64,000 bases of DNA from an uncultured Thermotogae bacterium (GTDB taxonomy: Bacteria > Bipolaricaulota > Bipolaricaulia > UBA7950 > UBA9294). Position 1 is the stretch's first letter, and every line of letters begins with the position of its first letter. Below, one piece after another: positions 1-64,000 of this stretch. The translations under genes and the position numbers were made by a program. The stretch lies in assembly GCA_964550615.1 (NCBI GenBank), contig CAZKAB010000001.1, positions 76,786 to 140,785 on the forward strand. The letters are read 5' to 3'. The notes beneath the pieces were generated by a model, which was not told the DNA's origin, did not search any database, and worked only from the letters and a program-made list of their open reading frames with translations.

Positions 1-493
1 CCGCCGCAGTCGCGCATGCGGCAACCCAAGCATCGGCAGATGCCTTGGCATCGGCGGCTGCAGCTGCTATGTCCTCGATCATCGCTTTTGCGTCAGCCGC
101 TGCTCCGGCGCACGCGCTCGCAGACGCAGACGCCGCTGCCTGAGCAGTCGAAGCCGCCTGTACTATCTGCGATATCATCGCATCCGCTTTTGCTGATGCA
201 GAGGAGCATGCACTTGCTGATGCAGATGCCGCTGCTTGAGCCGAGGAGATCGCACCATATTGATCCGAACAAAGAGAACACGGATTCTGCAATTGTGGCA
301 ATAGGGCAGCAATCGCATTTGCGGACGCCTGTGCCTGCGCGGCGGCTTGCGCGGCGGCAGACGCCGCCGCTTGCGCAAATGCAACTATGTCGGGAATGAT
401 TGGCGATGTTTCGCCGTCATTTTGCGCTAGTGCCCCCGTCGTGATTGCCAGGATAAAACCCAGCAAGAACAACAGAACTCTTAACTTCTTCAT
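1..493 (-). CDS. Secreted Ala/Ser-rich low-complexity repeat protein; the 3' end runs off the left window edge (partial)
   Basis: Absent from the supplied ORF track because there is no stop inside the window. My minus-strand translation from ATG 493-491 (GGAGGT at 503-498) stays open for 164 codons to the edge: MKKLRVLLFLLGFILAITTGALAQNDGETSPIIPDIVAFAQAAASAAAQAAAQAQASANAIAALLPQLQNPCSLCSDQYGAISS, then two 32-aa repeats. The N-terminus looks like a signal peptide. No family recognised. Confidence 0.6.
   Translation of the reverse strand, partial: MKKLRVLLFLLGFILAITTGALAQNDGETSPIIPDIVAFAQAAASAAAQAAAQAQASANAIAALLPQLQNPCSLCSDQYGAISSAQAAASASASACSSASAKADAMISQIVQAASTAQAAASASASACAGAAADAKAMIEDIAAAAADAKASADAWVAACATAA
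50..241 (-). repeat. Tandem 2 x 96-nt (32-codon) coding repeat inside the Ala/Ser-rich gene
   Basis: Copy 1 (241-146) encodes AQAAASASASACSSASAKADAMISQIVQAAST. Copy 2 (145-50) encodes AQAAASASASACAGAAADAKAMIEDIAAAAAD. The first 12 codons give identical peptide but differ at 7 synonymous positions by my alignment. Confidence 0.75.
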
Positions 494-551
494 GAAGACC
501 TCCTTGAAAGGTCGTTTGCCGGTGATGCCCCCATATCACCGGCAAAACATG

Positions 552-1151
552 CTACGGACAGCCGGAGGAACAGCTAGACGAACAACCAGATGAACACGGC
601 CAACGGAAGAACGGCCACCAGCAGCTGTTGCACGTTGATGACTCTCTGGCCAATACCAGACTTGTCTTGCAATAGCAATCCGTGGTAATCGTTGGCTGTT
701 CCTGTTGGCAGGTGTTGCACGACCAGCCCCAATTCCAATAACAGTAGTTGCACGGATCGTATAGATTGATGAAGCGCGACAGCGTCCCTACAGAGGTATC
801 GACGCACAGAACATAGTTTCCGGCAGCGACGCTACCTCCGTTGAAATCCACTTGCCCCCAGCTTCCCTGCCATGTCGAGGCAAGGACCGGCGCGTCGTGC
901 ACAACAGAGAATACCGTCTGCCCGGACGAATTCGCGATGTGCCAACCCAGCACTTGTGTATCGGAACACGTGTTGCATTGACAACAGCAAGAGGACCACC
1001 ACCAGCTTCCGCCGGAGTTTTCGACCTTGAACAGAACAGTCTCGCCCAACTTGTACCGATTACTGTAAACCGTGCTTGCCTGACCCAGTATCCCAGCAAC
1101 AATCAGCAAGGCAAGCAACACAACGGTCGCTCGTACCCATAGATGTTTCAT
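552..1151 (-). CDS. Secreted Cys/Trp-rich protein of unknown function (199 aa)
   Basis: ORF 552..1181. I prefer the start at ATG 1151 (MKHLWVRATVVLLALLIVAGILGQA) because GGAGG lies 8 nt upstream. It has a signal-peptide-like N-terminus. I count 18 Cys and 12 Trp in the mature part, with motifs QCNTC, PCNYC, SCNTC, TCNSC and DCYC and a C-terminal CSSGCSSSCSSGCP. Confidence 0.65.
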   Translation of the reverse strand: MKHLWVRATVVLLALLIVAGILGQASTVYSNRYKLGETVLFKVENSGGSWWWSSCCCQCNTCSDTQVLGWHIANSSGQTVFSVVHDAPVLASTWQGSWGQVDFNGGSVAAGNYVLCVDTSVGTLSRFINLYDPCNYCYWNWGWSCNTCQQEQPTITTDCYCKTSLVLARESSTCNSCWWPFFRWPCSSGCSSSCSSGCP

Positions 1152-1529
1152 AATACACACCTCCTTTGCTCCAATGTACACCCAAAAGGGGCCTAAGTGT
1201 CAAGTAGCTACTCCTCGGAGTGATGTGTGGATGTCAAGGTTAGTGTGTTTTTCGTTGCGGCTCTGTTGAATGCGATCGCACAATGGCCGAAATACACAGT
1301 GATTGAGCGCCTACGCAGCTTCAACTAATTGCACCGCTTAATCCAGCAGAGAAGCGATCTTCATCGCCCCCTCACTGCTTGGGTCACTCGGATGTCTCCC
1401 AAGACCATAACCAGCCAATCCCAGCGGGTAGTTCAGAGGCGAACGTCGCACAGACAAGAGACGTCATTCGCTTTCGATCGAAAGCTCACATACACGCTGG
1501 ATGTCCGATCGTTCGGTTGCTCAGTACTG

Positions 1530-2825
1530 TCAGCCTGCCACCTGGAGAGAGTCAATCAAGATATACGGAGCACAATCGCCGTCACACTCCTCGCGCTCGC
1601 TGCTTATTGCCCTTATGTGCAGAAGATCCCGATAGATGTTCCCCGCGACCATCGTTCCCTGTATCCTACCAAGCACCTGTCCTTCCTTTATGTGAAATCC
1701 GAGTGCCTGTACCGCGAATTCGCCCTGCGGGTAGTTGCCCGAGTGAAACCCCATCCCGCCGGTAACAAGAATGCCTTCTTCCATCGACGAAATCATCTCC
1801 CGATACGGGACGTCACCCGGTTCGATGAACAGATGTGTCGGCCAGGGATTCGGAGACGTCTCCGTTCCGGATCCGAACAAGGCGCGCTTGTACCCATTGC
1901 CAGTCGACGCCGTCTTCAATCTCGCGGCAGAATGGAGATCGAGCAGATATCCACGCAGGACTCCCGCATCCACCAGCACACGCCTTACACAGGCGACACC
2001 CTCGTCATCGAATCTGCGGGACGATGGATCCCCATTCACAGTCGGATCGTCGATAATCGAAAGCTTCTCCGAGAGAATCGTTTCACCAACTCGATCGCGC
2101 AGGGGTGATGTTCCGTCGGCTACCCTGTCTCCGCTCATTCCGGCGGCAAGTGGTATGGTGAGGAGGAACGAAGCCTCGGGAGCAAGGATCGCAGGCAGAC
2201 GTCCGGTTCTGGGTCGGGATGTCTTTTCCGTGTATCGATACCGCTCAATGAACTCCGCGATCATGTCGTACGGAACAGAGAATGGCGAGATCGCTTCTCT
2301 ACTCTTTCCAATTCCAGTACCTGCTCCCTTGATCGGTGCAGAAACGGAAATCGCGAACTCGGTGGACGACTGCTCTCCATCAGCGCCGCACGAGGTGGCG
2401 ACAGCAAGATCCTTTTTCGTAGCTTCACAGTGTACATTGAGCGCAATTCCAGGAAGCTCTTTGATGACAATGCTCTTGATCTCCTCACATAACGAGACGA
2501 GATCATCGCTTCGTACACGCGCTGTGGCATCGTCGTGTGTGGTCACCGCAGGATACGAGTACCGGTCGGCAAACGAGAATTCCGCCATACCACCGTGTGC
2601 GGCCGCCACCTTTGCCTGTTTGATGAGGGAAGCATCCGGAGAAGTGCCGAAAGATAAGCCGATGCGCCCGCCATCGATCACCCTAACGGCGACCGACGAT
2701 AGATCGTCCTCGTTTATGCGCGACAACTGGCAATTCCGGAAGAGCACCTCTGTCTTGTGCTCGCGAACCCAGTAGACTTCCGCGGAATCCACTGTACTCA
2801 TACCGCTCTTGATCAGCTCTTTCAT
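1530..2825 (-). CDS. pmbA: TldE/PmbA family metalloprotease subunit
   Basis: ORF 1530..2924. The size and sequence fit the PmbA/TldD superfamily and it sits directly downstream of tldD. I chose the start at ATG 2825 (MKELIKSG...), which overlaps the tldD stop as ATGA (2822-2825). Confidence 0.85.
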   Translation of the reverse strand: MKELIKSGMSTVDSAEVYWVREHKTEVLFRNCQLSRINEDDLSSVAVRVIDGGRIGLSFGTSPDASLIKQAKVAAAHGGMAEFSFADRYSYPAVTTHDDATARVRSDDLVSLCEEIKSIVIKELPGIALNVHCEATKKDLAVATSCGADGEQSSTEFAISVSAPIKGAGTGIGKSREAISPFSVPYDMIAEFIERYRYTEKTSRPRTGRLPAILAPEASFLLTIPLAAGMSGDRVADGTSPLRDRVGETILSEKLSIIDDPTVNGDPSSRRFDDEGVACVRRVLVDAGVLRGYLLDLHSAARLKTASTGNGYKRALFGSGTETSPNPWPTHLFIEPGDVPYREMISSMEEGILVTGGMGFHSGNYPQGEFAVQALGFHIKEGQVLGRIQGTMVAGNIYRDLLHIRAISSEREECDGDCAPYILIDSLQVAG

Positions 2826-4204
2826 CGTGTCCCTCCCAGTGTCACCGCGTCGATCTTTATGTGAGGTGCTCCTTTCCCCGACTTTCGATTCATCTGCATC
2901 GGCCCGCCTCCGCCCTTGCCGCATCCGCCGCGCTCTCCGTAGACAACGTCATCTCCCACCATTGATATCGCTCTCAGGGTCGAGAATAGCTCGCCGCTCA
3001 TGTTGATGTCCCTCACCATTGTGCCCAAGCGTCCATTCTGAATGCGGTATCCCCATTGCGCACCAAAACTGAACTGGTCGCCCGATGTCTGGCCACCCTT
3101 GGCTCCGACAAGGTAGTAGCCGTCGTCGATTGAAGCAATCATCTCATCGAACGTTGATCCCCCGGCCTCTATGAAAATGTTCGACATGCGAACGATCGGC
3201 GTAAATCGGGCATCGACCGCACGCATGTTCCCGGTCAGCGGTTCGTCGAATTCAGCTGCCGTCTCACGCGAATGAAGCCGCCCAGCAAGTACCCCATCCT
3301 CAATTAGCTTCGTCTTCCTCCCCCGTACGCCTTCGTCGTCGACAAGATATCCGCCGGGAAGATCGAGAAGAAGTGGATCATCGGTCACATTGAGTATGGG
3401 TTGTGCAAGTACGGTCCCCAACTCGAGCTTCTTGCGGAACTCCGGGTTGTCCTGAATCCCGTCCGCCTCCGACAGATGCCCGAAGGCTTCGTGGATGAAG
3501 ACTCCGGCTTCATCCGGATCAAGAACGACCGGACACACCCCAGCAGTAGCCGGTTCGGCAGACAGGAGCTCACGAGCGCGTTCGATCCGCTGCCGCAGCT
3601 CATCATCGCGATCGACAAGCCGGGAGAAATCGTCGCTCCCTCCAAATGCAAAACGTACCCGTTGAACTGTATTCTTGTTTCGGGTAACGATCAGCCCAGC
3701 GATATTCACGATGAGAAGCTCATATTCCACTGCACTCCCTTCGCTCGTGACGAATGTGCGGTGCGAATAGAACTCGTCGTAAACGCAGTTAGTGGTCGCG
3801 ACATCCCGCGACGAAAGGATCATGTCGTTGTACTTCTTAAGAAGCTCGAGTTTGTCAGCAAGTGAAATGCGCCGAGGATCGCTCTTGGGAGAGAGGAAGA
3901 ATGAGCCGTTGATCACTGGTGCCGACGCCAACCTGAGCGGATGCGTACGATGTCGCGACGCGAGACTCGCGGACACGGCCGCTTTCCTCGCCATTTGATC
4001 GGCGTCTGCAAGCTCAGTAAACGACGAAATCGCTTTCCCTCCCTTGGCGTAGGCACGCAAGTGGCCGCCAGATGTGGAATAGGACGCGATTCGACGCAGT
4101 TCCTTCCCCTCATACTCTATCGTCGTCTTTTGATTCTTCTCGAAGCGAATATCCGCGTAATCCACATCCAAAGAACCCAACACGTTCTTCAGCGCCTGCT
4201 GCAT
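2822..4204 (-). CDS. tldD: TldD family zinc metalloprotease
   Basis: A 460-aa ORF with the HEAFGH zinc-binding motif (FIHEAFGHLSEADG) and a Gly-rich C-terminus (GGCGKGGGGPMQ) typical of TldD. Confidence 0.9.
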   Translation of the reverse strand: MQQALKNVLGSLDVDYADIRFEKNQKTTIEYEGKELRRIASYSTSGGHLRAYAKGGKAISSFTELADADQMARKAAVSASLASRHRTHPLRLASAPVINGSFFLSPKSDPRRISLADKLELLKKYNDMILSSRDVATTNCVYDEFYSHRTFVTSEGSAVEYELLIVNIAGLIVTRNKNTVQRVRFAFGGSDDFSRLVDRDDELRQRIERARELLSAEPATAGVCPVVLDPDEAGVFIHEAFGHLSEADGIQDNPEFRKKLELGTVLAQPILNVTDDPLLLDLPGGYLVDDEGVRGRKTKLIEDGVLAGRLHSRETAAEFDEPLTGNMRAVDARFTPIVRMSNIFIEAGGSTFDEMIASIDDGYYLVGAKGGQTSGDQFSFGAQWGYRIQNGRLGTMVRDINMSGELFSTLRAISMVGDDVVYGERGGCGKGGGGPMQMNRKSGKGAPHIKIDAVTLGGTR

Positions 4205-4415
4205 GTCTTCACGGCTCCTCTATCCGAGTGGTTAGGGAATACTACAAGCGGCGAGCGCTGGGGCGCAAGATCGGGTACAGCAAACGACTATACGCCAACA
4301 TTCCTCGCAGCAAACTCGAAGTCCGTGGATGTCATGAATCGACCGGCGCCATTGTTGATTGCTAACCTGGTATAAGTAAGATATTCTCTATTGGAATAAT
4401 CCCTTAAGGAGTATC

Positions 4416-4982
4416 ATGCCGACAAAACGCTTTCCAGTCGAGTACGCGATATTGGGCATCATTGCCGAAGGTCCGGCGCATGGGTATGTGTTGCGAAAGC
4501 GTCTTGACGCAGCGCTCGGCCCGTTCTGGAATATCGCCACCAGCCAGATTTACTCCGCCCTGCACAGCATGGCAGATGAGGGCCTTGTTACCGTCGAGGT
4601 GCAAGAGCAGGCAGGCAGGCCACCGCGCAACGTCTATCTTGCCACCGAAAGAGGGACCCGTGCCTTGTTCCAGTGGTGTGTTGCGCCGGTTCGGCATCTG
4701 CGAGACATACGTGTTGTGTTCATGGCAAAGCTTTACTTCTTGCACCACTCCAGCAGCAACGCAGTCCTCACATTGATTGATGCACAAGCGGCGCTTCTCG
4801 ACCGGCTACTTGCGAGGGTTTCACAGCGCAAAGACCTGCCGACGGACGACAAGACTCTCGCACACCTCGCAATTCGATTCCGTGTTCGCCAGATAAGAGC
4901 CGCAATCGACTGGCTGGAGGAGTGCAAGAGATGGATTCTGGAAAACGAGAAAGGAGATACGGATGAGGTACAGTTGGCGTAG
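4416..4982 (+). CDS. PadR family transcriptional regulator
   Basis: The N-terminal winged-helix signature YAILGIIAEGPAHGYVLRKRL...IYSALHSMADEGLV is PadR-like. AAGGAG lies 6 nt upstream of the ATG. Confidence 0.85.
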   Translation: MPTKRFPVEYAILGIIAEGPAHGYVLRKRLDAALGPFWNIATSQIYSALHSMADEGLVTVEVQEQAGRPPRNVYLATERGTRALFQWCVAPVRHLRDIRVVFMAKLYFLHHSSSNAVLTLIDAQAALLDRLLARVSQRKDLPTDDKTLAHLAIRFRVRQIRAAIDWLEECKRWILENEKGDTDEVQLA

Positions 4983-6003
4983 CCTGATCGGGTTTTATGT
5001 TGTCTTGGTTTTGCTGCTCACCGCGCTGCCGGTCGCGGCCACAATGGCGAACGGGAAAGTGGAAGTGGTGGATCAAGCGGGGCGGACTGTCGACATTCCA
5101 CAACCGGTGGAGCGGATCGTAAGCGTGTATGGGATCTCCACATACTACGTTTACGCGCTAGGCGCGGGTGACCGAATGGTGAGCGCGTGGTATGTGCAGA
5201 TCAAGGGTCTGGGTCAGGCTCCCGCCGCCCTGAGGGAGATTGAGCCCAAGCTCGGCGAAAAGCTATCCTTCGGACAGCCAAACCTGGAGGATATCGTGGC
5301 GAAGGATCCCGATCTCGTTCTCACCAATCCAGTGAAACACGGAGATCTTGCCGATCGCCTGACGAATCTGGGTATTCCGGCAATCCAATATGCTGCGGAA
5401 ACTCCGGAGACGATGAAGGAGGCGATGCTTCTCACCGGCAAGGCCCTCGGACCGGATACGACGGCGCGCGCCCAGGAGTTCGCCGACTACTACAACCGCG
5501 TGATGGAAGCAATCGGCACTGCGACCGATGCCATCCCAGCCGATAAGCGACTGCGCGTCTACTTCTGCGGTAGCAACCCGCTGCGTGCTGCAAGCGGCGA
5601 TATGTATCAGAGCTTGATGATCGATACCGCCGGCGGGATATCCGTAACACGAGATATTAGAGGCTATTGGAACGATCTCAATCTCGAACAGGTCCTCGTC
5701 TGGCAGCCGGATGTAATAATCATCACAAGCTACGGCGGCCTTACGCCCGCTCAAATTCTTGATGATCCAGATTGGCAGTCGGTCCCAGCCGTACGCGATG
5801 GTCGCGTGTACAAGATGCCGGCGCTCGCCGCCGCCTGGGACACGCCTGTTCCCGACTCACTCCTCGGGATCATGTGGCTGGCGCACGTCCTGTATCCACA
5901 CCAGATTGGTTTCGATCTTGCCGCTGAATGCCGCACGTTCTACAGCCGGTTCTATGGCTACGTTCTCTCCGACGAGGAGGTCGCACGATTGACAGGAAAC
6001 TAG
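4963..6003 (+). CDS. ABC transporter substrate-binding protein, Fe-siderophore/cobalamin (FecB/BtuF-like) class
   Basis: 346 aa with an N-terminal signal/anchor. Motif-level resemblance to the periplasmic binding protein family (RIVSVYG..., DPDLVL, PDVIIIT). It overlaps the padR 3' end and is followed by FecCD permease and ATPase genes. Confidence 0.8.
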   Translation: MRYSWRSLIGFYVVLVLLLTALPVAATMANGKVEVVDQAGRTVDIPQPVERIVSVYGISTYYVYALGAGDRMVSAWYVQIKGLGQAPAALREIEPKLGEKLSFGQPNLEDIVAKDPDLVLTNPVKHGDLADRLTNLGIPAIQYAAETPETMKEAMLLTGKALGPDTTARAQEFADYYNRVMEAIGTATDAIPADKRLRVYFCGSNPLRAASGDMYQSLMIDTAGGISVTRDIRGYWNDLNLEQVLVWQPDVIIITSYGGLTPAQILDDPDWQSVPAVRDGRVYKMPALAAAWDTPVPDSLLGIMWLAHVLYPHQIGFDLAAECRTFYSRFYGYVLSDEEVARLTGN

Positions 6004-6998
6004 GGCACCAAGCTATTTGGGGCTGGCTCCTCGTCGTTCTCCCTGGTGCATTAATCGTTTCGTCGCTGTTCATCGGCCGCTACCACATCCCGATCGACGA
6101 TGTGATCCACGCTATCATCCTGCCGAGGAACGTGACGGCAACAATCCGGGCTCTTGTACTGCATGTGCGGCTGCCGCGCATCCTCACCGCAGTCTGTGTT
6201 GGGGCCAATCTGGCTGTGAGTGGCGCGATCTTCCAGGGTGTTCTGCGGAACCCGCTCGTTGACTCCCGAATTCTCGGCGTAAGTTCAGGCGCGGCATTCG
6301 GGGCGGCGCTGGCGCTCCTGACGACGCACAGCCCGGCTATCGTTCAACTGAGCGCGTTCGGATTTGGCCTTCTCGCCATTCTCGTCGTGTACGCTATCGG
6401 TTGGAGATTCGGATCGTCGATACTCATCCTTGTCGTAACCGGTATCTTGGTGAGCGCCTTTTACAACGCCCTTCTCGGTCTGGTCAAATACGTCGCGGAT
6501 CCGCTCGATACCCTTCCGGCAATCACGTACTGGCTGCTCGGTGGAATCTCCGGCGCGCGCTGGGAGAGTGTTTGGCCGCTGGCGATCGTGACTGCACTTG
6601 GAATCTCGTTCTTCCTACTCATGCGCTGGCGAGTGAATCTTCTCACGTTAAGCGAGACCGAGGCGGCTTCCATGGGGATAAACGTGCGCAAAAGTCGCTT
6701 CGTCGTGCTTGTCGTGGCGTCTCTTATGGTGGCATCTTCGGTCGCGCAAAGCGGCATCATCGGTTGGATCGGACTCATCGTCCCTCACGCCGCTCGGGCG
6801 ATCGTCGGACCTGATCATGCGCGACTCATCCCCGCCTCGATCGGCATCGGTGCGTTCATCCTTCTTGCGCTCGACGACATATCGCGCACGGCGCTGCCGA
6901 GCGAGATTCCTCTGGGCATACTCGCCGGCCTTATCGGGATACCAGTCTTTCTCGTGTTGTTCATGGGTTTACTGCGCCAACGAGGAGGATGGCGATGA
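5928..6998 (+). CDS. FecCD-family ABC transporter permease
   Basis: A polytopic membrane protein of 356 aa with a typical FecCD/BtuC C-terminus (IPLGILAGLIGIPVFLVLF). The start is uncertain. ATG 5928 is the only canonical in-frame start, but it overlaps the binding-protein gene by 76 nt and has no clear SD. Confidence 0.8.
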   Translation: MPHVLQPVLWLRSLRRGGRTIDRKLGHQAIWGWLLVVLPGALIVSSLFIGRYHIPIDDVIHAIILPRNVTATIRALVLHVRLPRILTAVCVGANLAVSGAIFQGVLRNPLVDSRILGVSSGAAFGAALALLTTHSPAIVQLSAFGFGLLAILVVYAIGWRFGSSILILVVTGILVSAFYNALLGLVKYVADPLDTLPAITYWLLGGISGARWESVWPLAIVTALGISFFLLMRWRVNLLTLSETEAASMGINVRKSRFVVLVVASLMVASSVAQSGIIGWIGLIVPHAARAIVGPDHARLIPASIGIGAFILLALDDISRTALPSEIPLGILAGLIGIPVFLVLFMGLLRQRGGWR

Positions 6999-7783
6999 GC
7001 CTTGCCGCGATAGATCTCTGTTACGCCTACACAAGCGACAGGCTGGTACTCGACGGCATCACGCTGTCCCTGGACGAGGGCGGAGTCACATTCATCTTGG
7101 GTGGGAACGGGAGTGGGAAGACAACGCTCCTTGAGTGCCTGTGTGGAATCCGCTCACCGCGATCGGGAAGTGTTCGTCTGGACGGAAAGGAAGCCCATCG
7201 ACTCCCTCCGATGCAGAGAGCGCGGCGCGTGGGGTTCGTTCCCCAGATTCATGAACCCATCTTCACCTACAGCGTCTACCATGTGGTGCTTATGGGGCGC
7301 TCCCCTCATCTCGGGCCGTTCGCGAAACCTCGCCACAGTGACCATGAAGCGGTAGCGCAAGCCCTCGATGCGCTCGATCTCTGGCCGCTGCGGAATCGTC
7401 CGTACACGGAGATCAGCGGAGGAGAACGACGATTGGTTCTAGTCGCGCGCGGATTGGCGCAAGGAGTACGCTATCTGCTGATGGACGAGCCGGACGCTCA
7501 CCTCGATCCGCTTCACCAAAACGACTTATTCAGCCGTGTGCGGGAACTTGCCATACAGGGCTTCACCTTCGCCATCAGTTCGCACAGTCCAAACAGCGCA
7601 CTCACCTACGGCGACTCGGCCCTTCTCCTCTCTCAAGGCAGACCGATCGCATACGACCGCGCTGCGGTGGTTGTCGCACCTGCGCCGCTGGCCGCGGCCT
7701 ACGGGCTTGAGTTTGAACTGATCTCAGATGAGAGCGGCCCCCGTGCGGTCCTGCCCATGAGAGCTACACGCACTCAGTCGTAG
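6995..7783 (+). CDS. ABC transporter ATP-binding protein (FepC/FecE-like)
   Basis: Walker A GGNGSGKTT, signature LSGGERR-like (ISGGERRLV) and Walker B LLMDEP. I prefer ATG 6995 (GAGGAGG 6 nt upstream), which forms an ATGA overlap with the permease stop (6995-6998). Confidence 0.9.
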   Translation: MSLAAIDLCYAYTSDRLVLDGITLSLDEGGVTFILGGNGSGKTTLLECLCGIRSPRSGSVRLDGKEAHRLPPMQRARRVGFVPQIHEPIFTYSVYHVVLMGRSPHLGPFAKPRHSDHEAVAQALDALDLWPLRNRPYTEISGGERRLVLVARGLAQGVRYLLMDEPDAHLDPLHQNDLFSRVRELAIQGFTFAISSHSPNSALTYGDSALLLSQGRPIAYDRAAVVVAPAPLAAAYGLEFELISDESGPRAVLPMRATRTQS

Positions 7784-8004
7784 GAACGCCACTTGCGGAA
7801 TATCCTGCCGCTCACGCCAATGCCGGCCCAGGCGAAAATCAGAGTCACTAAGAACCACAATCCGGCCGCCTGCCAATAGGACAGTGGCTTCAAGAGACCG
7901 AGATAGTTCACGATGATGCTGTTCCACAGCATCTGAATAATCCAACTGAAGAAAAAGAACGCCCCTACGCCGCCGCCGGTTATCAATCCTCGCACCAGCT
8001 TCAT
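7774..8004 (-). CDS. Small two-TM membrane protein, unknown function
   Basis: ORF 7774..8025. The start at ATG 8004 has GGGGGA 7 nt upstream. It has two hydrophobic helices (GVGAFFFFSWIIQMLW; AAGLWFLVTLIFAWAGIGV). No family recognised. Confidence 0.4.
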   Translation of the reverse strand: MKLVRGLITGGGVGAFFFFSWIIQMLWNSIIVNYLGLLKPLSYWQAAGLWFLVTLIFAWAGIGVSGRIFRKWRSYD

Positions 8005-8110
8005 CCAATCATCCCCCTTGCACAAGAATATCGGAATTGTACCGACTAAAGCTCGAAAAATGAACAGACCGTAGCTATTACGGCGGATATCATCGGATTC
8101 ATCTGACAGG

Positions 8111-9346
8111 CTAGATATCCCAGTCTATTCGCGGTGTAGGCAGCGACAGAACGCGATCCAGCTTCGCCAATAGCGCAGGCGGAGCTGAAAGCGCATCCGT
8201 CCAGGCAATTCCACTTGCCGGCTGCACGCCGAGCCACATGCGGGTGAATGCACCGGCAGACGCTGTCATTGTTGGAAGGGCAGAGTCCCTCCCGGGCTCG
8301 GCTTGTGATGACGAGCCAAGACTGACTATGTAATCGCCGCCGATCCCACGCCACGTGCTCTTGTCGTCCAGGAAGCGCTCGATCGGGTCTTCAATGGCGA
8401 GGTTGAAGCGCACCGTCTCTTTTGTTGCAAGGCGAGTATCCGCGAGCGCCGATGATAGGTCCAATAGCCGCGCCTGCCAGTAGGCGGCGCACGTCATGCG
8501 GCTTGCGTGCCCCGATTGCTTTGTGATCCGCCTTGACTTGAACGGGTGCACGAGCAGATCCTGCAGCTGAATCCCACCCGGCTCGTAGAGCTTCACGGAG
8601 TGGACTTGATCGCCCAGACTTTTCACTAGTGCCAGCAGTTCAACAAGATGCTCCTTCGAACGGTACGACATCCACGAAACGTTGTACGGACCATGCTCTA
8701 CTTCCTTTGTGGTGCACCACAAGTGATGAGTAAGCTCCTCGCCATGCTCATCCTCATATCCGAGCCCGAAACCGTTGTCGCTCCAAAGCATTTCGGCCTT
8801 CGTCATCAATGGCGAACAGACGGAGCAGGCCCCATGCGAACGCGTACGACACAGCCGTGAGCGGTGTATCCTTTCCCAGTCGTCATTTCCGAGACGCACC
8901 GGCACGCGGGGACGCACATCGACGGCGAGATCGGCTGGATCGAAGGTAAGCCAGCGCTCATAGGCGCCGTTCCCGAACCCAAGCTGGTTATAGTATCCCT
9001 GGTCGAAGATGCCGAGTAAGGCCACCTTAATTCCATCCGCAGCTTCGCGCGCCAGTGCATGCGCGACAAGACGCCCCGCAATACCTTGCTTGCGCGCTAT
9101 CCTGCTTGTGGTTACTCCCCCGATACATGCAACATCGACATCGTGGTCGAGATAGCGCATGGAGCCTTTCATTGAGTTTACCATGCATTCAGCGATGCCA
9201 TTCACCTCTGCGACCACGGTGCGGCTCGATTCGATCACGGCGGCAAGCGCCTGTTCGTGCTCTTTCTTCTCCAGCCATCCGACTTCGCGCCAAATGCGTT
9301 TGACAGGCTCCGCATCGCGTTTTTCATCGTATTCGCGAAACGTCAT
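8111..9346 (-). CDS. GNAT acetyltransferase, Eis-like three-domain architecture
   Basis: About 410 aa, which is the Eis size class. The GNAT core has the motif RKQGIAGRLVAHAL. The start at ATG 9346 has GAGGAG upstream. Family-level call only. Confidence 0.7.
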   Translation of the reverse strand: MTFREYDEKRDAEPVKRIWREVGWLEKKEHEQALAAVIESSRTVVAEVNGIAECMVNSMKGSMRYLDHDVDVACIGGVTTSRIARKQGIAGRLVAHALAREAADGIKVALLGIFDQGYYNQLGFGNGAYERWLTFDPADLAVDVRPRVPVRLGNDDWERIHRSRLCRTRSHGACSVCSPLMTKAEMLWSDNGFGLGYEDEHGEELTHHLWCTTKEVEHGPYNVSWMSYRSKEHLVELLALVKSLGDQVHSVKLYEPGGIQLQDLLVHPFKSRRITKQSGHASRMTCAAYWQARLLDLSSALADTRLATKETVRFNLAIEDPIERFLDDKSTWRGIGGDYIVSLGSSSQAEPGRDSALPTMTASAGAFTRMWLGVQPASGIAWTDALSAPPALLAKLDRVLSLPTPRIDWDI

Positions 9347-9368
9347 GAATTCTCCTCTTGTCACGGCA

Positions 9369-10130
9369 CTAACGCATATAGATGCCGCCGTTACAGTTGA
9401 TGGTCTCCCCGGTGATATATGCCGCCTCAGAAGATGCGAGAAACGTTACGAGAGCGGCTATCTCTTCCGGCTCGGCGACGCGGCCTGCCGGGATCTTGGC
9501 GCGGATCGCGTCGCCGTTCTTTGCAAGCGCGGCCGCATTCATATCGGTATTCGTGTAGCCGGGCGAAACCGCATTTACAGTGATGTTGGGCGCGAGTTCG
9601 AGCGCAAGCGACTTCGTCAGCCCGATGAGACCGGACTTCGCCGCTGCGTAGTGCACGCCATGATCCGAGCCGGTCATCGCTCGCAATGAGCAGATGTTGA
9701 CTATCCGCCCCCACGGGAGCTTTCGCAGGTAAGGAAGCGCAGCCTTTGCCGCGAATACCGCCGCCGACAGGTTTACGGAGATCGCGCGGTTCCAATCCGC
9801 AACCGACATGTCATCCAACGTGCGATGCTGGGAGAACCCGGCGTTATTGACCACAACGCGCACACCTCCGAAACGCCGCGCGGTCTCCTCGACCAAAGCT
9901 TGCACCTGCTCGTGATCGCCAACGTCCGCCCGAAAGGGAAACGCGCGACCACCTGCGGATTTGATCCGATCCACGACTTGCATCGCCAGTTCCTCGCCGG
10001 ACACGTAGTTGATGCTTACACCGTAACCACGAGCAGCCAGGCTCACAGCAATCGCAGCGCCGATTCCGCGTGCACTGCCGGTTACGACTGCTCCCACATG
10101 ATCTGCCAGCTTCTTATCTTGTTGCATCAT
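9369..10130 (-). CDS. Short-chain dehydrogenase/reductase (FabG-like)
   Basis: It has the cofactor motif TGSARGIGAAIA, NNAG, and a catalytic YAAAK (YxxxK). Confidence 0.85.
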   Translation of the reverse strand: MMQQDKKLADHVGAVVTGSARGIGAAIAVSLAARGYGVSINYVSGEELAMQVVDRIKSAGGRAFPFRADVGDHEQVQALVEETARRFGGVRVVVNNAGFSQHRTLDDMSVADWNRAISVNLSAAVFAAKAALPYLRKLPWGRIVNICSLRAMTGSDHGVHYAAAKSGLIGLTKSLALELAPNITVNAVSPGYTNTDMNAAALAKNGDAIRAKIPAGRVAEPEEIAALVTFLASSEAAYITGETINCNGGIYMR

Positions 10131-10146
10131 GCACCGATTATAGCCG

Positions 10147-10614
10147 CTAGTTCACGTCTCCAAGGTAGCAAACATCCACTGATTCTTCTCTCATCAGTCT
10201 GCATAACGGGTCCACAAGCGTCGCCGGATAGAACCTGACGCGCGACAACACATCCAGCGGCAGCCATTCGACGCCAGTCTGGTACATGTCCGGTACGTTG
10301 CCCACCTGCGGGCGTTCGCCATCGCGAACGTGGCAGCGGAACATGAACTCGACCTGATGAACTCTTCCCTCGCTTTCCGCAAATTCGTGGTTACCGGCGA
10401 TGTAGTCACGTACGAACAGCAGTTCACCCACGACAATCTCGGCCGCGATCTCCTCACGGCACTCGCGCACCAAGGCAGCGGAGAGCGTTTCCCCGTGACG
10501 TTGCCCCCCACCGGGCAATAGGTAGAATGTCCCTAGCGTATCAGCATTTCGCGTCACCAGGAGTGTCTCATTCGCAATGATGATCGCCTTGGCGGAGTTT
10601 CTTATCTCATCCAT
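10147..10614 (-). CDS. NUDIX hydrolase
   Basis: It carries the Nudix box GGGQRHGETLSAALVRECREEIAAE (GX5EX7REUXEEXGU pattern). Confidence 0.8.
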   Translation of the reverse strand: MDEIRNSAKAIIIANETLLVTRNADTLGTFYLLPGGGQRHGETLSAALVRECREEIAAEIVVGELLFVRDYIAGNHEFAESEGRVHQVEFMFRCHVRDGERPQVGNVPDMYQTGVEWLPLDVLSRVRFYPATLVDPLCRLMREESVDVCYLGDVN

Positions 10615-10698
10615 CTTTCGCGTTCAATCACAGGCGGATTACGGAATGAACCGAAATCGGACGTACGCAGATGTAACAACCCGGCTGTGATTGCTTAT

Positions 10699-11286
10699 CT
10701 ATGCCTTCGGCTGGATGATACGGTCGACAATTCCGTACGCGACTGCCTCTTCTGCGGACATGTAGTAATCACGATCAGTGTCCTTGGCTATCTTCTTCAC
10801 GGTCTTTCCCGTGTGAAAGGAGAGGGTCTTGACAATCTGATCGCGCATGCGGAGCAGCTCCTCCGTTTGGAGCTTCACATCCGCCGCCTGCCCCTGCGCG
10901 CCACCGAATACCTGGTGAATGAGAATCCGCGCGTTGGGAAGAGCTACCCGCTTCCCCGCCGTTCCAGCGGCAAGAAGGACAGCGGCCATGCTCGCTGCCT
11001 GACCGATACAGATTGTCGAGACGTCACAGCTGACGTATCGTATTGTGTCGTATATGGCAAGTCCCGCGGTCACCGAGCCGCCCGGCGAGTTGATGTACAG
11101 CTTGATGTCTTTCGTCAGGTCTTTGGCGGCCAGAAACAGAATCTGGGCTATCACCACGTTTGCTACCTCATCATCGATCGCATGCCTTAGGAATACGATC
11201 CTGTCTTCCAGTAGGCGCGAGTAGATGTCATACGTGCGCTCCACTTGGCCGCTATGGTCGATGACAAACGGAATCTGTCCGATCAT
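10699..11286 (-). CDS. clpP: ATP-dependent Clp protease proteolytic subunit
   Basis: It is strongly ClpP-like ([34 protein letters not shown]). The start at ATG 11286 overlaps the tig stop as ATGA, and a GGAGGAG SD lies within the tig 3' end. Confidence 0.95.
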
Positions 11287-12557
11287 TTCCTCTCCTCCGG
11301 CAGTTTCAACTTTGCCGTGTCGTAGAGGATGTCGAATACACGACCGTTTATCTTCTCCGTACGGTAGCTGTCCCAACGGTCGCTCGCCTTCAGCCGAGCA
11401 ACGAACCTGATCGGATCCTCGCCCGCTTCCTCGGCTTCCGCTCGCGCAATCTCGTCCAGCTCCTGAGCAGAGATCGAAATGTCCTCCCGATCAATAATCT
11501 TCCCCATCACCAATTCGCGGCGCAGGCGTTGCGTCACGTCCTCGCGATATTCCGCTTTCAACTCGTCTTCGTTCTTGCCGCGCTCTTCGAGATACTTCTC
11601 GAATGTCACCGGAGATTCCGGATGAGCAAGGCGCTCCTTGAACTCGCCCAATTCCTCGTCCGTCATCTCTTCAACAAGCTTCTCGGGGAGGGGCAGATCG
11701 ATCTCGTTCACCAGGCGATCAAGCAGCGTGACCTTGGTCGCCCGTTCACGTCGGTCGGCCTTGGCCTTGGCAATCTTGTCCTTTACGTCTTCTTTGAGCG
11801 CCTCGAGAGTGTCGAAACCTGCGTCTTTGCCGAATGCATCGTTCAGCTCGGGAAGCACAACTGCTTTCACATCAAGCAGGGTAAGAGCAACGTTCGCCGG
11901 CTCACCCTCGGGTTGCGCAAGTTCAATATCAACCGTGTCACCGACCTTATGGCCGATTACGACGCTCGTGACTGGATTGTCGGCGTCGGCGCGGAGATCC
12001 CACTCGTGATCGTTCTCTTTCACGTGCACGATATCTCCTGTTTCGATCGTCTCGGTATCCTTGGGAGCAAGCGTGGCGAATCGGTTTCGGATATCGTCTA
12101 TTGTTCCATCGATCTCCTCGTCGGTAACCTCATCGACCGGCTCCACATCCAGTTCGATTCCTCGATACTCGGGAAGCTCAAACTCCGGGAGAACCGAAAA
12201 ACGCGCCTCAAAAACAAATAGGCTTTCTGCATTGAAATCAACGCTCTCCACTTCCGGGGTGGTTACGGGGCGAAGATCTAGTTCCGAGAGGGCCTTCGGC
12301 AGGTGTGTTTCCTCAAGGTCCTTTTGCGCCTCTTCTGTGAACAACTCGTGCCCAAAACGGGTGTCCAGATACGCCCGTGGCACATGACCGGGACGAAATC
12401 CGGGGATGCGCGCCTCTCTGCTGTATCGTCTATACACCGAATCTATTGCATTCTTCACTGTCGCAGCGTCAACGGTAACCTGCACGGTGACATCGGTAGT
12501 GGAACGTTCTTTAATCTCGCTTTGCGTGCTGTTTTTTGTCACAGAAACCCTCTCCAT
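11283..12557 (-). CDS. tig: Trigger factor
   Basis: 424 aa with the ribosome-binding signature GFRPGHVP near the N-terminus and an acidic C-terminal domain. The gene order tig-clpP is typical. Confidence 0.9.
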
Positions 12558-12578
12558 GTATTCCTTGGTAATGGCGCG

Positions 12579-12607
12579 ATTATACGAAGGGAAGCGTCGT
12601 TGAACAA
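12579..12607 (-). promoter_or_regulatory. Candidate sigma70 promoter for tig (TTGTTC-N17-TATAAT)
   Basis: Read on the minus strand, TTGTTC is at 12607-12602, the spacer is 17 nt, and TATAAT is at 12584-12579, about 20 nt upstream of the tig ATG. Confidence 0.45.
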
Positions 12608-12609
12608 GC

Positions 12610-13302
12610 CTAGGTCATCAGCGCGAGGAGCCAACGACTTCCAAGGAGCCCGCTCCAGATTCCATTCATGACTCCGAACAGTCCGCGCAGGCCGCCCAGG
12701 TAAATGATGGCGATCAGGATGATGAACCCGTAACGCTCAAGGGATAGCATCACGCGGCGCCCTTCCGGTGGTAGGAAGTACGTCAGGATGCGAGAACCGT
12801 CGAGCGGCGGGATGGGGATCATGTTGAACACCGCCAGGATCACGTTGTACACGACGAACACACCCAGAAGATAGAAGATCGCGTGCACGAAGTTTGCAGC
12901 GAAACTCGTGCGCAGAACAAGGAGAGAATTGGGCACCAGCAGCAGCGCGACTCGCCCCAGGACTACGGCCGCCAGGGCAAGCGCGATGTTCGTACCCGGC
13001 CCGGCAAGGGCGACATAGAACATGCCTTTGAACGGATTGCGAAAGTATCCGGGATTAATCGGAACCGGCTTCGCCCATCCGATGAGAAACGGCGAATTCA
13101 TGACAATAAGCGCAATCGGGACGAGAATAGTGCCGATGATATCCACGTGCGCCAGCGGATTGAGCGTCAATCGCCCGCGGGTTTTCGCCGTCGGGTCGCC
13201 GAGTCTGTAGGCGATGTATCCGTGTGCGACTTCGTGCAGGACGATCGCGGTAAACAGAGCGACGAGCGATAGGACAATCTCAAGTATCTTTGTGATGTTC
13301 AT
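12610..13302 (-). CDS. Site-2 protease (peptidase M50) family membrane metalloprotease
   Basis: HEVAHG (HExxH) lies in the first TM helix, there are multiple TM segments, and a PPLDGS-like second motif is present. ATGA overlap with the rqcH stop (13299-13302). Confidence 0.8.
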   Translation of the reverse strand: MNITKILEIVLSLVALFTAIVLHEVAHGYIAYRLGDPTAKTRGRLTLNPLAHVDIIGTILVPIALIVMNSPFLIGWAKPVPINPGYFRNPFKGMFYVALAGPGTNIALALAAVVLGRVALLLVPNSLLVLRTSFAANFVHAIFYLLGVFVVYNVILAVFNMIPIPPLDGSRILTYFLPPEGRRVMLSLERYGFIILIAIIYLGGLRGLFGVMNGIWSGLLGSRWLLALMT

Positions 13303-14903
13303 TCGTCCTCCAATAACGATGTATCCACAACAAGTGTATCCTCTTGCGCAACGATTACCATTCCTGCCGGCGCGCCTCTAGGCTTGCGTACATGTTTGAC
13401 CTCCGCCACGCTCACCTCGACCCGCCGTTCATTGCGCGCTTTGGAATACCGCGCCGCCAGTCGCGCCGCCGCAAGCTTCACGTTTTGCGGGAACTCCTCG
13501 TTTCCGCGTCGCCGTATCACGACATGTGATCCAGGTACTCCACGTGCATGCATCCACAGGTCGTCGGCGCGCGCCAGACGCAACAACTCATCATTCTGGC
13601 GGGCGTTCTTCCCCACTCGAACCGTGTAGCCGTCAATCGAATACGTACGTGGCGCAGTCGCCACCGTTATTGTGCGTTTCTTAGGAAGCGCGTGGAGAAG
13701 TGCAGCCGTCTGCTCTGAAACCGCGTCGCCGTCTTGCAGATTCTCCAACCCCGTCTGCAGAAGACGAACTTCCGATTCCAACCGGCGCAGCCGCCGAACG
13801 ACGAGCGGACGCCCTCGTTGCAGGCGTTTCGCCTTTTCGTAGAATACCTGAGCATTTCTGAGTCCGCTCAAACTTGGATCCAGCGGAATCGTGACCTGAT
13901 CGCCAGTTGCGGGATCCTCGAGATCAACCCGGCTGATCTTCCGCGGGAGTTCGTGCTGATAGATCATGAGTAGATCAGCACGTCGCCGCAGAGTGTCTGT
14001 TGTCGCTGCATCATCAAGCCATTCGCGCAATCTGGAGATTGTCCGCCGACGCTTGGCGATCTCTCGTTCGATGCCCGCTCGAATCTGCCTCTGCCCGCCA
14101 TCGGTCTCCGTCGCTGTCTCATCGTCTATCAGCCTGCGATCGAGCGCCGCGGCGAACGATTCGCACACCTCTCCCGGAGGGAAGAGTGGGAAGAAGGAAG
14201 CGGTGCGCGTATTCGGATCGTATTCGCCGATCGGATGCTCTGCGTGGAAGACCATACGCGACAGCTCCTCTCGTACCGCCGCCGCTAAGGGAACACCGTC
14301 CCGTGTGTGTGCGCGTGCAAGGATACCCTGTGCCGTATCCTTCCCGATGCCGTCAATCGCCCGCATCAGTCCAAGTGCCGTTCCCTCTTTCTCCAGTACG
14401 CTCGCAATCGCATCCACACTGATTTCCGCGGGATCGGCCTTGTCCTGTCGAGCAAGCGGAACATATGCGTTGCCTGGAACGGCGCGTGCGTCCGAGCGAA
14501 GAGATGCAAGAACGCGCCCCTCCTTCAAAACCACGAGGTTCCCTCGTACGCCGACGAGTTCGGCGATGAGCAGAACCCGCTTCGTTTCGCCGCTTCTCCT
14601 CATCTCTACTTCCAGAGTGACGACACGTTCCCAGCCATCTTGACTGAGGGAGACAATCCTCCCGCCGCGCAGGTGCTTACGCAAGAGCATCGTAAACGAA
14701 CTCGGGTGTTGCGGATAGGCAAAGTCAAACGCAGTGAGATGAATCGCCGCTTCGATGGGAGCGATAAATAGTCTTCGCGAGCCTCCGGCAAACAATGGCA
14801 GGACGAACCTCGCCCGTTCTGGCTGATAGACCGAGCGGATCGTGCATCCTTCAACTTGGCTCTTCATCTCGCCAATTGCCGCAGAAATCGCCAGTCCGTC
14901 CAT
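13299..14903 (-). CDS. rqcH: NFACT-family ribosome quality control protein (RqcH / FbpA homolog)
   Basis: 534 aa with an NFACT-N-like N-terminus, a central coiled-coil region and a C-terminal DUF814-like motif (LWMHARGVPGSHVVIRRRG). Confidence 0.8.
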   Translation of the reverse strand: MDGLAISAAIGEMKSQVEGCTIRSVYQPERARFVLPLFAGGSRRLFIAPIEAAIHLTAFDFAYPQHPSSFTMLLRKHLRGGRIVSLSQDGWERVVTLEVEMRRSGETKRVLLIAELVGVRGNLVVLKEGRVLASLRSDARAVPGNAYVPLARQDKADPAEISVDAIASVLEKEGTALGLMRAIDGIGKDTAQGILARAHTRDGVPLAAAVREELSRMVFHAEHPIGEYDPNTRTASFFPLFPPGEVCESFAAALDRRLIDDETATETDGGQRQIRAGIEREIAKRRRTISRLREWLDDAATTDTLRRRADLLMIYQHELPRKISRVDLEDPATGDQVTIPLDPSLSGLRNAQVFYEKAKRLQRGRPLVVRRLRRLESEVRLLQTGLENLQDGDAVSEQTAALLHALPKKRTITVATAPRTYSIDGYTVRVGKNARQNDELLRLARADDLWMHARGVPGSHVVIRRRGNEEFPQNVKLAAARLAARYSKARNERRVEVSVAEVKHVRKPRGAPAGMVIVAQEDTLVVDTSLLEDE

Positions 14904-14914
14904 ACTGCCCCCGG

Positions 14915-14943
14915 TTGATGCCCTGCATTACCACTGATATAAT
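14915..14943 (+). promoter_or_regulatory. Candidate sigma70 promoter for tRNA-Thr (TTGATG-N17-TATAAT)
   Basis: TTGATG is at 14915-14920 and TATAAT at 14938-14943, with a 17-nt spacer. The tRNA starts 13 nt downstream. Confidence 0.55.
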
Positions 14944-14955
14944 GCGGACTATAAT

Positions 14956-15030
14956 GCCGGCGTAGCTCAGTGGTAGAGCAACGGTTTCGTAAACCGTCGG
15001 TCGGAGGTTCAACTCCTCTCGCCGGCTCCA
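14956..15030 (+). tRNA. tRNA-Thr (anticodon CGU), CCA encoded
   Basis: Hand-folded cloverleaf. The acceptor is GCCGGCG/CGCCGGC and the D arm GCTC-AGTGGTA-GAGC. The anticodon arm ACGGT-TTCGTAA-ACCGT gives anticodon CGT. The T arm is GGAGG-TTCAACT-CCTCT, with discriminator T and CCA. Confidence 0.93.
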
Positions 15031-15132
15031 ATACTAAGAATCAATAGAATACGCACCACTTCACCTCATCAACAAGGACTAGTGACGCCTCAGCTTGCGA
15101 CGGATGCCGCCTCACCGGAACTCAGTGGGCAA

Positions 15133-16989
15133 TCAGTGAACTACGTTCACAATGAGCGTGTCGGCCCCTTCGATCTTCGCCATGAACAGATCGACTTGGT
15201 CAATGTTTCCAAGCAATGACATAATCTGAGGCCAATCTTGCCGCGGTATCTGAAGTGAGACGAACGTCCCATCTCCAACTTCTCTGGGCTTCCACTTGGC
15301 AAGTCGCGACGATTCAACTCGGTCCTTCACCTGAGATGCAAGCTGGATCTCGCGAATGCGGGAGGAAGCAAACAAGCCCGGCTCTGAAGACCAACTTCCG
15401 ACTGAGACCGTGCATAAGTTGTTTACTTCGCTTGTCTCGCCGATCTTGTTGTCAGGGTCAACCAGCGCAGTGAACTTTGTAGGCCGTGCGAAGCCAGCGC
15501 TTTCATCCCAGTCTTCCTGCCCGATAAGCCAACTGTGCTGTAGATATGCGGTCGATGCCCCAACGAACGCCACTGCTTCCGTCGATGTCATTGGATAAAG
15601 GGGATTCGCCGCCACCTGCGGACCAGTCGGTGGGGATATCGTTCTTTTCGGTTGCGTTGTCGTCATAGAGTTCACTTGCGCCCACGCCACGTCGACGACA
15701 CCGACGTAGGGCTCGCGCGGTTGCTGCAAGTTACGTATCTCGACGTACAGTGTCACCTTGACGCTCGAGCCCGATACGCTCTCCGCATCTACTCGCACAC
15801 AGACCGCTTGAAAATCGGGCATGTCGCATGCATCGCCGTAGCCATCACCGTCGGAATCTTGCTGGTCCGGATTGACAACGTCAAGACAGTTGTCCGCTAC
15901 GTTCATCACACCGTCACCGTCGTTGTCCGCCCCTGTCGATGTAGTGGTTGCCTCGCGCCATCCCGCTACAAAGCAGATGCCATCCTGCAGGATCAACTCG
16001 CTGGTTCGTTCCCAATCATCGCCATTGTGCCACAGATCATCGACAAAGACATCGATCTGCTCGAGCTTCGGCTCAAACCACGATGAAGCGACGCCGTCGT
16101 TTCCGTTCAAATGGTATTCGACGTTTCGCACCGCTCCATCATCAAGCAATAGCGGTTCCACGCCCAGGCCAATGTTTACGGAACCGGCCGGAACCGGTCG
16201 AATGGCGAACAGATGGTATTTCACTGCTGCACTGCCCTTCGTATGGTCGCCTAGACGCAGATACCGACTGGAGTCTATGTACACATTCTGATAGCCGGTA
16301 ACAGCGTCGTTTAGCTGTGTCGACTGATTTCCTTGTATGATAAGCCGCCGACTGCCGTCCGTGCTGTCGTATCCCACAACAGTAGCATAGTGATCGGCAA
16401 CCTTGAATGTGTCGTCGTTATTCTGTTCCCCTTGCCAGCGAAAGAGATACACCATGGGACGGCCGCTCCAAATTTCCTGCCGCACAATCGAAAACAGCTC
16501 TTCGTAGCTGCCGCTCTCGCCGGTCTCCGGCACCTCGTACCCGGAATCGGTAATTCGGTACCGAGTCACTTCGAACCGTGCAACTGAAGCGCGGGGACCG
16601 AGATGCTCGTTCATGTATTTCTCAAGTCCCGAGGCGAAATTGCCCGCCATAACCCAGGACTGCGCGCAGTTTGTGTCGCGATTCATGTACCGTGCGGCAC
16701 CAAGATCGACAATCGCCTGCTGCGGAAGACCGTCCGCCTCACGCTCGCTATCGTCGATCAGATTCGGAAAGCCGCGCTTATCCCACCACGCGCAAACCGC
16801 GGCGCCGGCGACGGGGCCGCATCCGGAAGGGAACCAGCAGCTGCCACCGATCCGCATGTCGGCTTGATAATAGCGAGGCACACCGGACACAAGCGCCTTC
16901 GTCGGCGTCTTGTCGGCAAACAGAGCGAGAGCAAGGAACATGACCAAGGAAACCGCGCTCAATGCGGCACCCAAAGATCTTCGTAACAT
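15133..16989 (-). CDS. Secreted multidomain protein: C39-like (papain-fold) peptidase domain plus thrombospondin type-3 Ca-binding repeats
   Basis: It has a signal/anchor N-terminus. A putative catalytic Cys lies in FPSGCGPVAGAAVCAWW and a His in ADHYATVVGYD, a Peptidase_C39_2-like pattern. The TSP3-like repeats are DNDGDGVMNVADNCLDVVNPDQQDSDGDGYGDACD. GGAGG SD upstream. Confidence 0.65.
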   Translation of the reverse strand: MLRRSLGAALSAVSLVMFLALALFADKTPTKALVSGVPRYYQADMRIGGSCWFPSGCGPVAGAAVCAWWDKRGFPNLIDDSEREADGLPQQAIVDLGAARYMNRDTNCAQSWVMAGNFASGLEKYMNEHLGPRASVARFEVTRYRITDSGYEVPETGESGSYEELFSIVRQEIWSGRPMVYLFRWQGEQNNDDTFKVADHYATVVGYDSTDGSRRLIIQGNQSTQLNDAVTGYQNVYIDSSRYLRLGDHTKGSAAVKYHLFAIRPVPAGSVNIGLGVEPLLLDDGAVRNVEYHLNGNDGVASSWFEPKLEQIDVFVDDLWHNGDDWERTSELILQDGICFVAGWREATTTSTGADNDGDGVMNVADNCLDVVNPDQQDSDGDGYGDACDMPDFQAVCVRVDAESVSGSSVKVTLYVEIRNLQQPREPYVGVVDVAWAQVNSMTTTQPKRTISPPTGPQVAANPLYPMTSTEAVAFVGASTAYLQHSWLIGQEDWDESAGFARPTKFTALVDPDNKIGETSEVNNLCTVSVGSWSSEPGLFASSRIREIQLASQVKDRVESSRLAKWKPREVGDGTFVSLQIPRQDWPQIMSLLGNIDQVDLFMAKIEGADTLIVNVVH

Positions 16990-17201
16990 CGCGCACCTCC
17001 TTCTGCACTACAGCCTATTTACGAATCAATCATGTCCCTGTTTCACGACTCGAAGCTTTCGCTGTAGATAGCAGATCGTAATAGTGCCGGTGCGATACGA
17101 ACTCGCAAAGCGTCGGTCTTTCGGATGCAGGAGCATAAGAAGCACTCAATCGAGCTCTTTCCTCACCCTCCCTTGATCGACACGGCTTATGCAAGCGGCC
17201 T

Positions 17202-17435
17202 TCAGTCAAGAAGATCCCGCTTGATCTCCTCGTACTCCTCCTTGGAGATCTCACCCTTGGCGTAGCGCTCCTTCAGATACTCCATGGGCGTCTTCTTATG
17301 CCGATGCAGATCGTCGACATCGATGCGACCCGTGCCACGTCGGAGTCCCCAAACGATGAGCGCAACGATGCTTCCAAAGAAGATAATTCCGAATATCGGC
17401 ATCCACCAGAATCCGTAGTAATAACCATGCCACAT
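17202..17435 (-). CDS. SHOCT domain-containing small membrane protein (77 aa)
   Basis: This is the C-terminal part of ORF 17202..17711. The start at ATG 17435 has GGAGG 5 nt upstream. It has one TM helix followed by the SHOCT-like motif LKERYAKGEISKEEYEEIKRDL. The longer ORF would run antisense through tRNA-Ser. Confidence 0.7.
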   Translation of the reverse strand: MWHGYYYGFWWMPIFGIIFFGSIVALIVWGLRRGTGRIDVDDLHRHKKTPMEYLKERYAKGEISKEEYEEIKRDLLD

Positions 17436-17598
17436 GTTGACCTCCTTCTCACATGCCGGACAACCCATCATGATCATGTCGGCACCCAATGTGAATGCTG
17501 TGAAGATTTCGTGGCATCCAAATGATGCTTTCCATATCGTCTGATTGACCATGAGCCGTCTGCACGTCCAGCCAGCTGCTGCACGGCCCCCCCATCGG

Positions 17599-17627
17599 TT
17601 GAAATCGTTCGATGGTATCTCTAGAAT
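17599..17627 (+). promoter_or_regulatory. Candidate sigma70 promoter for tRNA-Ser/SRP RNA (TTGAAA-N17-TAGAAT)
   Basis: TTGAAA is at 17599-17604 and TAGAAT at 17622-17627, with a 17-nt spacer. The tRNA 5' end lies 14 nt downstream. Confidence 0.55.
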
Positions 17628-17640
17628 CAGCCCATAAGCC

Positions 17641-17729
17641 GGAGGGGTGGGAGAGCGGCCGAATCCGCCAGTTTGGAGAACTGGTGTACCTTCTGGGTAC
17701 CGCGGGTTCAAATCCCGCCCCCTCCGCCA
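17641..17729 (+). tRNA. tRNA-Ser (anticodon GGA), long variable arm, CCA encoded
   Basis: Hand fold. The acceptor is GGAGGGG/CCCCTCC and the D arm GGA-GAGCGGCCGAA-TCC. The anticodon arm CCAGT-TTGGAGA-ACTGG gives anticodon GGA. The variable arm is GTACC-TTCTG-GGTAC and the T arm GCGGG-TTCAAAT-CCCGC, followed by G-CCA. Confidence 0.9.
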
Positions 17730-17730
17730 A

Positions 17731-18001
17731 CGCCTGTGCTAGGTGGGGGGCTAGCGGTCCCCTACATCCACAACCCGCTACAGTGGAACCGAAGGGTTTC
17801 CCGAGGGAGAAGGAAACAGTGTCTGCCTTGGATAAGCGGTGATGAGGGTTGAGCCCTCTGCGGCGCATGCCTGTGAACCCCGTCAGGCCCGGAAGGGAGC
17901 AGCGGTAAGCAAGCCTCTGCGGGTGTTAGAGGATTACTTGGCCTGAGCTGGCTGTCCAAGAAGCGGCTGGAGTCTTGTTTCGACGGAACCATGCACAGGC
18001 G
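17731..18001 (+). ncRNA. ffs: Signal recognition particle RNA, long (Alu-domain-containing, about 271 nt) form
   Basis: The conserved helix-8 region GTCAGGCCCGGAAGGGAGCAGCGG includes the GGAA tetraloop (compare E. coli 4.5S GUCAGGUCCGGAAGGAAGCAGCC). A 9-bp closing helix pairs CGCCTGTGC (17731-17739) with GCACAGGCG (17993-18001). The length matches Bacillus-type or archaeal-type SRP RNA. Confidence 0.85.
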
Positions 18002-18065
18002 GTCAATTGGAATTGAGCGTTCTTGTTCGTTCATTCTCTCACATGTTCATTACACACCGCCTGCT

Positions 18066-18090
18066 GACCGCCGCCCGCTTGTGCTATGAT
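18066..18090 (+). promoter_or_regulatory. Candidate extended -10 promoter for thpR-archease-rtcB (TGcTATGAT)
   Basis: TG is at 18082-18083 and TATGAT at 18085-18090. There is only a weak -35 (GCTGAC) 16 nt upstream. The thpR ATG lies 18 nt downstream, preceded by GGAGGAAG. Confidence 0.4.
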
Positions 18091-18107
18091 CGGTAGCGGA
18101 GGAAGAA

Positions 18108-18668
18108 ATGCGAACATTCTTATGCATTCCGATTGACCGTGGGCATCGCGATAAGATCGCCGAATTGTCACAAGAGTTAAGGTCTCAAATCGACACGCAC
18201 GCATCTTGGGTTGCGCCCGAGAACTATCATATTACGGTGCGGTTTCTCGGCGACATCGCCCCAATGCTGACCGTTGATCTCGAACGGGCATGTCGTGAGA
18301 TAACGGTTGGCACGCCCGCTTTTTCCGTGCCGATAGATCGCGTAGGCGCTTTCCCGTCACTGGACCAACCGCGAGTCGTGTGGGTGGGAGGTGAAGCAGT
18401 GCCGCCGTTCCGACGACTTCTTTCAAAGATCGGCGATGCGCTCATCCCATTGGGATTTCCGCAGTCACGTGAAGAGACATTCGCCCATGTCACTTTGGCG
18501 CGCATCAAGGGGCGGATTCGCCCGTCATTCGATGCATCAATGGCTGGGTTGGGAAGGAAGATAGCCTGGAATCTACGTGCTGATAGGCTAGTCCTCATGG
18601 AGAGCAAGCTCACATCGCGCGGCGCGGTCTACTACCCGCTGTTTACGCTGCCGCTTGCAGGAGAATGA
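18108..18668 (+). CDS. thpR: RNA 2',3'-cyclic phosphodiesterase (2H phosphoesterase, ThpR/LigT)
   Basis: It has two H-x-T/S-x motifs (HITVRF and HVTLAR) at the spacing expected for the 2H superfamily; 186 aa. Confidence 0.85.
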   Translation: MRTFLCIPIDRGHRDKIAELSQELRSQIDTHASWVAPENYHITVRFLGDIAPMLTVDLERACREITVGTPAFSVPIDRVGAFPSLDQPRVVWVGGEAVPPFRRLLSKIGDALIPLGFPQSREETFAHVTLARIKGRIRPSFDASMAGLGRKIAWNLRADRLVLMESKLTSRGAVYYPLFTLPLAGE

Positions 18669-18674
18669 GGATCA

Positions 18675-19097
18675 TTGGCATTTGAGTATCTCGATCACAC
18701 GGCCGATGCTTGTCTGCGTGCAAGCGGCGGCACAGCCGCACACGCGTTCTGCGAGGCTGCAAAGGCAATGTTCAATCTGATGGTCCCTCTCGATAGCATC
18801 ACACCGAGAGACAGCATCGACGTCTCGGTAGAGGCCGACCGGTTCGATCTTCTCCTCGTAGAGTGGTTGGGAGCATTGTTATCTAGCATGGGCACTACCG
18901 GTCTTGTGTTCTCTCAATTCGACGTCGAGATCGATCGTATTGCAGGGTGCCTCGTCCTCAAGGGAAAGGCGACGGGAGAAACCTTCGACCCCGAAAGACA
19001 TGAAGCGATAAACGAAGTGAAGGGAATCTCCTATGCCGGCTTGTATGCGCGCAGCGAGGGAGATAGGTTCGTCGTCCAATGCGTGGTTGATATCTAG
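18675..19097 (+). CDS. Archease (RtcB activator)
   Basis: 140 aa. The N-terminal FEYLDHTADA motif is diagnostic of archease. It uses a TTG start at 18675 and lies directly upstream of rtcB. Confidence 0.85.
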   Translation: MAFEYLDHTADACLRASGGTAAHAFCEAAKAMFNLMVPLDSITPRDSIDVSVEADRFDLLLVEWLGALLSSMGTTGLVFSQFDVEIDRIAGCLVLKGKATGETFDPERHEAINEVKGISYAGLYARSEGDRFVVQCVVDI

Positions 19098-19106
19098 GGA
19101 GGATCC

Positions 19107-20567
19107 TTGGTCGACATGCTGCCGCTGGAGCAAATGGGTGAATCGGAATGGCTACTTGCAAAGCATGGTGCGATGCGCGTGCCGGCGCGAATCATCGCCG
19201 ATGAGTCTACTATCTCTCAGCTATGCAATGATGTTGCCGATCGAGTGGAGTGGAACGCGTTGCGGCAGTTGTATGACGTCGCATGCCTGCCCGGCATTGT
19301 CGGTGACGCCGTCGCCCTACCCGACGTTCATCCCGGATATGGTTTCCCCATCGGGAGCGTCGCGGCATTCGATGCTTCGGACGGGGTAGTAGTCGTCGGC
19401 GGGGTTGGGTTCGACATCAATTGCGGCGTGCGCCTTCTCGCTACCCCGCTTGACCTGCCCGTGCTCATGGCGCAGCTCACGGCGGTTGCAGACGAGCTGT
19501 TCCAAACGGTACCCGCCGGACTGGGATCACAAGGGACTCTCCGTCTTGCAATCAAGGAAATCGACGCGCTTCTTGAACAGGGAGCGCGATACGTTATCGA
19601 ACGCGGATACGGAGTTGAGGATGATCTCAAGTTCACGGAGGCGGGAGGGTGCATGTCCGACGCCGACCCGACAGTAGTGGGGACTATTGCCAAACAGCGG
19701 GAATTCCGGCAAATCGGAACGCTCGGCGCAGGAAACCACTATCTTGAGTTGCAGAAGGTGGAAGAGATTCTCGATCCGCCCGCAGCGGCGATCTACGGCT
19801 TGACGCAAGGACAGATCGTCGTCTCTATCCATACCGGATCGCGTGCCCTCGGGCATCAGATCGGCCAAGACTATCTCAAGCTAATGGAGCAGGCAAGCAG
19901 GCGATACCAGTTCATGACTGGCGTGCGCGAACTTGCTTGCGCGCCGATCAAGAGCGACGAAGGGCAGCGCTACCTACGCGCCATCGCGTGCGGCGCCAAC
20001 TGTGCGTTCGCCAATCGTCAAGTAATCGCTCACCTTGTGCGTATGGCACTACACCGCATATTCGGCATCGAGCACGCCGCTGTACGCACCGTGTACGATA
20101 TCGGGCACAATAACGCCAAGTTCGAACGCCATATTGTGGATGGGACGGAAAGATCCGTGCTTGTTCATCGGAAGGGGGCGACACGCGCATTCGGCCCCGG
20201 CCGTGGAGATTGTCCGCCGACCTACCGTGAGGTCGGCCATCCCACGCTCGTGGGAGGCACCATGGGTACCTCATCGTATGTCATGCGCGGCACGGAAACC
20301 GGGATGCGGAAAGCATTCGGAAGCGGCATACACGGAGCCGGCCGAGCGCTATCGCGCAAGAAGGCGGCAAAGAGGTACTGGGGGGAAGGGGTCAAGAAGG
20401 AATTGGCCAAGCGCGGGATTGTGCTGCGCGCCCACAGCTTGCGCGGGATCGCCGAAGAAGCCCCCGGGGCATATAAGGACGTAGAGCGCGTTGTTGCAGC
20501 AGCAGCCAAAGCCGGCATCAACCAGCCGGTCGCACGCCTTACCCCGATCATCGTCCTGAAAGGATGA
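19107..20567 (+). CDS. rtcB: RNA 3'-phosphate/2',3'-cyclic phosphate ligase RtcB
   Basis: 486 aa with RtcB motifs: LPDVHPGYGFPIG, GFDINCGVR, AGNHYLE, HTGSRALGH and the C-terminal GIHGAGR region. Confidence 0.95.
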   Translation: MVDMLPLEQMGESEWLLAKHGAMRVPARIIADESTISQLCNDVADRVEWNALRQLYDVACLPGIVGDAVALPDVHPGYGFPIGSVAAFDASDGVVVVGGVGFDINCGVRLLATPLDLPVLMAQLTAVADELFQTVPAGLGSQGTLRLAIKEIDALLEQGARYVIERGYGVEDDLKFTEAGGCMSDADPTVVGTIAKQREFRQIGTLGAGNHYLELQKVEEILDPPAAAIYGLTQGQIVVSIHTGSRALGHQIGQDYLKLMEQASRRYQFMTGVRELACAPIKSDEGQRYLRAIACGANCAFANRQVIAHLVRMALHRIFGIEHAAVRTVYDIGHNNAKFERHIVDGTERSVLVHRKGATRAFGPGRGDCPPTYREVGHPTLVGGTMGTSSYVMRGTETGMRKAFGSGIHGAGRALSRKKAAKRYWGEGVKKELAKRGIVLRAHSLRGIAEEAPGAYKDVERVVAAAAKAGINQPVARLTPIIVLKG

Positions 20568-20575
20568 AACAGTAG

Positions 20576-21880
20576 TCAGTGCCGCGTGAATGCGCGCGCA
20601 TGGTGGGCGATCGCCCGCGCCAGTTTACGCGGGTCGTGCTTAACCGTCTGCTTACCCTCAAGTTCAACGAACCCTAGCAGGTCGGCACTTATCACACTAA
20701 TCTGGTAGTCATTCTCCGATGGCAGATCGTTTCTCACCGGCTCTGATGACTCTTCGCGATAGCCGGCGAGGAGTTCGTCCGGGGGAAGCGCGCGGTTCAC
20801 CAGAACGCTGTCGAATACGCGCAGGTCGATATACTGTGAGAGGACGGCCAGGTGGTCGCTGAGCGAGAACCCGTCGGTTTCACCTGATTGCGTCATCAGA
20901 TTACCGATCAGCATTTTCTCCGCAGCGGCAGCCTCTATCGCGTCGGCGATTCCGTCTACCAACAGATTGGGAACAACGCTTGTGAACAGACTACCTGGAC
21001 CGAGAAGGATGAGGTCGGCCGTAGAAATCGCATCCAGTACGCGATAATACGGAGCGACGTTTCTCTTGGACAGTTCGATGCTCACGATCCTGCGCGGATC
21101 GGCCGTGATATGACTCTCCCCTTCCACCCACTCGGAGTCTCCCATCTGCGCCCGCAGATGAGTTTTCTCCAGCGTCGCGGGAAGCACCTTGCCCCTCACA
21201 TTCAGAATATAGCTCATCTCCTCCACGGCGCGATCGAACCCTCCTGTCGCCTGTTCCAGGCCGACAAGCAAGAGGTTCCCGAGAGAATGGCCGGCAAGAT
21301 CGGCCTTCCCCCAGAAGCGATGCTGAAACAGACGCGCCATCCTCTCTTCGTCCTCGGCCAACGCTAGAATGCAGTTGCGAATGTCGCCGGGAGGGAGCAC
21401 ATCAAGTTCTGTTCGCAACCTGCCCGAGCTACCGCCATCATCCATCACCGTTACAACGGCCGTGATGTTAGATGTCTCTTCCTTCAAACCGCGCAGGAGA
21501 GTGGATAGCCCCGTGCCGCCACCGAGAGCCACTACGTGCGGACCTCGCCGTAGTACGCGCGTACGATAGATGATCTGCGACGGCCTGTCGGCGCGCCCCG
21601 GCGCGATTGCGCGCGCCACCGACCGCACCAGTCGATAGAGAGAAAAGAAGAATCCTGTCGCGCCGATGGCAAGCGCGAGAGCCACAACAAGATGGCGAAG
21701 ATATGCCTGCTGCGGAAGCAGTAGATAGAGCTTCATTACGTGCGCCTTCCCAACGGCCTCGAGCAGGGCAAGAAGGACAAGTGACATTGAGACAGCAGCA
21801 AGGATCGTCCATCGTTTGACGCGCATCCCGGGATAGAGCCAGCGAAGCGCTTGCCTAGTCCGCACAGCCCTCACCGGCAC
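20576..21880 (-). CDS. YvcK/CofD-like (UPF0052, gluconeogenesis factor family) protein with an N-terminal membrane extension
   Basis: The core motifs VVALGGGTGLSTLLRGLK and LILLGPGSLFTSVVPNL are present. The start is uncertain: GTG 21880 overlaps the dnaE 3' end by 26 nt, and ATG 21826 (MRVKRWTIL) is the alternative. Confidence 0.8.
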   Translation of the reverse strand: MPVRAVRTRQALRWLYPGMRVKRWTILAAVSMSLVLLALLEAVGKAHVMKLYLLLPQQAYLRHLVVALALAIGATGFFFSLYRLVRSVARAIAPGRADRPSQIIYRTRVLRRGPHVVALGGGTGLSTLLRGLKEETSNITAVVTVMDDGGSSGRLRTELDVLPPGDIRNCILALAEDEERMARLFQHRFWGKADLAGHSLGNLLLVGLEQATGGFDRAVEEMSYILNVRGKVLPATLEKTHLRAQMGDSEWVEGESHITADPRRIVSIELSKRNVAPYYRVLDAISTADLILLGPGSLFTSVVPNLLVDGIADAIEAAAAEKMLIGNLMTQSGETDGFSLSDHLAVLSQYIDLRVFDSVLVNRALPPDELLAGYREESSEPVRNDLPSENDYQISVISADLLGFVELEGKQTVKHDPRKLARAIAHHARAFTRH

Positions 21881-24800
21881 GCACCTGCACGCATCCGGCG
21901 CCCAGGATTTCTTCGAACCGCTCTTTCAACGCATTACATGGATTGACGGAGAATTCCTTACCCGCACGCACCATGAAACCGCCTTCTCCGTCGGCCACGC
22001 GGAGAATAAGCGGGGAACTGCCAGGAAATTCCCGCGCCAACGATCGCAACCGTCCCAGTCGAGTCGCGTCGATATCGTCTTCAGCAAGAGTGACACTCAC
22101 CGCGAGGTTCATGCGCTCGGGAAGACGGTCAAGGGAAAGCACTTCCTCCGCAATCAGGTTGACTTCTCCGTTGCGACGCCCAACAGAAACGCGTAACGCT
22201 GCGAAGCTGTCTTCGGCGAGAAACTGCAAGGCGTTCTCCAAGACGCGCGGAAAGACAGTGACCTCGGCCTCGTCAGCACTGTCGCTAACGGTGACGAACG
22301 CCATCTGATCGCCCTTCCTCGTGGCAATACACCGCATCGCAGTAACTCTGCCTCCGAGCATCGCCGTCTGGCCTTCACGCAGGTCGGAGACATCAGCGAG
22401 CGGCCGGCAGTAAAGCGAGAGGATTTCGCGGTATTGTTCGATCGGATCGGCGCTGATGTACAGTCCCAGGAGCTCCTTCTCGAACCGAAGAAGATCATCC
22501 TGCGCAAACTCGGTCTCAGGTACTGTGGGATCGATGGCTTCTTTCGCCGATCCGCCGAAAAACGATTGTTGTCCGCTATGCCGCTCGTGACACGCGACCT
22601 GCATCATCTCCATCCCCTGCGATACGTGTTGCAGCAGTCCGCGGCGGGATGACCCGAAACCGTCAAACGCGCCCGCCTTGATCAGCGCCTCCAATGTCTC
22701 TCGATCGACCGTGTCAACGCGGCGACAGAGATCGAAGAACGAGGAGAAGCCATCGCCGCGTGCGTCAAGGATTGCGGCAACCGCACCGGCGCCAACATTC
22801 TTGACCGCCGCCAGCCCGAATCGGATCCGCCGATCTGCGCCCGGGGTAAAGCTCGCCTCACTCTCATTGATGTCCGGCGGGAGGACATCAATCTCCATCC
22901 GCCGACACTGGCTGATGTATGCGGCGACCTTGTCCAAATCTCCCTGCACGCTCGCCAGCAGGCTTGCCATGAAGTGGGTTGGGTAGTTGGCCTTGAGATA
23001 CGCAGTCCAGTAGGAAACAAACGCGTAGGCGGTGGTGTGCGATTTGTTGAACCCGTAGCGGGAAAACTTCTCCATGTCGTCGAAAGACTGCGTGGCAATC
23101 TGCTTGGAAATGTCGTTTTTCAGACATCCGGCAATGAATTTCTCACGCATGCTCGCCATGATGTTCTTCTTCTTCTTCCCCATTGCCTTTCTGAGAATAT
23201 CGGCCTCGGCAAGCGTGAATCCCGCAAGTTTCTGCGCCATCAACATTACCTGATCCTGATAGATGGGAAGCCCGTATGTCTCTTCAAGAACTTCCTTGAG
23301 ACTCGGGTGGGGATATGAGACCTTCTGCCGCCCGTGGCGACGGGCAACGTAATCGTCTGTCATTCCACTCTCCAACGGGCCCGGACGATACAGAGCAAGA
23401 AGAGCAATTAAATCTTCGAATCGATCCGGCTGCACTCTCCGGATCAAAGAGGTCATGCCACTGCTTTCAAGCTGAAAAATCCCAGCTGTCTCTCCCGCCC
23501 TGACCAACTCGTAGGTCTTCTCATCGTCGAGCGGTACTTTGTCGAGATCAACCTCCACCCCCGCATGATCGCGGAGCGAGGCGCAGGTCTCATCGAGCAA
23601 CGTGAGATTGCGCAGGCCGAGGAAGTCGAACTTGAGCAGACCGATCGATTCGACATCCGTCATGTCGTACTGTGTCACGATCTCGCCATCACTCAGACGG
23701 AGAAGCGGCACGTGCGCCTGCAACGGACGTGCGGCTATAACCACTCCGGCAGCATGGGTGGAGGAATTGCGCGTGAGCCCCTCCAGACGGTAGCCGATAT
23801 CGATGATCCGCTTGACCTCAGGATCGTTGTCACACAGGCTTCTTAGCTCCGCCACGCCCTCGACAGCCGCTCGCAGCTTGAGCCCGTACGGGATGAGTTT
23901 TGCCAGTCGGTCAGTCGTTCCGTAGGGCACTCCGAGCACACGCCCCACGTCGCGAACTACGCTGCGCGCCGCCATCCGGTCGTAGGTCGCGATCTGTGCG
24001 GTGCGATCTCGTCCATACTTCTGCTGCACATACGAGATCACTTGATCCCGACCTTTAACACAGAAATCGATGTCGAAGTCCGGCATACTCACGCGATCCG
24101 GATTGAGGAATCGTTCGAAAATCAGGTTGTAGCGCAACGGGTCGACCCGGGTAATCCCGAGGCAGTACGAAACAAGGCTCCCGGCAGCAGAACCACGCCC
24201 TGGCCCGACCGGAATATGATTCTCACGCGAGAAACGGATGAAATCCCAAACAATTAGGAAGTACGTAGCGTACTGCATCCGCTCGATCACGCCCAGTTCA
24301 TATTCCAACCGCTCTTCCACCGTCGTGGTCAGTTCTCCATACAGGTCTCGTGCCCCACGGTAGGCAAGATCATGCAGGCGCGCATCGGCGGTCACGCCCT
24401 CAGGGAGAGAGAATGGAGGGATGACAGTGTGGCCGAATACCACTTCCAGATTGCATCGATCGGCAATCTTGCGCGTGTTTTCTATCGCCTCCGGTACGTC
24501 GGCAAACAGTTCCTCCATCTCGCGCGGCGAACGAAAGTGGAACCCGTCGCCGTCGAATCTCATCCGATCTTCATCGGTTATCTTCTTGTTGGCGCGGATG
24601 TTCAATAGGACCTCGTGCGCCAACCGGTCCTCCGGCGTCAGATAGTGGGTGTCGTTCGTCGCCACAAGCGGGAGATCGAGATCGCGGGCAAGGCCAACAA
24701 GCTTCTCGCGCAACACCCGATCCGACTCCGTGCCATGATCTTGCAGTTCGAGGTAGAAGTTCTCCGCACCGAAGATGTCGGCATACTCGCCTGCGGCATC

Positions 24801-25271
24801 TCGTGCCGCCTGTTCGCGCCCGGCCAACAACAGCCGAGGAACTTCCCCGCTCTGACACGCAGAAAGTGCTATCAGCCCCTCTCTGTGTTGTCTCAGCAGC
24901 TCCTTGTCGGCACGCGGCTTGTAGTAGAAACCTTCTGTCTGTGCGAGGCTTACGATGGAGACAAGATTCTCGTATCCTTGCGCATCGGTCGCCAGCAGTA
25001 CGAGATGATAGTACTTGTCGCCGTTCTGCGCCTTGAGATCGCGTCTATCGCCTGGCGCAACGTAGATCTCGCAACCGATGATCGGTTTGATCCCGCGGCG
25101 CTTTGCCTCGCGATAGAACTTGATCGCGCCACTCATCACTCCGTGATCGGTAATGGCAAGCGAATCCATCCCATACTCGGCCGTGCGGTCGAGAAGATCA
25201 GCGATCTTGCAGGATGAGTCGAGGATGCTGTATTCGGAATGCGTGTGAAGATGAACGAATCGCTCAGCCAA
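21855..25271 (-). CDS. dnaE: DNA polymerase III alpha subunit
   Basis: 1138 aa with an N-terminal PHP domain (HLHTHSEYSILDS), a polymerase core (PDFDIDF) and a C-terminal OB region. It uses a TTG start at 25271 with GGGGA 6 nt upstream. Confidence 0.95.
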   Translation of the reverse strand: MAERFVHLHTHSEYSILDSSCKIADLLDRTAEYGMDSLAITDHGVMSGAIKFYREAKRRGIKPIIGCEIYVAPGDRRDLKAQNGDKYYHLVLLATDAQGYENLVSIVSLAQTEGFYYKPRADKELLRQHREGLIALSACQSGEVPRLLLAGREQAARDAAGEYADIFGAENFYLELQDHGTESDRVLREKLVGLARDLDLPLVATNDTHYLTPEDRLAHEVLLNIRANKKITDEDRMRFDGDGFHFRSPREMEELFADVPEAIENTRKIADRCNLEVVFGHTVIPPFSLPEGVTADARLHDLAYRGARDLYGELTTTVEERLEYELGVIERMQYATYFLIVWDFIRFSRENHIPVGPGRGSAAGSLVSYCLGITRVDPLRYNLIFERFLNPDRVSMPDFDIDFCVKGRDQVISYVQQKYGRDRTAQIATYDRMAARSVVRDVGRVLGVPYGTTDRLAKLIPYGLKLRAAVEGVAELRSLCDNDPEVKRIIDIGYRLEGLTRNSSTHAAGVVIAARPLQAHVPLLRLSDGEIVTQYDMTDVESIGLLKFDFLGLRNLTLLDETCASLRDHAGVEVDLDKVPLDDEKTYELVRAGETAGIFQLESSGMTSLIRRVQPDRFEDLIALLALYRPGPLESGMTDDYVARRHGRQKVSYPHPSLKEVLEETYGLPIYQDQVMLMAQKLAGFTLAEADILRKAMGKKKKNIMASMREKFIAGCLKNDISKQIATQSFDDMEKFSRYGFNKSHTTAYAFVSYWTAYLKANYPTHFMASLLASVQGDLDKVAAYISQCRRMEIDVLPPDINESEASFTPGADRRIRFGLAAVKNVGAGAVAAILDARGDGFSSFFDLCRRVDTVDRETLEALIKAGAFDGFGSSRRGLLQHVSQGMEMMQVACHERHSGQQSFFGGSAKEAIDPTVPETEFAQDDLLRFEKELLGLYISADPIEQYREILSLYCRPLADVSDLREGQTAMLGGRVTAMRCIATRKGDQMAFVTVSDSADEAEVTVFPRVLENALQFLAEDSFAALRVSVGRRNGEVNLIAEEVLSLDRLPERMNLAVSVTLAEDDIDATRLGRLRSLAREFPGSSPLILRVADGEGGFMVRAGKEFSVNPCNALKERFEEILGAGCVQVRAGEGCAD

Positions 25272-25273
25272 CC

Positions 25274-25588
25274 CTAATCCCCTTCGATAAAGATGACCTT
25301 CTCCTCCCCCGGTTTCACCAATCCCAGCTTGTCGCGCGCAATCCGTTCAATTGTTTCCAAATCATCGCGGTTGGAGAACTGGGCGCGCAAATCGGCCTGT
25401 TCGGTTAGTGCAACAGCTTCCTCTGCGCTGAGATCCGCCACCTGATACCGCAATAGGTTGATAGTAACAAACCGAACGGCATAGAGAGAGGCAAGGAGAA
25501 GGAACACAAGCACAGCCACCCAAACCAAGGCATGCCGCCCTCTTCGGGGTGCTTGCTGTGAATGCCAAGCGTTTTCATACACGCGCAT
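25274..25588 (-). CDS. ftsB: Septum formation initiator (FtsB/DivIC family)
   Basis: 104 aa with a single N-terminal TM helix, a coiled coil, and the C-terminal motif IERIARDKLGLVKPGE typical of the family. Confidence 0.7.
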   Translation of the reverse strand: MRVYENAWHSQQAPRRGRHALVWVAVLVFLLLASLYAVRFVTINLLRYQVADLSAEEAVALTEQADLRAQFSNRDDLETIERIARDKLGLVKPGEEKVIFIEGD

Positions 25589-25620
25589 TCCCCCCTCTCC
25601 TTACCCCACCCGTGTCTATT

Positions 25621-28580
<2,960 letters not shown>

Positions 28581-28792
28581 CTTATTTACCTCCTTAACAT
28601 TGCAATTGCCTCTCTCCCTTCCTGCAACTATACAATACGTGCCAAACACCACCTCCCAACACAGCGCTTATCCCTTATGATGCAACAGGGAGAGCCCTGC
28701 TACTTACAATCCGTAGACTTATCGTCGTCTTTTTGGAGTGCTCCGGTATTATACCACAAAGTAAGTCAATTGTCAACCATCTGGTAATACAC

Positions 28793-28821
28793 TTGACGTA
28801 TGACAATTGGAGTGATATACT
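28793..28821 (+). promoter_or_regulatory. Candidate sigma70 promoter (TTGACG-N17-TATACT) for the zinc-ribbon gene, implying a very short leader
   Basis: TTGACG is at 28793-28798 and TATACT at 28816-28821. The ATG at 28832 lies only 10 nt after the -10 box. Confidence 0.5.
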
Positions 28822-28831
28822 GTATGGTGAG

Positions 28832-28996
28832 ATGGCAAAAATTAGGCTTGAGGGGTATCGGTGTGAGCGGTGCGGGCATGAGTGGGTGCCGCGCAACAAG
28901 GAAGAGAAGCCACTTGTATGCCCGAAGTGCAAGAGTCCATACTGGAACAGGCCCAGGGGATCTGACCTGTCGCATCGTGGGGAGCGGGAGAAGTGA
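28832..28996 (+). CDS. Small zinc-ribbon protein (54 aa), unknown function
   Basis: This is the C-terminal part of ORF 28733..28996. MAKIRLEGYRCERCGHEWVPRNKEEKPLVCPKCKSPYWNRPR carries two CxxC pairs. It lies in a low-GC segment and has its own promoter-like site. Confidence 0.55.
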   Translation: MAKIRLEGYRCERCGHEWVPRNKEEKPLVCPKCKSPYWNRPRGSDLSHRGEREK

Positions 28997-29238
28997 GTGC
29001 AAAGCTTGATACGATCCAACATCGTGCCTGCATGGACCTCTTGTCTTCGACGACGGATGGCACGGCTCAATTGGTGGCATCTTCCACACCATACAACCTT
29101 GGCAAGGAATACGAAACACTGAAAGCACCAGTTTAGCAGCGTAGAGCCTCGACGGAATGTGTGCGCACCCTTTCGGGTGAAGGTTCACTAGGTGTGACGG
29201 GTTGGAGCCATATCAGACAAGGGCTGTCTCGTTCCGCT
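28993..29238 (+). pseudogene. Decayed remnant of an N4/N6 DNA methyltransferase (beta-class, N-terminal DPPY-type motif)
   Basis: My translation from GTG 28993 (GTGA overlap with the upstream stop) gives VSAKLDTIQHRACMDLLSSTTDGTAQLVASSTPYNLGKEYETLKAPV, then TAG (29134-29136). The same frame continues as QRRASTECVRTLSGEGSLGVTGW... to TGA at 29236-29238. The first part resembles the ..GDC.elL..lpd.svdLi.tSPPYN.gk.Y N-terminus of such methyltransferases. ECVRTLSGEGSL resembles the ..RVLKpgGsl motif. It is far too short for a functional enzyme. Confidence 0.45.
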
Positions 29239-29363
29239 CGATGACCCTGCCATGGGCTGCGTTCAAGCGTTCAGCCGACTAGTCCAAGGGATAGACCTCT
29301 TCTACACGGTTTTCGAAATGCTAGACTTACTCAGCTCTACTCTAGCACTCGCACTATTCGATG

Positions 29364-30257
29364 TCAAACCCGCTTCCGTTTTCGCTTTGGGTTCACCAGG
29401 TCGCTAATCCCCTCGCCGATCAAACCGAACCCAAGCGACAGCGCAATGATCATGACCCCAGGGAATGTAATAAGCCACCAAGAACCGGATTGGAGAAATT
29501 TCTGCCCGTTCTGAATATCGTAACCCCAGTCCGGCGCTGGCGGCGGAAGCCCGAAGCCAAGAAACGACAGAGCGGCGACCGTGAGGATCGCGTCGGCGAG
29601 ATTGAACGAAGAGACGGCCATGATCGCATTCACTGTGTTGGGGGCGACGTGGCGCACGATGATCCTGAACTTGCTCGCGCCCAGGGCACGCACCGCCTCT
29701 ACGTATGTCGTTTCACGCACCTGCAAGACTTCGGCGCGTGTGACACGGAAGTACGTAGGGATGTATACAAAACCCACAGCCCATATCATCGGACCAAGAC
29801 CCGCGCCAAACATCGCCACCAGCGTGATTGCCAGAATCATCGACGGGAAGGAATAGATCGCGTCCATTGTCAACGATAGGACACGATCGAGCATCCCGCC
29901 GGTGAAACCGGAGATCCATCCGAGAACCGACCCAATGGACATACTGAGAGCCACCGCACCAAAAGCCACAATGAGTGAAGCTTTACCCCCGGCCAAAACC
30001 CTGCTGAACACGTCTCGCTGCAACTGATCCGTCCCCATCAAGTGCTGCAGGGACGGCCCTTGGAGTCGAGGAGCGTCGCGATACTTCGTCGGGCTATAGG
30101 GGGTAAACCATGAGTACTGCGCAAGCGCCGTCACAACCAAGAATATGATGACAACAACTAGTCCTATCTTAAGAATAGTCTGACGCCGCATCGCATGCCG
30201 ACTTCGCGACATCTTGTCGGCAATCCACCCCAATCCCTTGATCAGTCCGCGCACCAT
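29364..30257 (-). CDS. ABC transporter permease (DppC/OppC-like)
   Basis: 297 aa, polytopic. It contains the binding-protein-dependent transport EAA-like region (YVEAVRALGASKFRIIVRHVAPN). Confidence 0.85.
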   Translation of the reverse strand: MVRGLIKGLGWIADKMSRSRHAMRRQTILKIGLVVVIIFLVVTALAQYSWFTPYSPTKYRDAPRLQGPSLQHLMGTDQLQRDVFSRVLAGGKASLIVAFGAVALSMSIGSVLGWISGFTGGMLDRVLSLTMDAIYSFPSMILAITLVAMFGAGLGPMIWAVGFVYIPTYFRVTRAEVLQVRETTYVEAVRALGASKFRIIVRHVAPNTVNAIMAVSSFNLADAILTVAALSFLGFGLPPPAPDWGYDIQNGQKFLQSGSWWLITFPGVMIIALSLGFGLIGEGISDLVNPKRKRKRV

Positions 30258-30258
30258 C

Positions 30259-31278
30259 TCAATACCTCACCCTTGGGTCGATGAATGAATAGGTAATATC
30301 GACAATCAAGTTGATGAGTGAGATAAATATCGCAATAAACACGATAGCCCCCTGAATCGCCGGCCAGTCGCGTGCCTCGATCGAACGCACAAGAAAACTC
30401 GCAATTCCCGGCCAGGAGAAGACCGTCTCGGTGAGAACCGCGCCCCCCATCAGAATCGCAAACTGCAGACCGAACACCGTTACAATCGGGATGAACGCGT
30501 TGCGCAACGCGTGCGACATGATGACTACTCGCTCTTTTGCTCCCTTGGCTCGCGCCGTCGTGACATAATCGGCATCGAGTACCTCAAGCATGCTTGCGCG
30601 GGTCATACGTCCGAGAAGTCCCGCTTGAGCGAACCCTAGCGTGACCGACGGTAGCACGAGGTGTTTGGCTACATCGGCGATCACCTTTCCGTTTCCGCTC
30701 ATGATCGCATCGAAAAGGTAGAAACCCGTCTTAGCCTGAAAAGTGAACGCTATTCGCCCGCCGACGCGTGTGGCAACGGGCAACCAGCCAAGTTTGACAG
30801 CAAAGATTACCTGCAGCATCAGACCTAACCAGAACAACGGCACGGCAAACGATCCGATGTGGAAGATTCTCACGGCATGGTCAAGCGGGCGATCCGCCCA
30901 CACAGCCGCAAGCAATCCCGTTCCAAACCCGAAGACCCACGCAAAGATAAGGCCGAAGAAGGCAAGCTCCAGCGTCGCCGGAAACCGCAGGAAGATCTCC
31001 GATACAACAGGCTTGCTCGTGCTATATGAATTACCGAAATCACCGCGAACGATATCACTCAGATAGTCCACGAACTGAACGGGTATCGGCCTGTCTACTC
31101 CCATCTTGTGGCGATACTCAGCCATCAATTCCGGAGAAACATTCCTCCCTCCAAGGATTGCCGTTACGGGATCGCCGGGCATAACGCGGAGAATAAGAAA
31201 GACTACGGTAAGAAGAATGAATAGCATAGGAATTGTCAACAACAGGCGTTGCAGGATATATCGCCCTATTCCACTCAT
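30259..31278 (-). CDS. ABC transporter permease (DppB/OppB-like)
   Basis: 339 aa. It has the typical N-terminus (YILQRLLLTIPMLFILLTVVFLILRVMPGDP) and EAA region (YVTTARAKGAKERVVIMSHALRNA). It ends 1 nt before the dppC-like start. Confidence 0.85.
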   Translation of the reverse strand: MSGIGRYILQRLLLTIPMLFILLTVVFLILRVMPGDPVTAILGGRNVSPELMAEYRHKMGVDRPIPVQFVDYLSDIVRGDFGNSYSTSKPVVSEIFLRFPATLELAFFGLIFAWVFGFGTGLLAAVWADRPLDHAVRIFHIGSFAVPLFWLGLMLQVIFAVKLGWLPVATRVGGRIAFTFQAKTGFYLFDAIMSGNGKVIADVAKHLVLPSVTLGFAQAGLLGRMTRASMLEVLDADYVTTARAKGAKERVVIMSHALRNAFIPIVTVFGLQFAILMGGAVLTETVFSWPGIASFLVRSIEARDWPAIQGAIVFIAIFISLINLIVDITYSFIDPRVRY

Positions 31279-31400
31279 ACCAATCCCTTCTTCTTTTTGC
31301 TAGAATGCTCCTGAACTTGCAGGTTCGTAACCAGTATCAGACATAGTAATATCTTGTGCCAGTCAATACAAGCACAAACCGCACGATTGTGCGTGCTGTT

Positions 31401-31429
31401 TTGACTTCTCTTGACCTCTCAATTAGAAT
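31401..31429 (+). promoter_or_regulatory. Candidate sigma70 promoter for alaS (TTGACT-N17-TAGAAT)
   Basis: TTGACT is at 31401-31406 and TAGAAT at 31424-31429. The alaS ATG lies 26 nt downstream. Confidence 0.5.
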
Positions 31430-31454
31430 CTCCTCCGTCGCAAAGGGGGATTGC

Positions 31455-34043
31455 ATGCAGGCTCACGAACTTCGCAAGCGATATATCGAGTACTTCGTCG
31501 AACAGGGACACCGACACGTTCCCAGCGCCTCTCTTGTGCCGAACGATCCTACGCTGCTGTTCACTTCAGCGGGAATGGTTCAGTTTAAGGAGATTTTCTG
31601 GGGACACGTTGACCCTGCCTTCCCTCGTGCAACCACCTATCAGAAGTGCTTTCGCACAACCGACATCGAGAACGTAGGTGTGACCGCTTACCACCATACG
31701 TTCTTCGAGATGCTCGGCAACTTCTCTTTCGGCGACTACTTCAGAGAAGGGGCGATCGCATTCGCGTGGGAGTTTCTCACTAAGGAACTCGGGATTCCGA
31801 AAGACCGTTTGTGGGTTTCGGTGTACGAAGATGACGATGAAGCATTCGCAATCTGGCGCGATTCGGTGGGCATCCCCACGGATCGAATCGTGCGTCTGGG
31901 AAAGGACCACAACTGGTGGGGACCGGTCGGTGACGCCGGACCATGCGGGCCCGATTCGGAGATATTCTTCGACTCCGGCGAGTCGGCGGCCTGCGGCTCG
32001 GATTGCCGGGGAGTTGCATGTGATTGCGATCGTTTCTCTGAGATCTGGAATCTCGTATTCATGGAATACGATGCCCGCCCTGACGGCACATTCGAGCCGC
32101 TAGTAAAGAAGAACATAGACACTGGCATGGGACTGGAGCGGACTACCGCAGTTTTGCAGGGAGCGAAAAGCAACTTCGACACCGACCTTTTTGTTCCCGT
32201 GCTGGATGCGATCGACGCTGCGGCGACGCAGAAGCTCGCCGACAAGAACAGGATCGATCGAAACATTATCGCCGATCACATCCGCGGTATCCTCTTCCTC
32301 ATAGCCGATGGCGTACTCCCGGGGAACGAAAAACAAGGATATGTCCTGCGGCGCATTCTCCGGCGAGCGATTCGCTCCGGCGAGCGGCTCGCCCTATCGG
32401 CGGGAACGCTCACATCTCTCGTAGAACCGGTAATCGACACACTGGGGGCGGCATATCCGGAGATCATCGCCGCACGATCACTAGCAAAACGCGTCATCTC
32501 TCATGAAGAGGACGCTTTTCGCAGAACGCTTCACGCCGGAGAGCAACGCCTGGAACGCATCTTGACGGAACTCGTCGAGCAAGGCAAGGACACGCTCTCG
32601 GGACAGCTCGCGTTCGAACTGTACGATACGTATGGTTTCCCCAAGGAGATGACGAAAGAAATCGTCTCTTCGCAGGGGATAGCGGTCGATGAGGAAGGAT
32701 TCCAGGAAGCAATGGCCGAGCAGAGAGAGCGCTCGCGAGGAAACGTTGACAACGTAACGTCACCCGCAAAGGGCGAACCGGATATTCCGGCGGGTGCCGA
32801 TGCGACGCGTTTCACAGGCTACGAATCAACCGAGGACGAAGCCGTTCTCTCGAACGCGCTCGAAAAGGCAGGCGTTGTCGATCGGATGATATTCCCGTCG
32901 TCCCCATTCTATGCCGAGGCGGGCGGGCAGATCTCGGACACGGGAACGATTATGAATCTATCCCGCGAAGGGCGTGCCACGGTCATTGAGGTAAGCAAGG
33001 AGACCGGCGGAGTCTTCGTCCACCACGTGCAGCTCGAGGTAGGATCGTTTGAAAGCGGTGACCGCTGCCGGCTGACCGTCGATGCGCAGAAGCGCAAGCG
33101 GATCGCACGCAATCATACCGCCACTCACCTACTGCACACCGCGTTGCGCAGCGTATTAGGAGATCATGTGATCCAGGCCGGTTCGTACGTAACCGACAAC
33201 GAGCTGCGCTTTGACTTCTCTCACTTTGAGAAGCTGTCCTCTGCTGAGACCGCTGCTGTCGAAGACATGGCGAACGAAGCGGTACTGCGCGACCTCGCGG
33301 TTGAAACCACTGAGATGTCTCTCGAACAGGCAAAGCGGTCTCAGGCAATGGCTCACTTCGAGGATGAATACCGGGGCAAGAAACTGGTACGTGTCGTATC
33401 AGTGGGTGATTTTAGCCGTGAACTGTGCGGCGGGACGCATGTCGAGAGAAGTGGCGAGATTGGGTTGATCAAGATTGTCGCAGAAGAAAGCGTGGCCGCT
33501 GGAACACGTCGGATTCGCGCTATCACTGGAGACGGCGCCCTCCACTGGATGCGAGAGCGCAACAGCGTCATCACGCGCTTACAGGATGAACTCGGTGAGG
33601 ATCCGTTTGTCGGCCTCAGCCGCCTGCGAGACCAAGTAACATCGCTAGGCGAACAGCTGGCCGCGTTGAACAAGGCCTCACTTGCCGAGTCGTGCGACGA
33701 TCTTCTCTCTCAAGGAGTCGACCTTGGCGCCGCCACGCTGTACCATTCCCTGCTTGATCTGAACGCCGATCAACTGAAGGAACTGAGCGATCTCGTCGAG
33801 GCGAAAGGATGCCCGGCCATTGTTCTTCTTGCTTCGGCGGCCGGTGACCGTGGCGCGATCGTATGTAAGACGACCGATGGCTTGCCTGTCGACGCCGGAT
33901 CGATTGTGCGCACGCTGACCAAGGCCTTTGGCGGTGGTGGCGGCGGCACAAGTACGTTCGCTCAGGGCGGTGGCTTGCGCAAAGACGCCCTCAACGACGC
34001 CCTTGCAGAAGGAGTGCACTTAATCCGCGCCGCTCTCAACTAG
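31455..34043 (+). CDS. alaS: Alanine--tRNA ligase
   Basis: ORF 31356..34043. I prefer the start at ATG 31455 (MQAHELRKRYIEYFVEQGHRHVPSASLVP, the canonical AlaRS N-terminus) with GGGGGA upstream. It also has the editing-domain HTATHLLH motif and a C-terminal GGGG region. Confidence 0.95.
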   Translation: MQAHELRKRYIEYFVEQGHRHVPSASLVPNDPTLLFTSAGMVQFKEIFWGHVDPAFPRATTYQKCFRTTDIENVGVTAYHHTFFEMLGNFSFGDYFREGAIAFAWEFLTKELGIPKDRLWVSVYEDDDEAFAIWRDSVGIPTDRIVRLGKDHNWWGPVGDAGPCGPDSEIFFDSGESAACGSDCRGVACDCDRFSEIWNLVFMEYDARPDGTFEPLVKKNIDTGMGLERTTAVLQGAKSNFDTDLFVPVLDAIDAAATQKLADKNRIDRNIIADHIRGILFLIADGVLPGNEKQGYVLRRILRRAIRSGERLALSAGTLTSLVEPVIDTLGAAYPEIIAARSLAKRVISHEEDAFRRTLHAGEQRLERILTELVEQGKDTLSGQLAFELYDTYGFPKEMTKEIVSSQGIAVDEEGFQEAMAEQRERSRGNVDNVTSPAKGEPDIPAGADATRFTGYESTEDEAVLSNALEKAGVVDRMIFPSSPFYAEAGGQISDTGTIMNLSREGRATVIEVSKETGGVFVHHVQLEVGSFESGDRCRLTVDAQKRKRIARNHTATHLLHTALRSVLGDHVIQAGSYVTDNELRFDFSHFEKLSSAETAAVEDMANEAVLRDLAVETTEMSLEQAKRSQAMAHFEDEYRGKKLVRVVSVGDFSRELCGGTHVERSGEIGLIKIVAEESVAAGTRRIRAITGDGALHWMRERNSVITRLQDELGEDPFVGLSRLRDQVTSLGEQLAALNKASLAESCDDLLSQGVDLGAATLYHSLLDLNADQLKELSDLVEAKGCPAIVLLASAAGDRGAIVCKTTDGLPVDAGSIVRTLTKAFGGGGGGTSTFAQGGGLRKDALNDALAEGVHLIRAALN

Positions 34044-35191
34044 CCTGCCAGGCGCACCGGCATGCAGACATAGAGGAATCCCTCATCCTGTGGGGAGATC
34101 CCATCCCCTGTCGGCTCAATCAGGCCCGCCTTTTCCGAAGTCGCAAGCCAAAGCGCAATATCATCGGAAGCCATCCGCTTGAGCACATCGATCAAGTACT
34201 CGGCCTTGAAAGAAATCTCGATCGCGTCCGATGGGACCTTGCCCAAGCGAACGCGCTCCTCCGCCTCTCCTTTCTCCTTGGAGGAAGAGTTTATCCTTAC
34301 CGCGCTTTCTTCGTTCGTAACCCGAAGTGTCACCGCTCCCGACTCCTCAGCAGCGGTAATTTCTATGCGCTGAAGACTCGCCAACAATGCCTGTCGCTTG
34401 AACGTAAGGACAATCGGATTCTCCTTGGGGACCACCCGCTCAAAGTCAGGGAATTCCTCCGCGATCGTCTTTGCAACGAATGTCACGCCCCCCGCCTGGA
34501 AGAAGATCTGGCCGTCGTCGCGGTACAGATCCACCTTGTTGGTGTTGATCTGAGATAGGACACGATCGAGATCGGAAAGCACGCCCGCTTCGATCAAGAA
34601 TTCGCCCTCCTCAAGAATCTCCTCCATCGGGAGTGTCTTCACCGCCAGGCGGTACCCATTGGTGGCGATCATCTTTGTCGATCCGCCGCCGAGAATCATG
34701 TTCACGCCCGTCAGGCTGAGGCGCGTCGTTTCGTTCATCTTCAGCGCCGCAAACGCCGTCTGCTCAAGTCCCCGATGGAACTTGTCCACCTGCATTGTAC
34801 CGATGCGAGTCGGCGGGAGGGGTGCGATATCCGGGTAATCCTCCACCGGGAGCGTCGGCAGGTCGAACAAAGTCTCACCGCAGCGAAGTTTGACGACCGC
34901 GCCGTCGTGCTCATCGGTCTTCATTGTAATGCGCTCATCTTCAGGGAGGTGGCTGGCGATCTTGGAAAGGATGGAGCCGTTCAGTACCACGGACTCGTCT
35001 TCTCCCTTGTTCTCGACCTTAAGCACGCAATGGACCGCTCGTTCCAGATCCGTGGCGTGAAGATGCAGCTCTTGTCCGCTCAACTCCATCTTCAGCCCAG
35101 AGAGAATGGGCATGCTGCTGCGAGTGCCGAGAGCGTAGCTTGCGAGCCTTACGCCAAACACCAACTCATCTTTCATGCATACAAAATCCAT
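34040..35191 (-). CDS. dnaN: DNA polymerase III beta sliding clamp
   Basis: 383 aa with a DnaN-like pattern (PILSGLKMELSGQELHLHATDLE, and three-domain length). GGGGGAG lies 4 nt upstream of ATG 35191. Confidence 0.88.
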   Translation of the reverse strand: MDFVCMKDELVFGVRLASYALGTRSSMPILSGLKMELSGQELHLHATDLERAVHCVLKVENKGEDESVVLNGSILSKIASHLPEDERITMKTDEHDGAVVKLRCGETLFDLPTLPVEDYPDIAPLPPTRIGTMQVDKFHRGLEQTAFAALKMNETTRLSLTGVNMILGGGSTKMIATNGYRLAVKTLPMEEILEEGEFLIEAGVLSDLDRVLSQINTNKVDLYRDDGQIFFQAGGVTFVAKTIAEEFPDFERVVPKENPIVLTFKRQALLASLQRIEITAAEESGAVTLRVTNEESAVRINSSSKEKGEAEERVRLGKVPSDAIEISFKAEYLIDVLKRMASDDIALWLATSEKAGLIEPTGDGISPQDEGFLYVCMPVRLAG

Positions 35192-35257
35192 CGTTCTCCC
35201 CCTTAATGGCGCAAGTGATGATACTCATCATACACGATCGGTGGGCGTTGCCAAAAG

Positions 35258-35875
35258 TCACAGACCGAGGTGAGTTGCCACCTGAGCGGCAATCTCATCA
35301 ATGGGCAAAGTGGCGTCAATCACCCGCACCGACGAATCATTGCTCGTCAATTTCAAATAGCCTGAGCGTACGCGCTGATAGAACGCAAGATCCTCCTCTT
35401 CGATTCGATCGCGAACCCTCCCTCGTCTTTCCAACGCCTTCTCGGCGGGAAGGTCGAGCAAGAAAGTGAGATCGGGCTGTCTCCCGGCGGTCGCAATCTC
35501 GTTCAATCGCCGAATGAGGTCAAGTTCAATGCCGCGTCCATACCCCTGATAGGCAAGGCTGGAGAGGCGAAATCTGCTGGATACGACAACCCGGCTCGCT
35601 TGCAGCGCCGGCTCGATCACCTCGAACGATAGTTGCGCACGGCAGGTGATGAACAACGCCAGCTCTGATAAGGGAAGAAGTTGAGTGTTGTCATTCGAAA
35701 GGATAACACGGCGAACGCTCTCACCTAACGCAGTCCCACCCGGCTCACGCGTGGCTGTCACCGGAATCCCGAGCCCCTGCATACGAACTGCGAGACGCTC
35801 GACTTGCGTCGACTTCCCCGTGAAATCAAGTCCCTCAAAGACGATCAGTTTTCGCTTCAGTTCGATCGTTTCCAC
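35258..35875 (-). CDS. tmk: Thymidylate kinase
   Basis: P-loop FEGLDFTGKSTQ and the TREPGGT motif are present; 205 aa. It overlaps the lspA 3' end by 41 nt if ATG 35875 is used. Confidence 0.9.
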   Translation of the reverse strand: METIELKRKLIVFEGLDFTGKSTQVERLAVRMQGLGIPVTATREPGGTALGESVRRVILSNDNTQLLPLSELALFITCRAQLSFEVIEPALQASRVVVSSRFRLSSLAYQGYGRGIELDLIRRLNEIATAGRQPDLTFLLDLPAEKALERRGRVRDRIEEEDLAFYQRVRSGYLKLTSNDSSVRVIDATLPIDEIAAQVATHLGL

Positions 35876-36311
35876 CCCCGAAAATGGTGTGAATGATCAC
35901 TAGCACCGTTCCTACGCTCACGCAAACATCGGCAAGATTATTGACAAACAGCCCACGGAATTCCAGGAAATCAAGGACATATCCGTAGGCAAGGCGGTCG
36001 ATCAGGTTGCCAACCGCTCCCGCGAGTAACAGCGCCAGCCCGACTTTCATCACGGCGCTTCTCGTCCGGTCGCGCAGAAGGATGACGATCACTGTAACAG
36101 AGACCGCAATCGAGACAGCGATGAAGAGCTCTCCCCCACCAGGGAATATGCCAAGCGCACCGCCTACGTTGTGAACTCGAGTGAGGCGGATGAAATGGCC
36201 GAGCAAAGGCCGTGATTCGGACAGAGCGAGGGTCTGACCGGCCCACCACTTGAGAACTCGATCCGCCCCAACAGCGACGCCGGCGATAAGAAGGGAGGAG
36301 TACCTATTCAT
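35835..36311 (-). CDS. lspA: Lipoprotein signal peptidase (signal peptidase II)
   Basis: 158 aa with four TM segments and the conserved motifs NVGGALG and GAVGNLIDR...VLDFL. Confidence 0.85.
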   Translation of the reverse strand: MNRYSSLLIAGVAVGADRVLKWWAGQTLALSESRPLLGHFIRLTRVHNVGGALGIFPGGGELFIAVSIAVSVTVIVILLRDRTRSAVMKVGLALLLAGAVGNLIDRLAYGYVLDFLEFRGLFVNNLADVCVSVGTVLVIIHTIFGGGNDRTEAKTDRL

Positions 36312-36431
36312 GACAGCACAGACTATCCTCCAGAGACGATCGGGTCAAGCGAGAAAGCGATTCCCCTTGCACGCCACCACCGTAGAGGGTAGGGTGTAAG
36401 AACCCTCGTGAATAGGATAAGGGAGGACTAA

Positions 36432-37160
36432 ATGCGTCTACTGCGATTCGTCGAGAAAGGGTCACATTCGGAAGCACGGAACGGTCGACTGGAAGGGGAG
36501 ATGGTGGTCACAGCGGATTCCTCTCTTCCGCTAGCAAGCGTCGACCTGCTTGCTCCGTGCATTCCGACAAAGATTGTCTGCGTCGGCCGCAACTACGCTG
36601 CACACGCCAAGGAGCTGGGAAATGAGGTTCCCACACGCCCATTGCTGTTTTTCAAGCCGCCGTCTGCCGTGATCGGACCGGAGGAAGAGATCGTTCTGCC
36701 GAACAGCCCGCTCATCCATCACGAGGCGGAACTTGCCGTCGTCATCGGTAAGCGTTGCCGCAACGTGCATGCCGAGCAGGCAATGGACGTGGTGCTCGGT
36801 TATACGTGCATGAATGACGTGTCCGATCGCGATGCGCAGAAGTGGGACACCAACTGGGTGCGCGCTAAGGGGTTCGACACATCGGCACCGCTCGGGCCGG
36901 TGATCGTCACAAAGGAGGAAATCGAGGGACCGTTCCACGTCATGACGCGTGTGAACGGAGAAACGCGACAGGATGGTTCTACGAGCGATTTCATCTTTCC
37001 AATCGGAACGCTGATCGCGGAGGTTTCTTCCTACATGACGTTGGAAGAGGGCGACATCATCGCCACCGGCACGCCCGCCGGGGTCGGCCCGCTCGTGGCA
37101 GGCGATATCGTCGAAGTAGAGATCGAGGGAATAGGCATACTGAGAAACCGCGTGCGTTGA
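36432..37160 (+). CDS. Fumarylacetoacetate hydrolase (FAH) family protein
   Basis: Typical FAH-family segments are present (KIVCVGRNYAAHAKELG, FFKPPSAVIGP, EAELAVVIGK, GDIIATGTPAGVG). Confidence 0.85.
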   Translation: MRLLRFVEKGSHSEARNGRLEGEMVVTADSSLPLASVDLLAPCIPTKIVCVGRNYAAHAKELGNEVPTRPLLFFKPPSAVIGPEEEIVLPNSPLIHHEAELAVVIGKRCRNVHAEQAMDVVLGYTCMNDVSDRDAQKWDTNWVRAKGFDTSAPLGPVIVTKEEIEGPFHVMTRVNGETRQDGSTSDFIFPIGTLIAEVSSYMTLEEGDIIATGTPAGVGPLVAGDIVEVEIEGIGILRNRVR

Positions 37161-37215
37161 CATGCGCCCGCGGACAGGCGCGTGCGCTTGACGTTCATCT
37201 ACCGAAGGAAGAGAG

Positions 37216-38262
37216 ATGCCCCCACGCAACATGCGAATTGTTCTTATCGGTATGGGAAACCTCGGCCGTCGATTCATTGAACTCATCCGCGACAAGGCGG
37301 CCATTCTGAACAATCGGTACGGGATTTCACTCACGCTGGTCGGTGTCGCCGATTCGCGCGGGGCGGCACACGACACCAACGGCCTTGATCTCTCGACAGT
37401 GCTGAAAGTCAAAGCTGAGACAGGTACGGTAGCGGAGTATCCGCACGTCGGGAACTGGGATCTTTCTGCACTCCAACTCGTGCGTACAGTCGACGCCGAC
37501 GTCGTGTGCGAGGCGACACCGGTCAATATCGCTCAAGGAGGCGAGCCGGCGCTCTCGTGTATTCGTGCCGCACTCATGCGCGGGATGCACGTCGTTACTC
37601 CCAACAAGGGACCGATAGTCCTTGCCTATCGAGAACTCGTACAACTCGCGGACAGACACGGGGTCTCGATTCGCTTCGATGGAACGGTCGCTGGTGGTCT
37701 CCCTGCTCTCTCCATCGGAGCGAGAGACTTACGCGGGGCGACGATTGACGCAATTGAGACCGTGCCGAATCTCGTCACAGGCTACATCCTCGATCTCATC
37801 GCAGCCGGTGTTTCATGGGAAGAAGCCCTCGTCTCCGCCTGCAATGAGGGCGTGCTGGAAGCCGATTCGGCCTGGGATCTTGAAGGATGGGATGCTGCAG
37901 CCAAGCTCATTATTCTGGCAAACGCGGTCCTTGATATGCCGGCGGAACTGAAAGACGTAGATCGCACTGGAATCGTGGGCATCTCGCCGAGCGAAGTGCG
38001 CTCCCAGACGAGAGACGGTCGCCGCATGCGCCTATTGGCGACCGCACGGCGCACGGATGCCACCTTCGCATTGAAGGTGGCGCCGATCGGGCTCCCTGTC
38101 GACCATCCATTGGGGAGACTGGGGCACAAGGAGATGGGAATCGTCTACCATACCGATATCTTCGGAACGATCACCGCGATTATCAAAGAGGAGACGCCGC
38201 TCCCGTCGGCGGCGACGATCCTGCGCGATATCCTCGAGATAGCCATCGACGGCACCGCTTGA
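37216..38262 (+). CDS. Homoserine dehydrogenase family oxidoreductase
   Basis: It has an N-terminal Rossmann motif (IVLIGMGNLGRRF), a central VVTPNKGPIV motif and a catalytic-domain-like C-terminus. This is a family-level call; the substrate is not established. Confidence 0.65.
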   Translation: MPPRNMRIVLIGMGNLGRRFIELIRDKAAILNNRYGISLTLVGVADSRGAAHDTNGLDLSTVLKVKAETGTVAEYPHVGNWDLSALQLVRTVDADVVCEATPVNIAQGGEPALSCIRAALMRGMHVVTPNKGPIVLAYRELVQLADRHGVSIRFDGTVAGGLPALSIGARDLRGATIDAIETVPNLVTGYILDLIAAGVSWEEALVSACNEGVLEADSAWDLEGWDAAAKLIILANAVLDMPAELKDVDRTGIVGISPSEVRSQTRDGRRMRLLATARRTDATFALKVAPIGLPVDHPLGRLGHKEMGIVYHTDIFGTITAIIKEETPLPSAATILRDILEIAIDGTA

Positions 38263-38321
38263 TCCCACTATTACCGCGGACTACTCTCTGCCGCAAATCA
38301 CAGCTCTGAAAAGGGGAATCT

Positions 38322-38720
38322 ATGATGACAATCGGCTCACGACATGAAATGACGTGGATCGTGGAGAAGGAACATCTGGCAAGCAGTTTCGGAAGCGGTC
38401 TGGCTGATGTGCTGGCAACGCCCGTTCTTGTCGGCTTTTGCGAGGAGTGCTGCCGCAAATTGGTCGATCCTTCAATTGAAAAAGGGAAGCAGACAGTGGG
38501 AACCGAAATCTGTCTGCAGCACAAAGCAGCAACCCCGATTGGCATGAAGGTCACCGTGTGCGCCACACTGGTGGAAATCGATAACCGCCGCCTTCGATTC
38601 GAAGTCGATGCTGCGGATGCAATTGAACAGATTGCCGCCGCAACGCACGAACGGTTCATAGTCGACACAGACCGCTTTGTTCGCCGGATTCAAGACAAAG
38701 CAAGAAAGAAACCAGCCTAA
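38322..38720 (+). CDS. Hotdog-fold thioesterase, FlK-like subfamily
   Basis: 132 aa. The pattern VLATPVLVGFCEECCRKLV...GTEICLQHKAATPIGMKVTVCATLVEIDNRRLRFEV...ATHERFIV parallels the fluoroacetyl-CoA thioesterase-like family as I remember it. Confidence 0.65.
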   Translation: MMTIGSRHEMTWIVEKEHLASSFGSGLADVLATPVLVGFCEECCRKLVDPSIEKGKQTVGTEICLQHKAATPIGMKVTVCATLVEIDNRRLRFEVDAADAIEQIAAATHERFIVDTDRFVRRIQDKARKKPA

Positions 38721-38886
38721 TCCGGAGCGGCTATCGCGCCCGCGGAGCCACAATGTCGTCTTATTGCTGCACACAAAAGACGCAGTCTGTTCACACAAAC
38801 CACACAACGGGACCGTAATATCCAATCAGGTTACAGCAGACGAACCTGCCAACACCTCCTTGAAGAGCAGCCCCCTACGACTGCAC

Positions 38887-38922
38887 AGCGGGGCCCGCAA
38901 AGCGAGCCCCGCTCCCCTTTTT
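38887..38922 (+). terminator. Candidate rho-independent terminator on the plus strand
   Basis: The stem AGCGGGGC (38887-38894) pairs with GCCCCGCT (38906-38913) around an 11-nt loop, followed by CCCCTTTTT (to 38922). It lies 167 nt after the thioesterase stop. Confidence 0.45.
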
Positions 38923-38926
38923 ACTA

Positions 38927-39208
38927 CTAGCCCCCTCCGACAGGCGGGAGAACGCTCAGACGATCGCCATCCTGTAGCTCTGTGTGAAAACCCTTCTTGA
39001 ATCTGACGTTCGCTCCGTTCTGCAGCACGTTGATGAAGGCACGGATGTCTCCGTCATCCGTGAATATGCGCGGGAGAATCTCGGGAAAGCGTTTCACGAG
39101 CGCGTGCAGCCCCGCGGCGACATCCGACCCGTCTTCCAATATGAGTGTCACGGGATGCTCCGAAAGCTCTTCCCTAAACGAGAAGGAGATCTCCACAGTC
39201 ACTTTCAT
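38927..39208 (-). CDS. MoaD/ThiS/SAMP-like ubiquitin-fold small protein ending in GGG
   Basis: 93 aa. The C-terminus ...INVLQNGANVRFKKGFHTELQDGDRLSVLPPVGGG matches the beta-grasp sulfur-carrier pattern (..vNg..v....t.L.dGDev.i.PPvsGG). ATGA overlap with the upstream amidohydrolase stop. Confidence 0.75.
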   Translation of the reverse strand: MKVTVEISFSFREELSEHPVTLILEDGSDVAAGLHALVKRFPEILPRIFTDDGDIRAFINVLQNGANVRFKKGFHTELQDGDRLSVLPPVGGG

Positions 39209-40566
39209 CGGCCGTGTATGAGCGAGAGCGAAATCTCGTTGTGGCGAGGGACCAGCCTGTACAACGATTCATCCACGAGTCGGCCGTCGCGGACGCGGAC
39301 CACGCCGTTTACCATGCCAGTATCGACTCGATCGGTGCCACAATGGACAATCGCCGCAAGTGGATCTGATAGAGCACCGGCAAACTCAATCCCGGTCGTG
39401 TCGAATGCAATCAAGTCTGCGGCCTTTCCCACTTCGATCGAGCCAATCTCATCATCGCGCCCCAGCACGCGCGCTCCTCCCATGGTCGCAAGATACAGCG
39501 CATCTCTCGCCGAAAGTGCGCCCGCCCCATACCGTACCCGTTGTAGGAGCATCGTTTGCCTGACTTCACGAACCATGTTCGACGTGTCATTGCTTGCCGA
39601 TCCGTCGACCCCGATTCCGATTTTCATCGCCGTGTCTTTCAGCTCGGCCACCGGCGCTATTCCCGACCCTAGGGTCATGTTGGAACTCGGGCAATGTGCC
39701 ATTCCGCAGCCTGCGGCGGCAAGCTTGCCTTTGTCGGCGGTACTCAGATGAACGAGATGGGCAAACCACACGTCTTGTCGAAGCCAGCCAAGATCCTCCA
39801 TGTAGTCAACGGGCCGTGCTCCGAACTTCTCGACACAGAATTCCTCCTCATCCCGTGTCTCGGCAAGGTGCGTATGGAGAAGGACGTTATGCTCGCGTGC
39901 GAGGTCGAGCGACCGCCGCATCAAATCGGCGGTCACGGAAAACGGAGAACATGGGGCAAGCGCCACCCGCAGCATCGCGAACGGTTTAGCATCGTGATAT
40001 CGCTCGATCGCTCGCTGGCAGTCAGACAGGATCTCGTCCTCGGTCTGAACGACGCTGTCGGGAGGGAGGCCACCGTCTTTGCGTGACAGAGACATCGATC
40101 CTCGACACGGATGAAAACGGATGCCGCTCATAATCCCGCCTTCGACCTCCGCGTCGAAGATCGACGGATAGCCATGCGGGAAGAGATAGAAATGATCCGT
40201 CGTCGTCGTTGCTCCCGACAAAAGCAGTTCACTGCAGCCAATGGCGGCACTGACCCTTACCGCTTCGGGATCGAGTTGCTCCCACCGCTCATAGAGAAAT
40301 ACGAGCCAATCGAACAATTCACTATCGGCCGCCCCCGGGACGTTGCGAAACAACGTCTGATACAAGTGGTGGTGAGTGTTCACAAATCCGGGAAGTAGTA
40401 CCTTCCCGTGTCCGTCGATCACACGATCCGCGTCGATGTCGGCTGCGTCTTCGAGCACGCGCTTGATCACATTCCCTTCAACGAGAACGCTGCCACCGCG
40501 GATCTCGCGGCGCTCGTCGTCCATTGTCGCCACCAGATCAAAGTTGCGAAACAGTGTCTTTGACAT
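39205..40566 (-). CDS. Amidohydrolase superfamily deaminase/chlorohydrolase (8-oxoguanine deaminase / AtzB / SsnA-like)
   Basis: 453 aa. The metal-binding motif is LPGFVNTHHHLYQT, and later HLAET and HCPSSN motifs are typical of the guanine/cytosine-deaminase-like branch. The exact subfamily cannot be resolved by eye. Confidence 0.8.
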   Translation of the reverse strand: MSKTLFRNFDLVATMDDERREIRGGSVLVEGNVIKRVLEDAADIDADRVIDGHGKVLLPGFVNTHHHLYQTLFRNVPGAADSELFDWLVFLYERWEQLDPEAVRVSAAIGCSELLLSGATTTTDHFYLFPHGYPSIFDAEVEGGIMSGIRFHPCRGSMSLSRKDGGLPPDSVVQTEDEILSDCQRAIERYHDAKPFAMLRVALAPCSPFSVTADLMRRSLDLAREHNVLLHTHLAETRDEEEFCVEKFGARPVDYMEDLGWLRQDVWFAHLVHLSTADKGKLAAAGCGMAHCPSSNMTLGSGIAPVAELKDTAMKIGIGVDGSASNDTSNMVREVRQTMLLQRVRYGAGALSARDALYLATMGGARVLGRDDEIGSIEVGKAADLIAFDTTGIEFAGALSDPLAAIVHCGTDRVDTGMVNGVVRVRDGRLVDESLYRLVPRHNEISLSLIHGR

Positions 40567-40569
40567 CGT

Positions 40570-41604
40570 CTAGCCCGTACTAAGATCGGCTTCGCCTGCG
40601 GTCTCTAGGAATGCGGCAAGAAGCGAGATCGCCGATTCAAGGTCATCCTTGTGTGACATCTCAACAATGGAATGAACATAGCGAGATGGAAGTGAAAGCG
40701 TAATTGCTGCTGAGCCCGACTGCGCCCGCTGCATCGCACCAGCGTCGGTACCGCCGCGCGGTAGTACCTCCATCTGGAACGGGATATTCCTTTCCTTGGC
40801 GAGGTTCTTCATCGTTCGCACCAATCCGGAGTGTGAGATCGATGCGCTATCGGCGAGTTTGATCGCCACTCCGTCTCCCAGCTTCGTTATCTGCTGCGCG
40901 CCTGAGACCCCGGGCATATCCACCGCTAGTGTCGTGTCGAGCGCAATTGCAATCTCGGGATTGACGGCAAACCCTGCTACCTGTGCCCCGCGCAGTCCCA
41001 CCTCTTCTTGAGTGGTCCCAACGAAGTACAGATCACACATGGTCTTCTTCGCACGCTTGATCGCCTCAATTCCAATGTAAACGCCGGCGCGGTCATCGAG
41101 CGCCTTTCCGGACACGCATGTCTCTCCAGCAAGAAAATCCTGTCGCATGGTGACCATATCGCCCACTGATACCAGTTCTCGCACGCGCTTTTCGGGAAGA
41201 CCGAGATCCACGAACAGGTCTTTCAACTCGGGGAGTTTCTTCCGCTCCTCTTCGGTCATGATGTGGATCGGCTTGCTGCCGATGCAGCCAATCAACTCCT
41301 GCGTATCGGCATGTACAATCACACGTTGCGCAATCAGAGTCTTGACATCGAAACCTCCCAAAGGATGAATCCGCAGGAAGCCCGTTTCTTTCTCGACATA
41401 GCTCACGATGAATCCGATCTCATCCATATGCGCGGCAATCATCACCACCGGCCCGTCTCCGTTGCGATGGGCGATCAGATTGCCAAGTGAATCAGTGTCA
41501 ATCGTATCCACATGCCCTTCAAGCGCTTTCGTAATGATCTCACGAATTTGCTCTTCATGTCCGGGGATTCCGGCCGCCTCGCTCAGTTGTTTCAGAAGCT
41601 CCAT
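40570..41604 (-). CDS. M42 family aminopeptidase (FrvX/CelM-like)
   Basis: 344 aa with the motifs GIPGHEEQIRE, AAHMDEIGF, ALDDRAG and TQEEVGLRGA, which are characteristic of M42 glutamyl aminopeptidases. Confidence 0.85.
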   Translation of the reverse strand: MELLKQLSEAAGIPGHEEQIREIITKALEGHVDTIDTDSLGNLIAHRNGDGPVVMIAAHMDEIGFIVSYVEKETGFLRIHPLGGFDVKTLIAQRVIVHADTQELIGCIGSKPIHIMTEEERKKLPELKDLFVDLGLPEKRVRELVSVGDMVTMRQDFLAGETCVSGKALDDRAGVYIGIEAIKRAKKTMCDLYFVGTTQEEVGLRGAQVAGFAVNPEIAIALDTTLAVDMPGVSGAQQITKLGDGVAIKLADSASISHSGLVRTMKNLAKERNIPFQMEVLPRGGTDAGAMQRAQSGSAAITLSLPSRYVHSIVEMSHKDDLESAISLLAAFLETAGEADLSTG

Positions 41605-41697
41605 AGATCCTCCTTGTGCGTGTCGTCGTCATTGTACAGATTACGCTCTGCGCATCAACGCTTGTAAAGGCATCTCTCTCGTGGCTATGATCACGCC

Positions 41698-42492
41698 ATG
41701 ATCCCACTTCGCGACTATAGACAGAGCAGAACCTTCCCTGTGATTACTGTCGCGTTGATCATTATTAACCTGCTTCTGTTCTCGTATCAACTCACGCACA
41801 GCTCGCGTGAGACGCTGACGCTTGACGTCTCCTCGTGGCACGATTACGGGATGAATTTCGCCGACATGTCGAGGCCGGTTTCCTTTGTACGAATATCACC
41901 GCGGGACACATTCGTATTCGCATACGGATTCATTCCAGGAGAGTTTCTGTCGGGAAAGGATCTGCCGCCGACGATTGCCCTTCCATTGTTGATAACGCTT
42001 TTTAGTTCGATGTTTATACATGGTGGCCTTCTGCATCTCCTCGGAAACATGCTTTACCTCTGGATATTCGGCGATAATGTAGAAGACGCAATGGGTCATG
42101 GAAGGTTTCTCGTTTTCTATCTCCTATGCGGACTTATCGCAACAGCAGCGCAGACGGCAATTTCTTCCCACAGCCCTATTCCGCAGATCGGCGCATCGGG
42201 CGCGATTGCCGGCGTCCTCGCAGCGTACTTCATGCTCTTTCCATACTCTCGCGTCCTTACACTCATCCCCATCTTCTTCTTCGTGCGATTGATAGCGATC
42301 CCCGCCGTCTTCCTTCTCGGCGTTTGGTTCCTGTTTCAAGTCGTAAGCGGCGCGACGACCACCGCCGCCGGCGGTGGAGTGGCGTTCTTTGCCCACATCG
42401 GCGGATTCCTCGCAGGCGGATTGCTTGTATTCATCTTTCGCCGGCGCAGCGTGCCGGTCACGTTATGGCAATCGATCCGTCGCCGCTTCTGA
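41698..42492 (+). CDS. Rhomboid family intramembrane serine protease
   Basis: It has six or more TM segments, the catalytic GASGAIAG motif and a downstream AHIGGFLAG histidine motif. Confidence 0.85.
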   Translation: MIPLRDYRQSRTFPVITVALIIINLLLFSYQLTHSSRETLTLDVSSWHDYGMNFADMSRPVSFVRISPRDTFVFAYGFIPGEFLSGKDLPPTIALPLLITLFSSMFIHGGLLHLLGNMLYLWIFGDNVEDAMGHGRFLVFYLLCGLIATAAQTAISSHSPIPQIGASGAIAGVLAAYFMLFPYSRVLTLIPIFFFVRLIAIPAVFLLGVWFLFQVVSGATTTAAGGGVAFFAHIGGFLAGGLLVFIFRRRSVPVTLWQSIRRRF

Positions 42493-42567
42493 TGTGCTGA
42501 CGAGTTCACACTTCAAGATCGTCGCCACAAGAGCTAGCGCTCTTCCCACAAGCAAGATGTCGCAACC

Positions 42568-42596
42568 TTCACATCAGGCATGAAACCTGGTATGAT
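42568..42596 (+). promoter_or_regulatory. Candidate promoter for the beta-helix protein gene (TTCACA-N17-TATGAT with upstream TG)
   Basis: TTCACA is at 42568-42573 and TATGAT at 42591-42596, with TGG immediately upstream. Confidence 0.4.
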
Positions 42597-42634
42597 GGTT
42601 TACCGCATCCAGATCGATAAAGGGGTGATGAGGA

Positions 42635-43447
42635 ATGCGAAGAGGTGCACTCCTAGGTGTCACCGTTGTATTTGTACTTCTTGTTGGCAGTGTGGCGCTG
42701 GCGTCCGACGGCACGTTGGTCGATCACCATCCGATCGTCATCGGGAGTAATTACGAGTTCACATCCGACAATGGCGTTGTATCAGGATCGGGGACAAGCG
42801 ATGATCCATACATCATTGAGGGATGGAAGATCGACGCCGGATATCACAAGTACGGAATCAGCATCCATCGCACTGATAGATACGTCGTCATTCGCAATGT
42901 TCAGGTGAGCGGCGCGTCACAGTCCGCTATCCTGTTGAGCTATGTAGAGAACGCAACGATTGCCTACTGCACACTCTCGGGAAATTGGATTGGGGTCACG
43001 CTCAACTTCGCATCAGCGAATATGATCCGGGAATGCAAGATTGCAAATAATACCGACGGCGTCCATCTCTACTTCGCACACGACAATCAGATATTCCAGA
43101 ACGTCGTCTCCAAGAACGACACCGGAATCTGGTTCGACGCCTCTAATACTAATGAGATAATCAGAAACGAGATATCGTCGAACCACATGGGGGTCTATCT
43201 CGATCTGGGCGCGCAAGGGAACCTCGTCTACCACAACGCCTTCATCGACAACTACCACAACGCCCACAGTGTTGATGTCAACCAATGGGACAAGGACGGC
43301 GAAGGCAACTACTGGTCGGATTGGAAGGCAATAGATGCAGATGGAAATGGTATCTGGGACTCTCCATATGTGATCCGCAGCCAGGGGGATCAAGACAACT
43401 TCCCGCTTGTGACCCCTCCGAATCTTCAGACATCCAGAAGCAAATAG
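42635..43447 (+). CDS. Secreted right-handed parallel beta-helix repeat protein (NosD-like)
   Basis: It has a signal peptide followed by repetitive approx 22-residue units (..N.I..N.i..N..GI.l) typical of NosD/pectate-lyase-like beta-helices. The N-terminal GSGTSDDPYIIEGW motif is common in this family. Confidence 0.7.
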   Translation: MRRGALLGVTVVFVLLVGSVALASDGTLVDHHPIVIGSNYEFTSDNGVVSGSGTSDDPYIIEGWKIDAGYHKYGISIHRTDRYVVIRNVQVSGASQSAILLSYVENATIAYCTLSGNWIGVTLNFASANMIRECKIANNTDGVHLYFAHDNQIFQNVVSKNDTGIWFDASNTNEIIRNEISSNHMGVYLDLGAQGNLVYHNAFIDNYHNAHSVDVNQWDKDGEGNYWSDWKAIDADGNGIWDSPYVIRSQGDQDNFPLVTPPNLQTSRSK

Positions 43448-43561
43448 TCGGAACGAAATGGCCGCGATCGTCAACCGCTTTCGCGGTCGGTTCTATCGTT
43501 TGTCAGTACTTGACTGCCCGCGGCACACATACCGCTTATCTGTCTTCTTTGTGGAGGGCCA

Positions 43562-44587
43562 ATGTGTCCTGAGAAATTCTCTCACTACCTACAAGGCGAG
43601 ATCCCTTATCCCTTGACGCATGTGCTCGTTCAGGACATACACACCGGTCAACGGATCAGCCAGTGCTTCCTGGTTAGGCAGAAGACCCAGCGAGCCACAC
43701 GTGCAGGTGATCCATATCTGGAGATCGTCCTTGCCGATAGATCTGGGATGATCCCTGCACGCGCCTGGGCCGATGCGACACAGCGGTTCATGACGCAGTT
43801 TGATGAGGGAGATTTCGTCTTCGTCGAAGGCCGGGTGGAAACCTACCGCAACGCGTTGCAAATCATTGTTGAGACGATCAGGCGATTGGAGACGTACGAG
43901 AAAGAAACGGGAAAGGTAGCAGGGTTCGACCCCGGGCTTCTTGTCCCGACAAGCGAACGCGACCCCGAGGAGATGTGGACCCAACTGCAGACTCTCATAG
44001 GGACCATTACTCCCGAGCAGCTCCGGCAGTTGGTGGCGGACGTTGTAAACGAGAACGCCGAAGCGTTCCGCACATTCCCAGCCGCAGTTCAGTACCATCA
44101 TGCCTACTTGAGCGGATTGCTTGAGCACACGCTGGAGGTTACCGTCGGCGTGCATCGCCACGCCGAGGATTCAATCCTCGATCAGGGGATGGCCACTGCA
44201 GGGGCGATCCTGCATGATATAGGCAAAATAATAGAGCTTGAGAACCCAATCGCGCCCCGCTACAGCAGCGACGGTCAACTAAGTGGTCACCTCGTCATCG
44301 GGCGGGATATGGTTCGCGATGCAGCGAGAAAGATCGAGTGGAGTGATCCCCGCATTCCGGTGCTTCTGGAGCACATCATCATCTCACACCACGGAGCACT
44401 GGAATTCGGCGCCGCCGTTCTTCCCAAGACCGCCGAGGCAATCGCCATCTACTACTTCGACAACCTGTCAGCTCAGCTGAACATGGTCAAGATGCACATC
44501 ACTCAGGACAACGAGCAAGGCGATTTCACCGATTGGCACGGCCTGCTGAAGCGGAAGTTTTTTAAGGGAATCGATCCGCAGGACTGA
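43562..44587 (+). CDS. OB-fold plus HD-domain 3'-5' exoribonuclease (YhaM-like)
   Basis: It has an N-terminal OB-like segment (..LEIVLADRSGMIPARAW...GDFVFVEGRVETYRNALQI) and an HD domain (HHAYLSGLLEHTL...ILHDIGK...ISHHG). Confidence 0.7.
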   Translation: MCPEKFSHYLQGEIPYPLTHVLVQDIHTGQRISQCFLVRQKTQRATRAGDPYLEIVLADRSGMIPARAWADATQRFMTQFDEGDFVFVEGRVETYRNALQIIVETIRRLETYEKETGKVAGFDPGLLVPTSERDPEEMWTQLQTLIGTITPEQLRQLVADVVNENAEAFRTFPAAVQYHHAYLSGLLEHTLEVTVGVHRHAEDSILDQGMATAGAILHDIGKIIELENPIAPRYSSDGQLSGHLVIGRDMVRDAARKIEWSDPRIPVLLEHIIISHHGALEFGAAVLPKTAEAIAIYYFDNLSAQLNMVKMHITQDNEQGDFTDWHGLLKRKFFKGIDPQD

Positions 44588-44619
44588 CGGCTAGCTCCTT
44601 TTTCGATCGCGTCATCCGT

Positions 44620-45600
44620 TTACAGATGAGGAACCCCCATATTCAGCGCCGCCTCGGCGATATTGAACGCATAATCGCGGATGCGAAGCAAGCTATCAAA
44701 AATGGTCGCAAGCCCCGGTGCGTTTTTCCCGCCCTTTGCCACCCGCACCTGTTCCTCCCATTTGGGAGTACGGTCACGTTCGGTGAGTGCATTGTTGGCC
44801 TCGGTGAGGTCAGAGTTCAGGAATGCCTCGACGCTGCGCGAGGCGATCGCCTCGGCATCCGCGGCAAGCGTGGTTATGTTCGTGATCGTTTCGTCGGAAA
44901 GCTGGCCGCTGATGCCGGCGACAGCCCGCGAAATCTTGACAGAATGGTCCCCGATCCGTTCGAGGATCTTCGCAGCACCGTGATATTCATGGAACAGGAT
45001 ACGGCTCATGCCGATCTCTTTCTCCAAGAGCAAGTCACGCAGCAGCAGTCCCAACTCGCGTGACATGACACGAGTAAGTCGATCAGCTTCGGTATCACGC
45101 TCGATAACGTCATTCGCCAGATCGATATCCAGAGAGACAAACGCGCTCACCGCATCACGCAACATCGCCTGCGTGATAGCGAATATTCTTCGCAAGGTCG
45201 CCTCCGCCGCGAAATCGCGCATGCTTACGAGACAATGCAGTACGATGCGATCCTGCGCTTCGTCCATGATCTCCAATCCAACAAGCGACTGCGCCACCTG
45301 TCGCACCGCTCGCCGCTGTCCGGGAGAGATACGCGCACCATCGACCTCAATCACATCAAATCCAGTGATATAGCAAGATATAATCGCCCGTTCTATCCAT
45401 ACGGCGTCCTTGCCTTCCAGAGATAGCGAGACGCGATTCTCACTCTTCAGGTCGTGCGGAACTAGGAGAAGGCTGCCGGTTGTGTTCTCGACCACCGTGA
45501 CTTCCGATCCCTGATGAATCCCGACTCCCGTTGCCCATTCTTTTGGGAGGGTGACGAAGAATGTTCCTCCGCCGGTTATTTGCACCTTGCGTCTGTCCAT
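44620..45600 (-). CDS. AbrB/SpoVT-domain plus PhoU-domain fusion protein (archaeal-type phosphate uptake regulator-like)
   Basis: ORF 44620..45684. The start at ATG 45600 has GGAGGAG upstream. The N-terminal [31 protein letters not shown] is a SpoVT/AbrB swapped-hairpin signature. The remainder is helical with PhoU-like repeats ([13 protein letters not shown]). Confidence 0.7.
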
Positions 45601-45661
45601 TTCTCCTCCGGTCTGAGTATAGATAACCTGAGATGTATATACAAACCTACGGGCAATGCCT

Positions 45662-45689
45662 TTGCTCCCGGCGAAAGAGTCCATATAAT
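45662..45689 (+). promoter_or_regulatory. Candidate sigma70 promoter for aspS (TTGCTC-N16-TATAAT)
   Basis: TTGCTC is at 45662-45667 and TATAAT at 45684-45689. The aspS ATG lies 35 nt downstream, with GAAGGAG as SD. Confidence 0.5.
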
Positions 45690-45723
45690 CTCCCTCATAC
45701 TCGACCTAGCGAAGGAGCGTTTC

Positions 45724-47466
45724 ATGAACAGAAGTGATTACTGCGCGCATCTGTCAGCAAAAGACATCGACCGACGAGTGACCCTATGTGGCTGGGTGAA
45801 GCGCCGCCGCGATTTGGGTAGCCTCACGTTCGTTGATCTGCGCGATAGCTCGGGCGTGATCCAGCTCCTGTTTCCCGGTGACGATCCACAGCTTGCCGCC
45901 GGGCATACGCTCAACCGCGAGGATGTCATCGCCGCTACGGGAACAGTCTACGCCCGCAGTGAAGGGAACGTGAATCCAGAGATGGCAACCGGCGAGATCG
46001 AAGTGCGGATAGACGAGGTGGAGATTCTCAACCGCTCTCACACGCCGCCCTTTCTCGTTGAAGGTAACGGCTCCGACACGACCGAAGAGACACGACTTCG
46101 TTATCGCTACGTCGACCTGCGCCGAGAACGGATGCAGCGCAATCTGACGCTGCGGCACCGGGTGTTTCACAGCGTAAGAAACTACTTCTCCGACCACAGC
46201 TTTCTGGAGATCGAAACTCCCGTTCTTACCAAGTCCACACCGGAAGGCGCGCGCGACTTCCTCGTCCCCAGCCGCTTCTTCCCTGGATCGTTCTTCGCCT
46301 TGCCGCAGTCGCCGCAGCTGTTCAAGCAGCTGTTCATGATCGGAGGAATAGATCGCTACTTCCAGCTTGTCAAGTGTTTCCGAGACGAAGACCTACGCGC
46401 CGACCGCCAACCCGAGTTCACCCAGCTCGACCTCGAAGTCTCGTTTCCGCACGGCAAAGACGAAATCTTCACGCTTCTTGAGGGAACGTTGCGCGAGGTC
46501 TTCCGCAAAACGCTGTCGATCGACCTGCCGATTCCGTTTCCCCGTCTGACGCACGCGCAGGCGCTTGCTCGCTACGGTTCGGACAAGCCGGACCTCAGAT
46601 TCGGCATGGAAATCCACGACATATCCGCCACTGCGAGAGACAGCGGGTTCAACGTCTTTGCCGACGCTGTTTCCAACGGAGGCAAGGTGGCTGGAATCGT
46701 CGCCAAGGGGTGCGCTGACTACTCGCGCTCGCAGATCGATGGACTCCAAGAGATCGCCGTGCGCGCTGGAGCTAAGGGGCTTTCCTTCATCAAGGTGAAG
46801 GAGAACATCTCGTCACCACTCGCGAAATTCATCCCAGATGAGATCATGAGGCGGATAACGAGGGAACTCGGAGCAGAGGCCGGCGACCTCGTTCTCATAC
46901 TCGCGGGAGAAGGAATCGAGAAGGCGTTGGGTGAATTGCGGCTGACAATTGCAGGGCAGAATGAGCTTGCGAAAGACGGATGGAACTTCCTGTGGGTGAC
47001 CGACTTTCCCCTGTTCGGACTCGACGAACACGGACGACTTGCGAGTGAGCATCACCCGTTCACATCGCCGCGGGACGAAGACCTGGCGAAGATCGAGGAG
47101 TCCCCGCTGGCTGTATTGTCGAACGCCTACGATCTGGTCCTAAACGGCGTCGAGATGGGGAGTGGAAGCATAAGGATCCACTCGCGCGCACTGCAAGAGA
47201 GGATCTTCAATCTCCTCGGGATTTCGGCACACGAGGCCGAGGACCGGTTCGGCTTCTTCCTGCGAGCTCTCGAGTACGGAGCTCCGCCGCACGGAGGGTT
47301 TGCGCTTGGTCTGGACCGCCTAGTGATGCTGATCGCCGGAGAGGACTCGTTGCGGGACGTCATTGCCTTCCCAAAAACGACGACTGGGACGTGCCTGTTG
47401 ACCGATGCACCGATGCCCGTCGATGCGGCGCAACTAGAGGATCTAGGCTTGGCGCGCACGGATTGA
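45724..47466 (+). CDS. aspS: Aspartate--tRNA ligase (bacterial type)
   Basis: ORF 45514..47466. The start at ATG 45724 ([41 protein letters not shown]) gives the canonical AspRS N-terminus. Class II motifs are present ([30 protein letters not shown]). Confidence 0.95.
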
Positions 47467-47550
47467 TCGCGTGCCTTTCATCTCCGCCTGTCGTGTCCGG
47501 CGGCTTCGCTGCTTGCAGCATATGATCCGCAGATGCAGCACTGAGCGTAC

Positions 47551-48450
47551 TTGGAGACAAGCAGATTGAACCGACAACGTTTGTTTCTCGTCGTGGTGCT
47601 CGTTGCCTTGTTTGCGGGCCTCTTCGTCCTCATCGGCGGCATAAACAGCTTCCAGCCCCTGCCCGGCAAGCGCCTCCCCAATCCATTCGCCGCTTTGCGA
47701 AACCGAGCCACCGAACTCGAGCCTGATGAATCGGTCTTCGGAGCGGACGCAATTGTCCGCCTCATTCAGGCACTGTTCGTTCTAGGAGCTGCGGTCATTC
47801 TGTTAAACCTTATCATATCGCGTCGGTTTCGTAAGCAGCTGGCATTGATACTCGTGCTGCTACTGTTGGGCACATTCGTGATTTCTCATATCAAGATCCC
47901 CGACAGAGGCAACTCATCTCTTGCCGCCAGCTCAGGCGGACCCAGCTCGTCAGTCTCGAGTGACGAACCGCGGCCCGAGATCCCGCCTGCTTCTGCCTCT
48001 AATTGGTTTGTTATCCTGATCGCGGCGGTTTCCTCCATTATCGTCGCCGGACTCGCGTTGCTGTTCTATCTCAACGTGTATCCAGCGATGCGCAAACGCC
48101 GCGTGACAGAAGAGACGATCCTCGACAAACTCGGCAAACAAGCAGGACAGGCAATAAGACGGATACTGGACGGCGACGATCCGCGTGCCGCCATCCTGAG
48201 GTGTTACCAGGAAATGAGTACAATCATGAGCCGGGCCGAGCGCCTTCCCAACTTCTCTTATTTCACGCCACGTGAATTCGCGTCACACCTACGCCTTCGT
48301 GGCATGAAGGATGAACATGTCGACCGTCTCACCGCGATCTTCGAGGCTGTCAGGTACGGCGGACGAAGCGGCTCGGGATTCGTTAATGAGGCCCTTGCTT
48401 GCCTTCAGTCAATCCAGCTTACGTACGCCACCGACGAGGAGAGACTGTGA
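47551..48450 (+). CDS. Membrane protein with a C-terminal DUF4129-like domain
   Basis: It has N-terminal and central TM helices. The C-terminal segment ILRCYQEMSTIMSRAERLPNFSYFTPREFASHLRLRG...LTAIFEAVRYGG matches the DUF4129 pattern (TPrE...Y..aRYg). The start is uncertain: TTG 47551, or TTG 47566 with GGAGA upstream. Confidence 0.6.
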   Translation: METSRLNRQRLFLVVVLVALFAGLFVLIGGINSFQPLPGKRLPNPFAALRNRATELEPDESVFGADAIVRLIQALFVLGAAVILLNLIISRRFRKQLALILVLLLLGTFVISHIKIPDRGNSSLAASSGGPSSSVSSDEPRPEIPPASASNWFVILIAAVSSIIVAGLALLFYLNVYPAMRKRRVTEETILDKLGKQAGQAIRRILDGDDPRAAILRCYQEMSTIMSRAERLPNFSYFTPREFASHLRLRGMKDEHVDRLTAIFEAVRYGGRSGSGFVNEALACLQSIQLTYATDEERL

Positions 48451-49034
48451 ATCGGAAGACGGCCATATTGCTAATTGCAGGCGGAGTGCTGATAGCGATC
48501 GGTCTTTCACTCGCGTTCGCGTTCCCACTGCGAGATGCGTTTCGTGCCGCCGTGGCCGAGCCATTCATTTCCTCATTCTATTTGTTCCGCTGGTACCTCC
48601 ATCGTATATCGCAGGCCGTGCTGTGGGGAACGTTTGTCCTCCTTGGAGGCTTCTTGCTTGCGAGGTCGTTTGCAGGAGCGTTTCCGTCGCGAAGGAAGGA
48701 ATACCAAGGGCGCATCCGCGCCGCAACTGAGCCTGTAAGCGAACTAGATCGGCTCGCAACGATAATCGGTCATACTCATCGGCGCCCATTTGCACGCAGG
48801 CGGATGGCGGTTGAACTTTCCCGACTCGCGATCCGGATGATCGCAAAGAGAGAAGGGATATCTCTCAAGGAAGCAAGAACAAGGTTCGAGTCATTCGACT
48901 GGTGTAGTGACGGGGCAATTGCCGATTTCTTCTCGTACAGACGCCAGTACCACGGACTAAGAAGAGGAAGGGACTTCTCAATGTTGCTGCACAAGACAGT
49001 CTCATTTCTCGAACGCTACTATCAGGGGGTCTAG
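48447..49034 (+). CDS. Membrane protein of unknown function in the MoxR operon
   Basis: ORF 48399..49034. I prefer GTG 48447 (VNRKTAILLIAGGVLIAIGL), which forms a GTGA overlap with the upstream stop. It has two or three TM helices and then a basic helical tail. No family recognised. Confidence 0.5.
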   Translation: MNRKTAILLIAGGVLIAIGLSLAFAFPLRDAFRAAVAEPFISSFYLFRWYLHRISQAVLWGTFVLLGGFLLARSFAGAFPSRRKEYQGRIRAATEPVSELDRLATIIGHTHRRPFARRRMAVELSRLAIRMIAKREGISLKEARTRFESFDWCSDGAIADFFSYRRQYHGLRRGRDFSMLLHKTVSFLERYYQGV

Positions 49035-49985
49035 ATGGAACTTACGGAAGTAGGCGCGCGCAGTCACGCAATCGTCGATGAGGTTGCAAAGGCAATCGTC
49101 GGAAAGGAAGACGTACTGAAACAGGTCATGGTCGGAATCCTTGCCGGTGCGCACATCCTGTTCGAAGACTATCCCGGACTGGCAAAGACGATGATAGCCC
49201 GCAGTTTCGCACAAGTACTCGGCCTCGATTTCAAAAGGATTCAGTTCACGCCAGATCTGTTACCGAGCGACATCACCGGTTCACACGTCTTCGACCGCGA
49301 GAAGGAGGAATTCACCCTCACCGTCGGACCGGTGTTCGCCAATGTCGTGCTGGCGGACGAAATCAATCGAGCGACGCCGAAGACACAGTCGGCGTTGCTC
49401 GAAGCGATGCAAGAGGCGCAGGTCACGATCGATGGTGACACGCACCGCCTTCCCACACCATTCATCGTCATCGCGACGCAGAACCCGATCGAATACGAAG
49501 GAACGTTTCCTCTTCCCGAAGCACAACTCGACCGTTTCATGATTCGCCTTTCGGTCGGTTACCCGGATAGAGAAGGAGAGGTTGAGATACTGCGGCGGCG
49601 GCGCGCGCGTAAGACTGACGATATCGATCTTGTTCCTATCATCGATGCTGCCGTGCTGCAACGGATGAAGACAGCTGTGGAAGAGGTATTCGTCGACCCC
49701 GACATAGAGGAATATATCGTCTCTATCATTAGCAAGACCCGCTCCGATAGCAACGTGTATGTCGGCGCGAGTCCGCGCGGTTCGCTCGCATTGCTGAAAC
49801 TTGCGCGCGCCCAGGCTGCACTGGAAGGACGTGACTACGTTCTCCCCGACGACGTCAAGATGTTCGCTGTACCGGCATTGGCCCATCGCATGATTCTCAG
49901 TCCGGAGCTGTGGTCGAAACGGATTGCACCCGCCGACGTCGTGCAGAAGATCCTACGGCTGGTACCTGTTCCCAAGGTCGATTGA
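49035..49985 (+). CDS. MoxR-family AAA+ ATPase
   Basis: 316 aa with the motifs IVGKEDVLKQVMVGILAGAHILFEDYPGLAKT (Walker A variant), VLADEINRA (Walker B) and LLEAMQE...IATQNP, which are typical of MoxR. The ATG follows the upstream stop directly. Confidence 0.9.
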   Translation: MELTEVGARSHAIVDEVAKAIVGKEDVLKQVMVGILAGAHILFEDYPGLAKTMIARSFAQVLGLDFKRIQFTPDLLPSDITGSHVFDREKEEFTLTVGPVFANVVLADEINRATPKTQSALLEAMQEAQVTIDGDTHRLPTPFIVIATQNPIEYEGTFPLPEAQLDRFMIRLSVGYPDREGEVEILRRRRARKTDDIDLVPIIDAAVLQRMKTAVEEVFVDPDIEEYIVSIISKTRSDSNVYVGASPRGSLALLKLARAQAALEGRDYVLPDDVKMFAVPALAHRMILSPELWSKRIAPADVVQKILRLVPVPKVD

Positions 49986-49986
49986 C

Positions 49987-51270
49987 GTGTCCACTCTCAG
50001 GCGGCTGAACATCACCATCGGCATCGCAATCGCAATGGCGCTTGTGGGCGTGCTCATACGTGACGGCCGCGTCCTCGCCATGTCGCTGCCGTTCCTTGCT
50101 TACGCCGGGCTGATGTTGTTCAAGTCACTCGATCGCCGCGGGCTCAAGTTGGAGATCGATCGTTCTCTCAGTTCCGAACGGATTGTCGAAGGAGAAACGA
50201 TCGACGTCACACTCTCTGTCATAAATCGTGGGGCATCTGTCCGTAATGTCTGTGTTTCAGATCGCATACCGAAAGGAGCTGCGATAGCCGGTGGAGAAGC
50301 GTCCACTCTCGTGTACCTAAAGACGAACGATTGCGTAACACTCTCCTATCGGCTCACAGCGCAGCGCGGCGAGTACAGCCTCCCTGGGGTCGATGCTACA
50401 TCGTGGCGTCGATCACTCTTGGCCCCTCAGGTTCAATTCTTCAGACGTGAAACGAACTTTCTCGTCGTTCCAGTCGCCGAGCCAATCTCCGATGTCGAGA
50501 TTCGACCGCAGCAGACGCGCGCCTATGCCGGAATCGTGCGCGCAAACCAAGGGGGTAGTGGCATTGATTTCTTTGGATGCCACGCCTACACCACCGGAGA
50601 CGATATTCGCCGGATCAACTGGCGCGCGTATGCCCGCACCGGCGAGTTGATCGTGAACGAGTACGAACAAGAGAGAATCGCCGATGTTACAGTATTCCTC
50701 GACGCTCGCGCAGGCGCGAACCCGCGCGTAGGCAAAGAGGACACCTTCACCCACGCCGTTCGCGCCGCTGCAAGCGTAAGCAAACACTTCATCGGCCAAG
50801 GAAATTGCGTCGGACTTCTCATCTACGGGGACTATCTCAACTGGGCATTCCCCAACTACGGCAAGATACAGCTTGCTCGCATCCTCGATTCCCTCGCACG
50901 AGCAGAGCCTGCAGACAAGGAAGTATTCGACGATCTCCGTTCCGTGCCGACGCGTCTCTTTCCCCCCCGTTCACAGCTTGTGATGGTAAGCTCGATTCCC
51001 AACATGAGGGACATCGAGGTGATCGGTGTACTGCGTGCCCGCGGGTATCGTATCATGATCGTCGTCCCCGACTTGCTCGCGTATCAGCTGGAAGATGTTC
51101 CATCGGGAGCGGATCGCGATCTCGCTCTGCGCGTGCTCACACTGAGGCGCCGGTTACTGTTGGATACGTTGGCAAGGATCGGGATACAGGTCGTGTTGTG
51201 GGACGTGACGAAGCCTCTATCCGCTTCCTTTGGTTGGTCATCATCACGACGGGGAAGGAGGTCGGCATGA
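49987..51270 (+). CDS. DUF58 domain-containing protein (vWA-like fold, MoxR partner) with N-terminal TM helices
   Basis: ORF 49924..51270. I prefer GTG 49987, 1 nt after the moxR stop. It carries the DUF58 signature YTTGDDIRRINWRAYARTGELIVNEYEQER..VTVFLDA. Confidence 0.8.
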   Translation: MSTLRRLNITIGIAIAMALVGVLIRDGRVLAMSLPFLAYAGLMLFKSLDRRGLKLEIDRSLSSERIVEGETIDVTLSVINRGASVRNVCVSDRIPKGAAIAGGEASTLVYLKTNDCVTLSYRLTAQRGEYSLPGVDATSWRRSLLAPQVQFFRRETNFLVVPVAEPISDVEIRPQQTRAYAGIVRANQGGSGIDFFGCHAYTTGDDIRRINWRAYARTGELIVNEYEQERIADVTVFLDARAGANPRVGKEDTFTHAVRAAASVSKHFIGQGNCVGLLIYGDYLNWAFPNYGKIQLARILDSLARAEPADKEVFDDLRSVPTRLFPPRSQLVMVSSIPNMRDIEVIGVLRARGYRIMIVVPDLLAYQLEDVPSGADRDLALRVLTLRRRLLLDTLARIGIQVVLWDVTKPLSASFGWSSSRRGRRSA

Positions 51271-51845
51271 GGACAGCCGCGCTTGTATGTGCCGCCATTA
51301 CCTGCGCTATCCTTGCCGAAAGCGGGTTCTCCCTCGGATCTATACCCTTAGGTGGAGCGGCGGTTGCTCTCGCCGCGGCATGGGCGATCATTCTGTGGAG
51401 CAACGCTTTCGCGGGGCTGCTGTCGTTTCTCCTCATCATGGAAACGTTACTTGCAGCAATCAATGTCCTGTATGGGACATCGGCCTATGTAGGAGGAGCC
51501 GTGGTCGTGCTTGCGCTCGTCTCTTGGGAGCTCGCACTCGCAATCGAGCCGCTTACCTCGTTGCCGAAGGAGAAGGTGCGTGCGCTTGTATATCGCCATA
51601 TCACACAGATGCTTATCGTCGCCATGGGCGGGTATGCGCTGTTTGCAATCCCGCTACAACTTAGTCTGCATCTGGATTTCCGCGTCGCTCTCGGACTCGG
51701 GCTCTTCATATTCTTGTTGTTTGGCCTATTGCTGCGCCATCTCGTCGACCGCAGGGCACGCATCCGAAACGGGCGCCTCGTACCGCTCGTTAGAGGATGG
51801 AACGCACTGAAGGCAGCGCTGGCAAAGAAAAACGGGCGACCCTAG
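51267..51845 (+). CDS. Polytopic membrane protein (192 aa), unknown function, last gene of the MoxR operon
   Basis: This is the C-terminal part of ORF 50577..51845. ATG 51267 forms an ATGA overlap with the DUF58 stop and has GGAAGGAGG upstream. There are five to six hydrophobic helices. The upstream part of the long ORF is an Arg-rich out-of-frame shadow of the DUF58 gene. Confidence 0.6.
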   Translation: MRTAALVCAAITCAILAESGFSLGSIPLGGAAVALAAAWAIILWSNAFAGLLSFLLIMETLLAAINVLYGTSAYVGGAVVVLALVSWELALAIEPLTSLPKEKVRALVYRHITQMLIVAMGGYALFAIPLQLSLHLDFRVALGLGLFIFLLFGLLLRHLVDRRARIRNGRLVPLVRGWNALKAALAKKNGRP

Positions 51846-51862
51846 CTTGATCAGGTCGCCCG
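51824..51862 (-). terminator. Rho-independent terminator for the minus-strand surface-protein operon; the hairpin also spans the plus-strand stop codon
   Basis: On the minus strand the sequence reads CGGGCGACC-(12-nt loop)-GGTCGCCCG followed by TTTTTCTTT. The stems are at 51833-51841 and 51854-51862. It lies 17 nt after the stop at 51879. Confidence 0.6.
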
Positions 51863-51878
51863 CTGGTAGCATCTCCTG

Positions 51879-52562
51879 TCACTGCCCGATATCCAGATCC
51901 CCGCAAACAGAGGTCTTCACGCGCGACTCCGCGTAACCGCTCACCGCACCCGCCAGATGCGGAGAACCGCTTCCCCGCGAGGGGTAGAGTCGATACGTAA
52001 CCGTCCAAGAATCTCCGACCTCAATCGGACTCATCCACAATATCTGCAGATCCTGGCCTTCTTTCTTTGTCACCGCATTGGCAGCATCGAGAATCTCCCA
52101 CTGCCAACCGATAGGCACCGTCTCTTCCAGTCCGACGGCGCTAACTTCGCTACGAGCGCTGACAGTTACTTGCACAAGGATTGACCCGCTCTCATCCGGT
52201 GCAACGTCTCGCACCGCGAACAATGGAGACTCGCCTACGAGCATCCCCTTGCGGCAGGTGGCATAACGTCCGCCACCTTCGTCGACCCGCAGGGTGACCG
52301 CAACAAATCCCGGCTCCGAAAATGCATGTTCGATTATCGGTTCGGTCGTTGACACTTCGTACGTTCCGTCGCCGTCGAAGTCCCAATTGTAACTCACGGC
52401 ATCGTAGGAAAGACAGGTCTGGCACACAGTAAACGTGATATCTTCCCCAACCGCTGGGTTGTAGGTCGTCGGGGCGAAGTTCGCCGTTCCAGCGAGCACC
52501 GCCACTTCGGCGACCATCACCAGGATGAGGAACAACACAAGTCCCTTCATTCTGTTATTCAT
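51879..52562 (-). CDS. Secreted PKD-domain protein with one copy of the GW module (227 aa)
   Basis: It has a signal-peptide-like N-terminus and a PKD motif (SYNWDFDGDGTYE...VTLRV). This is followed by ILVQVTVSARSEVSAVGLEETVPIGWQWE...WTVTYRLYPS, shared with the two upstream proteins. Confidence 0.7.
   Translation of the reverse strand: MNNRMKGLVLFLILVMVAEVAVLAGTANFAPTTYNPAVGEDITFTVCQTCLSYDAVSYNWDFDGDGTYEVSTTEPIIEHAFSEPGFVAVTLRVDEGGGRYATCRKGMLVGESPLFAVRDVAPDESGSILVQVTVSARSEVSAVGLEETVPIGWQWEILDAANAVTKKEGQDLQILWMSPIEVGDSWTVTYRLYPSRGSGSPHLAGAVSGYAESRVKTSVCGDLDIGQ
51978..52181 (-). repeat. GW module copy (227-aa protein)
   Basis: Peptide: ILVQVTVSARSEVSAVGLEETVPIGWQWEILDAANAVTKKEGQDLQILWMSPIEVGDSWTVTYRLYPS. 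Confidence 0.6.
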
Positions 52563-52598
52563 TCCCCCCTCCTAAACCACTGCGGGCACGAGCCGCCC

Positions 52599-54776
52599 CT
52601 AAGGGAGCGGTTCGTGCACCGAGGTATTGGTAAGCCAATAGGCAACCAGATCCCGAATCTGATCGAGAGTGATCTTGTTGTTGTCTGTCGGCGTGTACGT
52701 AACGGGATTACCGTTCAGCCACAGCGATACGGCGTACTGAATCTGATCGAACGATATCTGATCAGGCAGACAAAGAACGATCTTCTCCTGATCGACATCC
52801 CAGCGAGAGATGACAACCTTGATCGGAAGCGTAGGAGCAAAGACTATTTTGTCCTCTCCAAGCACCATGCGTGACAGCCGTGGAGACGAACTCTGAACGA
52901 TCCCGTTGATTGAGACCTCAGTCTTGTCAGGCGGAGTACTGGGCGCGGTGAGCGAATAGGTGATCACCCGCGTATCCCCGTCTCTGAGCGTCTCCATAAA
53001 CAGCCAGTCATAGCCTTGTGCATTATCTCCGCTTCCCTTGTGCAATGTCGCACTGGCGTTGTCGCCGGCAGCGAACGTCCATCCGGCCGGGACATCCTCG
53101 TGCAACGTAAGCCCGTTCACCGTAGTGTTGGCCGTTATCGTCAGTGTAACCGTCACCGTCCCTGCGGCAATCGTCTTGTCTCCAGGCAAACACGTGTCAA
53201 TCGTCCGCACTGCACTGACGCTCGGGAGTACGGTCAACGACTTCCTCACAACTGCGCTTGCTCCCTCATCATCGGTAACCTTCAGTGCGACGCTTGTCTC
53301 GCCGGCGACGGCGAACACATGATCGATATCAGACGAGGCGGTCTCGGCATCGTACTGCCCATCTCCGTCGAAATCCCACGCATAGGAGACAATATGTCCG
53401 TCGATATCGTTCGAGCCACTGGCGTCAAACGTGGTTGTAACGGCGACTCGAGGCTTGTCCGGTGTCAGTCTGAACACGGCCATTGGGCCGGTGTTCTTCA
53501 CCCGAATGACCTGTGTGACGGAATCCGACTTGTAGCCATCATTGTCCGTAACGACGAGCGTCACAGAGTAGCTGCCGCTGTGGGCGTAGCTGTGGGTTGG
53601 ATTCTGATCGGCGCTCGTGTCGCCGTCACCAAACGCCCATGCCCACGCGACCACTTGTCCGTCCTTGTCGCTCGATCGATCGCTGAACGTCACCATGTCC
53701 GTCGTACTTGGAATAGCCGGGACATAATCGAACGCGGCAATCGGCGGAGCGGGAGGAGCGGGAGGCACTATTGCGTGAAGCGTCACGCTTGGGATGCCTA
53801 TCGTGTTCTTCACTCCGCGGAAATCAGTGTATGTGACGGTCGACCCTTGATCCGTATTCAACGTCCCAGCGCTGATCGCCTTCAATGTGATTGCGGCACT
53901 CCACTCTTCATCGAGAGAGATCGAGGCGATCTGCCAGATTAGGGTCGTCGTCCGGTCGGGATTGGAGACGATGCGCGTCGGTGCCGGATCGGCGCTTACG
54001 TACTGAACACTGCTCGGCAGCGTTTTCCTAACCGTCACGACAGTTCCGGCCGTCTTCACAGAAATCAGCTGGTTTATCTGGTCAACTACGGAATCGGTCG
54101 CCCTCTTGAAGAACCGCCCATTCGTATCCGTTGCGAGCTGTTCCAATAGATTGCTGTCGATCAGATTACCGATTCCAACCGGGATGATCCTTATTCCCGC
54201 TTCACTGGCAATGTCGCCCTCGCCCTGCGGGTCACGCCCGGAGTTGTTCTGCCCGTCGGTCATCAGAATCTCCACCAAGATCGCATTTGGGCGTCCGCGC
54301 GCCAGTAGCTCCTGCCGCGCAAGCTGCAATGCGTCACCAAACGCGGATTTCCCGCCCGTGTTGAGATCGGCTATCGCCGTCTTCATCTTCAGGCGATCGG
54401 CAGTGAGCGGTACCGCGAGCTGTGCAGTGGTGGAGAATGTAACGAGTCCGATCTGGTCCTGATCGGAGAATGAGTTCATCAGATCAAACGCCAGTTGTCT
54501 TGCGATATCTATCTGGGCGGTTGCCGAGACGTCGATGACGAACACGTAATCAATCGGGAAGCGTGCCTCCGGCCCGGCACCATCCAACGCAAGACTGACC
54601 ACAGACGTATCCGGCGATCCGGTCCCTGCAACGTAGATCTGTTGAGGGCTGATCTGCTGCTCCACCTGAAGATTCGCCCCTACCCCCAGCACCTGGATAC
54701 CGATGAGCAGGACGGCCAACAAAAGGACGGCGAGGGGTCCCCCCCTCGCCGCAACTCGTTCACTTCTTTTCATCAT
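52599..54776 (-). CDS. Secreted von Willebrand factor A protein with two PKD domains, one GW module and a C-terminal twin-helix module
   Basis: ORF 52599..54797. The start is ATG 54776 or 54773 (AGGAGG at 54784-54779). The VWA domain has a MIDAS-like DVSAT, GGKSAFG and LMTDGQNN. The PKD motifs are WAFGDGDTS and WDFDGDGQYD. An N-terminal hydrophobic segment is present. Confidence 0.8.
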   Translation of the reverse strand: MMKRSERVAARGGPLAVLLLAVLLIGIQVLGVGANLQVEQQISPQQIYVAGTGSPDTSVVSLALDGAGPEARFPIDYVFVIDVSATAQIDIARQLAFDLMNSFSDQDQIGLVTFSTTAQLAVPLTADRLKMKTAIADLNTGGKSAFGDALQLARQELLARGRPNAILVEILMTDGQNNSGRDPQGEGDIASEAGIRIIPVGIGNLIDSNLLEQLATDTNGRFFKRATDSVVDQINQLISVKTAGTVVTVRKTLPSSVQYVSADPAPTRIVSNPDRTTTLIWQIASISLDEEWSAAITLKAISAGTLNTDQGSTVTYTDFRGVKNTIGIPSVTLHAIVPPAPPAPPIAAFDYVPAIPSTTDMVTFSDRSSDKDGQVVAWAWAFGDGDTSADQNPTHSYAHSGSYSVTLVVTDNDGYKSDSVTQVIRVKNTGPMAVFRLTPDKPRVAVTTTFDASGSNDIDGHIVSYAWDFDGDGQYDAETASSDIDHVFAVAGETSVALKVTDDEGASAVVRKSLTVLPSVSAVRTIDTCLPGDKTIAAGTVTVTLTITANTTVNGLTLHEDVPAGWTFAAGDNASATLHKGSGDNAQGYDWLFMETLRDGDTRVITYSLTAPSTPPDKTEVSINGIVQSSSPRLSRMVLGEDKIVFAPTLPIKVVISRWDVDQEKIVLCLPDQISFDQIQYAVSLWLNGNPVTYTPTDNNKITLDQIRDLVAYWLTNTSVHEPLP
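52602..52817 (-). repeat. Twin-helix module, C-terminus of the VWA protein
   Basis: Peptide: VVISRWDVDQEKIVLCLPDQISFDQIQYAVSLWLNGNPVTYTPTDNNKITLDQIRDLVAYWLTNTSVHEPLP. Confidence 0.65.
52938..53162 (-). repeat. GW module copy (VWA protein)
   Basis: Peptide: GTVTVTLTITANTTVNGLTLHEDVPAGWTFAAGDNASATLHKGSGDNAQGYDWLFMETLRDGDTRVITYSLTAPS. Confidence 0.55.
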
Positions 54777-54798
54777 CTCCTCCTTAGGTGACCACAAA

Positions 54799-57015
54799 CT
54801 AGCCGCACGGTGGGGTGGTTTCGTCGCAAGTACCCGGCACCGATCCTGGCAACGGAGAACAGATGTTTGTGTTGGTCAGCCAGTAGGCGATGATCGTCTT
54901 CAGTGTCTCATAGGTAACCGTCTGCCCACAGGTACGTGGAACAACTTCGTCTTCCAGCCAGAACGCAATTGCACGCTGCACCTGCTGGAATGAGATCTTA
55001 TCGGAGAGTGTGATGTCGATAGTATCGTTCTCTACATCCCACCGTGAGATCGCCACCAACACTGAAACGCAGTCGGCTACTGCTACCGAGTCATCCCCGG
55101 TCACTTGAGTGTTCTGGCAAGGCAGGGCGGAGTCGACGGTCCCCTGCAAATCAGTGCTGCTCACGTAACACGGATCGCTTCCTGTCGTCTCGATCGCTTG
55201 TGTTTGCGGCACTTCAACCTGATAGATGATCGTCTTCGTCGTTCCAACTCCTAACTTGCTGGGGAAGACCCATTCCACTTGTGATCGCTTGTAAAGGAAC
55301 CCGTCGTTCTCGACCGGAGTAACTCTCCATCCGGTGGGGAGCTCTTCCTTGAGCCCAACTCCGTACAGATCTTGATCGGCACTGATCTCCACCTTGACGG
55401 TGAACGTGTTGCCGGCCGGGTTGCCGTCGGGACCATAGTAGTTAAGCAAGATGTTCCCGCATGGGACCGGTGTGGCGATAGTACGAACGGCAGTGATATT
55501 CGCCTGCGGAACCGCTGGCAGATCAACGTCGACCGGTGTACAAGTGTATGCGTACGCAGCGATGTCTTTCATCGCTTCCAGGTCGATCGTCGCTCCTTGC
55601 GTCCAGGGCACCGTTTCCTCGTTCTGCCACATCTCAAGAGCACGAGTGAGCTGATCGGGCATGATCTTCTGTGACAAGCGCAGATCGATCGTGTCGTCAC
55701 TGTCTTCGCCAACACGCGGAACAAGATGCGCGATTGCGGTCTTCAACGGTAGCGCATCGGTTATCTCTATCGTTGAATCACCCTCCACAGGCAGTTCGAA
55801 TGCAGGGGTTCGCGCTTGGAATATGCCGGTGATGTCGAAACATACAGGAAGGGTGGTGGCGATCAGTTCGTTGCTGGACGGCACGGTTACTTCGTAAGAA
55901 ATGACCTTGCTTGTGCCGGCCTTGATCTCATCTATGAATACCCATTGCACTGCCGCCCGTTTGAAAGCTGCGCCAGCGTTTTCCAGCGGCTTTATCTTCC
56001 AACCGACCGGGAGCTTCTCTTCCAACCCGACGCCGGCAAGATCCATTTGGGGCTCGATACGGACGACCACTTTGAACGTGGTCCCCGGAAGCGCCGCGAT
56101 TGTTGAGATCGTACGTGTGACCTTAACCGCTAGGTCGGCTACGTTGACGGACACCGAAGTCCGGGCTGTCGCTCCTGCGGCATCGGTCGCTCGAAGTGTC
56201 ACGTTCTTCATCCCGCTGACCGCGTAGCTGTGCGTGACAACAGGATTGGTGGTCGTCTGATCGAATATACCGTCGCCGTCAAAGTCCCACTCGTACTTGG
56301 CAATACTGCCATCCGGGTCCATCGAGGCGCTGGCATCGAACGAGATCGCCTCGTTGATGTGCGGATCGGTGGGGGAGATGCTGAACGACACCTTGGGTGG
56401 CTGGTTCAGCGTCCCCTGGAAAATGATCGGATCGATCAGGTTCAGGCTCACCATTTGCGGTGAAGAAGCGCTGCCGGACGGGAGTTTGACCGCCGTGATC
56501 CCGGCGGTGAACTGTGGATACAGAGTCAACTCAAACTCGGAGCCGAGCGGTCCCAGGACCATACCGTCTGATTTTCCATCGTCCCACGTCCACGAGACAC
56601 TACCCGTGGGGGGAGTGAGTTGCCACACCTCACGGAAATCGGCCGGGCCGTCGTCCTGAACGGTAAAGCCCGCTCCGGCCGGTACACCGGACATGGTCAA
56701 GGACGTTGACCCCGCCGTTCCGCCCGTGCCACTTAGCAAGACGAACAATGACACCGCACCTGTTGTCGTGTTGCGATACAGGAACAGCACCGCGGTATTC
56801 GTCTCCTCCAAGCCCGTGTTCGACTGGTTGTTCGTCATGTTGTAGTAAGCATCGGCGGCCGTCGAACCCGAAAGCGGGACTATCTGTACCCGCTTATCCC
56901 CTTGGCTGACCGTGTAGTACCCTGACTCCTGGGCAAGTACACTCGCCGGGAAGAGGAGGGTGCCGAGTACCAAGAGGAGGAAAAGGCCATAAAGGCTAGC
57001 CTTATACACCTTCAT
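54799..57015 (-). CDS. Secreted 738-aa protein: unknown N-domain, PKD domain, then two tandem (GW module + twin-helix module) units
   Basis: It has a signal peptide (MKVYKASLYGLFLLLVLGTLLFPASVLAQE) and a PKD motif (YEWDFDGDGIFD). An internal duplication is detailed in the findings. GGAGG SD upstream. The stop lies 22 nt before the next gene's start. Confidence 0.75.
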   Translation of the reverse strand: MKVYKASLYGLFLLLVLGTLLFPASVLAQESGYYTVSQGDKRVQIVPLSGSTAADAYYNMTNNQSNTGLEETNTAVLFLYRNTTTGAVSLFVLLSGTGGTAGSTSLTMSGVPAGAGFTVQDDGPADFREVWQLTPPTGSVSWTWDDGKSDGMVLGPLGSEFELTLYPQFTAGITAVKLPSGSASSPQMVSLNLIDPIIFQGTLNQPPKVSFSISPTDPHINEAISFDASASMDPDGSIAKYEWDFDGDGIFDQTTTNPVVTHSYAVSGMKNVTLRATDAAGATARTSVSVNVADLAVKVTRTISTIAALPGTTFKVVVRIEPQMDLAGVGLEEKLPVGWKIKPLENAGAAFKRAAVQWVFIDEIKAGTSKVISYEVTVPSSNELIATTLPVCFDITGIFQARTPAFELPVEGDSTIEITDALPLKTAIAHLVPRVGEDSDDTIDLRLSQKIMPDQLTRALEMWQNEETVPWTQGATIDLEAMKDIAAYAYTCTPVDVDLPAVPQANITAVRTIATPVPCGNILLNYYGPDGNPAGNTFTVKVEISADQDLYGVGLKEELPTGWRVTPVENDGFLYKRSQVEWVFPSKLGVGTTKTIIYQVEVPQTQAIETTGSDPCYVSSTDLQGTVDSALPCQNTQVTGDDSVAVADCVSVLVAISRWDVENDTIDITLSDKISFQQVQRAIAFWLEDEVVPRTCGQTVTYETLKTIIAYWLTNTNICSPLPGSVPGTCDETTPPCG
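54844..55059 (-). repeat. Twin-helix module, C-terminal copy in the 738-aa protein
   Basis: Peptide: LVAISRWDVENDTIDITLSDKISFQQVQRAIAFWLEDEVVPRTCGQTVTYETLKTIIAYWLTNTNICSPLPG. Confidence 0.65.
55204..55407 (-). repeat. GW module copy 2 (738-aa protein)
   Basis: Peptide: TFTVKVEISADQDLYGVGLKEELPTGWRVTPVENDGFLYKRSQVEWVFPSKLGVGTTKTIIYQVEVPQ. Confidence 0.65.
55525..55743 (-). repeat. Twin-helix module, internal (more divergent) copy in the 738-aa protein
   Basis: Peptide: KTAIAHLVPRVGEDSDDTIDLRLSQKIMPDQLTRALEMWQNEETVPWTQGATIDLEAMKDIAAYAYTCTPVDV. Confidence 0.55.
55876..56079 (-). repeat. GW module copy 1 (738-aa protein)
   Basis: Peptide: TFKVVVRIEPQMDLAGVGLEEKLPVGWKIKPLENAGAAFKRAAVQWVFIDEIKAGTSKVISYEVTVPS. 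Confidence 0.65.
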
Positions 57016-57135
57016 TGCTACCTCCTTCGTGCTGATCTCGCGTTCTCAATTTGCAATAGTGAATCCCTATCATTCTACCGATCGCCCTCCTTGTAAGTCT
57101 GTAACGTCGGTTACTCTCTCGCTCGCACACTGTCA

Positions 57136-57765
57136 TCATAATGAAACCGCCAGTTGATAGAGCGCCGCGTCGATCGCCTTCTTCGCTGCTTCTAGTGGAT
57201 CGGCCGTCAACAGCGACAAGAGAGGCTTATCTTCGTTCGTAACCGTCGTCGTAAACTCTATGTCGCCAGAAGGGTTGAACACCGTTGCGAAAACGCTCAC
57301 CGTCGCCTGTTTGTCAAGTCCGAACAGAAGCCCTAGCGGACTGGTGAGAAGTTGCATCGAGTTATCCAAGAACGAGCTTACCCCAAGGAACAACAAGGAA
57401 CGTTCGGGTCTAAAAGCGATATTGGTATCCCATCGAACGATTCGAAACACAATGAGGTGATCCGCGTCCAGCGTTTGAGCAAGTCTTCGCATTCCTTCAA
57501 GCGGGACAGTGTTTCCGATGTAGGTGTTTGTGAGACGCTGTGCGTACATCAACTCGCCAGCGGATGCGACCGTCGTGCCGGTGATAATGGCACAATGTTG
57601 GTTGGCGTAGCTCTTGAGGATCTCCAGTTGCGATGCCGGAATAGGCACCGCCGCCTGTACAAAGACGGCCACCTTCTCTCGCTGGCCGAATACCGGGACA
57701 ACAGCCGTCAGGCTGACCAGTAGGATAACAAATCCGTACAGCGCAAGACGTAGTTTACTCAACAT
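57136..57765 (-). CDS. Secreted or anchored protein of unknown function (209 aa), first gene of the surface-protein operon
   Basis: It has an N-terminal hydrophobic signal/anchor (MLSKLRLALYGFVILLVSLTAVVPVFG), and GGGGAG lies upstream of the ATG. The alternating alpha/beta-like pattern gives no family I can name. Confidence 0.5.
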   Translation of the reverse strand: MLSKLRLALYGFVILLVSLTAVVPVFGQREKVAVFVQAAVPIPASQLEILKSYANQHCAIITGTTVASAGELMYAQRLTNTYIGNTVPLEGMRRLAQTLDADHLIVFRIVRWDTNIAFRPERSLLFLGVSSFLDNSMQLLTSPLGLLFGLDKQATVSVFATVFNPSGDIEFTTTVTNEDKPLLSLLTADPLEAAKKAIDAALYQLAVSL

Positions 57766-57916
57766 ATTCTCCCCACCACCCGTTTGCTTGCCTGTTTCAT
57801 TGCTCGGAGTCTACCGAGCGGGGAGGCGGGGAGAAAGGAACGGTGTCAAACGTCACCCACAGCTTTGTCTAAGGGGTCATAGACAAATGTCCGGTGACGT
57901 TCAGTCGCAGATCTGT

Positions 57917-58360
57917 TTACAGAGAGATCTCTTTGGGATTCTGTGCGACGTGGGGATGGACAGGGCCTTCATAGACCTTGAGTTTGCGCAGCATGCGGCG
58001 TCCGAGCGTATTCTTGGGAAGCATTCGCCGCACCGCTTCGCGAACGGGTGTGGTGGGGCGACGCTCGATCAAATTGCGATACGACATCTCTTTCAGTCCG
58101 CCAATGAACCCGCTGTGGCGTTGAAACATCTTCTGGTCCCACTTGTTCCCGGTCAGGCCGACCTTTTCTGCGTTGATAACGACGACATAGTCGCCGGTGT
58201 CTACGTGCGGGGTATAGATCGGCTTGTGTTTGCCTTGCAGGATGACGGCGATTTCGCTCGCGAGCCGTCCGAGATGCTTGCCGTCCGCATTTACGACGTA
58301 CCAATCTCGATTCCAGCTCTTACCTATCTGTTCATTCTTTGCCACAAACGTGCGTTGCAT
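57917..58360 (-). CDS. rplM: 50S ribosomal protein L13
   Basis: The protein is unmistakably L13 ([47 protein letters not shown]). ORF 57917..58366. I prefer ATG 58360 (AGGAG 7 nt upstream). Confidence 0.95.
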
Positions 58361-58409
58361 GATCATGCTCCTTAGCTCTCCGATTCAGGACGTGATTATA
58401 TCCAGCCGG

Positions 58410-59684
58410 CTAATCCCTGTCAAAACCGGTAAGGATCGTCTCCTCAGGCGACGGGCCCACCGAAACGAGAAAGATGGGTACGTCGAGGGAGTGCGCAATG
58501 ACCGCCAAGTACTCGCGTGCCGCATGCGGCAGATCCTCGTACCGTCGCACAACGGTGATATCCTCACTCCATCCGGCGACGGATTCATAGATCGGCTCAC
58601 ACGCCCCGAATTCCTCACTTGACGCCGGGAGTGACATAATCTCACGCCCGTCCAGCCGATATGAATGGCAAACCCGAATCTCCTTCATTCCGGTGAGGAT
58701 GTCGAGCTTGGTGATGGCGAGCCCTGTCGGCGCGTTAAGCCTCGCCGCGTGGCGCAAAGCGACCAAGTCAAGCCAACCGCATCGGCGCGGCCGTCCGGTG
58801 GTAACGCCAAATTCCGCCCCCGCCTGCTGCAACCGTTCGCCGAGCTTGCCTGAAAGCTCGGTAGGGAAGGAGCCTGCGCCAACGCGCGTCGTGTATGCTT
58901 TGGTAACCCCAATGCGCCGCTTTACTTCCAATGCGCCAATTCCGATCGAATTCGCCAATCCAGCAAATGTCGTGCTTGACGATGTGACATACGGATAGCT
59001 GCCGTAGTCCAGATCGAGCAGCGCCCCTTGTGCCCCCTCGAACAGCACTTCTTCTCCTCGCGCCATCGCTGCTTGCACCGTTCCGGCCGCATCGCCGATC
59101 ACGGAGATGAATGGCTGTCCGGCATTGAGAAGATCATCAGCTATGCTTGCCGCAGACAGCGAGGCGATCGCTCCCGCCTCCGGCCAATTCTCGCGCAAGA
59201 GCCTAAGCCGCGCCTCTATCTTCTCCTCCAGTCGTTCGCGATCGAGAAGATCGACAGCACGAATACCGACGCGAGCCGCCTTGTCACGATACGCCGGTCC
59301 GATCCCGCGGCGTGTCGTTCCGATCGCCTCTCCGCTCCCCTCAAGCTCCTCAAGGATGCGGTGGTATGGCATGATCAGATGGGCATTCTCAGCAATCACC
59401 AGCTCCGGTTCTTCTCCCATATGCTGAGCGATTTTATCGTATTCCTCACGGAGCACGGCCACATCTATAACCATTCCACCCGCGAGGACGCAGCGCGCAC
59501 CAGCATAGAATGCACCGGCCGGCATTTGGTGGGTGCCGAACTTCACGCCGCGATCGATCACGGTATGGCCTGCGTTCGGACCGCCATTGAACCGCACAAC
59601 CAAATCCGCATTCTCTGCCAGGAGGTGGGTGATCTTGCCTTTCCCCTCATCTCCCCACTGCATACCAAGCACTGCTGTTGCCAT
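58410..59684 (-). CDS. purA: Adenylosuccinate synthetase
   Basis: The N-terminal GMQWGDEGKGK P-loop and the GPNAGHTV, GTTRRGIGPAY and GVTTGRPRRCGW motifs are present. Confidence 0.95.
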   Translation of the reverse strand: MATAVLGMQWGDEGKGKITHLLAENADLVVRFNGGPNAGHTVIDRGVKFGTHQMPAGAFYAGARCVLAGGMVIDVAVLREEYDKIAQHMGEEPELVIAENAHLIMPYHRILEELEGSGEAIGTTRRGIGPAYRDKAARVGIRAVDLLDRERLEEKIEARLRLLRENWPEAGAIASLSAASIADDLLNAGQPFISVIGDAAGTVQAAMARGEEVLFEGAQGALLDLDYGSYPYVTSSSTTFAGLANSIGIGALEVKRRIGVTKAYTTRVGAGSFPTELSGKLGERLQQAGAEFGVTTGRPRRCGWLDLVALRHAARLNAPTGLAITKLDILTGMKEIRVCHSYRLDGREIMSLPASSEEFGACEPIYESVAGWSEDITVVRRYEDLPHAAREYLAVIAHSLDVPIFLVSVGPSPEETILTGFDRD

Positions 59685-59685
59685 A

Positions 59686-62600
59686 TCACCCTCCTCGAGA
59701 ATCGATCCGCCTCACGCCGACACGCACAGTCGCATCATCGATGTCGAATTCCTCTGTTGCTACTTGCTTGTCGCCGATCGCGTTCTCCACTCTCACAGCC
59801 AGGACTTCCGCTGCAATTGCATCTTGGTTATCCCTGATAACACTGCCGAGCGGCTCATCCGCTTCATAGGAAAGGGCGATGCGATCGGTCACATCGAATC
59901 CCGCTTCTTTTCGGAGCAGTTGCACGCGATGGGCAATCTCCCGCACCCACCCCATCTCCTGCAGACGCGCGTCGATCATCGTGTCGAGGAGCAGGCGCAC
60001 GCCTCCATCCTGAATCAACACGAAGCGTTCGGGGAGAACTGCGTCAAACGCAATATCATCAGCGAATATCGACATGCCCTCCTCCGCCAACGCGATCGGG
60101 CCATTGGCAATTGCTTTCCTCAGTGATTCAGCTGTTTGTGCCTTTATCCACTCCGCCGCGCGCGGTGCTGCCGCGCCGAGACGCGGGCCGAGGGTGCGGA
60201 AGTTGGGAGACGGTGTCTCCTCGAAGTAATCGGACAGCGTGGACACGAATTCCGTCTCCTCTACGTTCAATTCAGTCTTCACCAGCCCAAGGATCTCCTG
60301 CGACATCGCCTCTTTCGTGCCCATGTCTCCATCGTCCGTGCAGACGACGATTCCGGCTAGCGGCTGGCGCACCTTGACCTGCGCCTGGTTACGCGCCTGA
60401 TGTCCCAGCGACACGATTCGACGTGCCAGATCCATCTGGATTTCGAGCTCCCCGTCGACCACTGCCGGATCGGCCGCGGGGAAGCGGCACAGATGAATGC
60501 TTGCCGGGTCGTCATCCGTGCGAAGTCGTTGGAAGATCTCCTCGGAAATGAACGGTACAAACGGGGCCAACAGTTTCGCGAATTCCATCAATACACGATA
60601 CAGCGTTGCGTATGCGGCAACCTTGTCCGCTCCCATTCCTCCACGCCAGAACCGCCTCCGCGATGAGCGGACATACCAGTTGGAGAGATCATCCAAGAAT
60701 GTCTCCAGAGCGCTTGTCGCACCAACAACATCGTAGCCGTCAAGGCACTCGGTCACTGTCTTCGTTGTCGATGCAAGCCGCGAGCGGACCCAGCGATCGA
60801 GGATTGTCAAGTCGCCATCGCGTAGCTCATCCCGGCGTGGGTCGAAATCATCGATCGACGCGTACAGCGCGAAGAAATCGTACGTGTTGCGCAACGTATC
60901 GAGGAATTTGTACAGCGGGTCCTTTATCGCCGCCTCGCCAAGGCGCTTTGACTTCCAGGGAGCACTGGATGAATACAGATACCAGCGCAACGTATCCGCA
61001 CCGTAAACATCGATCAGCTCCCACGGATCGAGAAAGTTACCCTTGCTCTTGCTCATTTTCAGACCTTCGCCATCCAGGCCGAGGCCGGTGACAAGACAAT
61101 TTCGATACGGAGCGGCCCCGTGGATGATCGTGCTCGTGGCAAGCAGTGTGTAGAACCATCCACGTGTTTGATCCATCGCTTCGCAGATGAAATCGGCGGG
61201 GAAGCTATCGTTGAACCGATCTGAGTTTTCGAACGGGTAATGCCACTGTGCAGTGTGCATACTGCCGGAGTCAAACCATGCGTCGATCACATTCTCCACC
61301 CGCCGCATCGTCTTCCCGCACTTCGGGCAGGCAAGCTCGACCTTGTCAATGTAAGGTCTGTGCAGTTCGACGCTCTTGGCCAGTTCTTTGTCGAGCGAGT
61401 GTTCCACGAGTTCTTCGCGGCTCCCGACGGATACCGGCTCACCACATTCCTCACAGATCCACAGATTGAGCGGCGTGCCCCAATACCTATCGCGTGATAA
61501 CGCCCAGTCCTTGAGGTTTTGCAGGAAGTCACCCAGGCGTCCCGTCCCCACGTGCGCCGGATACCAGTTGATCGATGCGTTGTTCTTTAGCAGTTCTTCT
61601 TTTACTGCCGTCGTCTTGACAAACCACGAATCGAGCGCGTAGTAGAGAAGAGGGGTATCGCAACGCCAGCAGAATGGGTAGTCATGTTCGTACGGAACGA
61701 ACCGGTACAGCACTCCGCGCTTTTTCAAATCATCTACGATTACCGGGTCAGCATCCTTGACGAACTTTCCCGCGCACAAAGGGAAGAGATCGGTGAACCT
61801 GCCAGCTAGATCGACCGGCTGGAAGAAGGGAAGCCCGTTGTCCTGTCCGAGCTTGTAGTCATCCTCGCCGAAAGCGGGGGCAGTGTGCACAATCCCCGTT
61901 CCATCTTCCATGTTGACAAAATCGGCTGCGTGCACCCGGTATGCGGCTTCCTCTTCGACGAGACGAAACGGCGGCTCGTAGGAGAGTCCGACGAGATCCG
62001 CGCCGGGAAACTCTCGCACAACGCGATACTCGCCTTCCATGGCCCGCTCGACAAGCTCCCGCGCAAGGACAAGCCTCTCTTCTCCCTGTTCCACCTCAAC
62101 ATATACAGCATCAGCGGCGACCGCAAGACCGATATTTGCCGGGAGCGTCCACGGGGTCGTTGTCCATGCGAGGAGAGATGTCGTGCAACCGCTATCCAGT
62201 TTGTACATGGCGTCCGCGTCTGATGCGATCGGCATCTTCACCGAGATGGAAGGATCCTCCACTCTGCGATATCCCTGCGCCACCTCATGCGAGGAGAGCC
62301 CGGTGCCACAACGCGGGCAATACGGGAGGATCTTGTGGCCCTGATACAGGAGCCCACGATCGAACATCTGTTTGAGCTCCCACCACACGGTCTCTATGTA
62401 GTCATCTGTGTAGGTAACGTAGGCATTTTCGAGATCGATCCAGAACCCCATCCGCTCGATCATCCTCTCCCATTCGCCCTTGTACTTCCACACCGACTCC
62501 TTGCAGTGCTGAACGAACTTCTCGACACCGTACGCCTCAATCTCCGGCTTGCTGTTCACGCCTATCTCTTTCTCTACCTCGAGTTCCACCGGAAGCCCGT

Positions 62601-62862
62601 GCGTATCCCATCCCCCTTTGCGGGCGACGTAGAACCCTTGCATTGTCTTGTAGCGCGGGAAGAGGTCTTTGTACACTCGTGGCATCAAGTGGCCCAGGTG
62701 CGGTTGTCCGTTTGCCGTGGGGGGGCCTTCGAAGAAGACATAGCGCGGCCCGTTCTCCGTTGCGGCAAGCGACTTCTGGAATGCATCCTCTTCCTTCCAC
62801 AAGGCGAGGATTGCTCGTTCTCGAGTCACCGGGTCTTTGGTAAGTTTCTCATATTGAGACAT
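59686..62862 (-). CDS. ileS: Isoleucine--tRNA ligase (long, type-2-like form, 1058 aa)
   Basis: It has the class I motifs PPTANGQPHLGH (HIGH) and KMSKSKGN (KMSKS), an editing-domain WTTTPWTLP motif, and a CP1/zinc CPRCG..CWRC. The length and N-terminus resemble the Thermus/actinobacterial/eukaryote-like IleRS type. Confidence 0.95.
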   Translation of the reverse strand: MSQYEKLTKDPVTRERAILALWKEEDAFQKSLAATENGPRYVFFEGPPTANGQPHLGHLMPRVYKDLFPRYKTMQGFYVARKGGWDTHGLPVELEVEKEIGVNSKPEIEAYGVEKFVQHCKESVWKYKGEWERMIERMGFWIDLENAYVTYTDDYIETVWWELKQMFDRGLLYQGHKILPYCPRCGTGLSSHEVAQGYRRVEDPSISVKMPIASDADAMYKLDSGCTTSLLAWTTTPWTLPANIGLAVAADAVYVEVEQGEERLVLARELVERAMEGEYRVVREFPGADLVGLSYEPPFRLVEEEAAYRVHAADFVNMEDGTGIVHTAPAFGEDDYKLGQDNGLPFFQPVDLAGRFTDLFPLCAGKFVKDADPVIVDDLKKRGVLYRFVPYEHDYPFCWRCDTPLLYYALDSWFVKTTAVKEELLKNNASINWYPAHVGTGRLGDFLQNLKDWALSRDRYWGTPLNLWICEECGEPVSVGSREELVEHSLDKELAKSVELHRPYIDKVELACPKCGKTMRRVENVIDAWFDSGSMHTAQWHYPFENSDRFNDSFPADFICEAMDQTRGWFYTLLATSTIIHGAAPYRNCLVTGLGLDGEGLKMSKSKGNFLDPWELIDVYGADTLRWYLYSSSAPWKSKRLGEAAIKDPLYKFLDTLRNTYDFFALYASIDDFDPRRDELRDGDLTILDRWVRSRLASTTKTVTECLDGYDVVGATSALETFLDDLSNWYVRSSRRRFWRGGMGADKVAAYATLYRVLMEFAKLLAPFVPFISEEIFQRLRTDDDPASIHLCRFPAADPAVVDGELEIQMDLARRIVSLGHQARNQAQVKVRQPLAGIVVCTDDGDMGTKEAMSQEILGLVKTELNVEETEFVSTLSDYFEETPSPNFRTLGPRLGAAAPRAAEWIKAQTAESLRKAIANGPIALAEEGMSIFADDIAFDAVLPERFVLIQDGGVRLLLDTMIDARLQEMGWVREIAHRVQLLRKEAGFDVTDRIALSYEADEPLGSVIRDNQDAIAAEVLAVRVENAIGDKQVATEEFDIDDATVRVGVRRIDSRGG

Positions 62863-62936
62863 CGCAATCTCCTTAACGCACAGAAACTCTCAATTATTCA
62901 TGGATAGGCAAGAAACGACAAGGACAAAGCAGCGCG

Positions 62937-62958
62937 CATGCCCCGCTAGCGGGGCATG
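62937..62958 (-). terminator. Perfect 22-nt GC-rich palindrome between the MFS gene and ileS; possible terminator
   Basis: CATGCCCCGCTAGCGGGGCATG is self-complementary. On the minus strand it lies 126 nt after the MFS stop and is followed by only a weakly T-rich tract (CGCGCTGCTTTGTCCTTGTCGTTTCTT). Confidence 0.35.
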
Positions 62959-63083
62959 ATAATATAGATGAGGAGCGGCAGGAATACTACGTTTGTTGTC
63001 GGCATATTTCGATCACGTCCTATCATAGCTTCGGCATGAACGCGAATCAAGATACAGGAAACGCGCTTACCTGGGCCCTCTGG

Positions 63084-64000
63084 TCAACCTGCAATCGACT
63101 GACGCCGCCAACGCCGGAACCAGGCAACGACAAAACCCGACCCCAGAAGACCCACCGCGCTCCCAAACGGGAATACAGCTGTCAATCCAACGTAGTCGGC
63201 CACTACGCCAAACGCCAGCGGACCGATCATCTGGCCTACGGCGAACGCCCCTCCCTGCAGGCCGGCCAGCGTTCCCATCCCATGCGTGCGCCCCAGTTCC
63301 GTTCGAATGGCGATAACCGAAGCACGTGACAGGGCAGAGAGGGCGCCGATGAGAAATGTGATAACTATCACAATCCACACGTGGTGGACGAACGGAATGG
63401 CGAGTAACAAGAGTGGGGCGAGCACGCTGCCAAGCACGATCTGCGGCATACGCGGCAATCGATCGGCGAGGAATCCGAATGGAATCTGGAGGAGGCCGCC
63501 ACCGAGCATGTACACCGACAACACCGTACCGATACTTCCTTCCCCAAGTCCGGCGGTCGCCACCGCATACAACGGGTAGAACGTATTGAACCCCTGGCGC
63601 CAGAAGCCACGTGTGGCCACGTACATGCAAATGCCCTTCACCGCATCATTCTTGACCACATCTCGTAGCGGCACAATCTCCTCAACGCGCGCCGGTACGA
63701 CTGACGTATTCTCTTGATGCTTGCCGTCCGAAGGAACTGCACGCGCCACCATGAGTAAGGCGATCACGCTTAGTCCTCCCATTGCGTAGAATGCAGCGTT
63801 ATATGACCACAGGGAGCTCAGTCCGCCGCCGACAAGCGGACCCAATGCCATCCCGAGGAACAGCGAAGAATAGAAGAGATTCATGTAGCGTCCCTCTCGC
63901 CCAACGGGCGTGATGTCGCCGATGTAGGCCTGGGCAATCGGGGTAACCATCACCGATGCCGCCCCTTGGAGCAGACGAAACAGGCCGAGTTGCCACAGGC
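63084..64000 (-). CDS. MFS transporter; the 5' end lies beyond the right window edge (partial)
   Basis: ORF 63084..63953 in the track. My translation shows the frame stays open upstream to the edge (LWQLGLFRLLQGAASVMVTPIAQAYIGDITP...), the classic MFS TM4-TM5 region. Multiple TM segments follow. Confidence 0.8.
   Translation of the reverse strand, partial: LWQLGLFRLLQGAASVMVTPIAQAYIGDITPVGREGRYMNLFYSSLFLGMALGPLVGGGLSSLWSYNAAFYAMGGLSVIALLMVARAVPSDGKHQENTSVVPARVEEIVPLRDVVKNDAVKGICMYVATRGFWRQGFNTFYPLYAVATAGLGEGSIGTVLSVYMLGGGLLQIPFGFLADRLPRMPQIVLGSVLAPLLLLAIPFVHHVWIVIVITFLIGALSALSRASVIAIRTELGRTHGMGTLAGLQGGAFAVGQMIGPLAFGVVADYVGLTAVFPFGSAVGLLGSGFVVAWFRRWRRQSIAG

Follow-up and report, generated by a model that had tools for sequence, protein, structure and literature searches.

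A small helical module with a dockerin-like layout and without calcium loops, fused to beta-sandwich domains in secreted Bipolaricaulota proteins

Introduction

In a stretch of 64,000 nucleotides of Bipolaricaulota DNA, hereafter the window, two neighbouring genes encode secreted multidomain proteins in which one small helical segment, referred to below as the module, occurs three times. What is this segment? Is it a domain in its own right, from which known fold may it descend, and what does it do in the proteins that carry it? A sequence-only reading of the same DNA had recognised no named domain in the segment, and had compared its arrangement with that of dockerins, with the calcium loops missing. 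Dockerins consist of two tandem loop-plus-helix repeats of ~22-24 residues, the so-called "F-hand" duplication.

Three copies of one domain

The larger of the two genes (54799..57015, minus strand) encodes a 738-aa protein composed of a signal peptide, an unannotated beta-rich N-domain, a PKD domain, and then an alternation of a beta domain, termed GW, with the module: GW, module, GW, module. The other (52599..54797, minus strand) encodes a BatA-like VWA protein of 732 aa, with an N-terminal signal/anchor, VWA, a DUF11-like domain, two PKD domains, GW, and the module. The three segments are 75-90 aa long, all lie on the minus strand, and show significant similarity when the modules alone are compared pairwise by BLASTP. 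The copy at the C-terminus of the VWA protein (52602..52844, aa ~652-732), also matched by the module HMM, and that at the C-terminus of the 738-aa protein (54832..55089, aa 643-728) share 41% identity at E 8e-21; the internal copy of the 738-aa protein (55501..55764, aa 418-505) matches the C-terminal copy of the same protein at E 2e-14 and the VWA copy at E 1e-7. A six-frame HMM scan gives exactly three copies in the window. The convincing alignment of three segments reported earlier is borne out by these values, and the strings on which it had been built, namely two helix signatures per copy (such as ISFDQIQYAVSLWL/ITLDQIRDLVAYWL), ISRWDV-x4-I, and WLTNT-x4-PLP, are all present; the gaps between the paired signatures are 14, 12, and 12 residues in the three copies.

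The module starts ~10 residues upstream of ISRWDV as a short helix ("LPIKVVIS", "VSVLVAIS", "LKTAIAHL"), and the VWA protein terminates exactly at the ...SVHEPLP of its module, while its orthologues finish with ...SVHDPLP. In the 738-aa protein, the C-terminal module is followed by a short, poorly conserved tail that contains Cys (54802-54831).

Fold and internal duplication

Taken alone, the C-terminal copy of the 738-aa protein is modelled confidently by AlphaFold2 (pLDDT 92.1, pTM 0.80), so that the stable independent fold presupposed by the sequence-only reading is found in the prediction. The model consists of a short helix, a hairpin, and then two 12-residue helices, each with a loop before it; the helices span aa 652-657, 676-687, and 702-713. 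In the internal copy, modelled at pLDDT 88-97 within the full-length protein, they span aa 424-429, 453-464, and 479-491, and the hairpin has a 5-residue insertion. According to DSSP, the model has hairpins inside each loop, and not the usual loop-to-loop bridge of EF-hands.

The two halves of the module alignment resemble each other, with an hhalign probability of 96% and E 4.5e-9 over 22 columns; judged by this similarity, they are the product of an ancient duplication, in agreement with the internally duplicated helix pair described before. The ends of the chain also carry information. Of 23 short-form relatives, six have both a Cys just ahead of the first helix and another just behind the last one, 17 have neither, and none has only one of the two. 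This paired presence or absence indicates that the termini of the module are probably close together, as in a plug-in knob. A few relatives have modules in tandem or the module only (P0087, P0130, and a 210-aa protein of locus L084).

Each of the three segments is a copy of one autonomous domain, ~75-85 residues long, which occurs in secreted, surface-type proteins and lies outside the described families. Two other identities were discarded: a low-complexity linker is ruled out by the confident fold and by conservation, and a C-terminal sorting signal by the internal position of one window copy and by the T9SS relatives, in which the module stands before a distinct sorting domain.

Searches against known families

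Pfam and NCBIfam, searched with the proteins and with the isolated modules down to E <= 10, give no match on the module. Nothing significant was found with three profiles among PDB sequences, and Foldseek returned no significant match for the module model in PDB and BFVD; with the full-length model, it returned generic multi-Ig proteins only (integrins, complement, PrgB), which are uninformative on the module. The absence of a named domain in the earlier reading is thus upheld, and none of these searches linked the module confidently to a domain with an unrelated function. Literature searches found no account of the module or of its locus. The module appears to be an unannotated domain family, and its sequence features suggest that it is probably derived from the EF-hand.

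EF-hand and dockerin features

How far does the resemblance to EF-hands go? An EF-hand pair (PF13499/PS00018) and the module have the same order of helix, 12-residue loop, and helix, twice over, and loop 2 of the module is as long as loop 1. In 187 module instances, position 1 of loop 1 is D in 128 of 161 (80%), position 8 is I, V, or L in 185 of 186 (99%), position 12 is Q in 146 (78%) and E in 40, being one or the other in 186 of 187, and position 13 is hydrophobic (I/L/V/M) in 173 of 187. Geometry and register therefore fit those of an EF-hand, but Gln mostly takes the place of the key bidentate Glu, and loop 2, unlike its counterpart in an EF-hand pair, has no acidic ligands. The module differs in its context as well, being carried by secreted, surface-type proteins, and a disulfide often staples it. 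In the window, loop 1 reads DITLSDKISFQQ, VLCLPDQISFDQ, and DLRLSQKIMPDQ, with Q at position 12 and no conservation at positions 3 and 5, and the VWA copy has lost D1; loop 2 reads PRTCGQTVTYET, TYTDNNKITLDQ, and PWTQGATIDLEA, where P-x-T-x-G replaces acidic ligands.

Some relatives come closer to the classical motif. Four of them (P0113, P0152, P0284, and the 210-aa protein of L084) contain a canonical EF-hand loop (PROSITE PS00018) in register, a pattern matched by none of the three window copies. The best nine PDB sequence matches of the module profile are all ALG-2 EF-hands in register, at subthreshold E-values of 0.2-0.5, and Pfam EF-hand_6, _7, _1, and _5 recur among relatives below their cut-offs (best EF-hand_7 E 0.0013, EF-hand_6 E 0.0031). 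On the window copies the Pfam EF-hand models have nothing at E <= 10, no EF-hand structure is among the Foldseek matches at E <= 10, and an hhalign comparison of the module with calmodulin was too weak to count. These loop features suggest that the module probably descends from a helix-loop-helix pair of the EF-hand/dockerin type, with the calcium ligands lost.

With regard to dockerins, the likeness is one of layout. The dockerins of cellulosomes (type I/II, PF00404) and the module are both ~70 residues long with two loop-plus-helix repeats, and the tandem duplication typical of the former is seen in the latter, both in the hhalign comparison of the halves (96%) and in the loop-plus-helix pair of the AlphaFold2 model. 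Secreted multidomain enzymes typically carry their dockerin C-terminally, and the module is often C-terminal in secreted multidomain proteins, where its domain partners (S8 peptidases, polysaccharide deacetylase, VWA, PKD, and T9SS tails) resemble the company that dockerins keep; the proximity of the chain ends, probable from the Cys covariation, is another dockerin-like trait. One relative has a loop, DINGNDRIDDNE, that can be read as dockerin-like, and the best Foldseek match in PDB is the type II CipA X-dockerin 5g5d_B, although an insignificant one (E 9.9, probability 0.03, TM 0.29, 53 columns).

The window modules have none of the DxNxDG calcium loops of dockerins, the pattern D-x-[DN]-x-[DN]-G-x-x-x-x-x-D being absent from both repeats, and they possess an additional N-terminal helix and a hairpin. 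Dockerin_1 has no match on the proteins, on the isolated modules (E <= 10), or on 27 short-form relatives, and hhalign of the module with a single bona fide dockerin sequence yields a probability of 0.2%, too weak to be of use. The accompanying domain is different too: Cohesin (PF00963) has no match in the 738-aa, VWA, and 227-aa proteins, the locus is without a cohesin, and the co-occurring beta domain is of the Ig-like CARDB/DUF11 kind and not a cohesin jelly roll. No formal test places the module in the dockerin family. Of the earlier proposal, the dockerin-like layout is supported, through the tandem loop-plus-helix pair, the multidomain, signal-bearing proteins, and the window loops devoid of calcium ligands. 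A putative docking function is plausible, and the resemblance of the module to dockerins and EF-hands may reflect ancestry.

The GW beta-sandwich and the conserved locus

The beta domain that accompanies the module is here called GW after the conserved Gly-Trp of its LPxGW motif. Its likeness to the "GW modules" of Listeria and Staphylococcus, which are SH3-like cell-wall anchors, is in name only, and Pfam matches to DUF11/NEW3 rule out the Listeria-type identity. GW 1 of the 738-aa protein (55762..56136, minus strand, aa 294-418, motif GLEEKLPVGWK) is all-beta in the AlphaFold2 model and matches both the GW HMM and DUF11, the latter with 31.8 bits against a cut-off of 24.6 bits; it adjoins the internal module. 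GW 2 of the same protein (55081..55503, minus strand, aa 505-645, motif GLKEELPTGWR), identified by the model and the GW HMM, adjoins the C-terminal module. The GW of the VWA protein (52842..53222, minus strand, aa 526-652, motif HEDVPAGWT) is matched by the GW HMM, reaches 23.7 bits with DUF11, just below the cut-off, and adjoins the VWA module. A GW beta-sandwich thus directly precedes every module copy of the window. In the relatives P0103 and P0113, the GW domain passes the cut-off of NPCBM_assoc/NEW3, and from these profile matches the GW domain is classed as a CARDB/DUF11/NEW3-like Ig sandwich.

The association is not confined to the window. GW is present in 100 of 131 module-bearing representatives, usually adjacent to the module and alternating with it (G-M-G-M). 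In the full-length AlphaFold2 model of the 738-aa protein, pLDDT is 94-96 across the GW-module-GW junctions, with no dip. Fusion of module to GW and steady junction pLDDT fit a rigid arrangement within the chain as well as they fit docking.

The two genes belong to a row of four, conserved phylum-wide beside a MoxR/DUF58 system. The row begins with a 209-aa protein that has a signal-like segment at its N-terminus and is assigned to no family (57136..57765, minus strand), and ends with a 227-aa protein made of a signal/anchor, PKD, and GW only (51879..52562, minus strand), whose GW domain (51882..52262, minus strand) is found by Pfam and the GW HMM. With M for the module, the pattern [GW-M-GW-M] ([GW-M]) [GW] is kept in 80 of 80 species-level Bipolaricaulota loci; in all 80, as in the window, the row ends with the GW-only protein, which never has a module. 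In unrelated lineages the neighbouring genes have GW only (L082, L083) or the module only (L084). Adjacent genes that share domains can come from tandem duplication and not from interaction.

The 738-aa protein has 291 homologues at E <= 1e-5, with 66-100% identity among the 120 matches listed. In 120 orthologues, the C-terminal module is its most conserved stretch (entropy of 0.48 bits versus 1.07-1.09 for the N-domain and PKD), and GW and module are similarly conserved, at 0.48-0.67 bits. Nearly all positions of helix h1 are invariant or nearly so, including polar and charged ones (QVQRAIAFWLED; h1 face QVQRAIAFWLEDE), and these polar and charged positions are, we infer, exposed.

Proposed function and alternatives

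What might the module do? The reading that we favour, tentatively, is that of an unnamed domain of EF-hand/dockerin-type descent that would act as a GW-binding clamp of envelope proteins. As a protein-protein interaction element, it would have the CARDB/DUF11-like GW beta-sandwich as its partner, and would clamp GW sandwiches within one chain and probably also between co-encoded proteins. Three proteins would be linked in this way, the 738-aa one with [GW-M-GW-M], the VWA one with [GW-M], and the 227-aa one with GW alone, and the outcome would be a conserved complex at the envelope surface of Bipolaricaulota for which calcium is not needed. A bolder version, which we consider rather unlikely as a whole, has the module and GW as a hitherto unrecognised, calcium-independent docking pair that evolved from an EF-hand-type ancestor and is, in function, an analogue of dockerin-cohesin. 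In Bipolaricaulota, this pair would join the same three proteins in trans in an envelope complex conserved throughout the phylum, with a possible association with the toga or S-layer. In haloarchaea, Chloroflexota, Aerophobetes, and T9SS bacteria, it would have been put to use again, for holding peptidases and other enzymes at the cell surface. The toga-like sheath of Bipolaricaulota includes an S-layer (bioRxiv 10.1101/2025.11.21.689855).

Does the module bind anything outside its own chain? It could be a structural, helical cap or connector that packs against its own neighbouring GW sandwiches and stiffens a rod-like stalk, with no partner protein at all, a possible reading though a somewhat doubtful one. 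A purely in-chain structural role is about as likely as binding in trans, because fusion of the module to GW is nearly universal and there is no confidence dip at the junctions; the position of each window copy right after a GW domain, the G-M-G-M alternation among relatives, and the similar conservation of the two domains point the same way. However, there are modules in proteins that lack GW, tandem modules, and modules that form the sole recognisable domain; the covarying Cys residues suggest a knob with adjacent termini and not an in-line spacer; the near-invariance of h1 extends to polar positions; and a GW-only protein is always co-encoded, which implies that GW folds without the module. 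Alternatively, the module might anchor its proteins to a non-protein component of the envelope, such as a glycan, peptidoglycan, or a lipid of the toga-like sheath, in the manner of small C-terminal wall-binding modules. Its C-terminal place in secreted enzymes and adhesin-like proteins, three conserved aromatics (W44, Y69, and W70 in model numbering), and the unusual toga-like, S-layer-bearing envelope of the phylum would suit such a role, but we hold it to be unlikely: there is no similarity to known wall-binding modules, haloarchaea, T9SS diderms, and Bipolaricaulota, all with members of the family, differ widely in their envelopes, one of the window copies has an internal position, and T9SS proteins have their own sorting domain after the module.

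Descent can be read in other ways too. That the module is a working EF-hand, which senses calcium or another metal or is stabilised by it, would agree with the loop length and register, with the frequent D1, with the four relatives matching PS00018, and with the name of EF-hand protein given by JGI to one relative; yet the Q at position 12, the variable positions 3 and 5, and the lost D1 of the VWA copy in loop 1, the P-x-T-x-G of loop 2, and the lack of any EF-hand or dockerin Pfam match on the window copies even at E <= 10 make it highly improbable. Nearly as improbable is a remote kinship with HdeA/HdeB/YmgD (PF06411), small disulfide-stapled helical proteins of the periplasm, in which case the EF-hand features would be convergent. 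Both are small, all-helical periplasmic or extracellular units with a Cys near each end, before the first and after the last helix. The protein P0114, made up of three HdeA-family repeats (Pfam HdeA E 5e-36), is matched by the module profile at E 1.3e-6 in the whole library, and hhalign of the A5 and A4 module profiles against the P0114 repeats gives 67% and 58% (E 5e-5 and 1e-4, 42-44 columns). However, the library E-value adds up three repeats of ~18 bits each, the similarity is limited to h1-loop-h2, Pfam HdeA matches neither the window copies nor 27 short-form members at E <= 10, and no HdeA, HdeB, or YmgD structure is among the Foldseek matches.

Returning to the GW-binding clamp, a docking device of this kind would be a second, calcium-free answer to the problem solved by dockerin and cohesin, with an Ig-like partner. 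It would inform on how surfaces are built in little-studied phyla, and might provide a small orthogonal tag for protein assembly. Docking aside, the module is a compact, confidently folding, apparently unannotated family with a clear partner domain and a conserved locus.

Occurrence of the family

An exhaustive profile search of 1.84 billion proteins, made with a profile biased toward Bipolaricaulota, yielded only 135 clusters, most of them from this phylum and the others from Chloroflexota, Aerophobetes, a haloarchaeon, and T9SS-tailed proteins. Homologues beyond the source genome, on which the earlier reading depended, are therefore found in several phyla, and wherever this can be judged they are signal-bearing, multidomain, surface-type proteins. 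A last resemblance concerns DUF3717 (PF12512), a profile of 68 positions of which only the first 18 are similar to the "ISLxEIQxAINxW" with which helix h1 opens. The isolated window copies have no match to this profile and its protein context differs from that of the module, while 13 of the 27 short-form relatives match it, with a best E of 6.6e-6.

Module Copies and Gene Row

Three copies of the helical module are present in the window, all on the minus strand: at the C-terminus of the VWA protein (aa ~652-732; 52602-52844), inside the 738-aa protein (aa ~418-505; 55501-55764), and at the C-terminus of the latter (aa ~643-728; 54832-55089). These are the segments flagged in the sequence-only reading, and their similarity to one another is clear, the isolated segments giving pairwise E values of 8e-21, 2e-14 and 1e-7. 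A six-frame HMM scan of the 64-kb window revealed no fourth copy. BLASTP with the whole proteins shows a longer repeat: an Ig-like sandwich with an LPxGW motif (GW, not the SH3-like Listeria module), then the helical module.

The carriers belong to a row of four minus-strand genes, encoding proteins of 209 aa (57136-57765; no Pfam family), 738 aa (54799-57015; Pfam PKD and DUF11), 732 aa (the VWA protein, 52599-54797; VWA, a DUF11-like domain and two PKD) and 227 aa (51879-52562; PKD). All four have a hydrophobic, signal-like N-terminus. The gene for the 209-aa protein heads this conserved row in most of the 80 related loci discussed below. Residues 31-200 of the 738-aa protein (56416-56925, minus strand) are predicted to form a beta-rich domain (pLDDT about 79-95) with no match in Pfam or NCBIfam; a distant relative, P0150, has a similar N-terminal region. 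The VWA ORF is listed with a TTG start one base past the 738-aa protein's stop codon (54779-54801, minus strand). Translation might instead begin six codons further on, at an in-frame ATG (MMKRSE...); with either start, there is little space between the genes.

Fold and Relation to Known Domains

The AlphaFold2 model of the 738-aa protein, built on an alignment of 45 orthologues, has a mean pLDDT of 87, with both modules at about 88-97. In order, the predicted elements are a helix of 6 residues, a beta hairpin, a 12-residue helix and, after a loop, a further helix of 12-13 residues. Modeled alone (60 sequences from several phyla), the module reaches a pLDDT of 92.1 and a pTM of 0.80; as modeled, it is a real, autonomous fold. 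Cysteines can flank it, one placed two residues ahead of the first helix and the other two residues beyond the last: among 23 short-form relatives, six have both, 17 neither, and none only one. Because the pair is never mixed, the chain ends probably meet and can be disulfide-stapled, as would be expected of a plug-in domain.

The internal duplication proposed earlier is borne out, since the two loop-helix halves are homologous (hhalign probability 96%, E 4.5e-9). The earlier reading, which recognized no named domain in the module, also holds: searches of Pfam, NCBIfam and PDB sequences gave nothing significant. Foldseek with the module model likewise yielded no significant match, with only three at E <= 10, the first being the type II X-dockerin of CipA (5g5d_B, E 9.9). 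BFVD returned nothing, and literature searches found no paper describing the module or the locus.

Where, then, does the dockerin-like layout come from? In an alignment of 187 module instances, position 1 of loop 1, which precedes the first long helix (h1), is D in 80%, position 8 is I/V/L in 99%, position 12 is only Q (146) or E (40), and position 13 is hydrophobic (I/L/V/M) in 173. By its sequence, loop 1 fits the EF-hand register, with Gln in place of Glu12 in most instances. Loop 2 has the same length and reads P-x-T-x-G-x-x-I. An exact, in-register match to PS00018, the PROSITE pattern for EF-hands, is present in four relatives (DANDNGQLETDEV, DQNNNNKLELVEI, DADDDGTIEDDEI and DINGNDRIDDNEI), several relatives give subthreshold matches to Pfam EF-hand_6/_7/_1/_5, and the profile's nine best PDB matches, all subthreshold, are ALG-2 EF-hands in the loop 1 register. 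The window copies have no calcium ligands, so for them the earlier statement that calcium loops are missing is correct. An EF-hand/dockerin ancestry is plausible but unproven. In layout the module resembles dockerins and EF-hands, but the calcium chemistry is absent and the putative partner differs; the module is an unannotated domain family, formally a member of neither.

A competing weak signal comes from P0114 (291 aa, three HdeA-family repeats), matched by the module profile at E 1.3e-6; hhalign against its repeats gives 58-67% probability. A remote link of the core, h1-loop-h2 (h2 being the second long helix), to HdeA/YmgD-like proteins is possible.

Distribution and Synteny

A pattern scan covering GTDB species, one genome each, picked up close relatives in 136 species. 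Of these, 80 loci were listed, most labeled Bipolaricaulota or Acetothermia and ∼30 otherwise, e.g., "uncultured Thermotogae" or "uncultured bacterium". Among 1.84 billion representative proteins searched exhaustively with HMMER, only 135 clusters scored at E <= 1e-3, 76 of them at E <= 1e-10. The stronger matches are orthologues of the 738-aa and VWA proteins; the weaker ones cover only the h1-loop-h2 core, "ISLxEIQxAIxxWxxGxxVPxTGGxxIxLxxIQxLIxxW", and include acidic proteins (one assigned to Halobellus limi), Chloroflexota, Aerophobetes and T9SS-tailed proteins. As the search profile is biased towards Bipolaricaulota, the size of this short-form branch may be underestimated. Partner domains include S8 peptidases, polysaccharide deacetylase, PKD, CARDB, PQQ propeller and VWA, and one relative pairs the module with a true cohesin plus dockerin.

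The GW sandwich, sought with an HMM built from the four window domains, accompanies the module (M) in 100 of 131 module-bearing representatives, usually directly before it, sometimes after, and often alternating as GW-M-GW(-M). The gene row is common to all 80 listed loci, in the order 209-aa protein, [GW-M-GW-M], usually [GW-M], then [GW], and this last protein never carries a module (0/80). The VWA protein is absent from some divergent lineages (the Bipolaricaulaceae-like L062-L066, L069-L073 and L076-L080, and also L067, L068 and L075), where [GW-M-GW-M] is followed directly by [GW]; the 738-aa/227-aa pair is thus the conserved core.

In three unrelated contexts, a neighboring gene encodes a GW-only or a module-only protein. 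The GW-only gene directly adjoins that of the module-bearing protein in L083 (7591-8556, plus strand) and lies two genes downstream in L082 (6760-9564, plus strand); the module-bearing proteins of these lineages are a polysaccharide deacetylase and an S8 peptidase, and their neighbors echo the GW-only 227-aa protein. In L084, a gene (7690-8322, plus strand) immediately downstream of P0103, a T9SS protein with dockerin, cohesin and module-GW-module, encodes a 210-aa protein with a signal-like N-terminus, in which only a C-terminal module is recognizable, its loop, DINGNDRIDDNE, being canonical and EF-hand/dockerin-like.

Possible Function

What does the module do? We tentatively propose, at somewhat less than even odds, a calcium-independent protein-protein clamp whose partner would be the GW sandwich; it would operate within chains and probably also between co-encoded proteins. 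An interaction role is favored by the autonomy of the module and its probably adjoining termini, by partner domains typical of docking or anchoring modules, by the co-encoded GW-only and module-only proteins, and by conservation: among the 120 orthologues listed, no part of the 738-aa protein is more conserved than the C-terminal module (0.48 bits vs 1.07-1.09 for the N-domain and PKD), and h1 is invariant or almost so at nearly every position, including polar and charged ones. The module might instead be a purely structural in-chain connector, as its almost constant fusion to GW and the lack of a confidence dip at the modeled junctions would suggest; we regard this as somewhat less probable than the clamp. 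We give little weight to envelope-ligand anchoring, metal binding or an HdeA-like role. A sorting signal was rejected, since one copy is internal and a separate sorting domain follows the module in T9SS relatives.

The Bipolaricaulota envelope is atypical (PMC6092417), and the first cultured strain has a toga-like sheath and a hexagonal S-layer whose composition is not stated (bioRxiv 10.1101/2025.11.21.689855). With such an envelope, a row of surface proteins conserved across the phylum can reasonably be considered a putative envelope component.

The row is flanked on one side by IleRS-PurA-RplM and on the other by a converging DUF4129-DUF7269-MoxR-DUF58 operon. This Bat-like operon (47551-51845, plus strand) encodes DUF4129, DUF7269, a MoxR AAA+ ATPase (49035-49985), DUF58 (49924-51270) and a small membrane protein. 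Its presence beside the BatA-like VWA protein suggests one functional system, and most related Bipolaricaulota loci preserve this gene arrangement.
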